A stretch of DNA of 64,000 bases. Source: Bacteroidales bacterium (GTDB taxonomy: Bacteria > Bacteroidota > Bacteroidia > Bacteroidales > WCHB1-69). Under the pieces are notes generated by a model. That model ran no database searches and was not told the origin of the DNA. It was given only the letters and a program-made list of their open reading frames with translations. Positions 1 through 64,000 of the stretch are shown in pieces. Location of the stretch: contig JAFZXM010000013.1 in NCBI GenBank assembly GCA_017616775.1, forward strand, positions 9,124 to 73,123. The letters run 5' to 3'. Within the stretch, counting starts at the first letter, position 1, and every line of letters begins with the position of its first letter. Made by a program: the position numbers and the translations under genes.

Positions 1-1629
1 CAAATACGGTGATTTGAGCCACGCTTGATTCAGTGTCCATAAGTTCAATGTTCAATATTCCTGACACCGGATTAGGATGTATTTTCAGCCCGTGCAAGGA
101 GTTTAATTCGGAAATGGAAGTGACGGAAGAATCCCGTTGTGGCATCCTGTTATATCCGTATAGGGGAGGCGTATTGTCCAAAACCTGACTTTGTTGTTCT
201 GCTCTGCCGGAACAAGATGGGCATGGAACAATATGTGCATAAAAATCACTTCCTTCTTCTGCCAAAAAGCCATTTTGCAGTACAATTTCTTCATGCGCAA
301 CATATTCCGCTGTAGCACCATTAGGAATAGTACGCCAAGAAGCAGGGAAATTCAGTGTGTCAGGTACACTGACAAGTCTTGTGAACGTTTTTGGTACATT
401 TTGATAAGGTAGAGGCGTGGTATTGCCCGAAATGTTATAATATCCATAGTAATGTACCCACAAAGGCAGTTCAAAATCGCAATAATCTTGGGTGCTACTG
501 GGATAAAGATTAACAATTGCTCTTTCCAATTTTGTCCAATCATCACTACCTGAATTAATGCTATCAATAGAGACCCATGAACCATTTCCTCCCCAACCCC
601 AATTAAAATGGAAAAGGTCTGTTTCAGAATTATAACCATCACAAACAAAGGCATGTCCTTCTAAATGTACTACTTCATCCATTGCCGCATAAAAAACTGG
701 TCTTCCTGCGATAATATTTGACTTGATAGTATCTTTCCATGTTTGTAAATGCCATATTCTTCTAATCAAATTCGCATTTGAATGATAATCAAAAGTATCA
801 ACAAAGGCATTTCTAGCTTTTGTCGGCCACGCGAATGATTCACAATCGCTGTTTATACAATACCATATATCGACAGCGAGTCCACAATCAGTAATAAGTC
901 GTGCAATAGAATTGCGTTCTAGCTCATAATTAGAGTTCGTATCATTTTGGTAAAGGAGTTTATCTGGCATATTACACCAATCATATTGTTCCACTTTATT
1001 AGGCATATAGACAGGATAGTTCCAGTATTTCATAATTTGGGCCATAGCAACAGCTACGCATCCTGCTGAACAATTGTTCAAACTATCACAAATTCTTGGC
1101 ACATAATAGTTATATGCATTTCGCTGCATATCGTTGGAATAGTTTTGTTTCCAAAGCGAAGTTATGAGTGGGCCATAGATGCTTCTATTTCTTGAATGTG
1201 TTAATGTGTCGTATAATAAAACATTCCATTCATCCAATATGGTATTCATTTTAAGGCTTACACTTTTTTCAACGCAAGAGGCAAATTTTTCGACAAAAAA
1301 TGACAGACCGTTTATTTTATTACTTTGAAGAAATGCAATATTATCCCCGTTAATATTATATCCTAAAACAGGTTTTACACTTTTTACTCCTGAAATCAAA
1401 GCTGAACATCCATTTTTAAAGCATACTTCATAAAGTATGACATGTCCGTTTTTTTCAAATCACTGACATAGGACACATCTTCTATCTGAAATGTTTTGTC
1501 TTCAAAATGATGTTGCATGTATTTTGTTGCCACAGCAATGGCTTCTGATTTTGTTACAAAAACTTGGGTATATCCGCAGAAGAAACAAAATAATAAAATT
1601 ATAATTAGAATCTTATTTTTCATAAACAT
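1..1629 (-). pseudogene. C10 family (streptopain/SpeB-like) cysteine peptidase with T9SS CTD; 1-nt frameshift near 1449-1459; 3' end runs off the window start
   Basis: Hand translation of an unlisted minus frame open from ~1459 to 1 gives AGCVAVAMAQIMKYWNYP (Cys codon 1060-1058), GHAFVCDGY (His codon 655-653), FHFNWGWGG and a CTD start LKIHPNPVSGILNIEL. The signal peptide and pro-domain start are in the adjacent frame (ORF 1396..1629). Confidence 0.85.
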
Positions 1630-1635
1630 TCATTT

Positions 1636-2226
1636 TTAATACAACACCACACCAAATTCAGAAGAAGAAATCTTCTTCAGTGAAACATCTGACTTATCTT
1701 CAAAATAAATATCTTCCTCATTTTGTACAAAAACACATGGCATCATAAAATAAGGAGACCAATATCCCCATTGTTTAGGTATGATATTTGATGGGTCAAT
1801 ACCTGTAATCTCCATCATATCTACTCCAAAATAAAAACCTTTCACATAAATTTTTTTTCCTTTGTTGTTGTTTATTTTTGTATCTATAGATTGTTTAATA
1901 CTATCCGCAATCGAAAGCAACACAAATGGTACATTATCAGCAGAGACCGCATTTTCGGTTATTTTATAAAAACCTTTCTCTATATTGAATGTGTCCGTAA
2001 CAAAACCAAACATCATAAGGGTATCAACATAACATATGGGGCTACTGCATTTACTCCACATTCCTAAATAGTAAAAAACTGTTGTTACTGTGTTGTAATT
2101 TATTGTTGATAGTTGTGGCAGGTTCATACTCTTCACCCCCTTAACATAACTTTCACAATCTCTGTTTTTGAAACATGATTGAAGTAAAAATAGTAATATG
2201 GTAAAATATAAAATTGATTTTTTCAT
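1636..2226 (-). CDS. hypothetical lipoprotein
   Basis: 196-aa ORF with lipobox (LFLLQSC); ends 6 nt before the peptidase start. Confidence 0.75.
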   Translation of the reverse strand: MKKSILYFTILLFLLQSCFKNRDCESYVKGVKSMNLPQLSTINYNTVTTVFYYLGMWSKCSSPICYVDTLMMFGFVTDTFNIEKGFYKITENAVSADNVPFVLLSIADSIKQSIDTKINNNKGKKIYVKGFYFGVDMMEITGIDPSNIIPKQWGYWSPYFMMPCVFVQNEEDIYFEDKSDVSLKKISSSEFGVVLY

Positions 2227-2238
2227 ATCTTCCCCTTT

Positions 2239-2769
2239 CTATTTCTTTAACCGCCAAATAACATCACCTGCCTTAAATTCGGTAATTCCTCTTCCTTTGA
2301 CAACAACGATTTCGTCATTCCCATTTGCTAAGGTCACCGTATCTCCCAATATTTCTGAAAAATGTCCAGAAAAGGGATCTCCTTTTCGTTCTTCTGATAA
2401 GTCAAACCATGTGTCTGTTTCCAATTTGCAACGACATCTCATCATGAAAGCATCCCTATGTGTATTCATAGTCCCTTCAAAATAAAAACTATCTGTTATA
2501 TTATTTACATTGAGAAACATTTGGGAATCATATCCGTCCCCACATTTACAAGTATAAGGCAAATAATGTGTTTCTGTAGCCTCTACTCTTGTAACACGTG
2601 TCACCATTGTTTGGTTACTTTCGTTTACAAATGTTAATTCCTGATTTTCCACATAGGGGAAATAGGCTCTCAGTTCATACGGAAACGCATGGAATTCCCT
2701 TTTGCATGAAAGGAAAAATAGGCAAACGAAAACTACGAAAATCGCTAAAACAATTGTATTTTTTTTCAT
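2239..2769 (-). CDS. hypothetical lipoprotein
   Basis: 176-aa ORF with lipobox (LFFLSC); 12-nt gap to the next gene. Confidence 0.75.
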   Translation of the reverse strand: MKKNTIVLAIFVVFVCLFFLSCKREFHAFPYELRAYFPYVENQELTFVNESNQTMVTRVTRVEATETHYLPYTCKCGDGYDSQMFLNVNNITDSFYFEGTMNTHRDAFMMRCRCKLETDTWFDLSEERKGDPFSGHFSEILGDTVTLANGNDEIVVVKGRGITEFKAGDVIWRLKK

Positions 2770-2770
2770 A

Positions 2771-2890
2771 TTAATAGTCCTTTCCGTTTTTCAGTTCATC
2801 AATTTGTTTTTGCAAATCAATTATGTATTTGGTAAGTTCCTCCACTTTCTGCAGTAATAGGGTGTTCATTTCTCCCAATGTCTACTCCTT
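2771..2890 (-). pseudogene. gene remnant: C-terminal coiled-coil of a Bacteroidetes tail-fibre/S74 chaperone-like protein
   Basis: Minus strand reads GVD, one extra nt, then LGEMNTLLLQKVEELTKYIIDLQKQIDELKNGKDY* (2878-2771). This resembles the LGEMNxxLLQKIEELTLYxI terminal motif. Confidence 0.6.
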
Positions 2891-3149
2891 TCTTGTATTT
2901 AATGCCAAGAACTTACTATAAAGGTCTCTTGACTTAACCATTTTTTACGCTGCAAATATAAACAAATTTTCAATACGTTATGTCATTTTTTTGTTTTTTT
3001 CAAAAAAAAATATTCCGCTTTCTTCCGCCCTTCCGGACGGAAACCTTGCCTGACAGCCACTGAAAAAAAATATTTGCGGCATTTTTTTGTTTTTCTGCGA
3101 CAGGGGTTGCGGATTAAAAGAAAAGTATTACTTTTGCAAAAAAAAGCAA

Positions 3150-3935
3150 ATGAAAAAATTCGTTGTCAGAATTCTTCTGCCCTTGCTGCTGATTGCCATA
3201 TCGGGATATGTTTGGTTTTATTTCGGCGGCAGGACAAGCAATCCCCGCAACTGCCAAACCATAGGAGACATTCCTGTTCCTTTCGGATACAGGCGTGTGG
3301 CCTGCGACAATGCCGCCTTCGGAACGTTTCTGCGATCCCTGCCCTTGGAAAAGAAGGGTGCCAAAGTGATGCTTTATACAGGCGATACTGCCAACTACCA
3401 GTTCCTGAGCTATGCGGTTGTGGACCTGCCGATACTTTCCAATGCGGAACAATGTGCCGATGCCTGTATGCGGCTTCGGGCGGAATATCTCTTCCGGCAG
3501 GGAAAATACGGGGAAATCCGTTTCAACGATGTCAACGGAAAGACTTTAACCTATACGGGAGGGTCCTCAAGAAAGGCGTTTGAAAAATATCTGAAACAGG
3601 TTTATGATGTTGCCAACACGTTTTCGCTCAGCAGGGAACTCCGGCAACGCCCGCTTGCGGAGGTGCAGGCCGGAGATGTTTTTGTTTATGCCGCTGCCGA
3701 CCGTCCGGGCAACCGGTACGGACATGCCGTGATGGTGGTGGATGTAGCCCGGCACCCCCGCTCCGGCAAAAAAGTTTTGCTGCTGGCGGAAGGCAATACA
3801 CCGGCACGCAGCATCCATGTGATGCAAAATTCGGGACACCCATTCCTGTCCCCATGGTTTGAACTGGACGAAAAAGCCGGCAAACTGCGATTTTCCGTGT
3901 TCCGCTTCTTGCCGGACGAACTGCGTCATTTTTAG
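3150..3935 (+). CDS. DUF4846 domain-containing protein
   Basis: Motifs EQCADACMRLRAEYL and GHAVMVVDVA..LLAEGNTPA; N-terminal hydrophobic anchor. ATG 3150 follows TACTTTTG at 3129-3136. Confidence 0.8.
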   Translation: MKKFVVRILLPLLLIAISGYVWFYFGGRTSNPRNCQTIGDIPVPFGYRRVACDNAAFGTFLRSLPLEKKGAKVMLYTGDTANYQFLSYAVVDLPILSNAEQCADACMRLRAEYLFRQGKYGEIRFNDVNGKTLTYTGGSSRKAFEKYLKQVYDVANTFSLSRELRQRPLAEVQAGDVFVYAAADRPGNRYGHAVMVVDVARHPRSGKKVLLLAEGNTPARSIHVMQNSGHPFLSPWFELDEKAGKLRFSVFRFLPDELRHF

Positions 3936-4056
3936 CAAAACCGGATGATAAAAAGGCAGCCCTTTCCGGCATGCCTGACACCAATTTTGCTTTCTTAAGA
4001 CAGCTGCTGACTCATGTTTTCCGCATCCGTTCTTTCAAGCACAAAACAAGGATGGT

Positions 4057-4941
4057 TTATTGCGTATCTTTCACCAGGCGGACAGCGTTACAGCTGAAAC
4101 GGGCACAGAAATTCGAGGTACCTAAATAACTCAAGTTGAAAAACAGAAGGTGGGAATATAGACAGCTGTAACAAGATGCCGACCAATAAGAACCTCTGTT
4201 TCCCACACTGTTCACCGATGTTCCGTTCCTTTCGCCTGCAGCAGGCAGAAACACACAACCTGCAGAATCCAGCTTCATCCATTCGTCAGATGTGATGATG
4301 TTGGAGGCATAAACAGCGGTATAGATGTTAGTATTAAATAATAGAAAAGCTGAGGTGTTCCAATTGTCAGGAACAATCAATAAGCCGGGAACCCCGTTCA
4401 CTGTGGACTTGGCAAAACGCACACCGGAAGGAGTATCACGGGTTTCCAACAAATAAATCCATTCTTCTTTGGTAAGAGTACGCCATGTGCCGGGAGCGTC
4501 AGTGGTTTGGGTTCGGGGATTGACGATGGCATTATAAACACCCCAGTCATAACAGGTAGCGGCAATATTGGTTTCATTATCACCATAATCTGCAGAAGAT
4601 AGGCTTGTCATATAAGGATATTTTTGTTTATATCCGCTGGTGCCCCAGCCAAACAGGTCTATCCAACCGGTATAATTAGCGTTGACATTTCCGTTGTTTA
4701 TGCCGACAGTGTCCCATTGGCGGGGAGCAAACCTCCATGTACCTGCAATGATATTCCCGTCTGCCGTCATATGGCTGCCTTTGGCAGTCCATTGCAAATT
4801 TCCCGGGGAAAAATATACTTTCTGCGTTTTTGAAACAGAAAAAACAAACTCGCCGGAAGATGTTTCCGTCTGGCCTTCGGCAACACTGACAAACAGGAAG
4901 CATACTATTGACAATAATTTTGTTAACGACACGTTTTTCAT
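4057..4941 (-). CDS. secreted DUF1566/FISUMP-like (C-type-lectin-fold-like) protein
   Basis: Signal peptide; motifs VYFSPGNLQW, DLFGWGTSG, WRTLTKEEW, FLPAAG.R, G.YWS, AVRLVKD. Confidence 0.7.
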   Translation of the reverse strand: MKNVSLTKLLSIVCFLFVSVAEGQTETSSGEFVFSVSKTQKVYFSPGNLQWTAKGSHMTADGNIIAGTWRFAPRQWDTVGINNGNVNANYTGWIDLFGWGTSGYKQKYPYMTSLSSADYGDNETNIAATCYDWGVYNAIVNPRTQTTDAPGTWRTLTKEEWIYLLETRDTPSGVRFAKSTVNGVPGLLIVPDNWNTSAFLLFNTNIYTAVYASNIITSDEWMKLDSAGCVFLPAAGERNGTSVNSVGNRGSYWSASCYSCLYSHLLFFNLSYLGTSNFCARFSCNAVRLVKDTQ

Positions 4942-5011
4942 AACCTTGGTTTTTAATCTGCAAAGTTAAACAAAAATTTAATACGGAAACCTCATTTTTT
5001 TTGTTTTTTGC

Positions 5012-5120
5012 TTTGACAAGAAAAATTTTTGTCCGGCAAACGTGCGTTTTACACATTAAAGGATTTTTTGATAAAAATTTTTAATTTTTTTTAATGGTAT
5101 TGAAAAAAATATTATCTTTG
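5012..5120 (+). repeat. duplicated promoter segment, copy A
   Basis: TTTGACAAGAAAAATTTTTGTCCGGCAAACG, then TTTGATAAAAATTTTTAAT, then TATCTTTG; the same blocks occur in the same order at 6821-6919. Confidence 0.6.
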
Positions 5121-5145
5121 CGGAAAATATTAAATACTAATTGAA

Positions 5146-5901
5146 ATGAAAAAGTTTTTGTTCCCCGTTATGGCTGTGGTTCTGATTTTTACAAGTTGCC
5201 AAAAAGAATTTGCCATAGCTGTGCAATCTAACGATACAAGTTTGGGCGTAACCGCCGGAAGCGGAACCTATCTTAAAGGCACGGAGATAGAAATATCAGC
5301 GATACCCAAAAGCGGGTGTGAGTTTATTAAGTGGGAAGACGGAGATACGAACAATCCGCGTTTGGTTACTGTCAATGAAAATGAAACCTATACCGCTGTT
5401 TTTGAAAAAGAGAGATTTTTCTCCTTAATTCTTGACGGAGAAGCAAGAAATTGCTGCAGAGTGGAAATAGATAAAAGTGATTTGAATAAAGGTACTTATC
5501 ATATTCGCTTTTTTTTGACGGACGACAAACGGGAATATATAGAAATCTTAGGAAACAAGAATTATCATGATGGACAAGTTATAGACATTAGCAAGCAGGA
5601 AGAAAAACGGCACGGAACTTATACCCCCGAAGGGTATTGGTATTATTGGTCAGTGCTATATTATTTAGGGCGTTATGCGATATTTGGAGCTTCAGGACAT
5701 CCGGACGCAGCATCTGTTTCAGAATGTAGCGGTATACTCTACATAAAACGTCTTGCCGACAAATTTGGCAAACCTGTTTTTGAAATCAGAGTGGAAAATG
5801 GAAATATTAAAAGTTGGGATGATTTAGGAGACAATATGAGACATACAATAGATTTGCAGTTTAAAGGAGAAATGCAATTAACGGAATTTATGGATGATTA
5901 A
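5146..5901 (+). CDS. lipoprotein with N-terminal InlB-B/Flg_new-like repeat domain (paralog 1)
   Basis: Lipobox LIFTSC; motif GSGTY..GTEIEISAIP.SG.EF.KWEDG...NPR.V.V......TAVF. Confidence 0.8.
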   Translation: MKKFLFPVMAVVLIFTSCQKEFAIAVQSNDTSLGVTAGSGTYLKGTEIEISAIPKSGCEFIKWEDGDTNNPRLVTVNENETYTAVFEKERFFSLILDGEARNCCRVEIDKSDLNKGTYHIRFFLTDDKREYIEILGNKNYHDGQVIDISKQEEKRHGTYTPEGYWYYWSVLYYLGRYAIFGASGHPDAASVSECSGILYIKRLADKFGKPVFEIRVENGNIKSWDDLGDNMRHTIDLQFKGEMQLTEFMDD

Positions 5902-5913
5902 AATTTAAATATT

Positions 5914-6633
5914 ATGAAAAGGTTATTTTTTTCAATAGTGGCAATAGCCCTGATTTTTACAGGTTGCCAAAAAGAGTTTGTCATAACGGTGAAATCAAAT
6001 GATACAAGTTTGGGCAAAACAGGCGGAAGCGGAACCTATCTTAAAGGCACGGAGATAGAAATATCGGCAATACCCAAAAGCGGGTGTGAGTTTATTAAGT
6101 GGGAAGACGGGAATACGGAGAATCCCCGTTTGATTGCCGTGGGTGAAAATAAAACCTATATCGCTGTTTTTGAAAAAGAGAAATGTTTTTCCCTGATTGT
6201 TGACGGAGTAGAAAGAGAAATCACAAGAGGGATAATATCCGAATATGATATAAAAAATGATGATTATTATATTTGGCTTTGTTTGAAGAGCGACAAACCG
6301 GAATTCATAGATATCACGGGTCGCAGAAGATTTCACGACGGGCAACTTATAGACCTTAGCCAAAAAGAATACGAACACAAAGGATTGTATTGGTCTATAG
6401 GTTATAATGTCAATTATCGTCCGATATTCCGTGCAGACGGATACCCGTATGAAGAATCTGTATCCAGCGGAACACTCTATATGAAATATCTTGCCGACAG
6501 CGTTGGTCAACCTTTTTTTGAAATCAGGGCGGAAAATTGTATAATAGAAAGCAAAGATGAGCAAGGTAATAAGGTGAACCATACAATAGAATTGAATTAT
6601 AAAGGAGTATTGCAATGGGTAGACAGGATATAG
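5914..6633 (+). CDS. lipoprotein with N-terminal InlB-B/Flg_new-like repeat domain (paralog 2)
   Basis: Lipobox LIFTGC; first ~95 aa closely match 5146..5901. Confidence 0.8.
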   Translation: MKRLFFSIVAIALIFTGCQKEFVITVKSNDTSLGKTGGSGTYLKGTEIEISAIPKSGCEFIKWEDGNTENPRLIAVGENKTYIAVFEKEKCFSLIVDGVEREITRGIISEYDIKNDDYYIWLCLKSDKPEFIDITGRRRFHDGQLIDLSQKEYEHKGLYWSIGYNVNYRPIFRADGYPYEESVSSGTLYMKYLADSVGQPFFEIRAENCIIESKDEQGNKVNHTIELNYKGVLQWVDRI

Positions 6634-6820
6634 TGCCGTTATTATAAAAAGAAAAAAGTGAAAAATAAAAATATTGCTTCGGGTATATTTTTCACAGGTA
6701 CCGGCTTTTGGCATCATTACCGTCCACTTTCCTGCCCGTTTGTGTAAACAACGGTCGGATATATTCAAATTGCGTAAGGCGCAGCGTTAATGCCCGTTTG
6801 AAGAAACGTCTTTTTTCTAT

Positions 6821-6919
6821 TTTGACAAAAAAAATATTGTCCGGCAAGCGGAATGTTTTTGCGGAGCAACAGAAATTTTGATAAAATTTTTAATGCCACA
6901 AAAAAAAATGATATTTTTG
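6821..6919 (+). repeat. duplicated promoter segment, copy B (upstream of tsaC)
   Basis: TTTGACAAAAAAAATATTGTCCGGCAAGCG, then TTTGATAAAATTTTTAAT, then TATTTTTG. Confidence 0.6.
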
Positions 6920-6995
6920 CAAAATAAAAATGCCGGAAAAGGTCAAGAGGGCGGAATTAGTGTAAACGAGTATTTCAAAAAAAAATTAGCGTATT

Positions 6996-7574
6996 GTGTC
7001 AAACGTGAATATTAGCGAAGAGATTATCAGAACGAACGAATATCTCAAAAAAGGGCAGATAATATTATATCCTACCGATACGGTGTGGGGCATAGGATGT
7101 GATGCCACCAATACATCGGCTATCAATCGTATATTTGATATCAAAAAGCGTTCCGTGAACAAAAGTTTTCTTATTCTTTTGGACGAGCCGGAAAAATTGT
7201 CCTTGTATGTAGAGCATATTCCGTTAATAGCATGGGATTTGATAGAGCAGGCAAATCGTCCCACTACCTTTATCTATTCGGGAGTAAAAAATCTTCCTTC
7301 TTCGCTTATGGCATCCGACGGAACCATAGCAATACGTATAGTCCGCAATGAATTTTGCAAAAAATTGATCAGCTTGTTCGGCAAGCCCATAGTATCCACC
7401 TCTGCCAATTTATCCGGGGAGCCCACGCCTATGCGGTATCAGGATATAAGCGATAATCTCAAAAGCAGAATGGATTATATAGTAAATCCGCAAATAGGCA
7501 ATATAAGCGATGTGAAGCCTTCCACCATTATTCGTTTTATAGACGATTACAATTTCGAAATAGTCAGGGATTAA
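6996..7574 (+). CDS. tsaC: L-threonylcarbamoyladenylate synthase (Sua5/YrdC)
   Basis: YPTDTVWGIGCD, K.R, IAIR, STSANLSG, PSTI motifs. Confidence 0.93.
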   Translation: MSNVNISEEIIRTNEYLKKGQIILYPTDTVWGIGCDATNTSAINRIFDIKKRSVNKSFLILLDEPEKLSLYVEHIPLIAWDLIEQANRPTTFIYSGVKNLPSSLMASDGTIAIRIVRNEFCKKLISLFGKPIVSTSANLSGEPTPMRYQDISDNLKSRMDYIVNPQIGNISDVKPSTIIRFIDDYNFEIVRD

Positions 7575-7590
7575 TGTTTTTTTTCACATC

Positions 7591-8574
7591 ATGACAGAAG
7601 AAATTATCAGTATCAGTCCTCAGAGCATAGTGGATATATGCGGAGTAAACAATGAGAACATTGCATTGTTGGGACGATTGTTTCCGCATGTAAAATTAGT
7701 GGCAAGGGGCAATGATATTAAAATCATGGGTTCACAAGCACAAATAGCGGAAATTAAAAGTTTGTTGGGGATATTATTGCAGTGGTACGAAAAATACGGA
7801 ACACTTACCGAATCGGATATAATACGTTTGTTGGAAAAAGGCGATGAATTTATGGCGGTAGCCCAAGGGGAGCCTGCGGGAGGAGATATTATATTACGCG
7901 GCAAAGACGGACAAAATATCAGGGCACGCACCGTCAATCAGATAAAAATGGTGCAGAGCACGCAAAAAAACGATATGGTGTTTGCCATCGGTCCTGCGGG
8001 AACGGGTAAAACCTACACTGCTGTCGCATTGGCAGTAAGGGCATTGAGAAACAAAGAGATAAAAAGAATTATTTTAACCCGTCCTGCGGTGGAGGCGGGA
8101 GAAAATCTGGGCTTTTTGCCCGGAGATTTGCAGGATAAGCTGGACCCCTATCTGCAGCCCTTGTATGATGCATTGCGGGATATGATACCTCCGCAAAAAC
8201 TGCTTGCCTATGTGGAAGACAAAACCATAGAAATAGCACCTTTGGCATTTATGCGGGGCCGCACTCTGGATAATGCCTATGTAATTTTGGATGAAGCGCA
8301 AAACGCCACCTCCACCCAGTTGAAAATGTTTCTCACCCGCATGGGAAAAAATGCCAAATTTTTAATCACCGGCGATCTCACACAAATAGATTTGCCCAAG
8401 CATCAAATATCAGGATTGCCAATGTGCATAAAATTATTGCAGGGAATAAAAGGCATAGATATTGTTATGCTTGATAAAAGCGATGTGGTAAGACATCCGT
8501 TGGTGGCAGCCGTTATTCAGGCATATGAAAAACAGGAACAGCATAATAATATGACCGCAAATCACGTTGAATAA
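7591..8574 (+). CDS. phoH: PhoH family ATPase
   Basis: GPAGTGKT, RPAVEAGENLGFLPG, RGRTL, DEAQN, GD..Q.D, VRHPLV. Confidence 0.95.
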   Translation: MTEEIISISPQSIVDICGVNNENIALLGRLFPHVKLVARGNDIKIMGSQAQIAEIKSLLGILLQWYEKYGTLTESDIIRLLEKGDEFMAVAQGEPAGGDIILRGKDGQNIRARTVNQIKMVQSTQKNDMVFAIGPAGTGKTYTAVALAVRALRNKEIKRIILTRPAVEAGENLGFLPGDLQDKLDPYLQPLYDALRDMIPPQKLLAYVEDKTIEIAPLAFMRGRTLDNAYVILDEAQNATSTQLKMFLTRMGKNAKFLITGDLTQIDLPKHQISGLPMCIKLLQGIKGIDIVMLDKSDVVRHPLVAAVIQAYEKQEQHNNMTANHVE

Positions 8575-8575
8575 A

Positions 8576-9634
8576 ATGATGAATACGTTAAAGCGGATAG
8601 TTTGGTTGAACGTGATGATGTTATGTTTAAACGCACAATCACAAACAGGGGGTAAATATATATATACTTTTCTGGACATGCCGGTATCGGCAAGGCATGC
8701 CGCCATGGGAAGCCGTATGGTATCGGTGCGCGATCATTCCGATGCTTCTTTGGCTGTTTTGAATCCGTCGTTATTGCATGCAGAAATGAATACGGGATTG
8801 GCTGTCAATTGTGTGGATTATTTCGGCAAATCCGTATATGGTCATGCTAATTATATACAGCATTTTAAAAAAGCAGGCACTTTCAATTTTGCTTTTCAAT
8901 ATGCCGCTTACGCAAAATTCGATTCATACGACGAAACGGGAGAACCTGCGGGTACTTTCACAGCCGGTGATTATGCATTATATGTGGGCTACGGCAGAGA
9001 ATTTATCGACAGCACATTTTCTTTGGGGATGAATTTGAAAACCATATTTTCAAGTTATGCAAATTATTTTTCTTCGGGGTTCGCCATTGATTTTGCCGCT
9101 TCCTATTATTGCTGTTCAAAAGACATATCGCTTACCTTGCTGTTGAAAAACATAGGCACCCAATTCAATACTTACGACGGCCTCAGAGAAAAGCTGCCAT
9201 TTGATATACAACTGGCGTTTTCTCAAAAATTCCAGCATCTTCCGGCTCGCTATCATATCATATTACATCATTTGTACACGTGGAATATGAGTTATAAGGA
9301 CCCTAATGATCCTTTTGCCCCTGTTGACGGCGCTACAGGAGCAGTGATAGAAAATGGAAAAGGGAAAAAATTTGCCAATAATTTTTTCAGCCATATCACC
9401 TTTGCCTTGGAGATAATGCCGGTGAAATATATATCTTTGCATGCCGCCTTTGATTATAACACACGCTACCAAATGCGCACTTACGCCAAAAAAGGAGTTG
9501 TGGGTTTGTCTTATGGATTAGGGGTGCATTTTTATCATTTTAACATCTATTACGGGCGGAATCATAATAATTTGGTATCCACTCCCAATTATTTTACCAT
9601 TTCAACAAATATTAACGAATTTTTAAACAAATAA
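8576..9634 (+). CDS. porQ: type IX secretion system outer-membrane protein PorQ
   Basis: Signal peptide, then GG.YIYTFL.MPVSAR.AAMG, NPSLL, KNIG.Q..TY...REKLPFDIQ and P.RYHI.LHHL. Confidence 0.8.
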   Translation: MMNTLKRIVWLNVMMLCLNAQSQTGGKYIYTFLDMPVSARHAAMGSRMVSVRDHSDASLAVLNPSLLHAEMNTGLAVNCVDYFGKSVYGHANYIQHFKKAGTFNFAFQYAAYAKFDSYDETGEPAGTFTAGDYALYVGYGREFIDSTFSLGMNLKTIFSSYANYFSSGFAIDFAASYYCCSKDISLTLLLKNIGTQFNTYDGLREKLPFDIQLAFSQKFQHLPARYHIILHHLYTWNMSYKDPNDPFAPVDGATGAVIENGKGKKFANNFFSHITFALEIMPVKYISLHAAFDYNTRYQMRTYAKKGVVGLSYGLGVHFYHFNIYYGRNHNNLVSTPNYFTISTNINEFLNK

Positions 9635-9637
9635 TAT

Positions 9638-10159
9638 ATGAATACAGCAGTAGTTATAGCCATTAGCGTGTTGCCGGCATTATTGGTGGCATGTACAGCC
9701 TGTTATACCCTTAAATTGAGTATGGAAAAAGAATTGCGGGCGCTAATGTTAAATTTTAAGCAGGAAAACAAAAAAATTATCAACCCCATAAGACTGCAGG
9801 CCTACGAAAGAATAGCTTTATTTTTGGAGCGCATACGTCCCGAAAGCTTGCTTTTGAGAGTTTCAAGCAGCGATTTGTCGGCAGTGCAATACAGAATATT
9901 GTTGCTGGCGAATATCCGCAGTGAATTTGAACATAATTTGTCGCAGCAAGTGTATATTTCCGGTTTGCTTTGGCAAACGACCAAAACAGCGAAAGAAGAT
10001 TTGTTTAAAATCATCAATCTGGCAGCAGGAAAAGTGGACGGAAATGCCACCGGCGCCGATTTGGCCGCCAAAATATTGGAATTGAATATAGAACAACCTA
10101 TACAACCTATAGACCAGGCCTTGGATTTACTCAGAAAAGAAATTACGGAACTCTATTGA
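9638..10159 (+). CDS. conserved Bacteroidetes membrane-anchored hypothetical protein
   Basis: N-terminal TM helix; RLQAYERIALFLERI.P and IRSEFEHNLSQQVYIS blocks. Confidence 0.8.
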   Translation: MNTAVVIAISVLPALLVACTACYTLKLSMEKELRALMLNFKQENKKIINPIRLQAYERIALFLERIRPESLLLRVSSSDLSAVQYRILLLANIRSEFEHNLSQQVYISGLLWQTTKTAKEDLFKIINLAAGKVDGNATGADLAAKILELNIEQPIQPIDQALDLLRKEITELY

Positions 10160-10168
10160 TAAAGGCAT

Positions 10169-10201
10169 AAAAAAAAGAGTAAGTTACTTACTCTTTTTTT
10201 T
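10169..10201. terminator. bidirectional intrinsic terminator
   Basis: Perfect inverted repeat AAAAAAAAGAGTAAG-TTA-CTTACTCTTTTTTTT between convergent genes. Confidence 0.85.
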
Positions 10202-10219
10202 ATACTGTCCCGATGTATA

Positions 10220-10390
10220 TTATTCAGGTTGAATAGCATCGCAGGGGCATACATTAGCGCAAGAACCGCAACTAACGCATTCGTCAGGATTGATGGAATA
10301 TACATCACCTTCGGAAATAGCGCCTACAGGACATTCATCTTTGCATGTACCGCAACCGGCACACACGTCAGGATTAATTTTATAAGCCAT
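10220..10390 (-). CDS. 2[4Fe-4S] ferredoxin (56 aa, below the ORF-track cutoff)
   Basis: Hand translation: MAYKINPDVCAGCGTCKDECPVGAISEGDVYSINPDECVSCGSCANVCPCDAIQPE, with two CxxCxxCxxxCP motifs. Minus-strand TATTTTTG at 10429-10422. Confidence 0.95.
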   Translation of the reverse strand: MAYKINPDVCAGCGTCKDECPVGAISEGDVYSINPDECVSCGSCANVCPCDAIQPE

Positions 10391-10651
10391 ATCTTTTATT
10401 TTTTGTTTTAAAAATTTTTTGCAAAAATAGCAAGTTTAATTGAATTTTTTGTAAAAATCCAAAAATTTAAAATAATTCCTAATAATTATAGTCAGAATAT
10501 TGATATACAGCGTGTAATGACTTTACAAAAATACAGGCAGACAAAAAAACGGACATGGATGTGCATATCACAAACACAAACAGAGTACAGACAAAAAGAA
10601 AGATTGGCGGAACGGCAAAAGAAATGCTGTCCCATTGTTCAGTCAACGAGT

Positions 10652-10682
10652 AAAAAAGACCGGCGCAGCCGGTCTTTTTTTT
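10652..10682. terminator. intrinsic terminator-like hairpin in a divergent intergenic region
   Basis: AAAAAAGACCGGC-GCA-GCCGGTCTTTTTTTT, a perfect stem with T tracts on both strands. Confidence 0.7.
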
Positions 10683-10738
10683 ATGGTTAACAATATTTAC
10701 GGGCGTGTTTCCGTTATTTTTTAACAGAAGAAAATGTC

Positions 10739-11821
10739 ATGAAATACAAAGTAGGCGACAAAGTAAAATTTTTGAATGAAGTAGGCGGGGGTGTGGTTAA
10801 AAAAATACTTTCTCCCACCATGGTGGAAGTAGCCATGGAAGACGGTTTTGATATTCCTATGCACACCAACGAAATATTACCTGCGCAAACAGACGATATC
10901 AAAGCTTCGGTATTTAACAGGGATTTTAATGCAGATACCGTGCAAGCGGAAGAAAACAGGGAAGAAGAAACCTATGACCGTGTTTCCAAACTGCAACAGT
11001 TATCTTCCCTTCAAAACAAGCAAAAAGGGGTGTATTTGGCTTATATTCCGCACGATCAGGTATGGTTGTTAAAAGACGATATCGATATCTGTTTGATCAA
11101 TTATACATCTTACGAAATATTATATTCATTTGTATTGGTGCAGGAAGACGGTACATACACCAATACGGATTATGGCAATATAGCTCCCTACAGCAAGGCT
11201 TTGCTGCAAACCATAAGCCGGGACGATATAGAACAATGGTTGCATGGTTATGTGCAGGTATTGTTCATGAAAGAAAGCGATACAGCCATATGTTTGCCCA
11301 TGCATCAGGAATTCAAGGTGAAAATGCTTCGCTTTATGAAAAAAGAATCGTTTTCGGCATGCAATTTTTTGGAAGAAAAATCTGTATTGATACACATAGG
11401 CGGGCCCATGAAAGACAGCCGGCAAGATATCCTGAAAAAGGACGACACTTTACTTAATGCAGGCATGCAGCAGCCCGCTCACAAGGAAACATCACCCATA
11501 GACGGATATAAAATTGCTTATCAGGAGGCGGAGGTGGACCTGCATATAGAATCACTTGTAAACGACCATAGCCGGTATGATGCATCCCAAATATTAGACA
11601 TCCAGAAGAAAAAAATAATTGAAGTGATGGAAGATGCCATTGCCAATCATTATAAAAAGGTGGTGTTTATTCACGGGGTAGGCAACGGAACGCTCAAACA
11701 GGAATTGATAAAGATATTGCAGCAATATACCGGCATACACTATTTTAACGCCTCTATGCAAAAATACGGGTGCGGGGCTACAGAGGTTCTGATAGGCAAC
11801 AAAAGCTGCAGGGAAGCATAG
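10739..11821 (+). CDS. DUF2027 + Smr/MutS2 domain protein
   Basis: N-terminal KVGDKVKFLNEVGGG; C-terminal EVDLHIE, VVFIHGVGNGTLK, YG.GATEV. Confidence 0.9.
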   Translation: MKYKVGDKVKFLNEVGGGVVKKILSPTMVEVAMEDGFDIPMHTNEILPAQTDDIKASVFNRDFNADTVQAEENREEETYDRVSKLQQLSSLQNKQKGVYLAYIPHDQVWLLKDDIDICLINYTSYEILYSFVLVQEDGTYTNTDYGNIAPYSKALLQTISRDDIEQWLHGYVQVLFMKESDTAICLPMHQEFKVKMLRFMKKESFSACNFLEEKSVLIHIGGPMKDSRQDILKKDDTLLNAGMQQPAHKETSPIDGYKIAYQEAEVDLHIESLVNDHSRYDASQILDIQKKKIIEVMEDAIANHYKKVVFIHGVGNGTLKQELIKILQQYTGIHYFNASMQKYGCGATEVLIGNKSCREA

Positions 11822-12116
11822 TGATGCCGAAAAAACAATGTGCGGTTGTTGCTTCCCGTTATTTTCAAGGGAGACAGTGCTGTTCAGGCATTTTTTTGGC
11901 CGGTGTGTCCGTTGCTGGCAGGAAACGATGAAAAACACGGGGAGGGAAGCCCGGGAGGAGATATAAAAAAACACAGCGGGGAGGAAAGCTTTCATTCTCT
12001 ATCTTTGCCGTGCAGGCGGTATTGTTCGCCGACAGTTATTTTCCGTAAATTACAAACGGCGCACAAGGGGTAAAATAAAATAGGTGATGAAAACCAAAGA
12101 GCACCGAAAAAAATGT

Positions 12117-12124
12117 TATCTTTG
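12117..12124 (+). promoter_or_regulatory. Bacteroidetes sigma-A -7 element TAnnTTTG (representative plus-strand copy)
   Basis: TATCTTTG upstream of uvrD. The same motif precedes plus-strand starts at 3129, 5113, 6912, 17729, 19662, 20469, 27782, 32590, 38769, 40281, 55153 and 60274. Confidence 0.75.
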
Positions 12125-12179
12125 CAGAATTATGGTCGGAAAGAGACTGCATATAATAACAATCAGAAAAATAAAATAG

Positions 12180-14513
12180 TTGGAAGATATACTATCACAG
12201 TTGAATGATGTACAAAGGGATGCCGTAACGGATACAGAGGGTCCGTGTATGGTGATAGCCGGAGCGGGCTCCGGTAAAACGCGTGTACTCACCTATCGTA
12301 TTGCCTATATGATAGAGCAGGGGATAAGTCCGTTTAACATATTGGCGCTTACTTTTACCAATAAGGCAGCCCAGGAGATGAAAGACAGGGTGATACAATT
12401 GTTGGGAAACTCCAAGGGCCGCTATGTGTGGATGGGTACTTTTCATTCCGTATTCAGCAAAGTGCTGCATATAGAGGCGCAATATTTGGGATATACCCCT
12501 AATTTTACCATTTACGATATCGAAGATTGTAAAAGTGTGATAAAAAACATACTCAAAGAACAAAACTTGGATAAGCAGACATACAAAGTGTCTTCTGTGT
12601 TGTCTGCTATTTCCAATGCGAAAACAAATTTGATGTCACCCGAAGCCTATTGCGATAATGAGGTGATAGCCGAGCACAACAGGGCGCAGCGTATTCCTGA
12701 AATGGGAAAAATATACCGTATTTATCAGGACAAATTAAAACGGTCGGATGCCATGGATTTTGATGATTTACTCATCAATATGTATGTTTTACTGTGGAAA
12801 CAGCCGGAGGTTTTGTTAAAATATCAGCATAAATTCCGTTATATATTGGTAGATGAATATCAAGATACCAATATGGTGCAATATATGATTATCAAATTGT
12901 TGGCAGCGGCATACGAAAATATATGTGTGGTGGGTGATGATGCTCAAAGCATCTATTCTTTCCGGGGTGCCAACATTAGAAATATACTTAATTTTGAAAA
13001 AGATTATCCTGATTATAAGATATACAAATTAGAGCAGAACTATCGTTCTACAAAAAATATCATTGCCGCTGCCAACAGTGTGATAGCTCACAATAAAAAA
13101 CAGATTAAAAAATTGATATGGACGGCAAATGACGGCGGGGATAAAATACAGGTAACACAACATTCTTCCGATTTGGACGAAGCAATGTATGTGTCACAAA
13201 AGATAATGGAGATGAAACAACGATACGGCTACAAAAATGAAGATTTTGTGGTGATGTATCGTGTCAACTCCCAATCGCGAAGTTTTGAGGAAGCTTTCCG
13301 GCGAATGGCCATACCCTATCGTATTTACGGAGGAGTATCTTTTTACAGCCGTAAGGAAATAAAAGACATTATGGCTTATTTCCGTTTGGCGGTAAATTTC
13401 AAAGATGAAGAGGCTTTAAGAAGAATCATTAATTATCCGTCAAGAGGGATAGGGGAAACAACAATGGAGAAAATGATTGTATGTGCCTCGGAAAACAAAG
13501 TGAGTTTGTGGGAAGTGGCGGAAAATCCCCTTCAATACGGGTTGGGTTTGTCAAGCCGTACGATTAACGCCTTGGATGTGTTTGTCAACAAAATAAAGAG
13601 TTATCATGCCCAACTCCAAACATCGGATGCCTATCAATTAGGAAAGCATATAGTGCAGACAAGCGGAATAGAACAGGAATTGAAAACACAGGAAGAGGAA
13701 AAAGAGCGCTATGACAACATGGAAGAATTGTTAACGGCCATACATCATTTTGTGGAACGTCCTGCAGACACGCGTATAGACATGGAAACAGGAGAAGATT
13801 TGCAAGATAAATTTCCTTCTTTGGATTTGTTCCTTAACGAAGCTTCGCTTTATTCCGATTCCGACAAAGACGATGAAGACGACGGCAATAAAGTTAAATT
13901 AATGACTATACATGCCACCAAAGGATTGGAATTTCCATGCGTGTTCATCGTCGGTGTGGAAGAAGACCTTTTACCGCATATATTGTTGAGCGGGGAAGAT
14001 GATTTGGAAGAGGAAAGACGTTTGTTTTATGTGGCCATTACCCGTGCCAAAGAGCATTTGAATATCAGCCACACACAATGCAGAATGAAATACGGCAACA
14101 TAGCTTTTTGTGCACCGAGTCCTTTTATAGACGAGATAGATTCAGAAGTATTGGATGTGCAGGTAAAAGAAGAATCCGAAAAGGACAAACACGATTATTA
14201 TTACAAACCCATCAAAAGCAATACCGGCACACGGTTTGCTCCCAAGCCTGTGTATCATCAGGTAATAGCGCAAAAGCCCGTGTTTAACAAGTCTGCGCAA
14301 GCCCCGGCCGAAGATATCAGCGAACTTAATCTTTCACAATCATTGCTTACTGCCGAAACTTCTCAAATAGGTATGAAAGTGTACCATCCTTCATTCGGGA
14401 AAGGGGTAATAGTGGAAATAAACACCGACAGGGTAAAGGTGGATTTTGAGAAATCAGGACAAAAAGTATTGCTCTATCAGTTTGCCAAAATACGACAAAT
14501 AACAGAAGAATGA
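12180..14513 (+). CDS. pcrA: ATP-dependent DNA helicase UvrD/PcrA
   Basis: AGAGSGKT, TFTNKAA, DEYQD, GDDAQSIYSFRGA, LEQNYRS, TIHATKGLEF, EERRLFYVAITRA. Confidence 0.95.
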   Translation: MEDILSQLNDVQRDAVTDTEGPCMVIAGAGSGKTRVLTYRIAYMIEQGISPFNILALTFTNKAAQEMKDRVIQLLGNSKGRYVWMGTFHSVFSKVLHIEAQYLGYTPNFTIYDIEDCKSVIKNILKEQNLDKQTYKVSSVLSAISNAKTNLMSPEAYCDNEVIAEHNRAQRIPEMGKIYRIYQDKLKRSDAMDFDDLLINMYVLLWKQPEVLLKYQHKFRYILVDEYQDTNMVQYMIIKLLAAAYENICVVGDDAQSIYSFRGANIRNILNFEKDYPDYKIYKLEQNYRSTKNIIAAANSVIAHNKKQIKKLIWTANDGGDKIQVTQHSSDLDEAMYVSQKIMEMKQRYGYKNEDFVVMYRVNSQSRSFEEAFRRMAIPYRIYGGVSFYSRKEIKDIMAYFRLAVNFKDEEALRRIINYPSRGIGETTMEKMIVCASENKVSLWEVAENPLQYGLGLSSRTINALDVFVNKIKSYHAQLQTSDAYQLGKHIVQTSGIEQELKTQEEEKERYDNMEELLTAIHHFVERPADTRIDMETGEDLQDKFPSLDLFLNEASLYSDSDKDDEDDGNKVKLMTIHATKGLEFPCVFIVGVEEDLLPHILLSGEDDLEEERRLFYVAITRAKEHLNISHTQCRMKYGNIAFCAPSPFIDEIDSEVLDVQVKEESEKDKHDYYYKPIKSNTGTRFAPKPVYHQVIAQKPVFNKSAQAPAEDISELNLSQSLLTAETSQIGMKVYHPSFGKGVIVEINTDRVKVDFEKSGQKVLLYQFAKIRQITEE

Positions 14514-15307
14514 AAAAGAAAAACAAACAACCGTTAATATTGCTCACCAACGATGACGGTGTGGATGCCAAAGGCATAAGGGTTTTGCTGGATATAGCCA
14601 AAGAATTTGGCAGAGTGGTAATGGTAGCTCCGGCAGTGGGCCGTTCGGGCATGAGTCATGCCATTACTTTCAACACCCCCTTAAGGCTGAAAAGAATATA
14701 TCAGGACCCTAATGTGGAAATATACCGTTGTAGCGGTACTCCTGCGGATTGTGTAAAACTTGCACAACGGTATTTGCTTAAAAATGAAAAAATCGACCTT
14801 TTGGTTTCGGGTATCAATCAGGGGTCAAACACTTCTGCCAGCACACATTATTCCGGCACGGTGGCAGCGGCCATGGAGGGTTGCATCAACGGGCTGAAAG
14901 CCGTGGCTTTTTCCATAGTGAATTATTCTTCCCCTTTCAATTGCGATGCAGCATTGGAGGCGGCAAAAAAAATAATTCCGCTGTTGTTGGAAAACGATTT
15001 GCCCAAACATGTGTGTTTAAACGTAAATATCCCCAATATTCCCGCAAGCGATATCAAAGGATATAAAATCACCCGTCAGGCCAACAATTATTGGATAGAA
15101 GACATGCAAGAAAGAAAAGACCCTATGGATCGCCCTTACTTTTGGATGTCCGGAGATATGTATAAAGCCGACAAAGGAAGAGATACCGACCAATGGGCAG
15201 TAGAGCATAATTATGTATCCGTTACGCCCATCAAATCGGATATGACGGCATATGAAGCCATGGAAGAATTCAAACAGTGGAAATTGAAAAAAACAACAAA
15301 ACGATGA
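14510..15307 (+). CDS. surE: 5'/3'-nucleotidase SurE
   Basis: LLTNDDG, SGTPADCV, SGINQG.N, YSGTVAAA. Confidence 0.95.
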   Translation: MKKKNKQPLILLTNDDGVDAKGIRVLLDIAKEFGRVVMVAPAVGRSGMSHAITFNTPLRLKRIYQDPNVEIYRCSGTPADCVKLAQRYLLKNEKIDLLVSGINQGSNTSASTHYSGTVAAAMEGCINGLKAVAFSIVNYSSPFNCDAALEAAKKIIPLLLENDLPKHVCLNVNIPNIPASDIKGYKITRQANNYWIEDMQERKDPMDRPYFWMSGDMYKADKGRDTDQWAVEHNYVSVTPIKSDMTAYEAMEEFKQWKLKKTTKR

Positions 15308-15597
15308 ATATATTAAAAAAAGATGCAATATGGTTCGGTATATTGTTGGGATTGCTTATCCCTGCAATATTGTATGGTGTGCTATATGTAATATCATTGT
15401 CTCTAATGCCGCAGAATGCCACGGAGCCGGTATTAAAAACGGGCACGATAATATTAGTGGCATTGTTTCCCAACCTGTTGATTTTAAGGTATTACCTTGT
15501 AAAGTTGAATTTGGACAAAACGGGACGGGGCATGTTGTTGGCAACGTTTGCGTTAGCGATGGTATATTTTGTGTATTACATGAAATTTTTATCATAA
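15304..15597 (+). CDS. small membrane protein (3 TM)
   Basis: Hydrophobic ORF overlapping the surE stop (ATGA); C-terminal DKTGRGMLL. Confidence 0.7.
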   Translation: MNILKKDAIWFGILLGLLIPAILYGVLYVISLSLMPQNATEPVLKTGTIILVALFPNLLILRYYLVKLNLDKTGRGMLLATFALAMVYFVYYMKFLS

Positions 15598-15610
15598 ACA
15601 GGCATAAAAA

Positions 15611-16585
15611 ATGGAAATACATCCGGTATACAATCTTATGGAACAGCAGCTGCAGGAGTTCAGGCAGCGGTATCAGGCCGTAATGGTATTGCATGCCGAC
15701 AGCCGTCTGCAATTTTTTTTGGCGGAAATAGAAAAAAAGTCAGGAAAAAGGCTCCGACCCTTGGTTACCTTGTTGGTAGCGGCAGCCAACGGCGGAATCA
15801 CCGACAGCTCCTATCAGGCGGCCATGATGGTGGAAATGCTCCATGCCTCTTCCATTATACATGATGATGTAATAGACAATGGGGAAATACGCAGGGGCAA
15901 TCCTTCCGTTAATGTGTGTTACGGTAACCAAACAGCGGTGTTGTTAGGCGATTATATATTGGCACAATGTATGGAAATGATAGCCTCAAACGCTTATTTG
16001 GTACAATTGTCGGCACATGTGGCCCGCAAAATGGCTGAAGGGGAACTGTTGCAATTGAAAAACAAAGGCAACACGGCTATTGATGAAAACGACTATTATG
16101 AAATCATCAAAAACAAAACAGCCGTATTGTTTTCAGCATGTTTCGAGGCGGGAGCCCGCTCGGCGAATACATTGTCTTCCGATAGTGTTCTTCAGTGGGC
16201 AAAGGCCGGAACGGATTTCGGAATGCTTTTTCAGATATGTGATGATATAGCGGATTATTTTGTGCACAAGCAGAAAAAAGATAATCACAAAGACATTTTG
16301 GAGCATAAAATCACTTTACCTCTGTTGGCGGCATTGAAACATTGTACGGCAAGTCAGCAGGAAGAATTGTTGTATCAATATATTCATCATCAGGGCAGTC
16401 AAAAAGAGGTGCAGGCAATATGCAGCAAGGTGGCTGAAAAAGGCGGTTTGGACGATGCCATGCAGATAGTTTTGCAAAAGAAGAAACAACTGGAGAACTT
16501 TTTGCGCACCAACAAGCCTTCTGCCTATATTACAGCCTTGAGGAAAGTGATAGATTATGTGATACAAACCGTAAAACAAGTATAG
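15611..16585 (+). CDS. polyprenyl diphosphate synthase
   Basis: GKRLRP, HDDVID..RRG, KTA.LF, FQICDDIAD. Confidence 0.92.
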   Translation: MEIHPVYNLMEQQLQEFRQRYQAVMVLHADSRLQFFLAEIEKKSGKRLRPLVTLLVAAANGGITDSSYQAAMMVEMLHASSIIHDDVIDNGEIRRGNPSVNVCYGNQTAVLLGDYILAQCMEMIASNAYLVQLSAHVARKMAEGELLQLKNKGNTAIDENDYYEIIKNKTAVLFSACFEAGARSANTLSSDSVLQWAKAGTDFGMLFQICDDIADYFVHKQKKDNHKDILEHKITLPLLAALKHCTASQQEELLYQYIHHQGSQKEVQAICSKVAEKGGLDDAMQIVLQKKKQLENFLRTNKPSAYITALRKVIDYVIQTVKQV

Positions 16586-17662
16586 ATGTTAAAATTCATA
16601 CTCAAAAGAACGGCTTATGGTGTATTGGTAATGTTGGGAGTGATTACCGTTATTTTTTTATTGTTTTCGGTGTTGCCCGGAGACAGTGCGGTAATGACTA
16701 TGGGACAGCGTTCCGATGTGGCAAGCGAAGAGGCGGTGCGAAAAGAAATGGGCTTGGATTTGCCTTTAGGCATAAGATATGTGAATTATATTAATGATAT
16801 TTTGCCTTTGTCGTTGCACAGCACTTGTCCACAAAGTGTTTTTTATATGGATTCCGCAAAATATCAGGGAGTGATATTGTGTCATGCGGGCAAACAGACG
16901 GTGTTGGCAGCCAAAAAACCATATATGGGCCGTTCGTATCAAAGCAAAAGGCCGGTGATGGAAATTCTCAACGAGGCTTTTCCCAAAACGGCACTTTTGG
17001 CAGTGATAGCCATCTTTTTTGCCATTATAGCGGGTTTGATATTGGGTACATTGTGTGCAGTGTGGAAAAACACATGGTTTGACAGGGCGGCATTGGTCGG
17101 TTCGGTAATGGGTATGGCCTTGCCGTCGTTTTTTGCCGCTATATTGTTTGCATGGATTTTTGCCTTTTTGCTGGCGGATGTTACAGGGCTGAATATGTTC
17201 GGCAGCCTGTATACGGTAAGCGATTTCGGTGACGGAGAATATATGGATTTAAAGAATTTGATTCTGCCTGCCGTTACATTGGGCATAAGGCCGCTGGCTA
17301 CGGTAACCGAATTGATGCGGAATTCCGTGCTGGAGGTTTTGTCACAGGATTATATACGCACAGCCAAAGCCAAAGGGTTGAGTTTTTGGCATGTGATTCA
17401 ATCACATGTTATCAAAAACGCACTCAATCCCGTGGTGACGGCTATTTCCGGATGGCTGGCCGGCATGATGGCCGGTGCCGTTTTTGTAGAATATGTGTTT
17501 GATTATAAAGGAGTTGGCGTGGTGATAGTAAACGGTTTGGAAAAATACGACTTTCCCGTAGTGATGGGAAGTTTGCTATATATATCTGTAATATTGGTGA
17601 TTATCAATATAGTGGTGGATGTCATATATGGCTTTCTCGATCCAAAAGCCAAGGTGGCATAA
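16586..17662 (+). CDS. peptide/nickel ABC transporter permease (OppB/DppB type)
   Basis: N-terminal LPGD; DYIRTAKAKGLS EAA loop; VEYVF. Confidence 0.9.
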   Translation: MLKFILKRTAYGVLVMLGVITVIFLLFSVLPGDSAVMTMGQRSDVASEEAVRKEMGLDLPLGIRYVNYINDILPLSLHSTCPQSVFYMDSAKYQGVILCHAGKQTVLAAKKPYMGRSYQSKRPVMEILNEAFPKTALLAVIAIFFAIIAGLILGTLCAVWKNTWFDRAALVGSVMGMALPSFFAAILFAWIFAFLLADVTGLNMFGSLYTVSDFGDGEYMDLKNLILPAVTLGIRPLATVTELMRNSVLEVLSQDYIRTAKAKGLSFWHVIQSHVIKNALNPVVTAISGWLAGMMAGAVFVEYVFDYKGVGVVIVNGLEKYDFPVVMGSLLYISVILVIINIVVDVIYGFLDPKAKVA

Positions 17663-17750
17663 ACAAACGGACAGTTGTTGATAAAATTTTGAAACAGAGA
17701 GATAAAAAAAATAGTTAATAAAAAATGTTATCTTTGCAGCTTGATAAATC

Positions 17751-18710
17751 ATGAATAAAATGAAAAAAGTATATTATATTACCTTGATAAGCTTGTTGGT
17801 AGTGGCTGTAACGGCGTGTTCGGGAAGAAGAAAAAAAGCCGATGCATACGGTTCTTTTGAAGCTTCCGAATTGCTTCTTTCGGCACAGGCCGACGGTCAA
17901 TTGATGGATTTCGGTGTTACCATAGGGACAAAAATACCGGCAGGCACTTACATAGCATCAATAGACAGCACACAGTTGCTGTTGCAGCGGGAGCAGTTGG
18001 AATCGCAGATGAATGCTTTTTTGGCACAATATAGCATAATCCCCAAAAAATATATATCATGGCAAGACAGCCTGGTAGCGGTGGAACAACAATTATATGC
18101 CATCACCGAAAAAGCGCGGGATGAGCAGTCTTTGGCAGACAGTGTTGAAATTTGTAAAATGTTGAAACAGCATTTGACCGATACCATTGGCATTTGGCAA
18201 GACAAACAATCCGCACAATTGCAAGCCTTGCTGGCGCAAGCTTCACAAATGTATGTGCAACTCAGGCAATTGAACAATGCCATAGCCAAATGTAACATAG
18301 TAAGTCCCATAACAGGCACATTGTTATGCAAATATGTCAACCGGTATGAGCTTGTCGGCAAAGGCTGTCCCATAGCCAAAATGGCCGATTTGGAAGAAAT
18401 GACCTTAAAAGTGTTTGTGAGCGAGAAACAGCTGGCGGACATTCATTTAGGCGATACCTGCACGGTGAGGATAGATAAGGGTAAAAAAGATTTGAAACAA
18501 TATACGGGAAATATCATCTGGATTTCCGATCAATCGGAATTCACCCCCAAAATGATTCAAACTAAAGACGAGAGGGTGAATTTGGTGTATGCTATTAAAA
18601 TTACAGTGAAAAACGACGGCAGCATTAAAATAGGCATGCCCGGCGAAGCCAAATTCAAAGCTACGGACAATGGAAAAAAGAAAAGAAATAGAAATAAAAA
18701 GTCTAAGTAA
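17751..18710 (+). CDS. HlyD family efflux periplasmic adaptor (lipoprotein)
   Basis: Lipobox VTAC; DAYGSFEA, SPITG, SEFTPK.IQTKDERVNLVYAIK, GMPG. Confidence 0.9.
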   Translation: MNKMKKVYYITLISLLVVAVTACSGRRKKADAYGSFEASELLLSAQADGQLMDFGVTIGTKIPAGTYIASIDSTQLLLQREQLESQMNAFLAQYSIIPKKYISWQDSLVAVEQQLYAITEKARDEQSLADSVEICKMLKQHLTDTIGIWQDKQSAQLQALLAQASQMYVQLRQLNNAIAKCNIVSPITGTLLCKYVNRYELVGKGCPIAKMADLEEMTLKVFVSEKQLADIHLGDTCTVRIDKGKKDLKQYTGNIIWISDQSEFTPKMIQTKDERVNLVYAIKITVKNDGSIKIGMPGEAKFKATDNGKKKRNRNKKSK

Positions 18711-19584
18711 ATCTTTCGGAAAGGTAAAGGCGCTGGATAATGTGTCTTTATCGGTGGAAAAAGGGGAATTGTTCGGATTGATAGGGCCGGACGGTGCCGG
18801 TAAATCCACACTTTTCAATCTGTTGGTTACTTTATTGAATCCCGATGGCGGCCAAGCCGAAATAGCCGGAATGGATTTGTTGCAGGATTATAAAAAAATA
18901 CGGAAAATAATAGGCTATCTGCCCGGTCAGTTTTCTTTATACGGAGATTTGAGCTGTATGGAAAATCTGGAATTCTTTGCAACACTCTACGGTGAAAATA
19001 TAGAAGACAATTATGAGTTGATAAGGCCGATATGGGAGCAGTTGTTGCCTTTTAAAAACAGAAAGGCTTCTGCGCTTTCGGGGGGAATGAAGCAAAAATT
19101 AGCCCTGTGTTGTGCTTTGGTTCATAAACCCGAAATCCTGTTTTTGGATGAACCCACCACCGGTGTCGATCCCGTGAGCCGTAAGGAATTGTGGGGAATA
19201 TTACAACGCCTGAAAGAAGACAATATCACCGTGTTTGTATCTACTTCGTATATGGATGAAGCCACATTGTGCAATCGTATTGCACTTATACAAAACGGAA
19301 AAATTCTCGGGTGCGATACTCCCGACAATATAAAATCCGCCTTTAAAGGCAATTTGTTTTCCATACAAACTGATGATATCTACCGTATGCTGCAATATTT
19401 GGACAATTATCCGGCAGAAGACATATATGCCAGCGGGCAATGTGTGAATGTAGTGCTTAAACATATTGAAGATGCGGAAAATCTGTCGGCGTATATCCAT
19501 CAAAGCGGCATAGCTGTTAATGAGTGTAAATTTGTGAAACCTGCCATAGAAGACTGTTTTATTCAATTGATGAGAAATACATAA
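18670..19584 (+). CDS. ABC transporter ATP-binding protein
   Basis: GPDGAGKST, LSGGMKQKL, LDEPTTGVDP. Confidence 0.93.
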   Translation: MEKRKEIEIKSLSKSFGKVKALDNVSLSVEKGELFGLIGPDGAGKSTLFNLLVTLLNPDGGQAEIAGMDLLQDYKKIRKIIGYLPGQFSLYGDLSCMENLEFFATLYGENIEDNYELIRPIWEQLLPFKNRKASALSGGMKQKLALCCALVHKPEILFLDEPTTGVDPVSRKELWGILQRLKEDNITVFVSTSYMDEATLCNRIALIQNGKILGCDTPDNIKSAFKGNLFSIQTDDIYRMLQYLDNYPAEDIYASGQCVNVVLKHIEDAENLSAYIHQSGIAVNECKFVKPAIEDCFIQLMRNT

Positions 19585-19722
19585 CAAATTGATTTACATT
19601 CTGTTTTTTTAAACAATAAAAAAAATGGTCTAAAAAAGATGCAGTTTTCAAATAATAATGATACTTTTGCAGAATGATAAACAAATAAATTAAATAGAGT
19701 AGTAAAATTTAAAACAGTAAAA

Positions 19723-20250
19723 ATGAAAAGATTAGTTTTAACACTCACATTAGTATTAGGTATTGCTGCAACCATGATAGCACAACCGAGAGCAATCGGC
19801 GGCCGTTTGGGTAATCCTATTGAATTCAGTTATCAACATGGTATCGGCTCAGGTTTCTTGGAAATTGATGCAGGTGCATTTTTCTATCCTGCTTTAGGAG
19901 TAGAAGCTGCAGTAGTTTATGATTGGATATTTGCATCTCCTAATTGGACACCCAAAGGTACTTGGGATTGGTATGCAGGTGTCGGTGGAGCAGGCGGCTT
20001 TGGTTTCCGCGAACATTGGCATCATAAAGATCCCGAACATGTGGATCACTCTTGGTATTATACAGGTGTGGCAGGACAAATAGGTTTGTCTTACACATTC
20101 TGGTTCCCGTTGCAACTCAGTGTGGATTTTCGTCCTACTATAGGTCCGGCATTTTATTATGATTATGAATACGGTCATTACAGACCTACATTCAATGCCT
20201 GGGGATTTTTTAACTTTGCTATAGGAGTTCGTTATTCTTTCGGCAATTAA
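19723..20250 (+). CDS. small outer-membrane beta-barrel protein
   Basis: Signal peptide ending AQ; WDWYAGVG, PLQLSVDFRP; terminal strand IGVRYSF. Confidence 0.8.
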   Translation: MKRLVLTLTLVLGIAATMIAQPRAIGGRLGNPIEFSYQHGIGSGFLEIDAGAFFYPALGVEAAVVYDWIFASPNWTPKGTWDWYAGVGGAGGFGFREHWHHKDPEHVDHSWYYTGVAGQIGLSYTFWFPLQLSVDFRPTIGPAFYYDYEYGHYRPTFNAWGFFNFAIGVRYSFGN

Positions 20251-20266
20251 CAGATGAAAAACACTT

Positions 20267-20298
20267 AAAAAAGAGCACTTCAGGTGCTCTTTTTTTTT
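20267..20298 (+). terminator. intrinsic terminator
   Basis: AAAAAAGAGCAC-TTCAG-GTGCTCTTTTTTTTT, starting 17 nt after the stop. Confidence 0.85.
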
Positions 20299-20502
20299 AT
20301 ATTGACTAACAGGCAGAAAAACAATATGGCACAAAATATTGCGGCTATGCGGGGAAATTACAATATTTTTTGCTCATAAATTCAACAAATAAAGCAACTT
20401 TTGAATGGAATAACAAATTTAATACTTATTTTAATCGGACAAGAATAATTTTATATATGAAAAAATAATATCTTTGCAAAAAAATATTAAAAGGTAAAAA
20501 AT

Positions 20503-21018
20503 ATGAAAATATCGGTAAAAACAATATCGGCAGCAGTTCTTTTTGTATGTTTGTCACAATTGTCCTTTGCCCAATATAAGCACGGCATAGGGGGAGTGGC
20601 AGGAAGCATGAACGGCTTTTCTTATAAAACGGTGATAACCGGTAATTTTGCAATAAGTGTGGATTTGGGCGTAAAACTTTGTGTGGGAGCCTTTGATAAT
20701 ATCAACATCAGGGTTTTTGACGTTGAAGTCAACCCCGATTTTATGTATCAAGCCAATGCTGCAGGCGGTTTGTATTGGTTTGTGGGCGGAGGTTTTGGTT
20801 TGGGTTATGCGTTTAATGATTTTTGGCGTTATGGTTACGGTGGAGAGGTGTTGGGAAAATTCGGTATTAACGCCATAGGCGGTTTGGAATATAAATTCAA
20901 TATTCCCCTTGCCCTTCAATTTGATTTTCGTCCGGGTTTCGGCATGATATTTGGAAATCATGTTACAGAGCCCTATTTCGATTGGGGTTTGAATTTGAGC
21001 CTAAGGTATGCGTTTTAA
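20503..21018 (+). CDS. small outer-membrane beta-barrel protein (paralog of 19723..20250)
   Basis: Signal peptide; LYWFVGGG, GINAIGGLEYKF, PLALQFDFRPG; terminal LSLRYAF. Confidence 0.8.
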   Translation: MKISVKTISAAVLFVCLSQLSFAQYKHGIGGVAGSMNGFSYKTVITGNFAISVDLGVKLCVGAFDNINIRVFDVEVNPDFMYQANAAGGLYWFVGGGFGLGYAFNDFWRYGYGGEVLGKFGINAIGGLEYKFNIPLALQFDFRPGFGMIFGNHVTEPYFDWGLNLSLRYAF

Positions 21019-21041
21019 CATAAAATAACAAATAGATACCG

Positions 21042-21512
21042 GTGAAGATAAAGATATTAATAATAGGCGTTATAGCCGGTTGGTGTAGCCTGTTGCATGC
21101 ACAAGTAAATATAGATGTGGTGTATAAAGACACCTTAAAAGACAATGACGTATATGAACATGTCAATAAGTTTTATTTTGAAGACAGCAATTTGGTGGTC
21201 GCCTACGAAGACGGAACCACTGCGGATATAGTCGTAAACGGCATACATAAGTTATTAGTGCATTCAACGCTATCTGTTGAAACCATTGCAGAAGGAAAAC
21301 ACATAATTATTTATCCCAATCCTGCCAATGACAGGCTTTATTTGGCATCAGCAGAAGAACAAAATGTACATGTAGCCATTTATTCCATTCAAGGACAACT
21401 GCTCAAAGAGCAGCTAATGAGCACCTTGCAGGCAATTGACATATCCGCTCTTTCTCGCGGTTTGTATATGATAAAAATAGATAATACAACTTATAAATTC
21501 AGCAAATTATGA
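21042..21512 (+). CDS. small T9SS type A sorting-domain protein
   Basis: Signal peptide (LHAQ), ~55-aa beta-rich domain, CTD IYPNPAND..IYSIQGQL..IDISALSRGLYMIK..KFSKL. Confidence 0.85.
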   Translation: MKIKILIIGVIAGWCSLLHAQVNIDVVYKDTLKDNDVYEHVNKFYFEDSNLVVAYEDGTTADIVVNGIHKLLVHSTLSVETIAEGKHIIIYPNPANDRLYLASAEEQNVHVAIYSIQGQLLKEQLMSTLQAIDISALSRGLYMIKIDNTTYKFSKL

Positions 21513-24190
21513 AAAAAGCAGGTGTTTTAGTGGCAATATTGCTGATAATAGGTTGTATATCGGCACAAAATAAGGTAGTATTCTATAATGACGGGAATAT
21601 TATTTATCAATCGGAGATAAATAATGTGGATAGCGTATGCTTTAGAAACAATATTTCCATTGTTCACAACAATAAGGAAACCATCAACTTTCAGTATCCC
21701 GTAGCGGGTATAGACAGTATAGTGTTTGTAGATGGAACCACAATAGACGATGATGACAGCACCAATACCGGCGGAGAGGTGGATACGGCAACTATGGTAT
21801 CAATTATCTTTGGTCAGGATACGGCATACATTCACAATCCTTATGCCGATTCGGGGGTGGTGATTACCACTTCGGGAGCATTCGTAACAGTGCAGGCTGC
21901 TATGGGCAAGCAGAACATAGTGTATTATCTGTCAGGTGCTACCGACAATGGAGCATTGTCACTTACCAGTGATGAAAAAATCATTTTATGGATGGACGGC
22001 GTCAGCATACATAATCCGAAAGGAGCTGCCATAAAAATACCTTATGATGTAAAAGTATCGGCAGTGTTGAACGACAGCACCGTCAGTGTGTTGGAAGATG
22101 ATACTGCAAGTACCGATAAAGCTGCTTTTGACAGCAAAGGACAAATTATTTTTTCCGGCATGGGAACACTTAATGTTATCGGGAATGCCAAACATGGTAT
22201 TTTTAGTAGTGATTATGTGAAAGTGCAAAGCGGAAATATCAATATCATCAGGGCAATCAAAGACGGCATTCATGGTGATTATTTTCAAATGTATGCCGGA
22301 ACGGTTACTATCAATGCCGGCACGGGCATAGACGGAGAAACAGGTTTTGTCGGCATATACGGAGGAGATGTAACCATTACTACCGCTCAAAATGACGGCA
22401 AATCCATCAAATGTGACAGCATAATAGATATATCCGGCGGCACACTTACCCTTACCGTTAGCGGCAATCAGGCAAAAGGTCTTAAGGCGGGTAAAAGTGT
22501 TTATTTCAAAGGTGGAAATACGTATATCACCGCTACGGGAACCACTGTTTTGGAAGCGGAAGGCAATGGATATAATCCATCTTTTTGTTCAGCTGTAAGT
22601 GCCAAAGAAGATGTCAATATTTATTTCGGTGCCGATATGACCATAGTATGTGACAGCAACAATCAAGGTGGCAAAGCAATTTCCGCAGACGGAAATATCA
22701 ACGTATATGGAGGTAATTTGAATATTTCCGTTGCCGGAGCAAGTGGAGAATATGTCAATGCAAATAATATAAATGATAGTTACAATTCTGTTTGTTTGAA
22801 GAGTAATAAAAATGTAAATATCCATGGCGGAACGTTTGTTTTATCGGCATTAGGCGACGGTTCAAAAGGAATATCAGCCGATAGTAGTGTGCTTATAACA
22901 AAGGGAAATCTCACTTTTTATGCAGTAGGGAAAGAATCCAAAGGAATAAAAGCAGATCATGTTGTCAGCATAACAGGGGGGAAAATAGGTATTACCGCAT
23001 CAGGCGAGACGGTGATAGCAAATTATGAAACATCGTTTTGTAGCGGTATAAAAAGTGACGGAAATATTTATATTGCCGATAGTGCCGATATTACCATTAA
23101 TTGTACTTCTACCAATAATGGAGGAAAGGCTCTTAAAGCAAATGGCAATATCACAATAAACGGAGGAACACTTTTGCTTAATACTGCCGGTTCGGGCAGT
23201 ACTTACACTTTAGCCGGCGGAACAAAAGACGGCTATTCAAGTGCTTGCATGAAAGCGGACGGAAATATATATCTTAAGGCAGGAAATATCTCTTGTACCA
23301 GCAGTGGTGCCGGCGGAAAAGGTATCAATGCCGAAGGAAGTATTGTAATAGGTGACAGTACTTATGCCGATAGTGCGTTGGTACTTTCTGTAACTACATC
23401 GGGGCAAAGGTTTACTATTAGTTCATCCTCCGGAGGCGGTGGATGGACTCCACCCGGAGGAAACACCGGCAATTATTCCAATCCCAAAGGTATAAAAAGT
23501 ACGGGCAATCTAATAATAAACAATGGTATAATACGGGTAAATTGCACACAATCAGGCACCGAAGGCGGTGAATGTATAGAAAGCAAATCTTCTCTTATTA
23601 TCAACGGAGGCAATATAGAGGCATCTTCTGTTTATGACGATGCTATCAATGCTGCTGTAAATTTAACTATTAATGGTGGTTTAATATATGCTACCTCAGG
23701 GCATAACGACGGCATAGATTGCAACGGAACCATGAATATTAACGGAGGATTGGCTATTTCAGCCGGTGCAAGAGCCCCGGAAGAAGGTTTTGATTGCGAC
23801 AATAATACTTTTACCATTACCGGTGGTATTATAGTAGGTACCGGTGGAGCTACCAGCAGTCCCAATGCAGGAACGCAAAAAGCATTGAAATATTCTGCCA
23901 CACAAGGCACGGCTATTTGTATATATAATTCCTCCAATCAAGCGGTTCTTACCATGCAATTGCCGACAATGGCTTCCGGCGGAGGCGGTGGATGGAATCC
24001 CGGCGGTGGTAGCGGTATGGTAGTGTTAATGTCTTCACCCTTGTTTACTTCAGGAAGCTATACTTTAAAATATGGCGGTACCATTACCGGCGGCACATCG
24101 TTTCACGGATATTATACCAATGCCACATATAGCAACGGCTCTTCAAAAACTTTTACTATAGGGAATAATGTATTAACAACTATTCAATAA
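21509..24190 (+). CDS. DUF4353 (Cthe_2159-like) carbohydrate-binding beta-helix protein
   Basis: YYLSG..DNG.L, KHGIFS.D and many KGIK(A/S)D..I.I.GG coils; DDAINA, NDGIDCNG, EEGFDCD. Confidence 0.88.
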   Translation: MKKAGVLVAILLIIGCISAQNKVVFYNDGNIIYQSEINNVDSVCFRNNISIVHNNKETINFQYPVAGIDSIVFVDGTTIDDDDSTNTGGEVDTATMVSIIFGQDTAYIHNPYADSGVVITTSGAFVTVQAAMGKQNIVYYLSGATDNGALSLTSDEKIILWMDGVSIHNPKGAAIKIPYDVKVSAVLNDSTVSVLEDDTASTDKAAFDSKGQIIFSGMGTLNVIGNAKHGIFSSDYVKVQSGNINIIRAIKDGIHGDYFQMYAGTVTINAGTGIDGETGFVGIYGGDVTITTAQNDGKSIKCDSIIDISGGTLTLTVSGNQAKGLKAGKSVYFKGGNTYITATGTTVLEAEGNGYNPSFCSAVSAKEDVNIYFGADMTIVCDSNNQGGKAISADGNINVYGGNLNISVAGASGEYVNANNINDSYNSVCLKSNKNVNIHGGTFVLSALGDGSKGISADSSVLITKGNLTFYAVGKESKGIKADHVVSITGGKIGITASGETVIANYETSFCSGIKSDGNIYIADSADITINCTSTNNGGKALKANGNITINGGTLLLNTAGSGSTYTLAGGTKDGYSSACMKADGNIYLKAGNISCTSSGAGGKGINAEGSIVIGDSTYADSALVLSVTTSGQRFTISSSSGGGGWTPPGGNTGNYSNPKGIKSTGNLIINNGIIRVNCTQSGTEGGECIESKSSLIINGGNIEASSVYDDAINAAVNLTINGGLIYATSGHNDGIDCNGTMNINGGLAISAGARAPEEGFDCDNNTFTITGGIIVGTGGATSSPNAGTQKALKYSATQGTAICIYNSSNQAVLTMQLPTMASGGGGGWNPGGGSGMVVLMSSPLFTSGSYTLKYGGTITGGTSFHGYYTNATYSNGSSKTFTIGNNVLTTIQ

Positions 24191-24906
24191 TGGATAAGAT
24201 AGTGATAAAACTCATAAAATTCATTGTGTGCTTGCTCTTGATGTGTATAGTATGTGCTTGTGACAAGTCAGGAGAAGGCGGCAATGCAACCATTCAAGGA
24301 AAGATTATGCTGGTGCAGCACCCCAACGATGATTACACATTAGCAACAGATACGGTGGTGGCTGCCAAAACCGATGTGTTCATTGTATATGGAGATAATG
24401 AAATGTACGATGATGACCAAGAAACGTCTCAAGACGGGCTGTATCAATTTAAATATTTGAAAAAAGGCATTTATACCATATTCGCCTATTCCACACTTGC
24501 TACGGGAGAAAAAATAGCCGTATCGCAAACGGTGGAAGTAAAAGATAAACTCACTATAGTGCCCACTATCTATATCCACGAAGGAAAAGCGTATGGAACA
24601 TCCATGGTAAGAGGACAAGTGTGGGCAACTTACGAGCACAATGGCAGTGATAGAGGCAGCGGATGGGCATATGAGCATAGAGTGTATATCAAAAAACAAA
24701 ACCATCCTTATCATTTTGATAATGTAAGGGTAGGTGAAGACGGATATTTTTACTTTCAGCAATTATTGCCCGGAACCTACGAAATTTTCACCACCACCGA
24801 AGATGATAATGAAGTACCTTCTTTGGTGTCGCAAACCATTACCATAACCGAAGCAGGGAAAATATATACGCTCGAGAAAATATTTTATGTAAACATAAAT
24901 GTATAA
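24190..24906 (+). CDS. lipoprotein with two tandem prealbumin/carboxypeptidase-regulatory-like domains
   Basis: Lipobox VCAC; internal repeat DG.YQFKYL.KG.YTIF / DG.FYFQQL.PG.YEIF. Confidence 0.75.
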   Translation: MDKIVIKLIKFIVCLLLMCIVCACDKSGEGGNATIQGKIMLVQHPNDDYTLATDTVVAAKTDVFIVYGDNEMYDDDQETSQDGLYQFKYLKKGIYTIFAYSTLATGEKIAVSQTVEVKDKLTIVPTIYIHEGKAYGTSMVRGQVWATYEHNGSDRGSGWAYEHRVYIKKQNHPYHFDNVRVGEDGYFYFQQLLPGTYEIFTTTEDDNEVPSLVSQTITITEAGKIYTLEKIFYVNINV

Positions 24907-24908
24907 TC

Positions 24909-25322
24909 ATGAAGTTGAAAATAGGAGGAATAGGTGTATTATTATGTTTTATTTGTGTAGTGGTACAGGCACAAACCGTACAGGAAAAACGGGAACGCCG
25001 TGCCAACCTAACCCTTAAAGAATGGAATACACTGGCAGGGCACAAAACCCGTTATTTGGACCATATCACCAAATACGACGCCAAAGGTTTTAAAATAGAA
25101 GAGATAGAATATGCCAGCTACGGACAAAAATATCGTATCACTTACGAATACAATGATGCGGGAAAATGTATCAGGGAAGTGGAATACGACAGCAAAAACA
25201 AACCCATACGCATAAGAAAATTTGAATATTATGCCGACGGGAGCAAAAAAAGGCAATATAATTATTTGCCCAACGGCAAACTGATAAGCAGCAAAGAATT
25301 TGAATATATATTCAGTAAATAA
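24909..25322 (+). CDS. secreted basic beta-meander (YD/MORN-like repeat) protein
   Basis: Signal peptide ending AQ; repeated YD.KG..I.E.EY / YND.GK.I.E.EY / YYADGS.K units. Confidence 0.7.
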   Translation: MKLKIGGIGVLLCFICVVVQAQTVQEKRERRANLTLKEWNTLAGHKTRYLDHITKYDAKGFKIEEIEYASYGQKYRITYEYNDAGKCIREVEYDSKNKPIRIRKFEYYADGSKKRQYNYLPNGKLISSKEFEYIFSK

Positions 25323-25324
25323 TT

Positions 25325-26089
25325 GTGACAGAGATAGAAAGAGTTTTACATTTGTTTAAACCCATTTCTCTTGAAGAAATGAGTGCCGTAAAACTGATGA
25401 ATAGGGTAGATACCAAGTATATGATATCCCTGAGTCAGTTGGGAGATATATTGAATCAATTGCAAGCTCATTATTATGTACAACAAGTGTGTGATGAATG
25501 TATAATACCCTACAGCACTTTATATTATGATACAGAAGATGTGCAAATGTATATAGCGCATCACAATAGAAAGTTATGCAGGCAAAAACTACGTTCCCGT
25601 ATATACGGACTTACCGAAAATGTATTTTGTGAAGTAAAGCGAAAAAACAATCACGGACGCACCAAAAAAAAACGTATAGCCATTAAAAAGGAAGAATGGG
25701 AGAATATGTTGCAGCAACCCTATATTGTTGAATTTGTGCAGCAATATTTACCATATTCCATTTCGCTTTTACAGCCGCAAGTGCAAACCGATTTCAATCG
25801 GATTACTTTGGTCAATTATTCCAAAACGGAACGCCTGACCATAGATAAGGATGTGAATTTTTATAACCATGTTACCGGCATGCATGCCGATGCAGGGAAT
25901 TTGGTCATCATGGAGTTAAAACAAGATGCCCGCAAAAAGTCAATGGTCAAACAGGTGCTTTTTGATATGCGTATCAAACCGCATAAAATAAGCAAATATT
26001 GTTTGGGTACCGTTCTCACACGCCCGCAAGTAAAAGCCAATAGATTTAAGAAAAAAATCCGATTCATAGAAGAATTGAATAGTATTTAA
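25325..26089 (+). CDS. VTC (polyphosphate polymerase, TTM fold) domain protein
   Basis: LMNRVDTKY, TLYYDT, RQKLRSR.Y, FCEVK.K, RITL, ERLTID, IMELK, KISKYC. Confidence 0.92.
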   Translation: MTEIERVLHLFKPISLEEMSAVKLMNRVDTKYMISLSQLGDILNQLQAHYYVQQVCDECIIPYSTLYYDTEDVQMYIAHHNRKLCRQKLRSRIYGLTENVFCEVKRKNNHGRTKKKRIAIKKEEWENMLQQPYIVEFVQQYLPYSISLLQPQVQTDFNRITLVNYSKTERLTIDKDVNFYNHVTGMHADAGNLVIMELKQDARKKSMVKQVLFDMRIKPHKISKYCLGTVLTRPQVKANRFKKKIRFIEELNSI

Positions 26090-26104
26090 TTTAAATAAAG
26101 TTTT

Positions 26105-26842
26105 ATGTACAATTTTTTTAATATCCAACAAGATTTTGACCCTTCCATAGCAAGGGAATTTTCAAAAACACAAGAGATATCTTCTTTTAATGATATTTTG
26201 GGCATACCGTTGATACAAAAGGAAAGTCTGCTTACATTATTGGTCTTGTTTGCCTTTAATTTATTGATATGCTGGATAATAGTTCACTTTTTTTATTATA
26301 GAAAAAGCCGGCGTACCGATTATTATTTTACCTTTGTTCTTTTCAGCATAACGGTCTTCTTGCTGATGTTTTTGCTTAACAACGTGAATCTGGGCATGGG
26401 TTTTGCCTTGGGTTTGTTCGCCATATTCAGTATGATACGCTATCGTACCGAAACGGTGCCTATTCGGGAAATGACCTACTTGTTTGTCATCATCGGCATA
26501 TCGGTCATTAATGGATTGGCCATGACGCACGGATATATCAATCTGTTGATTATTAATACTTTATTTATATTGTTGATATGGATATTCGACGGAAACAAGG
26601 CCTTGCAACATCAAGCTGCAAAAATAATATTGTACGATAAAATAGAATTGATAAAATTCGGAAAAGAAGAAGAACTTTTGGCAGATTTAAAAGAGCGTAC
26701 CGGCTTGGAGATTTTTAAATTGGAAATAGGGCATGTGGATTTTTTGAGGGATGTGGCTTATATAAAAATATATTACAAGCCTTCTGCCAATGAAACGAAC
26801 AGCATAGATACCATGATAAAGCATAAAAATTTTATGGAATAG
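26105..26842 (+). CDS. DUF4956 inner-membrane protein
   Basis: Several TM helices; GFALGLFAIFSMIRYRT, REMTYLF, DLKERTGL, DFLRD. Confidence 0.92.
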   Translation: MYNFFNIQQDFDPSIAREFSKTQEISSFNDILGIPLIQKESLLTLLVLFAFNLLICWIIVHFFYYRKSRRTDYYFTFVLFSITVFLLMFLLNNVNLGMGFALGLFAIFSMIRYRTETVPIREMTYLFVIIGISVINGLAMTHGYINLLIINTLFILLIWIFDGNKALQHQAAKIILYDKIELIKFGKEEELLADLKERTGLEIFKLEIGHVDFLRDVAYIKIYYKPSANETNSIDTMIKHKNFME

Positions 26843-26866
26843 ATACTGACAAAATATTATACATGT

Positions 26867-27547
26867 ATGAATAGTGCTTGTTTACAAACCAAACAAATAC
26901 CGGTGATATTGTTGCTGATGTGCGTGTGTTGTCTGCAGGCACAAAACATTGAATTTGGCGGTATATTCGGTGTGGAATACGAACGGGAGTTGAAAAGGAA
27001 TTTCCATTTATCGGTGGAAAGTGAAGCCAAAATCAGACATAATTTTACCGATTTTCATCGCTTGAAGGCGGGAGCGGGATTAAATTATGCTTTTTGGAAC
27101 AAACGCATTAAGATAGACGGAATGGTAAATTATCTGTTGGCACACAAAAAATCATATTACGAAAATCGTTGCAGGATAAACGTATCCTTAAGTTATACCG
27201 AAAGAATAAGGCGTTGGAAACTTTCTTACAGAATAGCCTCGCAATTTTTGTTTTACCAAACGCAAAAGAGCGAACATCCCTATAATCCTAAAATATATTT
27301 ACGCAATAAATTGCGGATAGAATATAAGTTTGTAAACCAACCTGTAAATTTGTATCTGTCCACAGAATTTTTTTGGAGAATGTATAAAAATTATGTGGTG
27401 GACAAATGGCGTACCGTATTGGGGGTAACATATAGGATTAACAAACAGCATCATCTGGATTTTTATCTTCAAAGCGATAACGAAGTACAGGTAAAAAAAC
27501 GGGATAATATTTTTAGTGCAGGTGTGGCTTATTCTTTTAAGCATTGA
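26867..27547 (+). CDS. DUF2490 outer-membrane beta-barrel protein
   Basis: Signal peptide; amphipathic strands, LRNKL.IEY, P...Y.S.EFF, R...G..Y.I.K; terminal GVAYSF. Confidence 0.82.
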   Translation: MNSACLQTKQIPVILLLMCVCCLQAQNIEFGGIFGVEYERELKRNFHLSVESEAKIRHNFTDFHRLKAGAGLNYAFWNKRIKIDGMVNYLLAHKKSYYENRCRINVSLSYTERIRRWKLSYRIASQFLFYQTQKSEHPYNPKIYLRNKLRIEYKFVNQPVNLYLSTEFFWRMYKNYVVDKWRTVLGVTYRINKQHHLDFYLQSDNEVQVKKRDNIFSAGVAYSFKH

Positions 27548-27816
27548 TAAAAACAGGGAATATTTGATGGCGGGGAAAGGAATTCAACCGATAAATGCAT
27601 CATTTCCCCTACACGCGCATAGGCATCCGTAAAACCCCGTGCATTCCGGTCAAACTCCGGACGGTGAAAACACATCCTCAAATATTCAGGCGATATTCCT
27701 GATAAATAAGAATATATTATAATCCTCCCTTTTTAGACGTCATAAGTGTTTGTCGAACGGGTTTTGTACAACAAAATTTCGTATTTTTGCATTGTTGAAT
27801 CATTGTCAGTTATATT

Positions 27817-28581
27817 ATGAGAAACACACTTGTCATTTTGCCTTTGCTTTTTTGCTTGGCGGCTTGCGGACAAAATAATGCCCTATCGGGCGGTTACGAA
27901 AAGGATACTTTTATTACCGCGAGCGGAAAAACCATCGTCTTCCACGCTTTGGCACACGCCAGCATCCGCATAGAATTTGACGGAAAAGAGATAGAAATAG
28001 ATCCTGTGGGCAAACAGGGAAACCGTAGTATCAACTATGCCTCTTTTCCTAAAGCGGACTATATATTTATCACGCATGAGCATTTCGACCATTTGGATAA
28101 AAATGCCATTGTTACTCTTTCCAAGCAGGGAACCCGGGTTGTTACCAACCGCCGGTGTGCCGAAATGCTCGGCTATGGTACCGTTATGGACAACGGTGAC
28201 CGGCTTGTTCTCAACGAATGGCTGACAGTGGAGGCTGTTCCTGCATACAACATCACGGAAGGACATCTGAAGTTTCATCCCAAAGGTCGTGACAACGGAT
28301 ATATCCTCACCATCGACGGGGTGAAAATTTACATTGCAGGAGATACGGAGGATATTCCTGAATTGACAAACGGACAATCGGAGAGCATGCAAAATGTGGA
28401 TATAGCTTTTTTGCCTTGCAACCAGCCTTACACCATGACAGTCGCGCAATTGGTGAGGGCGGCAAAGGCCTTCCGTCCCAAAGTGCTGTTTCCTTACCAT
28501 TACAGTCAGACAGACGTAAGCACTATTCCGGCCTTACTTAAAGACGAAGGCATAGAGGTGCGTATCAGACATTACGAATAA
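27817..28581 (+). CDS. MBL-fold metallo-hydrolase (lipoprotein)
   Basis: Lipobox LAAC; ITHEHFDH, FHPKG, YIAGDT, PYHY. Confidence 0.92.
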   Translation: MRNTLVILPLLFCLAACGQNNALSGGYEKDTFITASGKTIVFHALAHASIRIEFDGKEIEIDPVGKQGNRSINYASFPKADYIFITHEHFDHLDKNAIVTLSKQGTRVVTNRRCAEMLGYGTVMDNGDRLVLNEWLTVEAVPAYNITEGHLKFHPKGRDNGYILTIDGVKIYIAGDTEDIPELTNGQSESMQNVDIAFLPCNQPYTMTVAQLVRAAKAFRPKVLFPYHYSQTDVSTIPALLKDEGIEVRIRHYE

Positions 28582-28599
28582 ACACCGTTTTATATTGAA

Positions 28600-28857
28600 A
28601 TGATGGAATTTGATGCTGTTATTCTTCAAAATGAAGATATGGATGCCGCCTATGTGGAGGTGCCTTTTGATATCAAGAAGTTGTTTGGCAAAGGCAGGCT
28701 TGCGGTTCATGCCACCTTTGACGGCGAACCGTATTGCGGGCAAATAGTGCGTATGGGAACGCCCTGTTATATCATAGGGGTGAGAAAAGATATTCGCAAA
28801 AAGATAGGAAAAACTTTTGGCGACAAGGTGCATGTAACGTTCAGGGAACGGAGCTGA
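28600..28857 (+). CDS. DUF1905 domain protein
   Basis: [39 protein letters not shown]. Confidence 0.88.
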
Positions 28858-28874
28858 AAGCGCAGGCATGGCGT

Positions 28875-28894
28875 AAGCTTGCGTAATCAAGCTT
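28875..28894. terminator. hairpin between convergent genes
   Basis: AAGCTTG-CGTAAT-CAAGCTT inverted repeat; no strong T tract. Confidence 0.4.
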
Positions 28895-28919
28895 GCATTA
28901 TGTGTGAATGTGTGGTTTT

Positions 28920-29453
28920 TCAAAAAAGAGTGATAATGTCATCCATGCTTATGTCGTTGGCTTCAACAGGCACTTGCGGTATCATTTGAAAGGGATAGCA
29001 GATGCCTATGCGTTTGACATGCGGGTGCATACATAAAAATCTGTCGTAATAGCCTCGGCCTCTTCCCAATCGGTTGCCTTGCTTGTCAAAGGCAACGCCG
29101 GGGACTACTATCAAATCAAAATCACCTTCGTAAGGATGGTTTTGCGGCTCCATGATGTGAAAATCGCCTTCGGCAAAAGAGGTGTTGCCGGTGAGTTCTA
29201 CCGGAATGATATTGTCACCTGCAACGGTAGGCAGGATAATCCGTTTTTGATATCGCCATTTGTTGATAAATGCAGCCGTCTGCACTTCATCGGGAAGTGC
29301 ATAATAGAGCATTACATTGCGGGATTGGACAAAATAAGGATGGTTTTCCAGCAAATGCATTATTTGCATGGAGGTGTTTTCCAACCATGTTTTATCGTAT
29401 TGTTTTTTTAATTGCTTGATATATTTTCTCCATTCTTGTTTTTCCATTGTCAT
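28920..29453 (-). CDS. 5-formyltetrahydrofolate cyclo-ligase
   Basis: DLIVVPGVAFD..GNRLGRGRGYYDRFL. Confidence 0.95.
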   Translation of the reverse strand: MTMEKQEWRKYIKQLKKQYDKTWLENTSMQIMHLLENHPYFVQSRNVMLYYALPDEVQTAAFINKWRYQKRIILPTVAGDNIIPVELTGNTSFAEGDFHIMEPQNHPYEGDFDLIVVPGVAFDKQGNRLGRGRGYYDRFLCMHPHVKRIGICYPFQMIPQVPVEANDISMDDIITLF

Positions 29454-29460
29454 AAAATAC

Positions 29461-29479
29461 AAAACCGCCCAAAGGCGGT
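29461..29479 (-). terminator. possible intrinsic terminator after the FadL-like gene
   Basis: Minus strand ACCGCC-TTTG-GGCGGT followed by TTT. Confidence 0.5.
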
Positions 29480-29505
29480 CAGGTTGTTATTTTGAAAACA
29501 GATGA

Positions 29506-30966
29506 TTATAATTTAAATCCCAAGGTGAGCGTAAAAGTTTGATGTTTCATATTTTGTTGGAAACTATTTAACTTTTCTGCATTGTAGAATTTGTTATTAT
29601 CGTTATATAGCCTGTATGCATAGGCAAAATCCATGAAGAAAGTTTTGGTTTTAAAACCTATGCCTCCCGAAATGGTATGACGGCTGCCGTCTATATTTAT
29701 TTCTTGAGAATAGGGGTTGGTCATATAGGCATAGCCTAAGCGGAACGACAGCGGGTTAACGTTGAATTCGGCTCCGACTCTGATGGTGTGTGTGGCTTTG
29801 TAATAGGATTTTATATTATTGTTTTCCATTTCAAAGTCATAATCGTTAACGTCGGCTTGCAATTGCATGGTAGAATAATCAGTCATTTCGTAATCCACGT
29901 TTACAAAACCCCATGTTTTGAACATAAAAGCTACATTTGCCATTATTTTGTACGGGGTGATAAGGGTGTAGTTAAAATAGCCGTCGGCATAGGTGAATTC
30001 GTAATTGACAGTATCAATATTTTCTACATGATACATGCTTAAAATTTGCTGATAGTTGGATTTTACTTTATTGTAGAACGAAGGAGTGTGGAAACCCACG
30101 CCTATACGCATGAAAGAAATGGGTTGATATATCAAACCGAGTTTTAAATTGATACCGGAACCTTTTTCTTTGTAATAGTCGGAAAAAACAAGGGAGTCGT
30201 AATGGGTGTTTTCTCCTTCGGAATAAATTCTGTTGGAAGTATATGAAAAAAACGGAATACCCAAGGTAAAGCCTATGAACAGCTGGTCGTTGTAATTGGC
30301 TCCGCCGGAGAATATATATTCTCCTTTGTATCCTTTGGTTGTCTGGGTTTGCTTTTGATATAGTTCGTCATCTACCAAACTGGCGTATTGGTCGCTATAT
30401 CCGGAAACGGTATCTATCAGCCAATGGTAATATAATTTGTCGGCTAAAGTGTTGCCATAACCTAAAGTGGAATAGTCTTTTCCGTTAACCAAAGGTGCCA
30501 GATAATCTATAAAAGACGAGGTGATGCCGTTATAAGCATTGTTTCCTCTTACCAGCGACATGCCGTTGTAATCGCTTGTATGCACATATCCGGTGGCAAA
30601 CTGAGCCATTTTCCATTTGGTATTGTTTTTAATATTAAAAGCGAACACCATCCCTAAATCATCCATGGTAAAACGGTATTTGTTGGCATAAGAAGAAACC
30701 CCGTTGTAACCGGAAGATGTTTTTTTGTAATTGATGGTGGGTGTGAATGTAAATTCCGACCGTTTGTATAAACCTATAGAGGCAGGGTTGGATTGTGACA
30801 GCAAGGAAAAATCGGCGCCAAAAGCACCCATGGAACCTGCAAGAGACATGTAACGGGCGGTGCCGAAAGTGCCGTCTTGTGAATAGCGGTAGGCATCCCG
30901 TTCGTTTTGGGCGTGGGCAAAGAATACGGCCATTATAATGGTGAATGTTAATATTTCTTTTTTCAT
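29506..30966 (-). CDS. OmpP1/FadL-family outer-membrane transporter
   Basis: Signal peptide; GTARYMSLAGSMGAFGAD.S..NPA, GINLKLG.I, HTP, GAE, RLGY; terminal LGFKL. Confidence 0.85.
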   Translation of the reverse strand: MKKEILTFTIIMAVFFAHAQNERDAYRYSQDGTFGTARYMSLAGSMGAFGADFSLLSQSNPASIGLYKRSEFTFTPTINYKKTSSGYNGVSSYANKYRFTMDDLGMVFAFNIKNNTKWKMAQFATGYVHTSDYNGMSLVRGNNAYNGITSSFIDYLAPLVNGKDYSTLGYGNTLADKLYYHWLIDTVSGYSDQYASLVDDELYQKQTQTTKGYKGEYIFSGGANYNDQLFIGFTLGIPFFSYTSNRIYSEGENTHYDSLVFSDYYKEKGSGINLKLGLIYQPISFMRIGVGFHTPSFYNKVKSNYQQILSMYHVENIDTVNYEFTYADGYFNYTLITPYKIMANVAFMFKTWGFVNVDYEMTDYSTMQLQADVNDYDFEMENNNIKSYYKATHTIRVGAEFNVNPLSFRLGYAYMTNPYSQEINIDGSRHTISGGIGFKTKTFFMDFAYAYRLYNDNNKFYNAEKLNSFQQNMKHQTFTLTLGFKL

Positions 30967-30998
30967 GGCGAATAGTATTTTATATATTTTTTATAAAG

Positions 30999-32546
30999 TT
31001 AGTGACTTCTGTTACTTCCGCTTGAAGAGCGGCTTGATGAGGATGAGGAATGGCTTCCCGATGAGGAATGGCTTCCTGAACTTGAAGAAGAAAAACTTCC
31101 TGAAGAAGAGCGACTTGTGGAAGAGCTGCCCGATGATGAAGAACTTCTGGGTGATGAATAAGAACCGCTGTTGCCGGACGGCCTTGAGTAGGAACTGCTG
31201 CTGTTGGACGGTCTGGAATAGGAGCTGCTGCTGCCGGCACTTCTGTTGTTGTTATTGGCAGGAGTAGTGGTGGAAGCAGAGCGGGATTGTCCCGAATTGC
31301 TCGGGGAAGTATAAATATTGCTATGAGTAGTGGAGGTATTATTATTACTTCTGGAAGAAGAGCTGTTGTCATAATTGTTGTTCACACTGCTTTTGCCGGA
31401 GGAGGCGGTGTTGGGTTGTGTTTTGGCAGCGGTGGAGGTTCCGGTAGTGGCAGTGGGAGTGGAAGAGATATTGCTGCGGTTATTGTTTTCTGTACCGGAA
31501 GAAGAGCCATTGTGTGAGATTACACTTCTGTTGTCTGTTTGTGTTGCCTTGTTGTCGGGTGTTTGCGATGCTGCCACACCGCTGGTAGCGGTATTGACAT
31601 TACTGCGGTTGGTAACTTGGGAAGAAGCACTTACATTATCTGCGGAAACCGCGGTGTTGTTGCTTTTGGCGTTAGCATTGGCGGTGTTGCCGACACTTTG
31701 GGTCACGCCGCTGCGGGCGGCAAAGCCACTGGCCATAGCTGTTTCGTAACGTTCACCGAACGAAGAGGCCTTGGGTTCGTTATCTTCTTTGGAACTGCGG
31801 CGGTCCCCGCCGTTGGTGATATTACGGGCTACGGCGTTAATGCCGCCTTGTACCGAATTGCGGTGTCCGTAATTATAGGCATAGTTCCTGTCATGGCTGT
31901 TATAAAAATGATCTCCATGGAATCCTCCCGGATGTGGTGAGGAATGATAGTGATGATGGTGATGATGAGGGAATATGTCATAATGAGCATAGTAAGGACG
32001 ATGCCAACCCCATCCCCAATAAAAACCATGATGATAATAAGCGGTGGGATAGTAATACGGACGATAATACCATGGATCATCCCACCAGAAGTTATAACCA
32101 TAATAAATGCTTACACCCCAGCAGGAAGGATTATAATTGTACCAATATTGATTGGTAAAATAGGGATCGTAATAACCCCAACCGTAGTCATAGCCGTAAA
32201 AACGTCTCAAACGGGCGGTGTATTCATAATCATAATAACTGTTTTCGTCAAAATAATAATTATTGTTGGTAACATAGGTGGCATTGCCGTTTTCATCATA
32301 ATATGTTTCCGAATTGGAATATACCGGATGATAGGTTTCTGTCGGCTGCTCTTCCATTATGGGTTCGGCAGGTTCGGAATAGTTTTGGGCAACAGTTGTT
32401 TGTGCGGAAGCAGTTTGGCGTAAACTTTGATTGTGCTGCTGCATTTGAGCTACGGTATAATAACCGTCGTCAAACAAAATATTGTCATTAATGGAGCATG
32501 AAACCAGCAATATAGCAATTGTTAATGGAAATATCAGTTTTTTCAT
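30999..32546 (-). CDS. low-complexity lipoprotein (Tyr/Trp/His-rich core, Ser/Asn/Arg-rich tail)
   Basis: Lipobox LLVSC; DYEYTARLRRF, His6 at 31950-31967, ~200-aa S/N/T-rich C-terminus. Confidence 0.8.
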   Translation of the reverse strand: MKKLIFPLTIAILLVSCSINDNILFDDGYYTVAQMQQHNQSLRQTASAQTTVAQNYSEPAEPIMEEQPTETYHPVYSNSETYYDENGNATYVTNNNYYFDENSYYDYEYTARLRRFYGYDYGWGYYDPYFTNQYWYNYNPSCWGVSIYYGYNFWWDDPWYYRPYYYPTAYYHHGFYWGWGWHRPYYAHYDIFPHHHHHHYHSSPHPGGFHGDHFYNSHDRNYAYNYGHRNSVQGGINAVARNITNGGDRRSSKEDNEPKASSFGERYETAMASGFAARSGVTQSVGNTANANAKSNNTAVSADNVSASSQVTNRSNVNTATSGVAASQTPDNKATQTDNRSVISHNGSSSGTENNNRSNISSTPTATTGTSTAAKTQPNTASSGKSSVNNNYDNSSSSRSNNNTSTTHSNIYTSPSNSGQSRSASTTTPANNNNRSAGSSSSYSRPSNSSSSYSRPSGNSGSYSSPRSSSSSGSSSTSRSSSGSFSSSSSGSHSSSGSHSSSSSSRSSSGSNRSH

Positions 32547-32645
32547 CGGGTAACCCTCCTATTTGTTTTTATATTTTAATATTTTTTAGTACCTTTGCAT
32601 GTTTTTTCCAATTAACGTAAAAACACGACATTTATTATTTATATA

Positions 32646-32664
32646 TATTCAAAAACTATACCAA
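32646..32664 (-). promoter_or_regulatory. sigma54-like -24/-12 site for the lipoprotein-FadL operon
   Basis: Minus strand TTGGTATAGTTTTTGAATA (GG-N10-GA), 17/19 identical to the site at 57142-57160. Confidence 0.55.
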
Positions 32665-32668
32665 AATT

Positions 32669-34141
32669 ATGGCAAAGGTATTAACTTCAAGACAAGAGAA
32701 CTATTCACAATGGTATAATGACTTGATAGTGAAAGCGGAAATGGCTGAAAATTCAGCAGTAAGAGGTTGTATGGTAATAAAACCGTACGGGTATTCATTG
32801 TGGGAAAACATGCAAAGAATATTGGACGGAATGTTTAAACAAACGGGGCATGTGAATGCATATTTTCCGTTGTTTATTCCAAAATCGTTTTTCAGTCGGG
32901 AAGCCAGTCATGTGGAAGGTTTTGCCAAAGAGTGTGCGGTGGTTACGCATTATCGTCTCAAAACAGATGCAACGGGTAAAGGCATAGTGGTGGATGAGGA
33001 CGCCAAATTGGAAGAAGAGTTGATAGTGCGACCCACATCAGAGACGATAATATGGAACACGTATAAGAATTGGATACAATCGTACAGAGATTTACCGATA
33101 TTGTGCAATCAGTGGGCCAATGTGGTGCGGTGGGAAATGCGCACCCGCTTGTTTTTGCGCACGGCAGAATTTTTGTGGCAGGAAGGGCATACGGCTCACG
33201 AATCGGCAGAAGAGGCATTGCAGGAAACGGAAAAGATGATTAATGTATATGCCGATTTTGTGGAAAAATATATGGCCATACCTGTAATAAAAGGTCGTAA
33301 AAGCGCCAATGAACGGTTTGCAGGAGCCATAGACACCTATTGTATTGAGGCTCTTATGCAAGACGGCAAGGCTTTGCAAGCCGGTACTTCTCATTTTTTG
33401 GGGCAAAATTTTGCCAAAGCCTTTGATGTGAAATTTTTAAACAAAGAAAACAAATTGGATTATGTATGGGCTACCTCTTGGGGGGTGTCTACCAGACTGA
33501 TAGGAGCACTTGTTATGTCTCATTCCGATGACAACGGATTGGTATTGCCGCCTAAAATTGCACCTTTGCAAGTAGTGATAGTGCCCATATACAGAGATAA
33601 AGAAGGCTTGGAAAAAGTGTCAAAAGTAGCCGTGGAACTCAAAACCCGATTGGAACAATTGAATATCAGTGTAAAATATGACGATAGGGATTCTTTGCGT
33701 TCGGGAGAAAAATTCAATATCTATGAGTTGAAAGGTGTTCCGGTAAGAATTACCATAGGGCCGCGGGATTTGGAACAGAACCAGGTGGAAATATGTCGCA
33801 GGGATACGTTGGAAAAATCCAATATGCACATTCAGGATGTGGCTGAAGCCATGCCCCGTTTGTTGGAAGATATTCAGGAGAGTATATTCCAAAAAGCCAA
33901 AAAATTCCGGGACGACCATATTATCAAGGCGGATACATGGGAAGAATTTGAAAAAGCGATAGAAAACGGCGGGTTTGTGTCGGCACATTGGGACGGCACC
34001 ACCGAAACGGAAGTGGCCATCAAAGAAAAAACAAAAGCCACCATCCGGTGCATTCCTTTTAACAATCCGCAAGAAGAAGGCAAGTGTATACTTACCGGCA
34101 AACCGTCAAAAGAGAGAGTGTTGTTTGCCAAAGCTTATTAA
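32669..34141 (+). CDS. proS: proline--tRNA ligase (archaeal/eukaryote-like type)
   Basis: [59 protein letters not shown]; ends FAKAY. Confidence 0.97.
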
Positions 34142-34183
34142 TGCACGGCGGACGGCGCTATTTTGCAATTAAAAATTGACAAT

Positions 34184-34963
34184 ATGAACATCATCACATA
34201 TAATGTAAACGGCATAAGGTCGGCTGTGACAAAAGGCTTGTTGGATTGGATAAAGGATGCCGGTCCGGATGTGTTGTGCATACAGGAAACCAAGGCGCAA
34301 GCCGATCAAATACCTTCATTGTTGTTGCAGCAGGCGGGCTACCATGTCTATAGCTTTTCGGCACAAAAGAAAGGATATAGCGGAGTGGCAATATTTACCA
34401 AACAAAAGCCGGATAAAGTGACGGCAGGAATGAATATGCCCGTATATGACAATGAAGGCCGGTTTTTAAGAGCGGATTTCGGTCCTTTGTCTGTGGTGAG
34501 TGTATATCATCCCTCAGGGAGCAGCGGAGATGAAAGACAGGCTTTCAAAATGCAGTGGCTGGAAGATTTTTTGCAATATATAAATGTATTAAAGCAAGAA
34601 CGCCCTTTTTTGATATTGTGCGGGGATTACAATATATGTCACAAGCCTATAGATATACACAATCCTGCAGGGCATGTGAACACTTCCGGATTTTTGCCCG
34701 AAGAAAGGCAGTGGATGGATAAATTTATAGATAGCGGATTTATAGATACTTTCCGGCATTTTAATCAAGAGCCGGAACAATATTCATGGTGGAGTTTCAG
34801 AGGCGGTGCCAAAGCCAAAAATTTGGGTTGGCGCATAGATTACAATATGGCAACCGCCAATTTGGAAAAAGCACTGAAACGCTCTGTTATTTTGTCAAAA
34901 GTGAATTTTTCCGACCATTGTCCTGTATTGTTGGAAATAGATGAAAGCGTGATAGCAGAATAA
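34184..34963 (+). CDS. xth: exodeoxyribonuclease III
   Basis: YNVNGIR, IQETK, GYSGV, GDYN, GWRIDY, SDHCP. Confidence 0.95.
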   Translation: MNIITYNVNGIRSAVTKGLLDWIKDAGPDVLCIQETKAQADQIPSLLLQQAGYHVYSFSAQKKGYSGVAIFTKQKPDKVTAGMNMPVYDNEGRFLRADFGPLSVVSVYHPSGSSGDERQAFKMQWLEDFLQYINVLKQERPFLILCGDYNICHKPIDIHNPAGHVNTSGFLPEERQWMDKFIDSGFIDTFRHFNQEPEQYSWWSFRGGAKAKNLGWRIDYNMATANLEKALKRSVILSKVNFSDHCPVLLEIDESVIAE

Positions 34964-35033
34964 GCGTGTGAAAGAACAAGGAAATTGATTCCTGAAATTT
35001 CAGCAAAGACGATAAGTTATCAATGTAAGACAA

Positions 35034-36257
35034 CTAACCGTTATCTTTTACATCCAACACATCACGCAGCACATTGCCTAATAGCATAAAGCAGAGCACC
35101 AGCAGCATAATGGCTATTCCCGGCACTATGGCCAAATAGGCGTAATCAAGTATGATATAGCCGTAGTTTTCTTTAATCATGGTTCCCCAGGAAGGCATGG
35201 GAGCCTGCACGCCTATACCCAAAAAGCTAAGGCTGGCTTCGGTGAGTATGGCTGAAGCAAAATTAGCGGCTGCCACAACGATGATAGTACCTGTGATATT
35301 GGGTAATATATGTTTGAATATAATGCTTATATTTTTAAACCCCATTGCTTTGGAGGCTTCCACATATTCTTTTTCTCTCAGTGATATCACTTGTCCGCGT
35401 ACCACACGGGCGATATCCACCCACATGGTAAGTCCGATAGCGATGAAAATTTGCCAAAAGCCCGTGCCTAAGGCAAAACTGATGGCTATTACCAGCAGCA
35501 GGGTAGGAATAGACCACACCACATTGATGAACCACATGATAAAGTCATCCACCTTTCCTTTGTAAAATCCGGCAACAGCTCCTAAAAATATACCTATAAT
35601 AAGAGCGATAAATACGGATACAAATCCTACGGAAAGGCTGACTCTTGCCCCTATAATAAGTTGGCTGAGCACATCTCTCCCATATCTGTCGGTACCTAAA
35701 ATGTAGGTTTTTGTGTGTATCCGCTTTATTGCGGCTTGTTGTAACTGCGTTACGGTTTGGCTGATTTTTTCGTGATGAACAGTGGTGAAAGTACATGTTT
35801 GGCCGTCGGTAACAACAGGGCTTTGTTCATCCAAAGCATATATTACATCCGCCAAATGATAAGCTTCTCTGTCGTAAGGTGCCGATTCGTGGAGGCGGTA
35901 AACAATTAAGCTGTCATGTTTGACAGTATAATTGCTTATTGCTATCGGAGTACAGTCGTCTGGTTGCCCGAAAAGCATTTTGCGGATAAAATGGTAATGC
36001 GGGACATCGTAATTTTTTTTAACGGGCACCATTTTGACCTTCGACATCGGTTTTAGCAAACGGATTTCCAATATTTGTTCATTGGCATAGGGGGTGCTGT
36101 CGGGAGTGATGGCATATCCCAAAACGGCAATGACGGAAAGTATGCCTATGAAGACAAGAAAGGTCATGCCTTGTTTGTTTTTGCAGAATTTCCGCCAGGC
36201 AATAGCACTTACCGATTGTGCTTTGTATCGGGTTTTATTTTGAAAAAACAAACTCAT
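35034..36257 (-). CDS. peptide ABC transporter permease (OppC/DppC type)
   Basis: LGTDRYGRD, EYVEAS.AMG, HILPN, LSFLG.G.Q.P.PSWG.M. Confidence 0.92.
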   Translation of the reverse strand: MSLFFQNKTRYKAQSVSAIAWRKFCKNKQGMTFLVFIGILSVIAVLGYAITPDSTPYANEQILEIRLLKPMSKVKMVPVKKNYDVPHYHFIRKMLFGQPDDCTPIAISNYTVKHDSLIVYRLHESAPYDREAYHLADVIYALDEQSPVVTDGQTCTFTTVHHEKISQTVTQLQQAAIKRIHTKTYILGTDRYGRDVLSQLIIGARVSLSVGFVSVFIALIIGIFLGAVAGFYKGKVDDFIMWFINVVWSIPTLLLVIAISFALGTGFWQIFIAIGLTMWVDIARVVRGQVISLREKEYVEASKAMGFKNISIIFKHILPNITGTIIVVAAANFASAILTEASLSFLGIGVQAPMPSWGTMIKENYGYIILDYAYLAIVPGIAIMLLVLCFMLLGNVLRDVLDVKDNG

Positions 36258-36278
36258 GGTTATATATCTGCGGTGGAT

Positions 36279-38648
36279 TTATTGTTTTACTATTTTTTGA
36301 ATCCGGTTATTGCATTTAACTATATAAACACCGGCTGATAAATTGTCCATGGAAATAATGCCTTTATGGTTGGAAACGGGAATATTCCGAATCAGTTTGC
36401 CGGTAATGTCATACAAATAAGCAGTGGTGTTGTCCCAATCGGGAGTGTATATATATGCTTGAGAGCAAGTGGGGTTAGGATATACTTGCAAAGCATTGTT
36501 GATGGTGCCGGAATAGTCGTCTATATTTACATGGTCAAAATCGGCAGAGTTGACCATTTGTGTTCCGTATTGCAATTCCACATAGTTTGTATAGTTATTG
36601 TTATTGGAAAGCACCACATAGCTTTTTCCCGATTTGTGCACGGGTATGGAGAAAGTGCCGTGCGATAAAGCACCAAAGTTATAATCGGCATTGCCGGTGA
36701 TTTTGCCTGATTTAAAATTGGCGATATCGGCTTCGCTTACTACATAGGCGTTCACAGAGGCTGCGGTGGAAGTGCGTTCATAAAATGAAGATTGTTGTCC
36801 GTCAACGGGATTGTTACCGGTGGTAACGTTGGAAGCATTGATGGTTATTTGTAAACTATGGTCGGCATCGTATCTGTTTTGGTCGGAGGTGATATTGTTT
36901 CTGCTTGATGTAGCCGCACTCGGAAATCTGAACGAAAGCGGATATTCTTTTTTCGCTATGGTGTTGGCTGAAGTTATCAGTTGGTATACATTTCCGGATG
37001 TGGTAGGGAAAGATCCGAATTTGGGATGATATATTTTCATATAATATTTTTTGCCGGTACCCAATTGTACGTTTATTTCACCTTGGGCATTGGTCCATAA
37101 ATATCCGGCAGGCATAATATAGGTGGTGCCGTATTGGGTGTTGGTGGAATATAAATTTACTCTGGCGCCATCCACGGGCACACCGTCAGGGTCGGTGATG
37201 GTAAGTTTCATGGTACAAGCGGATGCTTGGGAATAAGTGGCAGACATATTGTACAGATATCCGCTGGGCACATATCCTTGTACCAGGGAGCTGTTCCATC
37301 CGTATCCTCCGTTGGTTTGCATATTGGTCATACCCCAATAATAGGGTCTTCCTTCGGAGCATCCTCCGCGGAAGAATTCAAAGTGATGCCATGTGGCATC
37401 GCCTCCGTCGTGTATGGCTGCCCACACGTGGTCATCACAAAAATCGCCGACATGTATGCAGGGGATGAGGGCGGTACGTGCTGCGGCAACAACCAGAAGG
37501 GCGTCTTCATGGCAATTGCCTACATGTTTCCACGCAATATGATTGGGTTGGGAAGGCCGGTAATCTTCGGAAGAAGTAACATCTTGCGGAATGCAGCGTG
37601 AAGCCCAGTTGCCCAAAACGTCCAATGCGCTTTGCGATGCGGAAAAATTACGGTTAAAGAAATAGATGCTGGGGTTTTCATTCCACAAATAGGTGGGCAT
37701 TTGCATCAATTGGCCCAAACGCGGAATGGTGTCTATGCGAATGGTATCGTATTTGCCGGAGGCGTCAACCACCTTGTAACCCCATGTGTTCACATTGTTA
37801 TAACTTCTGTCTGCCGTATCGGCGGTGTTAACGGCTTGGGAATAATTGTTCCACAGATAGTCTCTCCAAAAATAACCCCAAGTCCGCTGAGAGGTGATAG
37901 ACGTCAGGTTATCGGTAACATATACTCCTTCTTGTTCTATTTTCGGCATGACTATAAATTCATAGTAATAGTATTTGTCTATGCTGCGCCATATATAGTT
38001 GCTGCCTTGTTTAATGCAATATTCGGTGGTGGTATACCAATCTCCGGATGCAGTGTCGCCCGATTCCACCAAACGAACGTATTTGAGAGAATCGGCAATA
38101 AGATATATCATTGCGGCATCACTGACTAACTGATTCCAATCGCTGAAACGGGATGCGCTGAGAACTTCTTTGGGTAAATAGGTGAGCACATAGGCAACTT
38201 CATCCAAATATTTTTTAGGGGTGGCATTGATTAAACCAACCATTTTGGAGCGGGTGTTGTCATTGGATTGTTGAAAGCGGAAGCGCAAATCATATTGCAG
38301 CCATTGAGGTACACGCTTAATGGCATTTTCAATAGCGGTGCCGAGTGTGCCGAAATGAGCACTGTCTTCGGTAACGGTGTTGTTTTCCACAACAAAAATA
38401 ACAGATTCACCCGGAGCGAGCAGACGTTTGCCGTTCATGGTGACTTTTTTCATGGCGTTAGTTTGCCATGGAGAGGAGGGTATATATTGGGCTTGGGGAA
38501 GAGCTATCCCTTCTATTGTTTCATTGGCAACAACGGAAGGATTTTTTATGCCTGCAATGTGGTCATTGGCTTTTTCTATGGTAATATTTTGAGCATAAAT
38601 GCCCATAGAACATAAAGTTGCGAGAAATAAAAAAACGATTCTTTTCAT
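36279..38648 (-). CDS. T9SS-secreted transglutaminase-like protein
   Basis: Signal peptide; GNCHEDA...AARTALIP, DHVWA, WHHFE; DPDGVPVDGARV domain; CTD VYPNPT..YDITGKL..LSAGVYIV..KIVK. Confidence 0.75.
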   Translation of the reverse strand: MKRIVFLFLATLCSMGIYAQNITIEKANDHIAGIKNPSVVANETIEGIALPQAQYIPSSPWQTNAMKKVTMNGKRLLAPGESVIFVVENNTVTEDSAHFGTLGTAIENAIKRVPQWLQYDLRFRFQQSNDNTRSKMVGLINATPKKYLDEVAYVLTYLPKEVLSASRFSDWNQLVSDAAMIYLIADSLKYVRLVESGDTASGDWYTTTEYCIKQGSNYIWRSIDKYYYYEFIVMPKIEQEGVYVTDNLTSITSQRTWGYFWRDYLWNNYSQAVNTADTADRSYNNVNTWGYKVVDASGKYDTIRIDTIPRLGQLMQMPTYLWNENPSIYFFNRNFSASQSALDVLGNWASRCIPQDVTSSEDYRPSQPNHIAWKHVGNCHEDALLVVAAARTALIPCIHVGDFCDDHVWAAIHDGGDATWHHFEFFRGGCSEGRPYYWGMTNMQTNGGYGWNSSLVQGYVPSGYLYNMSATYSQASACTMKLTITDPDGVPVDGARVNLYSTNTQYGTTYIMPAGYLWTNAQGEINVQLGTGKKYYMKIYHPKFGSFPTTSGNVYQLITSANTIAKKEYPLSFRFPSAATSSRNNITSDQNRYDADHSLQITINASNVTTGNNPVDGQQSSFYERTSTAASVNAYVVSEADIANFKSGKITGNADYNFGALSHGTFSIPVHKSGKSYVVLSNNNNYTNYVELQYGTQMVNSADFDHVNIDDYSGTINNALQVYPNPTCSQAYIYTPDWDNTTAYLYDITGKLIRNIPVSNHKGIISMDNLSAGVYIVKCNNRIQKIVKQ

Positions 38649-38704
38649 ATTCCGGATATTAAGATTAAATTATACACATCAATTAATTGAAAGATTATAA
38701 AATG

Positions 38705-38712
38705 CAAAGATA
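38705..38712 (-). promoter_or_regulatory. Bacteroidetes -7 element TAnnTTTG (representative minus-strand copy)
   Basis: TATCTTTG on the minus strand. Equivalent copies at 2953-2960, 4961-4968, 10422-10429, 54006-54013, 54960-54967 and 60031-60038, each upstream of a minus-strand gene. Confidence 0.7.
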
Positions 38713-38798
38713 TAAAAAAAAATAAAGCAAATAACAGGCAATATATGTGTTTTTATAAATAAAAATGATACTTTTGCCGTATCAAATAAAATTCCGGG

Positions 38799-39851
38799 AT
38801 GAAAGAGATAATAAACAGTTTGGTTGTCAACCGTAATTTGCCCGAAAAAGACATGAAAATGCTTTTAACGTGCGACAGCTCCGCCGATGCTTATTTGTAC
38901 GAACAGGCGCAAAAGGTGCGGCAGCAATATTACGGGAATGATATATATATCCGCGGTTTGATAGAAATGAGCAATTATTGTAAAAACAACTGCTATTATT
39001 GCGGCATACGGGCCGGCAATCAGGAAGTTTCGCGTTACAGGCTGTCGGCAGAAGAAATACTGTCGTGTTGCGGGCAGGGCTATCAGTTGGGATTCAGAAC
39101 TTTTGTTTTGCAAGGCGGCGAAGACATGTATTATACCGATGCCATCATGGTGGATATCATATCCGCCATACGCAGCAAATATCCGGATTGTGCCATCACT
39201 TTATCGTTGGGAGAACGCAGCTATGAAACCTACAAAGCCTATTTCGACGCAGGCGCCGACAGGTATTTGTTAAGACATGAAACAGCAGATTTTTATCACT
39301 ATAGTCAATTGCACCCCGATACTCTGTCGGCAGAAAACAGACAAAGATGTCTCTATGACTTGAAACGCATCGGATATCAGGTGGGAACGGGATTTATGGT
39401 GGGCTCACCATATCAAACACCGGAGCATTTGGTAAAAGATTTGAATTTTATCGCCCGGTTGCAACCGCAGATGGTGGGCATAGGTCCGTTTATCCCTCAT
39501 CATCAAACTCCGTTTGCGGATTTCCCGCAGGGAAGCGTAGCCCTTACCCTGCGATTAATTGCCATTTTGCGTTTGATGCTGCCGGCGGTGCTGTTGCCTG
39601 CCACCACGGCTTTGGGTACTCTTGACCCGCAAGGAAGAGAAAAAGGCATTTTGGCGGGAGCCAATGTAATCATGCCGAATCTTTCCCCTGTATCTGTCAG
39701 AAAAAAATATCAAATTTATGACCATAAAATTTGTACCGGTGAAGAAGCCGCAGAATGCAGATTCTGCCTCCAAAAAAGAATAGAATCTATCGGTTATCAA
39801 ATAGTGGTGGACAGAGGAGACGCAAAACAATATACCAAAAACCAAATGTGA
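38799..39851 (+). CDS. hydE: [FeFe]-hydrogenase H-cluster radical SAM maturase HydE
   Basis: RGLIE.SNYCKNNCYYCG, VLQGGED, RYLLRHETA, GIGPFIPH..TP, PATTAL, GANV.MPNLSP, YQIYD.KIC. Confidence 0.85.
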   Translation: MKEIINSLVVNRNLPEKDMKMLLTCDSSADAYLYEQAQKVRQQYYGNDIYIRGLIEMSNYCKNNCYYCGIRAGNQEVSRYRLSAEEILSCCGQGYQLGFRTFVLQGGEDMYYTDAIMVDIISAIRSKYPDCAITLSLGERSYETYKAYFDAGADRYLLRHETADFYHYSQLHPDTLSAENRQRCLYDLKRIGYQVGTGFMVGSPYQTPEHLVKDLNFIARLQPQMVGIGPFIPHHQTPFADFPQGSVALTLRLIAILRLMLPAVLLPATTALGTLDPQGREKGILAGANVIMPNLSPVSVRKKYQIYDHKICTGEEAAECRFCLQKRIESIGYQIVVDRGDAKQYTKNQM

Positions 39852-40216
39852 TGGCAGAACATAATGATATCGGAAAATTCGGAGAACAAAAGGTGTGTGA
39901 ATATTTGACAGAGCAAGGCTACAAAATTCTTGCAAATAATTGGCATATAGGAAGTTATGAAATTGACATCATTGCTTTAAAAAATGGTGTTTTATGTTTT
40001 GTTGAAGTAAAGACCCGTACTTCTGCCTATTATGGTGAGCCGGAGGTGTTTGTTACCAAATCCAAACAAAAAAACATTATTGCCGCCGCCGCCAGATATG
40101 TAGAAATATATCACAGAAGCGAGGAAATCCGTTTTGACATTGCATCGGTATTGATACAAAACAAGCAGGTATCCGTTCATTACATTCAGGATGCTTTTCA
40201 TAGCAGTTGGAAATGA
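39851..40216 (+). CDS. YraN family protein
   Basis: G..GE, EIDIIA, FVEVKTR, RFDI. Confidence 0.92.
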   Translation: MAEHNDIGKFGEQKVCEYLTEQGYKILANNWHIGSYEIDIIALKNGVLCFVEVKTRTSAYYGEPEVFVTKSKQKNIIAAAARYVEIYHRSEEIRFDIASVLIQNKQVSVHYIQDAFHSSWK

Positions 40217-40317
40217 AGTTGATAGTATAATAATGCGGATGACGGAGAATAGGAAAGTGTGCAATATGCAAAAAAAATGTTATCTTTGCAAATTATGCAT
40301 TTGTAATTAGTGTGCAC

Positions 40318-41064
40318 ATGAAGTTATTAGAAGGGGAAGTGGCCTTAATCACAGGAGCTTCCAAAGGTATAGGAAGGGAAATTGCAAAGGTGTTTGCCCA
40401 ACATGGGGCTCATGTGGCTTTTACCGATTTATGTGAAGACGAAGATGCTTTGTCTTTGATGCAAATATTAGAGCAGGAAGGGGTAAAGCACGCGTTTTAT
40501 GTTTCCGACGCTTCGTCTTACGAAGATTCTCAGCGTATGGCAGAGCAGGTGTATGCGGATTTCGGAGCCATAGATATTTTGGTCAACAATGCAGGCATCA
40601 CCCGCGATAATTTGCTTTTACGCATGAATGAAGAGGATTTTGACAAAGTGATCAACGTGAATTTAAAATCGGTGTTTAATTTAATCAAGTCGGTGCAGCC
40701 GGTCATGCTCAAACAGCGAAAGGGTTCCATTATCAATATGAGTTCTGTAGTGGGTTTGCAAGGTAACGCAGGTCAAGTAAATTATGCGGCTTCCAAGGCG
40801 GGCATATTGGGTATTACCAAAAGTGTTGCCAAAGAATTGGGAAGCCGTAATATCCGGTGCAATGCCATTGCCCCCGGATTTATTGACACCGCCATGACAC
40901 GGCAAATCAAAGAAGAACTTCGCAACGCATGGATACAAAATATACCTTTACGCAGGGCGGGAACAGTGAAAGATGTTGCGGAAACGGCGGTATATTTGGC
41001 AAGCAGTTTGTCTTCCTATGTCACGGGACAAGTGCTCAGTTGCGACGGAGGCATGCACATGTAA
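40318..41064 (+). CDS. fabG: 3-oxoacyl-ACP reductase
   Basis: TGASKGIG, NNAGITRD, YAASK, IAPGFI.T.MT. Confidence 0.93.
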   Translation: MKLLEGEVALITGASKGIGREIAKVFAQHGAHVAFTDLCEDEDALSLMQILEQEGVKHAFYVSDASSYEDSQRMAEQVYADFGAIDILVNNAGITRDNLLLRMNEEDFDKVINVNLKSVFNLIKSVQPVMLKQRKGSIINMSSVVGLQGNAGQVNYAASKAGILGITKSVAKELGSRNIRCNAIAPGFIDTAMTRQIKEELRNAWIQNIPLRRAGTVKDVAETAVYLASSLSSYVTGQVLSCDGGMHM

Positions 41065-41071
41065 TTTAACA

Positions 41072-41650
41072 ATGAGGGATATGAATGGCAAATTGTGGAC
41101 AATAGCGTTAAAATGGGGAGCTATAGCTGCCGTTACGGCAATGCTTACAGATATTGTCAATAAATATTGTATGCATGGCAAGCCGGAGTGGACAGAACAT
41201 CTGTTTATACTGATAACATTCATTGTTATAGTAGCTTGTATCTATTTTGCCATTAGGGAATATCGCAGAAAAAAGCAGGCGGAAGAATTTTTGTTTTCCG
41301 ACGGTATATCGGTAAGTGCCGTAATGATATTGTGTTATGGAATATTTTTTTCCATGTATTTCATAGTGCTTTCCCAATGTGTGGACAAGCAGTTGATAGA
41401 CAGATATAAAGAACAACAGATAATAAAAATAGAACAAAGCAATCAAATACAAAGCGGCAAAGATGCGGCTGTGGCAAGTTTAAAAGAGGCCACTATGGTT
41501 TCGTTGCTGGTGGGTAATTTTTTGCAAATGATGATATTTCCGTTTACCATAGCCTTATTTTTATCGGTAGGCATGCAGCGGAGGAATAAGCAAATACAGC
41601 AGGAAAATCAAACACAACAAACAGATAAAGATAACGCGGATAAAATATAA
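41072..41650 (+). CDS. DUF4199-like membrane protein
   Basis: 4 TM helices; AIREYR, FSDG; sits before a GT2 gene, a typical Bacteroidetes context. Confidence 0.7.
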   Translation: MRDMNGKLWTIALKWGAIAAVTAMLTDIVNKYCMHGKPEWTEHLFILITFIVIVACIYFAIREYRRKKQAEEFLFSDGISVSAVMILCYGIFFSMYFIVLSQCVDKQLIDRYKEQQIIKIEQSNQIQSGKDAAVASLKEATMVSLLVGNFLQMMIFPFTIALFLSVGMQRRNKQIQQENQTQQTDKDNADKI

Positions 41651-41655
41651 ATAAG

Positions 41656-42624
41656 ATGGATATTTCAGTAGTAGTGCCATTGTTAAACGAAGAAGAATCA
41701 TTGTCAGAGCTCACTTCATGGATAGAAAAAGTGATGGAGGAGCACGGTTATAGCTATGAAATAATAATGGTAGATGACGGCAGCACCGACGGTTCATGGA
41801 ATAAAATAGAGCAATTGCGGTCACAAAATGAAAAAATCAAAGGGATAAGGTTTCGCCGCAATTACGGCAAGTCGGCAGCCCTGAATGTGGGTTTTGAGCA
41901 TGTGCAGGGAGATGTGGTGATTACCATGGATGCGGATTTGCAGGACAGCCCTGATGAAATACCGGAATTGTACCGTATGATCAAAGAAGAGGATTATGAT
42001 TTGGTATCAGGTTGGAAAAAAGTGCGTTATGATTCTAAAATAGCCAAAAACATTCCTTCAAAATTTTTTAATTGGACCACCCGGCGTATATCCCACATAT
42101 CTTTACACGACTTTAATTGCGGACTTAAAGCCTATAAAAAAGAGGTGGTTAAAACGATAGAGGTTTATGGGGAAATGCATCGTTATATTCCTGTGATAGC
42201 CAAATGGGCGGGTTTTAACAAAATAGGAGAAAAGGTGGTGCATCACCAAAAACGAAAATTCGGTGTTACCAAATTCGGATGGGATAGATTTATCAATGGT
42301 TTTTTGGATTTGGTATCCATCACCTTCGTATCCAAATTCGGCAAAAAGCCCATGCATTTTTTCGGTTTGTGGGGTACGGTATCGTTTTTGATAGGTTTTG
42401 GTATAACCATATGGCTGATAGCGGAAAAGTTGGTTAATATATCCAGGCATGTGACATATTTCCGGCAAGTTACCGACCAGCCCTTGTTTTATTTGGCTTT
42501 GTTGGCCATGATATTTGGGTTAATGTTGTTTTTGGCCGGTTTTTTGGGAGAACTTATTGCCCGGAATTCCAATGACAGAAACAAATACATTATCAAGCAG
42601 AAAACAGACAATTATAGTGAATAA
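41656..42624 (+). CDS. glycosyltransferase family 2 (ArnC/DPM1-like)
   Basis: VVPLLNEE, VDDGSTD, RNYGKS, MDADLQD, DFNCGLK, two C-terminal TM helices. Confidence 0.93.
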   Translation: MDISVVVPLLNEEESLSELTSWIEKVMEEHGYSYEIIMVDDGSTDGSWNKIEQLRSQNEKIKGIRFRRNYGKSAALNVGFEHVQGDVVITMDADLQDSPDEIPELYRMIKEEDYDLVSGWKKVRYDSKIAKNIPSKFFNWTTRRISHISLHDFNCGLKAYKKEVVKTIEVYGEMHRYIPVIAKWAGFNKIGEKVVHHQKRKFGVTKFGWDRFINGFLDLVSITFVSKFGKKPMHFFGLWGTVSFLIGFGITIWLIAEKLVNISRHVTYFRQVTDQPLFYLALLAMIFGLMLFLAGFLGELIARNSNDRNKYIIKQKTDNYSE

Positions 42625-42630
42625 AAAGTG

Positions 42631-43773
42631 ATGGAAAACCAACGAAAGGTGATAATATTGGGGAGTGCGTATCCTTTGCGGGGAGGGGGGATAGCCACTT
42701 TTAACGAACGTTTGGCCCGGGCGTATATAGATAATGGATATGATACGGAAATAATCACCTTCAGTTTGCAATATCCGTCAATATTATTTCCCGGTAAAAC
42801 ACAGTTATCAACAGAGGAGCCTCCCAAGGGGTTGAAAATCAAAGTAATGATGAATTCAATCAATCCTTTTAACTGGCTGAAGGTGGGAAGGTATATTAAA
42901 AAAATGCGGCCGGATATAGTAATTGTTCGTTATTGGACGCCGTTCATGGGTCCGTGTTTGGGTACCATATCCCGCATAATACGTCGTAACAAGCACACCA
43001 AAGTGGTAACTATAGCGGATAATATTTTTCCGCATGAAAGAAATTTCTTAGACACCTTGTTGTCTTCGTATTTTGTACGGAGTGTTGACGGGTTTGTCAC
43101 CATGTCGCAAAGTGTGTTAAACGATTTGAAGCATTTTACCGATACAAAACCGATGGCATATACTTTGCATCCGTTATACGACAATTTCGGAGCCGTGGTT
43201 CCGCAGAAGCAGGCATTGCAGGAGCTTCAGTTGGATCCGGATTACAATTATGTTTTATTTTTCGGGTTTATACGGGATTATAAAGGTTTGGATTTATTGT
43301 TGGATGCGTTTGCAAATCCGCAGTTGAAAGCCATGCCGGTAAAATTATTGGTAGCGGGAGAGTTTTATGTAAAGGAGGAAAAATATTTGCAGCAAATAGC
43401 CCGTTTGCAGTTGGAAGACAAGGTGGTTCTGCACACCCGTTTTATTCCCAACACCCAGGTGGCTTTATATTTCAGTGCGGCGCATTTGATAGCGCAGCCC
43501 TACAAAAGTGCAACCCAGAGCGGGGTTACACAAGTAGCCTATCATTTTGAAAAGCCGATAGTTACCACCAATGTCGGCGGTTTGGCGGAAATAGTAAGCA
43601 ATGGAAAAGTGGGGTTTGTTGTCAATCCGGATAGTGCAGAAATAGCACAGGCTGTAATACGGTTTTTTGAAGAAAATCTTTATGATACTTTTCATGCTGC
43701 CATGAAGGAGGAGAAAAAGCGGTTCAGTTGGGACAGAATGGTTGAAACCATTAATAAAATAAGCCTTGAATAG
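42631..43773 (+). CDS. glycosyltransferase family 4
   Basis: P.RGGGIA, FFGFIR.YKG.D, PYKSATQSGV, VGGLAE. Confidence 0.92.
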   Translation: MENQRKVIILGSAYPLRGGGIATFNERLARAYIDNGYDTEIITFSLQYPSILFPGKTQLSTEEPPKGLKIKVMMNSINPFNWLKVGRYIKKMRPDIVIVRYWTPFMGPCLGTISRIIRRNKHTKVVTIADNIFPHERNFLDTLLSSYFVRSVDGFVTMSQSVLNDLKHFTDTKPMAYTLHPLYDNFGAVVPQKQALQELQLDPDYNYVLFFGFIRDYKGLDLLLDAFANPQLKAMPVKLLVAGEFYVKEEKYLQQIARLQLEDKVVLHTRFIPNTQVALYFSAAHLIAQPYKSATQSGVTQVAYHFEKPIVTTNVGGLAEIVSNGKVGFVVNPDSAEIAQAVIRFFEENLYDTFHAAMKEEKKRFSWDRMVETINKISLE

Positions 43774-43782
43774 CAGCCGGCA

Positions 43783-46677
43783 TTATTCCACCATTTTGTA
43801 AGCAAAGGAATGCACCAGTGAGCGAATGCTCATTTGGGTTATTTTGTTATTGTCGGCAGAGGGATTAACCCTGTTGGACAGAAATATGTATATTAAATCA
43901 TAGCGAGGGTCTATCCAAATAAAAGTTCCTGTAAATCCGCTATGTCCATAGCTGAGGGGGGAAGCTGAAGAGCAGCACGGACTGGCCATTTTTCCTCTGG
44001 CTGGTTTGTCGAATCCCAAACCTCTTCTGCAATTGCTTTCTTTTGGGAAATAATAATTAGTGAAGGTTTCCACTGTTTGGGGTTTTAAATACCGGTGACC
44101 TTTATATAATCCTTTGTCCAAGAGCATTTGGCATATTGCCAAGAGGTCTTCGGCGGTGGAGAATAAACCTGCGTGTCCGGAAACTCCGCCGAGCATGGCA
44201 GCCCCTTGGTCGTGAACATATCCGCATAACAGTTGTTTGCGGAACAAGGTATCGTTTTCGGTAGGTGCTATCATGTTTTCCTCTATTTTTTTCAAAGGGT
44301 TGAAAGTGGTGTTTTCCAAGCCCATGGGCTTATAAAATTGTTGGTCAACATATACATCCAAAGTAAGTCCGCTTATTTGTTTTACTATGGCAGCCAACAG
44401 ATAAAATCCCAAATCGCTATATAAATAGTTATTGTTGCCTTTGAGAGCGCATTGGCTTATTCGTAATGAAAGAGTGTCTTCAAAATCGGTCCGCAGATAT
44501 AAATTGTCGGCAACATGTATGGCATATTCGGGAGAATAGTTTTTTTGCCACCATTCTTCTTTAAAAGAATAGTCTTTGTTAAGGGTTTCTTTGTAAAAAG
44601 GAATCCATGCTTGAAGTCCTGCCGTGTGGGTGAGTAATTGGTAAATTTTAATGTTTTCTTTGTTACTGCCTTTTAAATAAGGCAGGTATTTGCTGATTTT
44701 ATCGTTAAGATTGATTTTGTTTTCTTCATAAAGTTTCATAACGGCAAGGGTGGTAGCCATTACTTTGGTTACCGATGCCAAATCGTAAACGGTGGAGGCG
44801 GTCACTCTACGCAGGTCGTTGTAAGAATAGGTGCCGTAACATTGGTTGTAGAGTATATGTTTTCCTTGTGCTATAATGACATTACATCCGGGAAAGGCTT
44901 GTTCGGCAATGGCATTATTAATAATTTCATCAATTTTTGTTTTGTAGAAAATATGATTTTTTTCATGTGCGTTTTTCTTATAATTTTTAGTGGTAATACC
45001 GGTGTTATAGGCAAATTGGTCAAGCTCTATCGGCAAATGTCCCGTAATGGCTTTGACTCCGCATACAGCTTCCGCCAATGCCGTTTCGGCAACGTCTGTG
45101 GGATGATATCCAATGACTATGGCGGCAAATTTATCGGCAAAAGGCAATTCGTTAATGGCATAGGGATTGCCGGGCAATAGTAGCACTACGGGAATATTTC
45201 CGGAGGTGAGAGAATCCAACAGGCGTATGGTTTGTTCATTCATTCCATACCGTTTTTGCGGATATTGGTTCAAATTGGACAAACTCACTATTATATAGTC
45301 CGCATCTTCTTTGGCTTTGTAGATTTCTTCTTTTTTTTGCATCAAATTCTCTTTCGCTTCTATAACATTGATATTTAAATATTTGTTAAACACCTCTGTC
45401 ATGGCTGTTGATGCAGATTTGGCTTCCCGAAGATACAGACCTTGTTTTTTGTGGCTCAAAGGAATAATATTGTTTTGATTGCTTAACAATGTGATGGCTT
45501 TTTCCATCAATTGTCCGTTTAGAGTATGGATGGCCGGGGTATTGATATTTTTGTAAGTATTGATGTTATCTACATATAACGGATGCGGGATAACATATTT
45601 TTCTTTCATTTTCAATACTTTATAACATTTTTTGTTAATATCTTCCATGGTCAGGCGACCATCCAGAACGGCTTGTTTGACAGCCATGGAAACCATTTCA
45701 AAGTCGGCAGGCAATAACAATACGTCCGCACCGGCAATAAGACAACGCACCTCTAATTCTCCCTGAGGGTATTGTTTAACTATTCCGCCCATTTCCAAGC
45801 CGTCGGTAAACACTATGCCTTCAAATCCCATGGTATCTTTTAGAAGGGAGGTGGTGATATAGGATGAGGCGGTGGCTATGGAGGCGGTGTCAAGTGCTTT
45901 TACAAGCAGGTGGCCCACCATTATTGCATCCACGTGGTTTTTAATTAATTGAGCAAAGGGATAAAATTCTATTTCTTCAAGTCTGTTTAACGGATGGGAT
46001 ATAATGGGGGCATCTTTGTGAGAATCTATTTTAGTGTCTCCGTGGCCGGGGAAATGTTTGGCGCAAGCCATTACACCATTGTCTTGCATGCCTTTGGCAT
46101 AGGCGATACCGCATCGGGCTACCAATTGGGGATTGCCTCCAAAAGAACGGCTGTTGATAACGGGATTTTGGGAATTGTTGTTTACATCCACGCAGGGAGC
46201 AAAATTGACATGTATGCCCAATTGTCGGCATTGTTTAGCCATGAGCGCACCCATTTGATAGATGAGTGCGGTATCGTTGCCCGCTCCCAATGCCATTTGG
46301 CGCGGAAAAGAAGGAATGCTGTCAAGACGCATGCCCAAGCCCCATTCTCCGTCAATGCTTACAAGAAGAGGTATTTTGCTTATTGCCTGCAGCCGGTTGG
46401 TAAGGTTGGCTTGTCTGCAAGGCCCCCCTTGAAAAAAGCATACACCCCCCACCTGATAATCATTAACATATTGTACTAAATTGGCACAATAGGCTTCATC
46501 CTTGTCGGAATGTGCTCTTATCATCATCAACTGGGCTATTTTTTGGTCCAGACTCAATGTTTGTAATACCGAATCCGCCCATGATGTTTGAGGAGTATAA
46601 GACGGTTGGACAATAGCCGCCGAAAAGCATATTGCGGACAAACAACAGAGAAAAAAGATACGACTATATGGTTTCAT
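43783..46677 (-). CDS. GH3 beta-N-acetylglucosaminidase fused to a beta-lactamase-family serine hydrolase
   Basis: DGEWG, KHFPGHG....DSH, FTDGL.M (NagZ-type); C-terminal LASVTK, YSD, GHAGLF, GHSGFTG. Confidence 0.92.
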   Translation of the reverse strand: MKPYSRIFFLCCLSAICFSAAIVQPSYTPQTSWADSVLQTLSLDQKIAQLMMIRAHSDKDEAYCANLVQYVNDYQVGGVCFFQGGPCRQANLTNRLQAISKIPLLVSIDGEWGLGMRLDSIPSFPRQMALGAGNDTALIYQMGALMAKQCRQLGIHVNFAPCVDVNNNSQNPVINSRSFGGNPQLVARCGIAYAKGMQDNGVMACAKHFPGHGDTKIDSHKDAPIISHPLNRLEEIEFYPFAQLIKNHVDAIMVGHLLVKALDTASIATASSYITTSLLKDTMGFEGIVFTDGLEMGGIVKQYPQGELEVRCLIAGADVLLLPADFEMVSMAVKQAVLDGRLTMEDINKKCYKVLKMKEKYVIPHPLYVDNINTYKNINTPAIHTLNGQLMEKAITLLSNQNNIIPLSHKKQGLYLREAKSASTAMTEVFNKYLNINVIEAKENLMQKKEEIYKAKEDADYIIVSLSNLNQYPQKRYGMNEQTIRLLDSLTSGNIPVVLLLPGNPYAINELPFADKFAAIVIGYHPTDVAETALAEAVCGVKAITGHLPIELDQFAYNTGITTKNYKKNAHEKNHIFYKTKIDEIINNAIAEQAFPGCNVIIAQGKHILYNQCYGTYSYNDLRRVTASTVYDLASVTKVMATTLAVMKLYEENKINLNDKISKYLPYLKGSNKENIKIYQLLTHTAGLQAWIPFYKETLNKDYSFKEEWWQKNYSPEYAIHVADNLYLRTDFEDTLSLRISQCALKGNNNYLYSDLGFYLLAAIVKQISGLTLDVYVDQQFYKPMGLENTTFNPLKKIEENMIAPTENDTLFRKQLLCGYVHDQGAAMLGGVSGHAGLFSTAEDLLAICQMLLDKGLYKGHRYLKPQTVETFTNYYFPKESNCRRGLGFDKPARGKMASPCCSSASPLSYGHSGFTGTFIWIDPRYDLIYIFLSNRVNPSADNNKITQMSIRSLVHSFAYKMVE

Positions 46678-46796
46678 ATTGCATGCCTGATTATAATATG
46701 CAAAATAATACAAAATATTTTCTCGTAAAATAATTTGACTCACAAAATTTTTAACATCAATTTGTGAGTAAAGAAATAACGGGAAACAACAGGTGT

Positions 46797-47150
46797 TTAT
46801 TCATTAAGATATTGTGTAAAATCAATATCTTGTTCTAAAAAATCAGTGCCTTTGCCGGTGTTGGGATTGATGGTGAGCCAGTCTATGGTTTCGGTATTTG
46901 TTTCATTATCAATATAGCAATGCACCACAACGTTTTCATTGTCAAAATGGTCAATCACAACCACAGGTGCTTTGGAGTAGTTTTGTGCCATTTGCAGTAT
47001 TTGCCGTACACTATACACGGTGCCGTCTGGCAAAGAAGGCAAGGTATCGTATATCATGCCGGTGTGAGTTGCGGGAGTGCCGGGGTTTTGGTTGGTTTGA
47101 CACGCAGCCAGCGCTATAATGAACAATAATAATATCTCTATTTTTTTCAT
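46797..47150 (-). CDS. small hypothetical lipoprotein
   Basis: MKK followed by a hydrophobic stretch and lipobox ALAAC. Confidence 0.7.
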   Translation of the reverse strand: MKKIEILLLFIIALAACQTNQNPGTPATHTGMIYDTLPSLPDGTVYSVRQILQMAQNYSKAPVVVIDHFDNENVVVHCYIDNETNTETIDWLTINPNTGKGTDFLEQDIDFTQYLNE

Positions 47151-47207
47151 CACTGAACATACAAAAATAAACAAAAATTATTCCATACAGGTAAAGACAA
47201 GATGATG

Positions 47208-47837
47208 TTACAAATAATGTTTGTTAAAGCATGTTTCCAGCAGCAGGGAAATGGAAGGATAGGTGTTTTTGCAGAATTCCTGCATATTATATTTGTTCAT
47301 CCATTTTACCAGGGTGATGTGCTCTTCCGTTTGGGGAGAAGGGGTTTCTTCAGGTATATTTTGCATAATATACCAGTGTGTTTGTTTGAGAACTAATTTC
47401 GGGCAGTCTCCTTGCCGGAAAATATGATAGGTATATCCTGCATCCTGCAATATTTTCAAGTTTTGAAGCCCTGTTTCTTCTTGTACTTCACGTATGGCTG
47501 TTTGCATATCGGTTTCATTTTGTTCCACATGCCCTTTGGGCAGGTCCCATTTGCCCAACCGTTCCATTGCCAATATGTTATCTTTGGAGCAAACTATGCC
47601 GCCTGCCGCTTTTTGGAACAGGAAACATTGTTTTATGTCATCCAAAAATGCTTCGGCTTGGGTGATAGTATCACATACTATTATTATGTTTTGCCGGGAG
47701 GAAATAAACTGCTCTGCAAGATCGGGGACGGATTTAATGTGATTGTAATACAGAAAATTACTTTTTAAAGAAGTAACATCGGATTTTTTTATCACTTCTA
47801 TAAAGTTATAATTGTAGAAAAGTTTGTATATTTGCAT
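47208..47837 (-). CDS. NUDIX hydrolase
   Basis: AAGG, WDLPKGHVE..E....TAIREVQEETG (Nudix box), PQTEE.I. Confidence 0.92.
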   Translation of the reverse strand: MQIYKLFYNYNFIEVIKKSDVTSLKSNFLYYNHIKSVPDLAEQFISSRQNIIIVCDTITQAEAFLDDIKQCFLFQKAAGGIVCSKDNILAMERLGKWDLPKGHVEQNETDMQTAIREVQEETGLQNLKILQDAGYTYHIFRQGDCPKLVLKQTHWYIMQNIPEETPSPQTEEHITLVKWMNKYNMQEFCKNTYPSISLLLETCFNKHYL

Positions 47838-47862
47838 TCTTAAAAATTTAAGTAGATAACGT

Positions 47863-48501
47863 ATGGAATCAGCAAAAAATTGTGCAAAAAATTTATTGTC
47901 CATTAAAGCAATAAAACTCAGTCCGAATCAGCCTTTTACATGGGCATCGGGGTTAAAATCCCCTATATATTGTGATAATCGTAAAACATTATCCTATCCT
48001 GAAATGCGAAGTTTTATTCGGGACGGACTGGTTTCGGTGATTCGCAAATATTATCCTGATGTGCAGGTGATAGCCGGTGTGGCTACGGGAGCCATTGCAC
48101 AAGGTGTTTTGGTAGCACAGGAGTTGGGGCTTCCCTTTGTGTATGTGCGTAGTGAAGAAAAAAAACACGGGCTTACCAACAAAGTGGAAGGTGTTGTAAA
48201 TAAAGGAGATAAAGTTGTTGTGGTGGAAGATTTGGTATCTACAGGCCAAAGCAGCTTAAATGCGGCACAAACTTTGCAGGATATGGGTTGTAATGTATTG
48301 GGCATGGTGGCTATATTTACTTATAACTTACCCATAGCATCCCAAAGGTTTGCAGAGGCCAAATTGGAGTTGCACACGCTCACGCATTATGGTATATTGG
48401 TAGAAGAAGCGGCGAAAGAAGGATATATTAAAGAAAATGAAATAGAAGTGCTTAATGCATGGAGTAAAGATCCCGATGCATGGGCGGAACAACATCGATA
48501 A
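47863..48501 (+). CDS. pyrE: orotate phosphoribosyltransferase
   Basis: FTWASG.KSPIYCDNR, VVVVEDLVSTG.S. Confidence 0.95.
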   Translation: MESAKNCAKNLLSIKAIKLSPNQPFTWASGLKSPIYCDNRKTLSYPEMRSFIRDGLVSVIRKYYPDVQVIAGVATGAIAQGVLVAQELGLPFVYVRSEEKKHGLTNKVEGVVNKGDKVVVVEDLVSTGQSSLNAAQTLQDMGCNVLGMVAIFTYNLPIASQRFAEAKLELHTLTHYGILVEEAAKEGYIKENEIEVLNAWSKDPDAWAEQHR

Positions 48502-48504
48502 TGC

Positions 48505-48909
48505 ATGAATATCGCAAGTGATATAGTAGATATTAACGTTACAAACGAGCAAGTGTTCGCACTTGTAAACGATTGCACTCATCTTGAAAATCAAATTCCG
48601 GGGGTGCAGGATTGGAAAGCCGATGCAAAGCAATGCAGCTTTTCTGTCAGCGGTGTGGGGCATATAGAAATGAGTATAAAAGAAGAAATCCCCTATTCCA
48701 AAGTGGTATATAGTATTACAAGTGCCATGTTTCCTCAAAGTGTTGAATTGCTGTTTTTAATAGAAGGTCAGGATAATATCAGCAAATTATCCATAGTCAC
48801 CGAAATCAATCTTCCTTTTATGATATCGCAAATGGTGAAAAAGCCCTTGCAAAAATTTGTCAATACATTGGCCTCCCAAATAAAAGCAGCTGCAGAAAAC
48901 AGATACTAA
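48505..48909 (+). CDS. SRPBCC/polyketide-cyclase-like protein
   Basis: 134 aa, 3 nt after pyrE; C-terminal helix PFMISQMVKKPLQKFVN.L. Confidence 0.7.
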   Translation: MNIASDIVDINVTNEQVFALVNDCTHLENQIPGVQDWKADAKQCSFSVSGVGHIEMSIKEEIPYSKVVYSITSAMFPQSVELLFLIEGQDNISKLSIVTEINLPFMISQMVKKPLQKFVNTLASQIKAAAENRY

Positions 48910-48916
48910 AATCACA

Positions 48917-51661
48917 GTGCATAAAATACTGAAATATCTATGTTACGGAGCAATATCAATTTTATTGTTGATATTGTCGTATATAGGTATTCCTTATTTG
49001 GTAAGTCCCATATATGATTTTCGTGTATCCACCCCTTTTGAGGGAGAAAATTATTACAATCCTTATCAAAACATTTCTTCCCGGTGGCAAATAGCCAATT
49101 TTCATACGCACAGTAAATCTTGGGGAGGTGTCACCGATGGCAAAAACAATCGGCTTTTACAGGTAGTAAACACATACAAATATTTGGGATATAATCACAT
49201 AGGCATATCCAATTATCAAAAAATCACGGATATCCGTTATGATAACGGATCTTATCTTACTATTCCTTCATACGAACACGGCATCAATGTAAAAAAAAGG
49301 CATCAGTTGATATTGGGGGCCGACAGGGTGGTGTGGATGGATTTCTTTTTTCATCAGAATATGCATCACAAGCAATTTATGTTGGATAAGTTGCGCGGCT
49401 CATGTGATTTTTTAACCGTTAATCATCCGCAATTTTGTGAAGGATATTTGCCTCAGGATTTTTCTTTGCTTTCCAATTACGATGCGGTGGAGGTGTTTAA
49501 TCATTATCGCACGTCCATAGCCCAGTGGGACAGCGCTTTGTCGAGCGGATATTATGCGGTGCTGTTAGCCGATGATGATATGCACAGCTTGGATAAAATG
49601 GATGAAGTGAGTTCCAATTTCACGGTGGTAAACACATCTGTGTTATCGAGGGGAAATATAGTGCAGGCTCTTAAGAACGGGCAACATTTCGGGGTGCGCA
49701 TACACAGGCAGGCACAAGAGAGTTTGGCCATAAAAAAAGCCCGAATAGCACAATTGGTTTATCCGCAAACTATTGAAATGAAAGGGGATACTCTGGTTGC
49801 CATATTCACTCAAAAGGTGTCGGGGGTGGCTTTTATAGGACAAAACGGTGTTTTAAAACATGAACGGCATTTCACCGACAGTGCCCAATATGTATTTGAC
49901 AGTACGGATACATATATACGGATAGAAGTATATGACAAAGACAGTAATCATATATTGTATAATCCCATAGTCCGCTGTATGGGGAAGGCTCCTCATAAAA
50001 CGGAGCCCAACAGTGTGAATAATTGGAAAAGCGGCATCAAATACGGATTGGAAATATTGGTGTTGTTGGTTTTATTGCGGATATGTTTCCAAAATAGGAT
50101 AAAAAGAACAGTTCAAAAGGGGATTCGTTATTTGCAATTGCCTTATCGCCGCCACTTGTTGATAATTGTGGGAATATCGTTGTTTGTCCGATTTACCATG
50201 GCTTGTTTGTTTGAATTAAACAACGATGAATTGTATTATCGTTTGTATGCCATGTTTCCCCAATGGAGTTATTTTGACCATCCTCCCATGGTGGGGTGGA
50301 TGATCAATCTCACCACCTTGCATTTGTTATTGGACAATGAATTGTTTATTCGATTGGGGGCATTGGTGTTATGTACGGTCAATTCATTTTTGGTGTTTGA
50401 TATTGCCCAAAAAATATCCGGAGATAAAACGGGAGTAATTGCGGTGTTGCTTTTTAATCTGTCTCCGTATGTGCTTTTGGTTACGGGCACTTTTATTATT
50501 CCCGATGCGGGCTTGATGTTTTTTATGTTAATGGGCATGCGGGAAGCCGTGTGTATATATGTTACGGGCATACATAAGGAGCGAAAACATTTTATGGCAT
50601 TGGGATTATGGATAGGTTTGGCTTGTTTGTCCAAATACACGGCTTTGGTAATGTGGGCGGGAATAGGATTGTATATATTAATATATGATCGTTCGTGGTT
50701 AAAAAACAAATGGTTGTATATGGCTGTAGCCATAACGGCAGTATGTTGCCTGCCTGTATTATATTGGAATATACAGCACAATTTCATCAGTTTCACCTAT
50801 CATGGCAACAGAGTGATGATGAATGGCCTGCATATGGGTGATTTTTTTGCTGAATTGGGAGGGGAATTATTGTACAATCATCCTATATTGTTAATAGGAA
50901 TATGGATTAATATTTATTTGTTTTTTAGGCATAAGATGTATGTTCCCGAAAAGAAGTCGCCATATATATTGTTTTATTTGGTTTCGTTGCCGTTAATATT
51001 GCTGTTTTTATTTTTTGCCATGTTTAAACCCATATTGCCGCATTGGAATGCACCGGCATATACTTTGTTGCTTATTCCTGCGTCGGGAATGATAGTGGAT
51101 ATTTATGAGCAGCACAAAAAAAACATATACAGGAGTTTGCAATTGGCAATTGCATTGTTGGCGGTGGTATATGTGTTGTTTATGATACAATTTGCCAAAG
51201 GGTATATTATTTCGCATCCTAAATATGTAAAAGATTATTCTATAGAAATAGCCACTTGTAAAAAAGCGGCAAAAGCGTTTTTGGCTCATGCTTCCCATGC
51301 GGAAGAGCGCGGATTGATAGCTAAAGATGCACCTGTATTATGTCCCCGTTGGGAGCTTGCCGCCAACTATGAATTTCATATTGCCCGGAAAAGTCCGTAT
51401 AGAATACTTACTACAGGTCCGTTGTATCGCACACATGAATATGCCAATATTACCCGCAAGCGGGACAGATTGGATTTGGGAATGGATATGTGGTTTGTTA
51501 CCGATAATTATGCATATCAGCCTCCTCAATATTTATCTTGCTGTTTTACAAGCATATCGCCTGCAGATACGATAATAATATGCAGAAACAACAAGCCCGC
51601 AAAGGAAGTATATATATATCGTATGCAGAAATTGAAACGGGAGTTACCTTATATTTATTAG
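48917..51661 (+). CDS. fusion of a PHP-family phosphoesterase and a GT39/ArnT-like (GT-C) glycosyltransferase
   Basis: N-half NFHTHS, YEHG, NHP, EVFN, DDDMH; C-half DELYY..YFDHPP.VGW, IIPD, LSKYT, P.LYWN with many TM helices. Confidence 0.8.
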   Translation: MHKILKYLCYGAISILLLILSYIGIPYLVSPIYDFRVSTPFEGENYYNPYQNISSRWQIANFHTHSKSWGGVTDGKNNRLLQVVNTYKYLGYNHIGISNYQKITDIRYDNGSYLTIPSYEHGINVKKRHQLILGADRVVWMDFFFHQNMHHKQFMLDKLRGSCDFLTVNHPQFCEGYLPQDFSLLSNYDAVEVFNHYRTSIAQWDSALSSGYYAVLLADDDMHSLDKMDEVSSNFTVVNTSVLSRGNIVQALKNGQHFGVRIHRQAQESLAIKKARIAQLVYPQTIEMKGDTLVAIFTQKVSGVAFIGQNGVLKHERHFTDSAQYVFDSTDTYIRIEVYDKDSNHILYNPIVRCMGKAPHKTEPNSVNNWKSGIKYGLEILVLLVLLRICFQNRIKRTVQKGIRYLQLPYRRHLLIIVGISLFVRFTMACLFELNNDELYYRLYAMFPQWSYFDHPPMVGWMINLTTLHLLLDNELFIRLGALVLCTVNSFLVFDIAQKISGDKTGVIAVLLFNLSPYVLLVTGTFIIPDAGLMFFMLMGMREAVCIYVTGIHKERKHFMALGLWIGLACLSKYTALVMWAGIGLYILIYDRSWLKNKWLYMAVAITAVCCLPVLYWNIQHNFISFTYHGNRVMMNGLHMGDFFAELGGELLYNHPILLIGIWINIYLFFRHKMYVPEKKSPYILFYLVSLPLILLFLFFAMFKPILPHWNAPAYTLLLIPASGMIVDIYEQHKKNIYRSLQLAIALLAVVYVLFMIQFAKGYIISHPKYVKDYSIEIATCKKAAKAFLAHASHAEERGLIAKDAPVLCPRWELAANYEFHIARKSPYRILTTGPLYRTHEYANITRKRDRLDLGMDMWFVTDNYAYQPPQYLSCCFTSISPADTIIICRNNKPAKEVYIYRMQKLKRELPYIY

Positions 51662-53223
51662 TTTAATTTTATTTTATTCAATTGTACAGGGGGCAGATAG
51701 GCTTCTATGATATAACGGGAAAACAGGGTGCTGTCGAAGTCAAAAATGTTTTTTGCTTGAGGGCGCAGGAAATGTTGATAGTTAATTTGTTGGTATTCCA
51801 GTTTTTGCATAGGCAAGCAGGGTGTTGTTTCTTTCGGCGGTCCGGATATGTATGAGGGTTCGCAATGCAATTCTTCGCATGTCATTCCCGGGGCCGATAT
51901 TTTAAAATGAACACAGCTGTCATTGGTATAAAGTGTAAAATTCCCTTTATTATCGGTAAAAGTATGCATTCCTACCGACCAATCGCTATTCCAAGCCCGA
52001 ACCACGGCACCTTCCACGGCTTTGTTTTTGTTGTTCACAACTTTTCCTTTAATACATATATTGCCATATCCGAGCATGTTGTAATAATTCATGGGTCGGG
52101 GTGCCTTGTTTTCTGGAGTATAAGTTAAAGCTTTTTTAGTATATTCCGCTATAGGTTTAGGGGCTCCCAAAATGCGGTGTTTTCCGTCGGCGGTGCAGGT
52201 GGTGTCATCATGGTGCAATATTCCTGCATATTTTCCTTCAAACACGCCTATATTGGCATCTTGAAATTCCCACCAGCCGAAGCCGCAAACACCACAGTCT
52301 CTGGCATATCGGAAAACATGGTCAAAATATTCACATTGGTATTGATAAGGTATGCTGTCGTTTTCTGCCGGCAAAGCGGTTTCTCCCAGCATCAGCGGTT
52401 TGTGGATATAGGTTTTATACCAATATATTTCACTTTTTATTCTAAGCGGATTGTAAGAATGTATTTGTACAAAGTCAACAGGTAAGACAGAAGGATCCCA
52501 CTTAAACACTTCCAATGGTTCGGCCATGCCTATGGTGAAAAGTTGATGCGGTGCGTATTGATGCATCAAATCGGCCCAATGACTCACAATTTGATAAGCA
52601 TCTGCTTTCGTCCGGTGTTTTTCCGTATCAAAATACAGGGGTTCGTTGAAGAAATCGTATGCAAAAACAGTGGGTTCTTCCTGAAAGGTTTTTAATAAGG
52701 CTATGGTAAATTTTTCTATTTGCGGATTAAAAGGAGCTTTGATCAGGAGCATGACTTTTATGTCTTCCGATTTGGCTATTGATATAAAGCGTTGAAGACC
52801 GTGAATAATTTCTTTTTGGCATTGGTGTAAATAGATTTTATTGCTATCGGCCCAATAAAAGGGCATATTGTTTTGATCAAAATGAATGCGGTCAAAAATC
52901 AAACGGATGGAATTGAAACCCATTTCTTTGATTAATTGCAGGTGTCCTTCTATTTGTTGTTGGTTGTCTTCTTCGGTATCGGTTTCAAAGCAATCCATAT
53001 CTTCATAATAGATACAGGGAGCCACCACAAATTTGCTGTCCATAAGGCGATAATTAACCACATAATTAAGCATTAAAGGAAAAAAGGTGTCGTTGTTTAT
53101 TTTAAACACATCATTTTCTATGTGTACAAAGTTGTGTTGCGGTGTATATGCGGGTTGACGACGGCATGCGTACAATAGTATAAGTATGCCTATAATGTAT
53201 ATCGGATAAAAACGGCGGTGCAT
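51658..53223 (-). CDS. clan GH-A (GH5-like) glycoside hydrolase lipoprotein with a C-terminal carboxypeptidase-regulatory-like domain
   Basis: Lipobox LLYAC; MGFNSIR, YDFFNEP (acid/base), IHSY, PLMLGET (nucleophile), GFGWW; IKGKVVN...VEGA.V. Confidence 0.75.
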   Translation of the reverse strand: MHRRFYPIYIIGILILLYACRRQPAYTPQHNFVHIENDVFKINNDTFFPLMLNYVVNYRLMDSKFVVAPCIYYEDMDCFETDTEEDNQQQIEGHLQLIKEMGFNSIRLIFDRIHFDQNNMPFYWADSNKIYLHQCQKEIIHGLQRFISIAKSEDIKVMLLIKAPFNPQIEKFTIALLKTFQEEPTVFAYDFFNEPLYFDTEKHRTKADAYQIVSHWADLMHQYAPHQLFTIGMAEPLEVFKWDPSVLPVDFVQIHSYNPLRIKSEIYWYKTYIHKPLMLGETALPAENDSIPYQYQCEYFDHVFRYARDCGVCGFGWWEFQDANIGVFEGKYAGILHHDDTTCTADGKHRILGAPKPIAEYTKKALTYTPENKAPRPMNYYNMLGYGNICIKGKVVNNKNKAVEGAVVRAWNSDWSVGMHTFTDNKGNFTLYTNDSCVHFKISAPGMTCEELHCEPSYISGPPKETTPCLPMQKLEYQQINYQHFLRPQAKNIFDFDSTLFSRYIIEAYLPPVQLNKIKLN

Positions 53224-53224
53224 G

Positions 53225-53986
53225 TTATCGGATATTTCTTTGACGTAAAATTTCAAACATAATAACACCTGCCGCTACGGACACATTGAGAGATTCTATA
53301 GTGCCGGTCATGGGGATTTTTACTTTTTGAGAGCACTTGTTCAATATATCGCCGGAGATACCTTCGTATTCATTTCCCATTACCAGGCAGGTAGGACCGT
53401 TAAAGTCGTGTTCATAATAAATTTGACCGGCTTTTTCGGTGCATGCCACCACATTTACTCCGCTTTGTTGTAAATAATCAATAATTTCGGCAAGGTTATC
53501 GTGCCGGCAGACAGGAATTTGGTGTAATGCTCCGGCAGAGGTTTTTATGGCGTCTTCATTAATTTGAGCCGTATGTTTGGCCGGTATGATAATGGCATGT
53601 ACGCCGGCACATTCGGCACTCCGGGCTATGGAGCCGATATTGCGGACATCGGTGAGGCTGTCCAGAATCAGAATAAAAGGCATTTTTCCTTCTTCGTAAA
53701 GGGTGGGTATTATATCAAAAATACTTTGGTATATAATCATGGACATTAAGCATACCACACCCTGGTGATTGCCTTTTGTATATCTGTTGAGGCGTTCAAC
53801 GGGAACATATTGGAAAGGAATATTTTGTTGCCGAATCAGGTGAAACAATTCTTTAAACAAATCACCGGACAAGCCCCGCTGTAATATTATTTTATCTATT
53901 TCTTTGCCGCCGGCAATGGCTTCCATAACAGGCCGGATGCCATAAATAAGATGTTTTTTGTTTTTATTGTGTTCCGTTGCGTTCAT
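53225..53986 (-). CDS. rlmB: 23S rRNA (Gm2251) methyltransferase RlmB
   Basis: IYGIRPV.EA, HQGV, LD..TD.RN.G.I.R, MGNE..G, IPM.G..ESLNVSVA. Confidence 0.95.
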   Translation of the reverse strand: MNATEHNKNKKHLIYGIRPVMEAIAGGKEIDKIILQRGLSGDLFKELFHLIRQQNIPFQYVPVERLNRYTKGNHQGVVCLMSMIIYQSIFDIIPTLYEEGKMPFILILDSLTDVRNIGSIARSAECAGVHAIIIPAKHTAQINEDAIKTSAGALHQIPVCRHDNLAEIIDYLQQSGVNVVACTEKAGQIYYEHDFNGPTCLVMGNEYEGISGDILNKCSQKVKIPMTGTIESLNVSVAAGVIMFEILRQRNIR

Positions 53987-54030
53987 AATTATATTGTTAT
54001 TTTTACAAAGGTATAAAAATATATGTTATG

Positions 54031-54939
54031 CTATTTGATATAAATGATGGAAAGCACTTCCGGAGATGCATAAGGAGCCCCGGGATATTTGTCGGTAAAA
54101 TCCAAATTGAGCCAATATTCATCATTTTTATCCAAGCGATAACATATTTGTTTGTTTTTTACTTTTTCGGGAAAGCAGGTATAAATGGCATTAACATATT
54201 TGTCAAACTGATTTTTGTTGCCGCAATACATTTCGGGGTAAACATGATTGGGAGCCCATATTATACGGACATTCACCCCTATGGCTTTGAGCGTGGAGGC
54301 CATAAGTATGCTGTAATCGTCGCAATCTCCGGCCATAAGCTGTATGCTTTCATCAGGAGTGGCAAAATAATCAAAGCCGGAAGGATCGCTTACATATTTG
54401 TAATTGTCCTTGATATATTTTATAAGCGAAAATTGACGGCATATTTGTCGGTATTTGGTATAATATTCATCAAAATAGAGCAAAGAATGTTCTACGGCAA
54501 AATTACGCACAACGGAATCTTTATAGTCAATTTTTTGTTGTATGCGTTTTTGTAAAGAAATATGAGGAGCCTTAGAGGTTTTGGCAGGTAATATTTCCAC
54601 TTGGGAGGCTTGATATTTCAAAGAAGTGCTGTTGATGGCGTTGTTGATGACGGCATTGGATTTCCATCCTATTTTACCGACTATAAGAATGAGAATGACA
54701 AGAGCAAAAATACTTATAGTGATGTTGAACATCCATGTGTATTTGGCGTTAAAGTAGAGTAATAAACCGAAAAAGACGGTAAACAAAATGAAAATTTCCA
54801 CTTGAACACGCCCTATATATACAGGAGGTATGAATTGGGTGACAAATGCAGCCAAAATGAATGACAATACGAAAGAAAGGAATATTCGTATGATTTTAAT
54901 TAAACGGTGATTCTGCGTTAATTTATCAAGGGATATCAT
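54031..54939 (-). CDS. membrane-anchored transglutaminase-like protein
   Basis: 3 N-terminal TM helices; YVSDP, GDCDDYSILM, NHVYPE, WLNLD (Cys-His-Asp). Confidence 0.82.
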   Translation of the reverse strand: MISLDKLTQNHRLIKIIRIFLSFVLSFILAAFVTQFIPPVYIGRVQVEIFILFTVFFGLLLYFNAKYTWMFNITISIFALVILILIVGKIGWKSNAVINNAINSTSLKYQASQVEILPAKTSKAPHISLQKRIQQKIDYKDSVVRNFAVEHSLLYFDEYYTKYRQICRQFSLIKYIKDNYKYVSDPSGFDYFATPDESIQLMAGDCDDYSILMASTLKAIGVNVRIIWAPNHVYPEMYCGNKNQFDKYVNAIYTCFPEKVKNKQICYRLDKNDEYWLNLDFTDKYPGAPYASPEVLSIIYIK

Positions 54940-55176
54940 GTAAATGGATTTAAAGCATGCAAAGATAGCACTTTTTTTTGATTCTTACTTTTTTATGAGA
55001 AACGCCATCCTGTTTTCGGGTGGAGAATACTTGGTTTTAGACAATAAGGCATATGATTTTTTTGTTTTTTCAACCTTTTGATGATGCAGGCAGCTGTAAT
55101 TGAAGACAAATTGACAATAAATCAGAAGGTTCTGCATTTCACGGGAAAGTGTTATCTTTGCAAAAAAGAAGTGATA

Positions 55177-57012
55177 ATGATAAAAAAAATATTCATAGGG
55201 TGTTTGTTGTTCGGCTGTTTGTTCCATTTGTCCGCACAAACCGATGACAATACCTTGGCAAAATTGGCTTTGCAATATTATAGCGGCCAGGAATATGACA
55301 AGGCTGCGGAATCCTATGCCCGCTTGTATGCCAATACGCCGAATCATTATTATTATACTTATTATTTTCAAAGTCTGATAAAAATCAAAGATTATAAGGC
55401 TGCCGAAAAATTGGTGCATAAGCAGCTGAAGACCAAATATACCATGTGGGAATACCAGGTGGATTTGGGTTATGTGTTTGAATTACAAAATGAAACAAAC
55501 AAGGCAAAAAAACAATATGAAGCATGTATAGATGCTTTGCTTGTCAATTCTTCTGATGTGGTGGATTTGGCAAGAGCTTTTTTAAACAGGGGCAAAAAAG
55601 AATATGCTGTTAAAACCTATTTAAAAGGGAGGAAATTGTCGGGAAAAGAGGTCGCTTATGCCATGGACATAGCGGTAATATACGAAAATCAAGGTCTATA
55701 CGGACAGGCATCGCAGGAATATTTCGATTTGCTGAATGCAGAACCCGACAAACTTTCCAATGTGGAATCGGTGTTGTTGAGTTGGTGGTTGAACGATGAC
55801 AACAATGAAAAAAAAGACATACTGCGGTCGCAAATACTCAAATATGGTTCACGGTATCCCGACAACAGAGTCTATTCGGATTTGTTAATATGGTATGCTG
55901 TGCAGGAAAAAGATTTTTCTATGGCGCTCAAGCATGTAAAAGCCATGGACAGAAAATATAATTTAGCAGGATATACGGTGTTAAATGTTGCAAATACCGC
56001 TTTGCGAAACGGTGATTATGCTGCAGCCGAAGACGGTTATAAATACATTATATCTTTGGGAAACAAAACCGTTTTGGCAAAGCAGGCGCAAGCGGCATTG
56101 CTGGACGTGCAGCTTTCCCGGTTGCAAACCCCTTCGGGGTGGAATGCTGCCAAAGCCGAAATGACGGATAAAGAGTTAAGACAATATTTTCAACAATATA
56201 ATGTAACGGATAAAAACGCAGAGCTGTATCGTAAATGGATAAGATTCAAAGCTTTGTGTTTAAGGCAAGTGGATACGGCAGCGGCGATGCTGATGCAGCA
56301 AATAGCTTTAGGCAAGCTTCCTCCCCAACAGATAACATTGCTCAAGGTGGATTTAGCCCAATTAAAAGTATTGCAGGGAGATGTATGGGAGGCTATCTTA
56401 TTGAATGCGCAGGTGGAAAAATCCATGCCGAATGATACCATTGCCCAAGTGGCCAAATTCACCAATGCCAAAATTTCACTCATGCAGGGCGAAACAGAGT
56501 GGGCAGAAGCCCAACTGGAAGTGTTGAGTGCGGCAACGTCCAAATTGATAGCCAACGATGCCATGTATTTGGCTTTGCTTATCAGAGACAATAAAAGCGA
56601 AGAAGATAGTTTGTGTGTGCCGCTGCAATATTTTGCCAAGGCGATGTTCCTGACGGAACTTAATTGGTATGACCAGGCGGAAATTATGCTGGACAGTGTA
56701 AGCATGGCCAAAGATTATAAATTGAACGATGACGTGCTTTATTATCAAGCCATGATAGCCAAATATAGGGGAGAATATGCAAAAGCAGACAGCTTGCTGG
56801 AAGTGTTTTTGCTCAATTATTCAACCGAATTGTTGGCGGATGACGCCTTATATGAAAGGGCTCTTTTGCAAGAGCAATATTTGAAAAATCCGGTGTCGGC
56901 CATGGATTTGTACCAGCAGCTGCTCACTTATCATTCCGATAGTATTTATGCCGTAGAAGCGCGTAATCATATCCACGCTTTGCGTAGCAATATGCAAAGA
57001 CAAACAGAATAA
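55177..57012 (+). CDS. tetratricopeptide-repeat protein with signal peptide
   Basis: Helical TPR-like repeats; AQLEVL.AATSKLIANDA and DDALY motifs. ATG 55177 follows TATCTTTG at 55153. Confidence 0.85.
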   Translation: MIKKIFIGCLLFGCLFHLSAQTDDNTLAKLALQYYSGQEYDKAAESYARLYANTPNHYYYTYYFQSLIKIKDYKAAEKLVHKQLKTKYTMWEYQVDLGYVFELQNETNKAKKQYEACIDALLVNSSDVVDLARAFLNRGKKEYAVKTYLKGRKLSGKEVAYAMDIAVIYENQGLYGQASQEYFDLLNAEPDKLSNVESVLLSWWLNDDNNEKKDILRSQILKYGSRYPDNRVYSDLLIWYAVQEKDFSMALKHVKAMDRKYNLAGYTVLNVANTALRNGDYAAAEDGYKYIISLGNKTVLAKQAQAALLDVQLSRLQTPSGWNAAKAEMTDKELRQYFQQYNVTDKNAELYRKWIRFKALCLRQVDTAAAMLMQQIALGKLPPQQITLLKVDLAQLKVLQGDVWEAILLNAQVEKSMPNDTIAQVAKFTNAKISLMQGETEWAEAQLEVLSAATSKLIANDAMYLALLIRDNKSEEDSLCVPLQYFAKAMFLTELNWYDQAEIMLDSVSMAKDYKLNDDVLYYQAMIAKYRGEYAKADSLLEVFLLNYSTELLADDALYERALLQEQYLKNPVSAMDLYQQLLTYHSDSIYAVEARNHIHALRSNMQRQTE

Positions 57013-57141
57013 TATCTTATCCGCCCGTAAGTGTGAAATGTTTCCGGTTTGCGGAAACGGAGCCGGTAAAACAAGAATGAAAAGTTGTGCCAAAACGGCT
57101 GTATTTGTCCTTTTTTTCTGTCAATTTGTCATTTTTTTTGT

Positions 57142-57160
57142 TTGGTATATATTTTGAATA
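57142..57160 (+). promoter_or_regulatory. sigma54-like -24/-12 site upstream of hsp20
   Basis: TTGGTATATATTTTGAATA; preceded by a TGTCA-N4-TGTCA repeat (57119-57131 region) and TGTGCCAA (57086-57093). Confidence 0.55.
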
Positions 57161-57240
57161 GACAAAAGTAAAACCGAAAGCCCATGAAGTTTGGGACAGA
57201 ACTTCAGACTGAGGCGAATGAATAAAAAATTATTATTATT

Positions 57241-57684
57241 ATGTTACCGATTAATAAAAAAAACGAATCCAATTGGATGCCGAGTCTGTTTAACGATTTA
57301 TTCAGTGAAGAGTGGCCGATTATGAGAACTGCGGCAATGACTTCCCCTGCTATCAACGTGGTGGAAGATGAAAAGCAGTATCATGTTGAAATAGCGGCTC
57401 CGGGTATGACCAAAGAAGATTTCAAGATTCATGTAAATGATCAAAATGAATTGGTGATAACCATGGAACGCAAAAAAGAAACGGAAGATAAAAGCAACAG
57501 GCATGGTTGTAAATATCTCCGTCACGAATTCAGTTACAATCATTTTGAACAAAATTTGTTGTTGCCTGATAATGTGGAAAAAGAGAATATTTCCGCAAAA
57601 ATGGACAACGGAGTGTTAAATGTATTTTTGCCGAAGATGCGGGAAACATCCAAAAAACCGGTAAAACTGGTTGAGATACAATAA
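57241..57684 (+). CDS. Hsp20/alpha-crystallin small heat-shock protein
   Basis: PAINV.E, IAAPG..KEDF, EFSY..F, LP.NV, A.M.NGVL.V.LPK. Confidence 0.95.
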   Translation: MLPINKKNESNWMPSLFNDLFSEEWPIMRTAAMTSPAINVVEDEKQYHVEIAAPGMTKEDFKIHVNDQNELVITMERKKETEDKSNRHGCKYLRHEFSYNHFEQNLLLPDNVEKENISAKMDNGVLNVFLPKMRETSKKPVKLVEIQ

Positions 57685-57699
57685 GGTTTGTTGATTTTT

Positions 57700-57732
57700 A
57701 AATATCCCCGGCACATCGGGGATATTTTTTTA
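57700..57732 (+). terminator. intrinsic terminator of hsp20
   Basis: AAATATCCCC-GGCACATC-GGGGATATTT followed by a T tract. Confidence 0.8.
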
Positions 57733-57738
57733 TATAAT

Positions 57739-57763
57739 AAAAAAGCGGGCTGAAAAACCCGCT
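57739..57763 (-). terminator. intrinsic terminator of iorB
   Basis: AGCGGG...CCCGCT stem with a 5' A tract (T tract on the minus strand). Confidence 0.65.
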
Positions 57764-57787
57764 ATAAAACGTATAAAAACACAGAAT

Positions 57788-58354
57788 TTATTTACTTGCA
57801 TTAAATCCTGCATGAATAGCGTCTAAATTAGCTTTTACCACAGCATCTCCTTTACGGTCGAATATATGATGAATGGCGTCTTCCAATTTAGTGATGTTAA
57901 TGCCCAAATAGGGAACAGCGGCTCCTAAAAGCACCATATTGGAACGGGCGTTAACTTGTTTGGCTATTTCATTTGCATTTATTTTAACACAATTTTTTAT
58001 TTTTGCCAATTCTGCATTTACCTTTTCCATAGGAGGATAATTGGTAATATTGACAAATGGCTCTGAATTGGTGATAACACAACCTGTAGAACACAGGAAG
58101 GGCAAATATCTGAGAGCTTCCATGGGTTCGGAAGAAAGGATAATGTCTGCATAGCCTTCCGGAATAACGTCTGCAAATATCGGCTTGTCAGATAAACGCA
58201 AATGAGAAAATACAGAACCGCCGCGTTGGGACATTCCGTGAATTTCCGATTGTTTTAAATACAGATTTTCGTTTAGAGCGGCGTCTGATATAATTTTGGC
58301 TACAGATACTATACCATCGCCTCCTACACCGCATAATATGATATCTTTTTTCAT
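57788..58354 (-). CDS. iorB: indolepyruvate:ferredoxin oxidoreductase beta subunit
   Basis: GVGG.G, QSEIHGMSQRGGSV, EPMEALRY, N.V.LGA. Confidence 0.93.
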   Translation of the reverse strand: MKKDIILCGVGGDGIVSVAKIISDAALNENLYLKQSEIHGMSQRGGSVFSHLRLSDKPIFADVIPEGYADIILSSEPMEALRYLPFLCSTGCVITNSEPFVNITNYPPMEKVNAELAKIKNCVKINANEIAKQVNARSNMVLLGAAVPYLGINITKLEDAIHHIFDRKGDAVVKANLDAIHAGFNASK

Positions 58355-58385
58355 TTTAAAGTCTCCTATCAAATTTTAATATTAC

Positions 58386-59972
58386 TTATTTTTTCTCACC
58401 CAAGTGTTTTTTTAATTCCACCAAGCAAGTGCGGTGAGGAATAATTACTGAAACACCGTTGTAAGCAACTTCTTCTTCTATTATTTTAACATTTTCGTCA
58501 TGATTTTTCGGCAAAGGAATAATGTCACGAATATGTTCCGGAGCTACACCCAAGCCTTCGCATATACGACGAATTTTATTGTGGGCCGATGAAGGTTGGC
58601 CTCCTGTCATGGCTGTAATATCGTTGTCCAATATTACCACCACCACGTTGGCTTTTTCGTTTACACAATCCAAAAGCCCTGTCATGCCGCTATGCCCAAA
58701 GGTGCCGTCTCCAATAACTGCAACAGAGGGGAATATACCGACTTCCGAAGCGCCTTTGGCCATGGTGATGGAAGCGCCCATACATACGGTGGTATCTATG
58801 GCTTTCATATTAAAACCTAAAGTATAGCAACCTATATCTCCGAAAACTTTTCCGTGTTCGTATTTTGCCATTACGGCGTTTAATGCGTTGTAGCTGTCTA
58901 TATGGGGACATCCTTGACACAATGCGGGCGGTCTGTTGGTAACAACATCAGGAACAGGCATACCCGGTTGCATGTCTTTTTTTAATGCTTTAGCTATTTT
59001 TTCAGCATTCATTTCACCGTCTCTGCGGATGGTTTCATCCAAACGGCCCATTACTTTTTTGCCTTTACCCAAAAAGCCTTTGATATGTTCTTCAATGAAA
59101 GGTTGTCCGTCTTCTAATACCAACAAAGCCCCGCATTCATCATACAATTTGCTCAACATATTGTAAGGCAAAGGATATTGGGTGATTTTAACTATGGGGT
59201 AAGGACATGTGGTATCGGTGAAATTTTCCATTAAATAGTTATAAGCAATACCGCTGGTGATGATACCTAAAGTTTTATCGGTACCGGCAAAATATTGGTT
59301 AAAACCGGATTCTTCCGATGCTTTGGTAAAAGCGGGCTGTTTGTCTATTAAATTACGATACAATCGTTTGGCGTTGGCCGGGAGCAATACGAACGATTTT
59401 GCATCTTCCGGATTGGTCAGCGGATTTTGTGCACGGCTTTCTTTACGGGTAACACCGGCGCGGCTGTGAGCCAATCGGGTGGGAATACGATATAATACAG
59501 GGGTGCCCAGTTTTTCGGATAATTCGTATCCGTAAAATACCATGTCATAGGCCTCTTGTTGATTGGAAGGCTCTAACATGGGTATCATGGCCCAATGTCC
59601 GTAATAACGGCTGTCTTGTTCATCTTGTGAAGAGAACATGCTGGGATCATCGGCAACAACTATTATTACGCCTTTAGTGCCTATAATGGCTGCATTCATA
59701 AAAGGGTCTCCACACACATTCAAGCCGACGTGTTTCATACATGTCATGGCTCGTTTGCCTGCATAAGCAACGCCTATAGACGCTTCCAAGGCTGTTTTTT
59801 CATTGGCGCACCAATTGGCTATTATACCTTTTTCTTTAGCCTCTTTTGATTTAATAACGTATTCCGTGATTTGTGTTGACGGAGTTCCCGGATAACTATT
59901 GATGGCACTGCCTCCGGCATCTATAAATGCTTGAGCAATGGCTTCATCTCCTAATAATAATAATTTCTGCAT
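58386..59972 (-). CDS. iorA: indolepyruvate:ferredoxin oxidoreductase alpha subunit (TPP-dependent)
   Basis: LGDEAIA, YPGTPST, NEKTALE, MKHVGLN, SSQ.EQD.R, RPP.LC.GCPH, GDIGCY, IGDGTF.HSG, AMTGGQ. Confidence 0.95.
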   Translation of the reverse strand: MQKLLLLGDEAIAQAFIDAGGSAINSYPGTPSTQITEYVIKSKEAKEKGIIANWCANEKTALEASIGVAYAGKRAMTCMKHVGLNVCGDPFMNAAIIGTKGVIIVVADDPSMFSSQDEQDSRYYGHWAMIPMLEPSNQQEAYDMVFYGYELSEKLGTPVLYRIPTRLAHSRAGVTRKESRAQNPLTNPEDAKSFVLLPANAKRLYRNLIDKQPAFTKASEESGFNQYFAGTDKTLGIITSGIAYNYLMENFTDTTCPYPIVKITQYPLPYNMLSKLYDECGALLVLEDGQPFIEEHIKGFLGKGKKVMGRLDETIRRDGEMNAEKIAKALKKDMQPGMPVPDVVTNRPPALCQGCPHIDSYNALNAVMAKYEHGKVFGDIGCYTLGFNMKAIDTTVCMGASITMAKGASEVGIFPSVAVIGDGTFGHSGMTGLLDCVNEKANVVVVILDNDITAMTGGQPSSAHNKIRRICEGLGVAPEHIRDIIPLPKNHDENVKIIEEEVAYNGVSVIIPHRTCLVELKKHLGEKK

Positions 59973-60299
59973 ATTTTTATTTATATTTTATTTTCAAAAA
60001 TAAGATTATTGATAAAGCATTTATCATATGCAAAGGTACAATTTTTTATTGAAAATTATAGATTCCGCAGGCAAAGATGCACGAAAATATTACAAAAGGA
60101 AAGCACGGTTTTTACTTCAATTTGCAAAAAACAACTGTTATAATTGCGGGAGTGTTGTTTTTGGAAAACAAAAAAACAAATTGTTTGTTCCCGGTGTTTG
60201 GCTTTTTTTATTTTTCTGTTCTTTTGTATATATTTTTTGCCGGCTGCATGGTGTCGGCAACTCGGGAAAAAACTATCTTTGCATTTTCTAAGTTTCAAC

Positions 60300-61688
60300 A
60301 TGGGAGTATCGGAGAACAAAGACGAACAAAAGCGTTTGGAAAAATATGCCCTTATGACGCAAGGATCGGTAAAACGTTTGGTTCTCAAAATGGCGTTACC
60401 GACGATAATAAGCATGTTGGTAACGGCAATATATAATGTGGCGGACGCCGCTTTTATAGGACATTTAAGTACGGAAGCCACAGCAGGTGTGGGAGTGTCG
60501 TTCGCCTATATGATTTTTGTGCAGGCAATAGGATTTTTTCTGGGGCATGGCAGCGGCAATTATATCTCCCGTGCATTGGGTGCCCGTAACACCGTTAATG
60601 CCGCCAAAATGGCTTCCACAGGTTTTTTCACCGCTTTATCGGCAGGAACGGTGTTTGCAATAGCGGGAGTGTGTTTCTTAAGTCCGCTGTCTCTGCTGAT
60701 GGGGGCTACAAGTGACATTTTGCTTTTTTCCAATCAATATTTGTTTTATATTCTTTTGGCCACTCCTTTTATGATGACATCCATGGTGATGAATAATCAA
60801 TTGCGGTTGCAGGGCAGTGCCAATTATGCCATGGTTGGATTGGCATTGGGAGCCATTCTCAATTTATTGTTGGATCCTTTGTTTATTTTTGTATTCCGAT
60901 GGGGAGTAAAAGGTGCGTCGTTTGCCACTCTTTTAAGTCAGTTGTTTTCTTGTATATTGCTCTTTGCGGGCACAAAAAAAGCGGGCAATGTTCATATCCG
61001 GTTACATAATTTTAGTCCCTCCCTGTATTTTTATAAGGAAATAGTGCGCGGAGGTTTGCCTTCGTTGTGCAGACAATGTCTGATATGCGTATCCACCATA
61101 TGTTTAAACAGGGCGGCGGCGGTGTATGCCTTGCCGGGCCAAGAGGCGTCGACTATTGCCGCTTTTGCCATAGTATCCCGCATTATGATGTTTGCTTTTT
61201 CCATTATATTGGGATTCGGCCAGGGTTTTCAACCCGTGTGCGGGTTTAATTACGGTGCGGGCTTGCATGCAAGGGTTAAAGAGTCGTATGTGTTCTGTAT
61301 GACAGTGGCTACCGTTATATTGTTGCTAATGGGAAGTATAGGCTATATATGGGCACCGCAATTGATAGCCTTGTTCCGGAACGAAGATAGGGTATTGATA
61401 GATATAGGCACCCGTGTGCTGCGATGGCAGTGTCTGGCATTTCCGCTGATAGGCCTTACCACCGCAACCAATATGCTTTTTCAAACCATAGGAAGGGTGT
61501 TTCCTGCCACCATCTTATCGTTATGCAGGCAAGGATTGTTTTTTATACCTATTTTGTTGACAGTGCCTTCCATAGTCGGGTTAAAAGGCCTGGAAGCAAC
61601 ACAAGCCATGGCCGATGTGCTTACCTTTTTATTTACTTTGCCCTTCGCAATCAACATCTACAGGGAATTGGCAAAAGGAAAAGAATGA
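60300..61688 (+). CDS. MATE family efflux transporter
   Basis: YNVAD, N..LDPLFI, GA..AT, GFGQG.QP..G.NYGA; ~12 TM helices. Confidence 0.93.
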   Translation: MGVSENKDEQKRLEKYALMTQGSVKRLVLKMALPTIISMLVTAIYNVADAAFIGHLSTEATAGVGVSFAYMIFVQAIGFFLGHGSGNYISRALGARNTVNAAKMASTGFFTALSAGTVFAIAGVCFLSPLSLLMGATSDILLFSNQYLFYILLATPFMMTSMVMNNQLRLQGSANYAMVGLALGAILNLLLDPLFIFVFRWGVKGASFATLLSQLFSCILLFAGTKKAGNVHIRLHNFSPSLYFYKEIVRGGLPSLCRQCLICVSTICLNRAAAVYALPGQEASTIAAFAIVSRIMMFAFSIILGFGQGFQPVCGFNYGAGLHARVKESYVFCMTVATVILLLMGSIGYIWAPQLIALFRNEDRVLIDIGTRVLRWQCLAFPLIGLTTATNMLFQTIGRVFPATILSLCRQGLFFIPILLTVPSIVGLKGLEATQAMADVLTFLFTLPFAINIYRELAKGKE

Positions 61689-61738
61689 AACTATAGGCGG
61701 AAAGGTTCAAAAGATTTTATCGGCGGATGATTTTTATG

Positions 61739-64000
61739 CTAAGGGTTGTCGGTGTCTGTATATTTTGGATAAATGATGGTAAATGTGGTGCCTTCTCCTT
61801 TTTTTGATTCAAAACTAATGCTGCCGCCCTGAGAGGTGATAATATTTTTCACTATGGCCAAACCCAATCCTGTTCCTGATGTTTTGGTGGTGAAATTGGG
61901 CCGAAATATTTTTTCTTTAATATCATCGGGTATGCCCACCCCGTTATCGGCAACCAATATTTGCCACATTTTGTCCCCATACGACTGAATATGAATTTTT
62001 ATTATAATATTCTTTTCCCGTTTGGCTTGTATGGCGTTTTGTATTAAATTGTTAAAAACACGTATCATATTGCTTTTATCGGTTACCACCATGCAAGGGT
62101 TGGTTTCATAATATTCCAAAACAAACACATTGGCATTGTTTTTATTTTGGTACATATCCACCACTATTTTTATGATGTCACACAAATTGACCAATTCCAT
62201 ATTTTCTTGGTCTACAGAGGCATATCGGGAAAAGGAGGATGCTATTTGTGTGAGTGCGTCAGTTTGCTCTATCACCATGTTGAAATAGGCATTCATGTCT
62301 TCTTTGCTCACTTCATCTTCACTCCATTTGCGTTGGATAAGTTGTGTTTTTAACCGAATGGGGGTTAAAGGATTTTTGATTTCGTGGGCAACTTGTTTAG
62401 CCATTTCTCTCCATGCCGTGTTTTGGGAAGTGGATTCCAATAGCTCAGCACTGTTTTTAAGCCTGCTAATCAATTTGTTGTAATTCAATACAAGTTTGCC
62501 CACTTCGTCATCTCTGGTTTCAGGCAAAAGACTTAAAGAATCACCCAAATTGATTTCTGACATACTGTCAGAAACCTGCATCAAAGGTTTTATCAGCCAT
62601 CGTATTAACATAATGGAGGCAAACAATATCAGTATAAGTGCACCCAAACAGATAATTAAAAATTTTATCACTATTTGTCCCTGTTTTGCATCCATCACAT
62701 TGAGCAAAGGAGTTACTTGATAAGGCATGGACATATAGCCGATAATGTTTCCTGTTGAACCGATGATGGTTTGCGTTATGCATTTATATTTTACATCATA
62801 CAGCACACGCTCTGAAGTAATGGATAGCAGTTTGTCTTCGGTCATTTTTACATATATCAAAGGATCTATTTTGGTACTGAACAATATTCCTTTGCCGTAA
62901 CTCAAAACATTTTGCCCTTTTTCATTATAAAACAACAAATCGATGGTGTTAAAGTTCATCTGACTCAGTTCGTTGTCTATCAAAACCAAAGCGGAATCGT
63001 CTATACTGCTTGTCACTTTGTTGTCGTTGATGGTTTTGTCTACAGTTTGATGCAGTCTGCTGATTAAATTGGTGCGAATTTTCTGATTGCTGCTCTGATT
63101 GATGTTGTTAAAGAATATAAAACTGAATATCAACACAATAAGCGCTATCAAAAAAGCGATAATCAGCACGTATCTGTTTAAGGTGCGTTGTACGGAATTG
63201 TTTTGTTTAATATTTTTATTTAATGCCCACGCTATACTGTTGGGGATAATAGTGAGCAAGCATTGCAGCAGCATCAATATTACAAAAAATGATATTTTTT
63301 CCCACATGGACACTTCGTCCGTAACGAGAAAAATCATTTGATTTTGTATAAAGACACTGTGATTGTATCCGTTTTGGGTAAACTGCATGCCGGAATACAA
63401 GGTGTCCAAATGATAGTTGTCAATATTGGGTTCATATTTTAAATTGGCATGATTGATGATATTGTATTGCAAATGATTTCCTTCATAGCAGGCAAAAGAG
63501 CAGTTGGCCCCGTCTCTTTGCAGGGTTTCGTCTGTCAAAAGATATCCTTGTGCAAGATGTCGTAATAATACCAGCAGGTAGCCTTTTTCAACCGATTTTA
63601 CTTTGATGGGTACTTTGATCATATATTCCGATTGTCCGAAACCCACACGGCGGAAGCTTACTTCATTGGGTAAAGCGAGGCTGTCGATGATTACATAATT
63701 ATTCATTTTTTTCTGCATAGCCTGCATTTCTTGCGGATTGCCGGTATGGTACAAATATATGTTTACATTGTATTTTTTTGTGTAATCACTCAGATATTTG
63801 TCTATAATAAAATGCTTTATTTCACTTTCTCGTATTTGGTTGGTAATAAAAAAATCTCGTATGATAGTGTCTTTTTTCCAATTTTCGGCCAAATTGGCAA
63901 AATTATAAGATATGTAAGGATTACTGTTGGAACCCAAAATTTCGGTAAGGTTTTCTTTATAGGCTTGTCGGCGGAGGTTGATTTGATTATTTCCGACAGA
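61739..64000 (-). CDS. membrane sensor histidine kinase (HAMP, HisKA, HATPase; NtrY-like); 5' end beyond the window
   Basis: [42 protein letters not shown]; the frame stays open to 64000. Confidence 0.93.

Follow-up and report, generated by a model that had tools for sequence, protein, structure and literature searches.

A conserved VTC, DUF4956 and DUF2490 core in a Bacteroidales locus, a candidate system for polyphosphate synthesis and delivery to the cell envelope

In eukaryotes, the VTC complex joins a polyphosphate polymerase to a membrane channel. In bacteria, polyphosphate is held to derive from PPK1 and PPK2 and to remain intracellular; like a VTC enzyme, these would turn a nucleotide triphosphate into polyphosphate, but their folds are unrelated to that of VTC and their product stays cytoplasmic. 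In synthase-dependent exopolymer secretion (alginate, cellulose, PNAG and Pel), a polymerase at the cytoplasmic face sits on an inner-membrane partner, and the same operon also encodes periplasmic helpers as well as an outer-membrane barrel. As described by Whitfield et al (2020; PMC7112168), Gram-positive pel loci are adjoined by cotH, polyphosphate-polymerase-domain and DUF4956 (plus DUF4832) genes, i.e., a VTC–DUF4956 pair is linked to extracytoplasmic proteins there. A literature search returned no paper testing members of bacterial VTC modules for activity, binding, transcript or polymer.

The same VTC–DUF4956 pair is present in a 64,000-nt stretch of a Bacteroidales contig (GenBank assembly GCA_017616775.1; hereafter, the window), within a cluster of eight ORFs that all read in one direction and lie exactly where an earlier note, made from the sequence alone, had placed them (Table 1). 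The spacing between consecutive genes, from gene 1 to gene 8, is 23, −4, −1, 2, 2, 15 and 24 nt (three of the junctions were inspected directly at the DNA level), so the eight co-oriented genes with gaps of at most 24 nt are real, as are the domain calls made at the time: a Pfam run returned the T9SS C-terminal domain, Cthe_2159, VTC, DUF4956 and DUF2490. In contrast to the Gram-positive pel loci, the CotH gene of this organism is unlinked, on another contig, and pel genes are not nearby; moreover, the two-membrane host adds DUF2490, a YD-repeat periplasmic protein, a Cthe_2159 protein and a T9SS-sorted protein.

Upstream, the cluster is delimited by a strong terminator-like hairpin, which closes the preceding gene and sets the 5′ limit of the unit. 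The candidate promoter element TATCTTTG is located downstream of this hairpin. The motif on which the proposed single promoter relied is present, but TAnnTTTG is not enriched across the window (101 matches versus 84 ± 8.5 in shuffled sequences), and seven further plus-strand copies occur within the cluster (20546, 20643, 21805, 25347, 26329, 27325 and 27345), which makes internal promoters possible. A scan for sigma-70 promoters was at chance level (41 versus 34.2 ± 5.4), the sigma-70 model not representing Bacteroidota promoters. No terminator had been noticed within the cluster; the only plus-strand hairpins inside it are two weak ones with 5-pair stems, at 25788 and 26392, and the terminator count of the region corresponds to chance (10 versus 6.8 ± 3.0). 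None of the listed sequencing runs containing this DNA is recorded as RNA. The HlyD and ABC genes further upstream were considered as members of the module and rejected because a terminator and another gene intervene, and because HlyD was matched in only one of the 80 loci surveyed below, where it was not adjacent to the module.

Table 1. Positions in the window of the eight genes and of the two putative transcription signals preceding them.
Feature	Position	Strand	Length	Description
Terminator-like hairpin	20267..20295	+		13 pairs, 4 of them G-C, followed by a T run; resembles an intrinsic terminator
TATCTTTG	20469..20476	+		candidate Bacteroidota −7 promoter element, 27 nt 5′ of the first ATG
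Gene 1	20503..21018	+	171 aa	secreted, Gly/aromatic-rich, ends in ...RYAF
Gene 2	21042..21512	+	156 aa	secreted, T9SS type A C-terminal sorting domain (residues 90–154)
Gene 3	21509..24190	+	893 aa	Cthe_2159 beta-helix, lipoprotein-like signal (LLIIGC)
Gene 4	24190..24906	+	238 aa	lipoprotein, lipobox VCAC followed by DKSGEGG
Gene 5	24909..25322	+	137 aa	basic, secreted, YD/RHS-like repeats, immediately 5′ of the VTC gene
Gene 6	25325..26089	+	254 aa	cytoplasmic VTC-domain (triphosphate tunnel) protein, candidate polyphosphate polymerase
Gene 7	26105..26842	+	245 aa	DUF4956 inner-membrane protein
Gene 8	26867..27547	+	226 aa	DUF2490 cationic outer-membrane beta-barrel

Gene order was surveyed around the 80 closest of 573 VTC relatives (42–56% identity), a selection biased toward Bacteroidales because only these closest 80 were retained. 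DUF4956 follows VTC in 77 of the 80 closest loci (contig ends account for two of the three exceptions) and in all 13 loci from the genomes of relatives; DUF2490 is present in 69 of the 80 (with contig ends behind four of the 11 absences). The order of genes 3-5-6-7-8 was found in 16 of these loci and that of genes 6-7-8-2-3 in 11, the beta-helix gene lying 5′ of the core in one lineage but 3′ of it in a second; one locus has a third arrangement, DUF4956-VTC followed by a 1016-aa Beta_helix protein. Genes flanking the module are housekeeping genes and vary between loci. The closest relatives found, two genomes, do not have genes 2–4 at the locus and keep only genes 1, 5, 6 and 7, so an outer-membrane barrel is not always encoded next to the core. 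The conserved core is VTC, DUF4956 and DUF2490, and is smaller than eight genes; in the lineage of the window, genes 5, 4, 3 and 2 extend it, genes 2–4 being variable accessories. Of the proposed co-conserved operon, genes 6–8, often with gene 5, withstood the survey; gene 1 (present in none of the 80 closest loci) and the variable genes 2–4 did not. The best explanation of the core, which we infer and to which we assign a probability of roughly 0.45, is that polyphosphate is synthesized by the VTC enzyme and delivered to the envelope via these three parts.

Gene 6 matches PF09359 along profile positions 1–231 of 235 (E = 7.7e-30; 104.6 bits, cut-off 23); no CYTH match was obtained from Pfam at E up to 0.01. 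The protein has a pI of 9.5 and lacks a hydrophobic segment (highest 19-residue Kyte–Doolittle mean, 0.81), in agreement with its initial description as a VTC protein without a signal peptide. In contrast to yeast Vtc4, it consists of the VTC domain only, as neither an SPX domain nor the fused three-helix membrane domain was found in it; longer, fused VTC forms were looked for as well and did not turn up, which is weak evidence. Profile searches of the PDB were used because a single-sequence search returned nothing relevant, and with 50 diverse relatives of gene 6, the sole matches were Vtc4 and Vtc2 (best E 3.3e-4). Vtc4 residues K200, R264, R266 and K281 align with K31, R90, R92 and K105 of gene 6, and R361, E426, S457 and K458 with R159, E197, S223 and K224, the C-terminal part of the alignment having a low score by itself. 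All eight residues are invariant, both in the 50 diverse relatives and in 81 of 81 sequences. According to a preprint (bioRxiv 10.1101/2023.01.27.525886), polyphosphate synthesis in yeast requires these tunnel residues, and K458 is the one residue among them that is absent from the inactive Vtc2 and Vtc3. Gene 6 has in common with Vtc4 eight of nine triphosphate/Mn ligands, including this lysine exclusive to the active subunit, and as judged from the aligned sequences, it keeps the Vtc4 polymerase tunnel.

The bacterial tunnel also differs from that of yeast. Tyr359 of Vtc4 corresponds to Phe157 in gene 6 (Phe in 81 of 81 sequences), and the Y359F exchange reduces polyphosphate in yeast (bioRxiv 10.1101/2023.01.27.525886). 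Two extra acidic residues, D29 (T198 in Vtc4) and E169 (V372 in Vtc4), are invariant in the Bacteroidales set. Hydrolytic tunnel enzymes typically carry extra acidic tunnel residues, and elsewhere in the tunnel superfamily the enzymes are hydrolases or cyclases. These features, and the fact that the best structural matches of the gene 8 barrel are uptake porins (see below), would fit a VTC-like enzyme that works at the membrane by hydrolyzing or otherwise converting a triphosphate, be it ATP, tripolyphosphate or short polyphosphate, with DUF4956 as its anchor or regulator and with envelope parts that import or detect an external compound rich in phosphate or acidic, the flow being inward. We regard such an arrangement as unlikely: the Pfam assignment is to VTC and not to CYTH, the only proteins matched in the PDB by profile are Vtc4 and Vtc2, the lysine by which the active Vtc4 differs from the inactive Vtc2 and Vtc3 shows no variation, and a soluble hydrolase would have no evident need for the five-helix partner that follows it in nearly all loci.

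If, instead, the VTC enzyme makes polyphosphate for the envelope, its immediate partner in the inner membrane would be gene 7. This protein matches DUF4956 (Pfam, 1.5e-54), and its model, of moderate confidence (pLDDT 68), has five membrane helices followed by a small C-terminal alpha/beta domain, which substantiates the multi-spanning DUF4956 protein previously proposed. Its conserved motif is GxxxGLFAxF...RYRTE, and conserved basic residues cluster at the predicted cytoplasmic face of the membrane, in YYRKSRR and RYRTE loops that recall the positive belt of the yeast complex (PMC9911596). However, DUF4956 has no detectable likeness to Vtc1 or to the yeast VTC channel, and the comparison lent no support to the inner-membrane channel suggested earlier; the model gave no Foldseek match among solved structures at E up to 0.001, and VIA-align returned generic helical bundles only. 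The C-terminal domain resembled ACT-like regulatory folds weakly and without significance. Among 15 longer DUF4956 relatives found, 12 combine DUF4956 and DUF2490 in one predicted protein, and in two of these fusions, read in sequence, the DUF4956 C-terminus leads directly into a Met and a signal peptide; the DUF4956 search also yielded one record of a VTC–DUF4956 fusion.

The lack of a recognizable channel fold in DUF4956, and its C-terminal domain, if ACT-like, would be compatible with polyphosphate staying in the cytoplasm as a store, with DUF4956 tethering or regulating the enzyme via that domain and with the barrel, periplasmic and surface proteins being otherwise employed and linked for regulatory reasons. 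Searches of this genome (93.5% complete) recovered no PPK1, PPK2 or Ppx-GppA, which also speaks for VTC as the synthase under the preferred reading; a polyphosphate store would need another synthase, and the closest relatives found have neither DUF2490 nor genes 2–4 by the core. Nevertheless, we consider a purely cytoplasmic role quite improbable, given that DUF2490 accompanies the core in most of the 80 closest loci and forms one protein with DUF4956 in 12 clusters, that the DUF2490 and Cthe_2159 families are each single-copy in the genome, represented by genes 8 and 3 and nowhere else, and that extracytoplasmic beta-helix or CotH genes adjoin the core in three gene orders. The idea that VTC replaces PPK1 was rejected: of 41 relatives, 6 carry both, 11 carry VTC alone, 7 carry PPK1 alone and 17 carry neither, so the two are not complementary (Fisher p 0.74), which weighs against the preferred reading.

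For delivery across the outer membrane, gene 8 is the candidate. DUF2490 (Pfam, 5.3e-14) was the only family reported for it at E up to 0.01, and its model is confident (pLDDT 91.6). The mature protein is strongly basic (pI 9.9, net charge +17), and a crude alternate-residue count on the barrel gives ∼22 K/R versus 14 D/E at lumen-facing positions. The best matches of the model are the KdgM-family porins VhGalP (8xua; Z 16.0, rmsd 3.0, 177 aligned residues), KdgM (4pr7; Z 16.0, rmsd 2.5, 157 aligned) and NanC (2wjr; Z 15.8, rmsd 3.5, 180 aligned), i.e., porins for linear acidic oligomers, which speaks for the cationic outer-membrane barrel postulated before. These porins are of fitting size, small and monomeric, with many lumen-facing basic residues suited to a linear polyanion. 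However, they import sugars, whereas transport by gene 8 may run in either direction, and they share no sequence family with it. The likeness is also generic among 12-stranded barrels; autotransporter barrels of the same size score within about 1 to 2 Z units of the best matches. Many DUF2490 models hold buried salt-bridge networks, according to a preprint, and the lumen could be closed.

Among the accessory genes, gene 5 is the most frequent companion of the core (57 of the 80 closest loci and nine of the 13 loci from relatives' genomes). No Pfam family matched it; its 1245 relatives are unnamed, a few having weak matches to RHS_repeat, TEN_YD-shell or DUF2963, and the mature protein is basic (pI 9.4, net charge +8). 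Gene 4, found in 14 of the 80 closest loci, probably carries two beta-sandwich domains, its Pfam matches (SdrD_B, CarboxypepD_reg and Y_Y_Y) all being below threshold. Sequence searches found no solved relatives of genes 4 and 5. Gene 2 was identified as T9SS type A cargo from its sorting domain (PF18962, 3.2e-15; TIGR04183, 1.8e-12) together with the secretion machinery encoded in the genome (GldM, 6.7e-33) and 66 matches to the C-terminal domain in the genome. It occurs in 21 of the 80 closest loci, mostly immediately 5′ of the Cthe_2159 gene, with which it has no sequence similarity. Gene 1, a genus-specific neighbor outside the conserved module, adjoins it only in two same-genus genomes; the protein is probably a small outer-membrane barrel, matches no Pfam family and is paralogous to the ORF just upstream (19723–20250; E 1.7e-11). 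Look-alikes of gene 1 in the atlas are Bacteroidota hypothetical proteins, a minority of them with OMP_b-brl families, which may serve as a lead only.

Gene 3 belongs to the Cthe_2159 family (PF14262, 9.4e-52, in five stretches; solved relative 4peu/4phb, E 3.8e-7), which is represented in 44 of the 80 closest loci; in 42, it lies within 8 kb and on the same strand as VTC. The protein is acidic (pI 4.8, net charge −22) and therefore no obvious polyanion binder unless metal ions bridge the two, which does not support the surface polyanion binder suggested initially. The sole Cthe_2159 relative tested, resembling PL9 pectate lyases, binds cellulose and polygalacturonic acid (PMC6712302). A module handling an acidic glycan (pectin-like oligogalacturonate or a capsule component), which Cthe_2159 would bind at the surface, the barrel would conduct and VTC with DUF4956 would modify or energize, could draw on that precedent, on the likeness of the barrel to oligogalacturonate and sialic-acid porins, on the occurrence of the window's DNA in gut metagenome runs and on the Gram-positive cotH, polyphosphate-polymerase and DUF4956 genes beside pel polysaccharide loci (PMC7112168), but is very improbable, because the conserved module has no glycoside hydrolase, lyase, SusC/D pair or sugar transporter (flanking ones vary), 36 of the 80 closest loci have the core without Cthe_2159 and the barrel likeness is generic.

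Under the preferred reading, in which polyphosphate is made and passed on to the envelope, the VTC enzyme would build polyphosphate from the γ-phosphate of ATP on the inner side of the membrane, where it would be docked to DUF4956 through the basic loops that face the cytoplasm. The latter, probably oligomeric, would hand the chain to the periplasm, where the basic gene 5 protein and the KdgM-like barrel may carry or hold it so that it reaches the surface proteins. The predicted locations agree with one component per compartment, as had been suggested. As in yeast (Vtc4/Vtc3/Vtc1; 3g3q, 8i6v), the Pfam VTC tunnel domain would reside on the cytoplasmic side, beside a dedicated membrane protein. 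In contrast to yeast, that protein has five helices and an alpha/beta domain, an outer-membrane barrel and periplasmic and surface proteins are added, and the target would be the bacterial envelope instead of the vacuole. The analogy to synthase-dependent exopolymer secretion holds for the arrangement of parts, a resemblance in layout only; the eight proteins include no glycosyltransferase synthase, c-di-GMP receptor or TPR scaffold, the barrel of the module is much smaller and the polymer would be inorganic.

CotH had been noted as absent, which is true of the locus; elsewhere, on an unlinked contig, the genome carries one membrane-anchored CotH kinase, and the presence of CotH tracks that of VTC among relatives (13 of 17 VTC-positive genomes). 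Linkage to the module was seen in only two of the 13 loci from relatives' genomes and in none of the 80 closest loci (phmmer with two queries, which a divergent CotH could escape). ATP is lacking outside the cytoplasm. A speculative and rather unlikely extension is that VTC polyphosphate passing through DUF4956 and the barrel serves there as a phosphoryl and energy donor, feeding membrane-anchored or T9SS-secreted CotH kinases, with Cthe_2159 holding the chain via metal ions. If so, bacteria would have a third way of making polyphosphate, and an inorganic polymer would for the first time have an export route dedicated to it.

Matches to the VTC family were found in 149 of 301 sampled genomes of the order and in 3614 representative clusters overall. 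Bacteroides thetaiotaomicron, which is genetically manipulable, matched VTC, CotH, Cthe_2159 and DUF2490 as the search control. The VTC family is nearly always accompanied by a membrane partner and usually by envelope proteins. If the enzyme is an active polymerase delivering its product outside the cytoplasm, the module would represent a polyphosphate pathway that has been overlooked in bacteria abundant in the gut and rumen; it would explain DUF4956, DUF2490 and many exported CotH kinases, and may be a source of extracellular polyphosphate in the gut.

The eight plus-strand ORFs of the cluster follow one another at junctions of 23, −4, −1, 2, 2, 15, and 24 nt (three of which were read in the DNA). 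All five domain assignments of the earlier note (genes 2, 3, 6, 7, and 8) were borne out by Pfam; NCBIfam added only the T9SS tail. Genes 1 and 5 matched no family in either collection, and the beta-sandwich matches of gene 4 in Pfam all remained below threshold. A terminator scan found no strong plus-strand terminator inside the cluster. That one promoter serves all eight genes is plausible, but not more than that, because the candidate motif is by itself not enriched in the window (101 matches versus 84 ± 8.5) and seven further plus-strand copies lie within the cluster. None of the listed sequencing runs that contain this DNA is recorded as RNA.

Features of the VTC cluster, its surroundings, and related loci (strand and basis of the assignment where available)
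Feature	Position	Strand	Assignment
HlyD-family adaptor and ABC ATPase genes	17751-19584	+	41-nt overlap; no permease gene directly 3′
Gene 1 paralogue	19723-20250	+	phmmer E 1.7e-11 via the copy in relative G005
Strong terminator hairpin	20267-20295	+	closes the gene upstream of the cluster
TATCTTTG	20469	+	candidate promoter element, 27 nt 5′ of the first ATG
Gene 1	20503-21018	+	small secreted protein
Gene 2	21042-21512	+	T9SS C-terminal sorting domain (Pfam; NCBIfam likewise)
Gene 3	21509-24190	+	Cthe_2159, former DUF4353 (Pfam)
Gene 4	24190-24906	+	lipoprotein
Gene 5	24909-25322	+	basic secreted protein
Gene 6	25325-26089	+	VTC (Pfam)
Gene 7	26105-26842	+	DUF4956 (Pfam)
Gene 8	26867-27547	+	DUF2490 (Pfam)
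T9SS sorting-domain match	~36279-36485 (G000:C40:45402-45608)	-	in a 796-aa open frame with one TAA
Sole CotH kinase of the genome, contig C34	L033:6627-10071		417 aa
CotH protein of another locus	L022:3736-6936	+	1066 aa; lamin-tail, chitobiase-C, CotH kinase, Listeria-Bacteroides repeat, and T9SS sorting domains
DUF4956, VTC, then right-handed beta-helix protein (1016 aa)	L114:2029-6355	+	second gene order within the same bacterial order

The genome carrying the cluster measures 2.1 Mb and is 93.5% complete (the window lies on its contig C40). The VTC protein as query matched 17 of 41 genomes of relatives, and the Pfam VTC family matched 149 of the 301 genomes in a sample of the order. Loci were compared from relatives (13) and from public data (80), the latter nearly all from Bacteroidales metagenome-assembled genomes and a biased sample, being the closest of 573 confirmed relatives (42-56% identity); all ORFs in these loci were searched using the eight proteins as queries, as well as iterated HMMs built from those proteins. 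Among the 80 public loci, DUF4956 was found in 77 (two of the three misses are contig ends), DUF2490 in 69 (contig ends account for four of its 11 misses), gene 5 in 57, Cthe_2159 in 44 (42 of them within 8 kb and on the VTC strand), the small T9SS-tail protein in 21, and the gene 4 lipoprotein in 14; CotH was found in none. The commonest order was g3-g5-g6-g7-g8 (16 loci), followed by g5-g6-g7-g8 (13), g6-g7-g8-g2-g3 (11), and g4-g5-g6-g7-g8 (9). The gene 2 to gene 8 order of the window recurred in L038, L048, L035 (truncated where its contig ends), and, in a different genus, L021. Outside these blocks, the flanks consist of unrelated housekeeping genes that vary by locus.

The layout proposed in the earlier note stands in part: the cluster is real and conserved, with VTC-DUF4956-DUF2490 as its core, but several of its components do not hold their assigned places. 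Gene 1, absent from all 80 loci, is no member of the module but a paralogue of the ORF preceding it. In the closest relatives found, G005 (78% identity) and G007 (63%), the same HlyD-ABC-paralogue synteny is followed by no more than g1-g5-g6-g7, which makes gene 1 a genus-specific neighbor and indicates that genes 2-4 and gene 8 were gained or lost blockwise. Genes 2-4, missing from G005 and G007, are accessories. The synteny of the HlyD and ABC ATPase genes with the VTC module is kept within the genus only. The gene 1 paralogue ends at the terminator hairpin, and both it and gene 1 look like members of an unnamed Bacteroidota family of small barrels in the outer membrane.

The product of gene 6 has neither a signal peptide nor a membrane segment. 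A single-sequence search of the PDB with it returned nothing relevant; two profiles, built from 14 Bacteroidales sequences and from 50 diverse representatives (selected out of 3614 clusters with E ≤ 0.001), matched only Vtc4 and Vtc2 of the yeast VTC complex (best E 3.3e-4). With the Vtc4 chain numbered as index + 185, which reproduces K200, R264, R266, K281, K294, Y359, E426, S457, and K458, the profile alignments placed K31, R90, R92, K105, R159, E197, S223, and K224 of gene 6 at K200, R264, R266, K281, R361, E426, S457, and K458 of Vtc4, respectively, and F157 at Y359. The C-terminal segment of the alignment scored low on its own, yet its E-x-K and S-K motifs were in register. None of these eight identical residues varied among the 50 diverse sequences, and 18 of 18 tunnel positions checked were invariant across 81 of 81 Bacteroidales sequences. 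According to a cryo-EM preprint on the yeast complex, the mapped residues coordinate Mn-triphosphate, mutating any of them (Y359F included) reduces cellular polyphosphate, and K458 is the one residue absent from the inactive Vtc2 and Vtc3 (bioRxiv 10.1101/2023.01.27.525886); in PMC9911596, the combination R264A/R266A/E426N served to inactivate the yeast complex. The bacterial VTC protein therefore carries a strongly constrained tunnel of the polymerase type. It differs from Vtc4 in three fixed residues (Phe in place of Y359, D29 in place of T198, and E169 in place of V372) and in lacking both the SPX domain and the membrane domains.

The model of the DUF4956 protein was of moderate quality (pLDDT 68, built from 14 sequences). 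It comprises five helices (39-64, 71-91, 94-114, 120-140, and 144-164) and, C-terminal to these, an alpha/beta domain (171-224); in the alignment, a GxxxGLFAxF...RYRT motif is invariant at helix 3, and helix 1 is followed by a YYRKSRR loop. By the positive-inside rule, the basic loops and the C-terminal domain would face the cytoplasm, which agrees with the signal-like N-terminal extensions of four homologues (L025, L026, L028, and L029). Foldseek gave no match to the model at E up to 0.001, with weak ACT- or ferredoxin-like rows beyond that limit for the C-terminal domain, VIA-align returned generic helical bundles only, and no likeness to the yeast channel subunits was detectable by either method with a model of this confidence. 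DUF4956 and DUF2490 occurred together in 12 of 15 longer DUF4956 relatives, as single frames of 460-517 aa (clusters P0273, P0275, P0276, and P0278-P0286). In the two that were read (P0273 and P0280), the DUF4956 C-terminus is joined directly to a Met and signal peptide; these frames may be cleaved polyproteins or two genes minus the intervening stop codon. VTC is fused to DUF4956 in a single record (P0277), and another (P0274, 924 aa) ends in a complete DUF4956 that is preceded by an ABC-transporter ATPase, a single membrane helix, and a long central region. No long VTC proteins turned up in a search made the other way round. The fusions lend support to the putative role of DUF4956 as a partner.

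On the envelope side, the model of the DUF2490 protein was of high confidence (pLDDT 91.6). Among 48,161 chains compared, its best structural matches were porins for acidic oligosaccharides, namely VhGalP (Z 16.0, rmsd 3.0, 177 residues aligned), KdgM (Z 16.0, rmsd 2.5, 157 aligned), and NanC (Z 15.8, rmsd 3.5, 180 aligned), with autotransporter barrels next, at most 1 to 2 Z units behind; Foldseek matched generic barrels. The mature protein has a pI of 9.9, and a crude alternate-residue count put ∼22 K/R versus 14 D/E on the lumen face. DUF2490 is listed as a putative porin in TCDB-based work. The lumen may be closed, judging by the networks of buried salt bridges that a 2026 preprint describes in 238 DUF2490 models. 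Gene 5 encodes a basic protein; its unnamed family numbers at least 1245 members and shows weak RHS/YD signals. Gene 3 matched the solved Cthe_2159 protein. According to PMC6712302, that protein binds both cellulose and polygalacturonic acid and is similar to PL9 lyases. The surface polyanion binder for which gene 3 had been taken is at odds with its acidity (pI 4.8), since such binding would be possible via metal ions only. Cthe_2159 and DUF2490 are each present in one copy in the genome, which also carries a T9SS (GldM and 66 sorting-domain matches). For a genome of 2.1 Mb, 66 such matches amount to a very high proportion of secreted cargo; the one in the 796-aa frame may point to a disrupted cargo gene or to two separate genes.

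Searches of this genome (93.5% complete) detected no PPK1, PPK2, or Ppx-GppA. Among the 41 relatives, VTC and PPK1 were distributed independently (both 6, VTC only 11, PPK1 only 7, neither 17; Fisher p 0.74), so VTC is not just a substitute for PPK1. The earlier statement that CotH is missing holds for this locus, but the genome has one such kinase elsewhere. Its N-terminus, a basic stretch followed by one hydrophobic helix (a membrane anchor), implies that the kinase domain should be extracytoplasmic; a gene for a calcineurin-like metallophosphoesterase precedes it and one for a PAP2 phosphatase follows on the other strand, possibly an extracytoplasmic kinase/phosphatase set. Across the same relatives, CotH and VTC co-occurred (both 13, VTC only 4, one of these 71% complete, CotH only 6, neither 18; odds ratio 9.75, Fisher p 0.0016, the related genomes not being independent). 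Within the genus, four of four CotH-positive genomes (this one included) were VTC-positive, a fifth VTC-positive genome (G002, 71% complete) gave no CotH match, and the three VTC-negative genomes all lacked CotH. In L022, the CotH gene lies immediately 5′ of a g4-g5-g6-g7-g8 block, and in L029 it is likewise upstream of the module.

As noted in PMC7112168, genes for CotH, polyphosphate polymerase, and DUF4956 adjoin Gram-positive pel loci; within the literature searched, the VTC domain and CotH are named together in one paper, in a gene table of Clostridium perfringens. A table row of PMC10434189 gives BT3498-99 of B. thetaiotaomicron as DUF4956 and DUF2490. NCBI already names close relatives of gene 6 "polyphosphate polymerase domain-containing protein," and an annotation phrase of a bacterial member appears as a proteomics table row in PMC5817204. 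The open literature yielded no text pairing polyphosphate polymerase with Bacteroides and nothing on locus tags BT3497-99 beyond the row mentioned; no functional study of a bacterial member was found there by listing and abstract. As to what the module does, the best-supported mechanism, at a probability of about 0.45, is that polyphosphate would be synthesized at the inner membrane and then handed over to the envelope. The remaining probability is divided among three alternatives: hydrolysis or uptake, storage confined to the cytoplasm, and a function that involves an acidic glycan.
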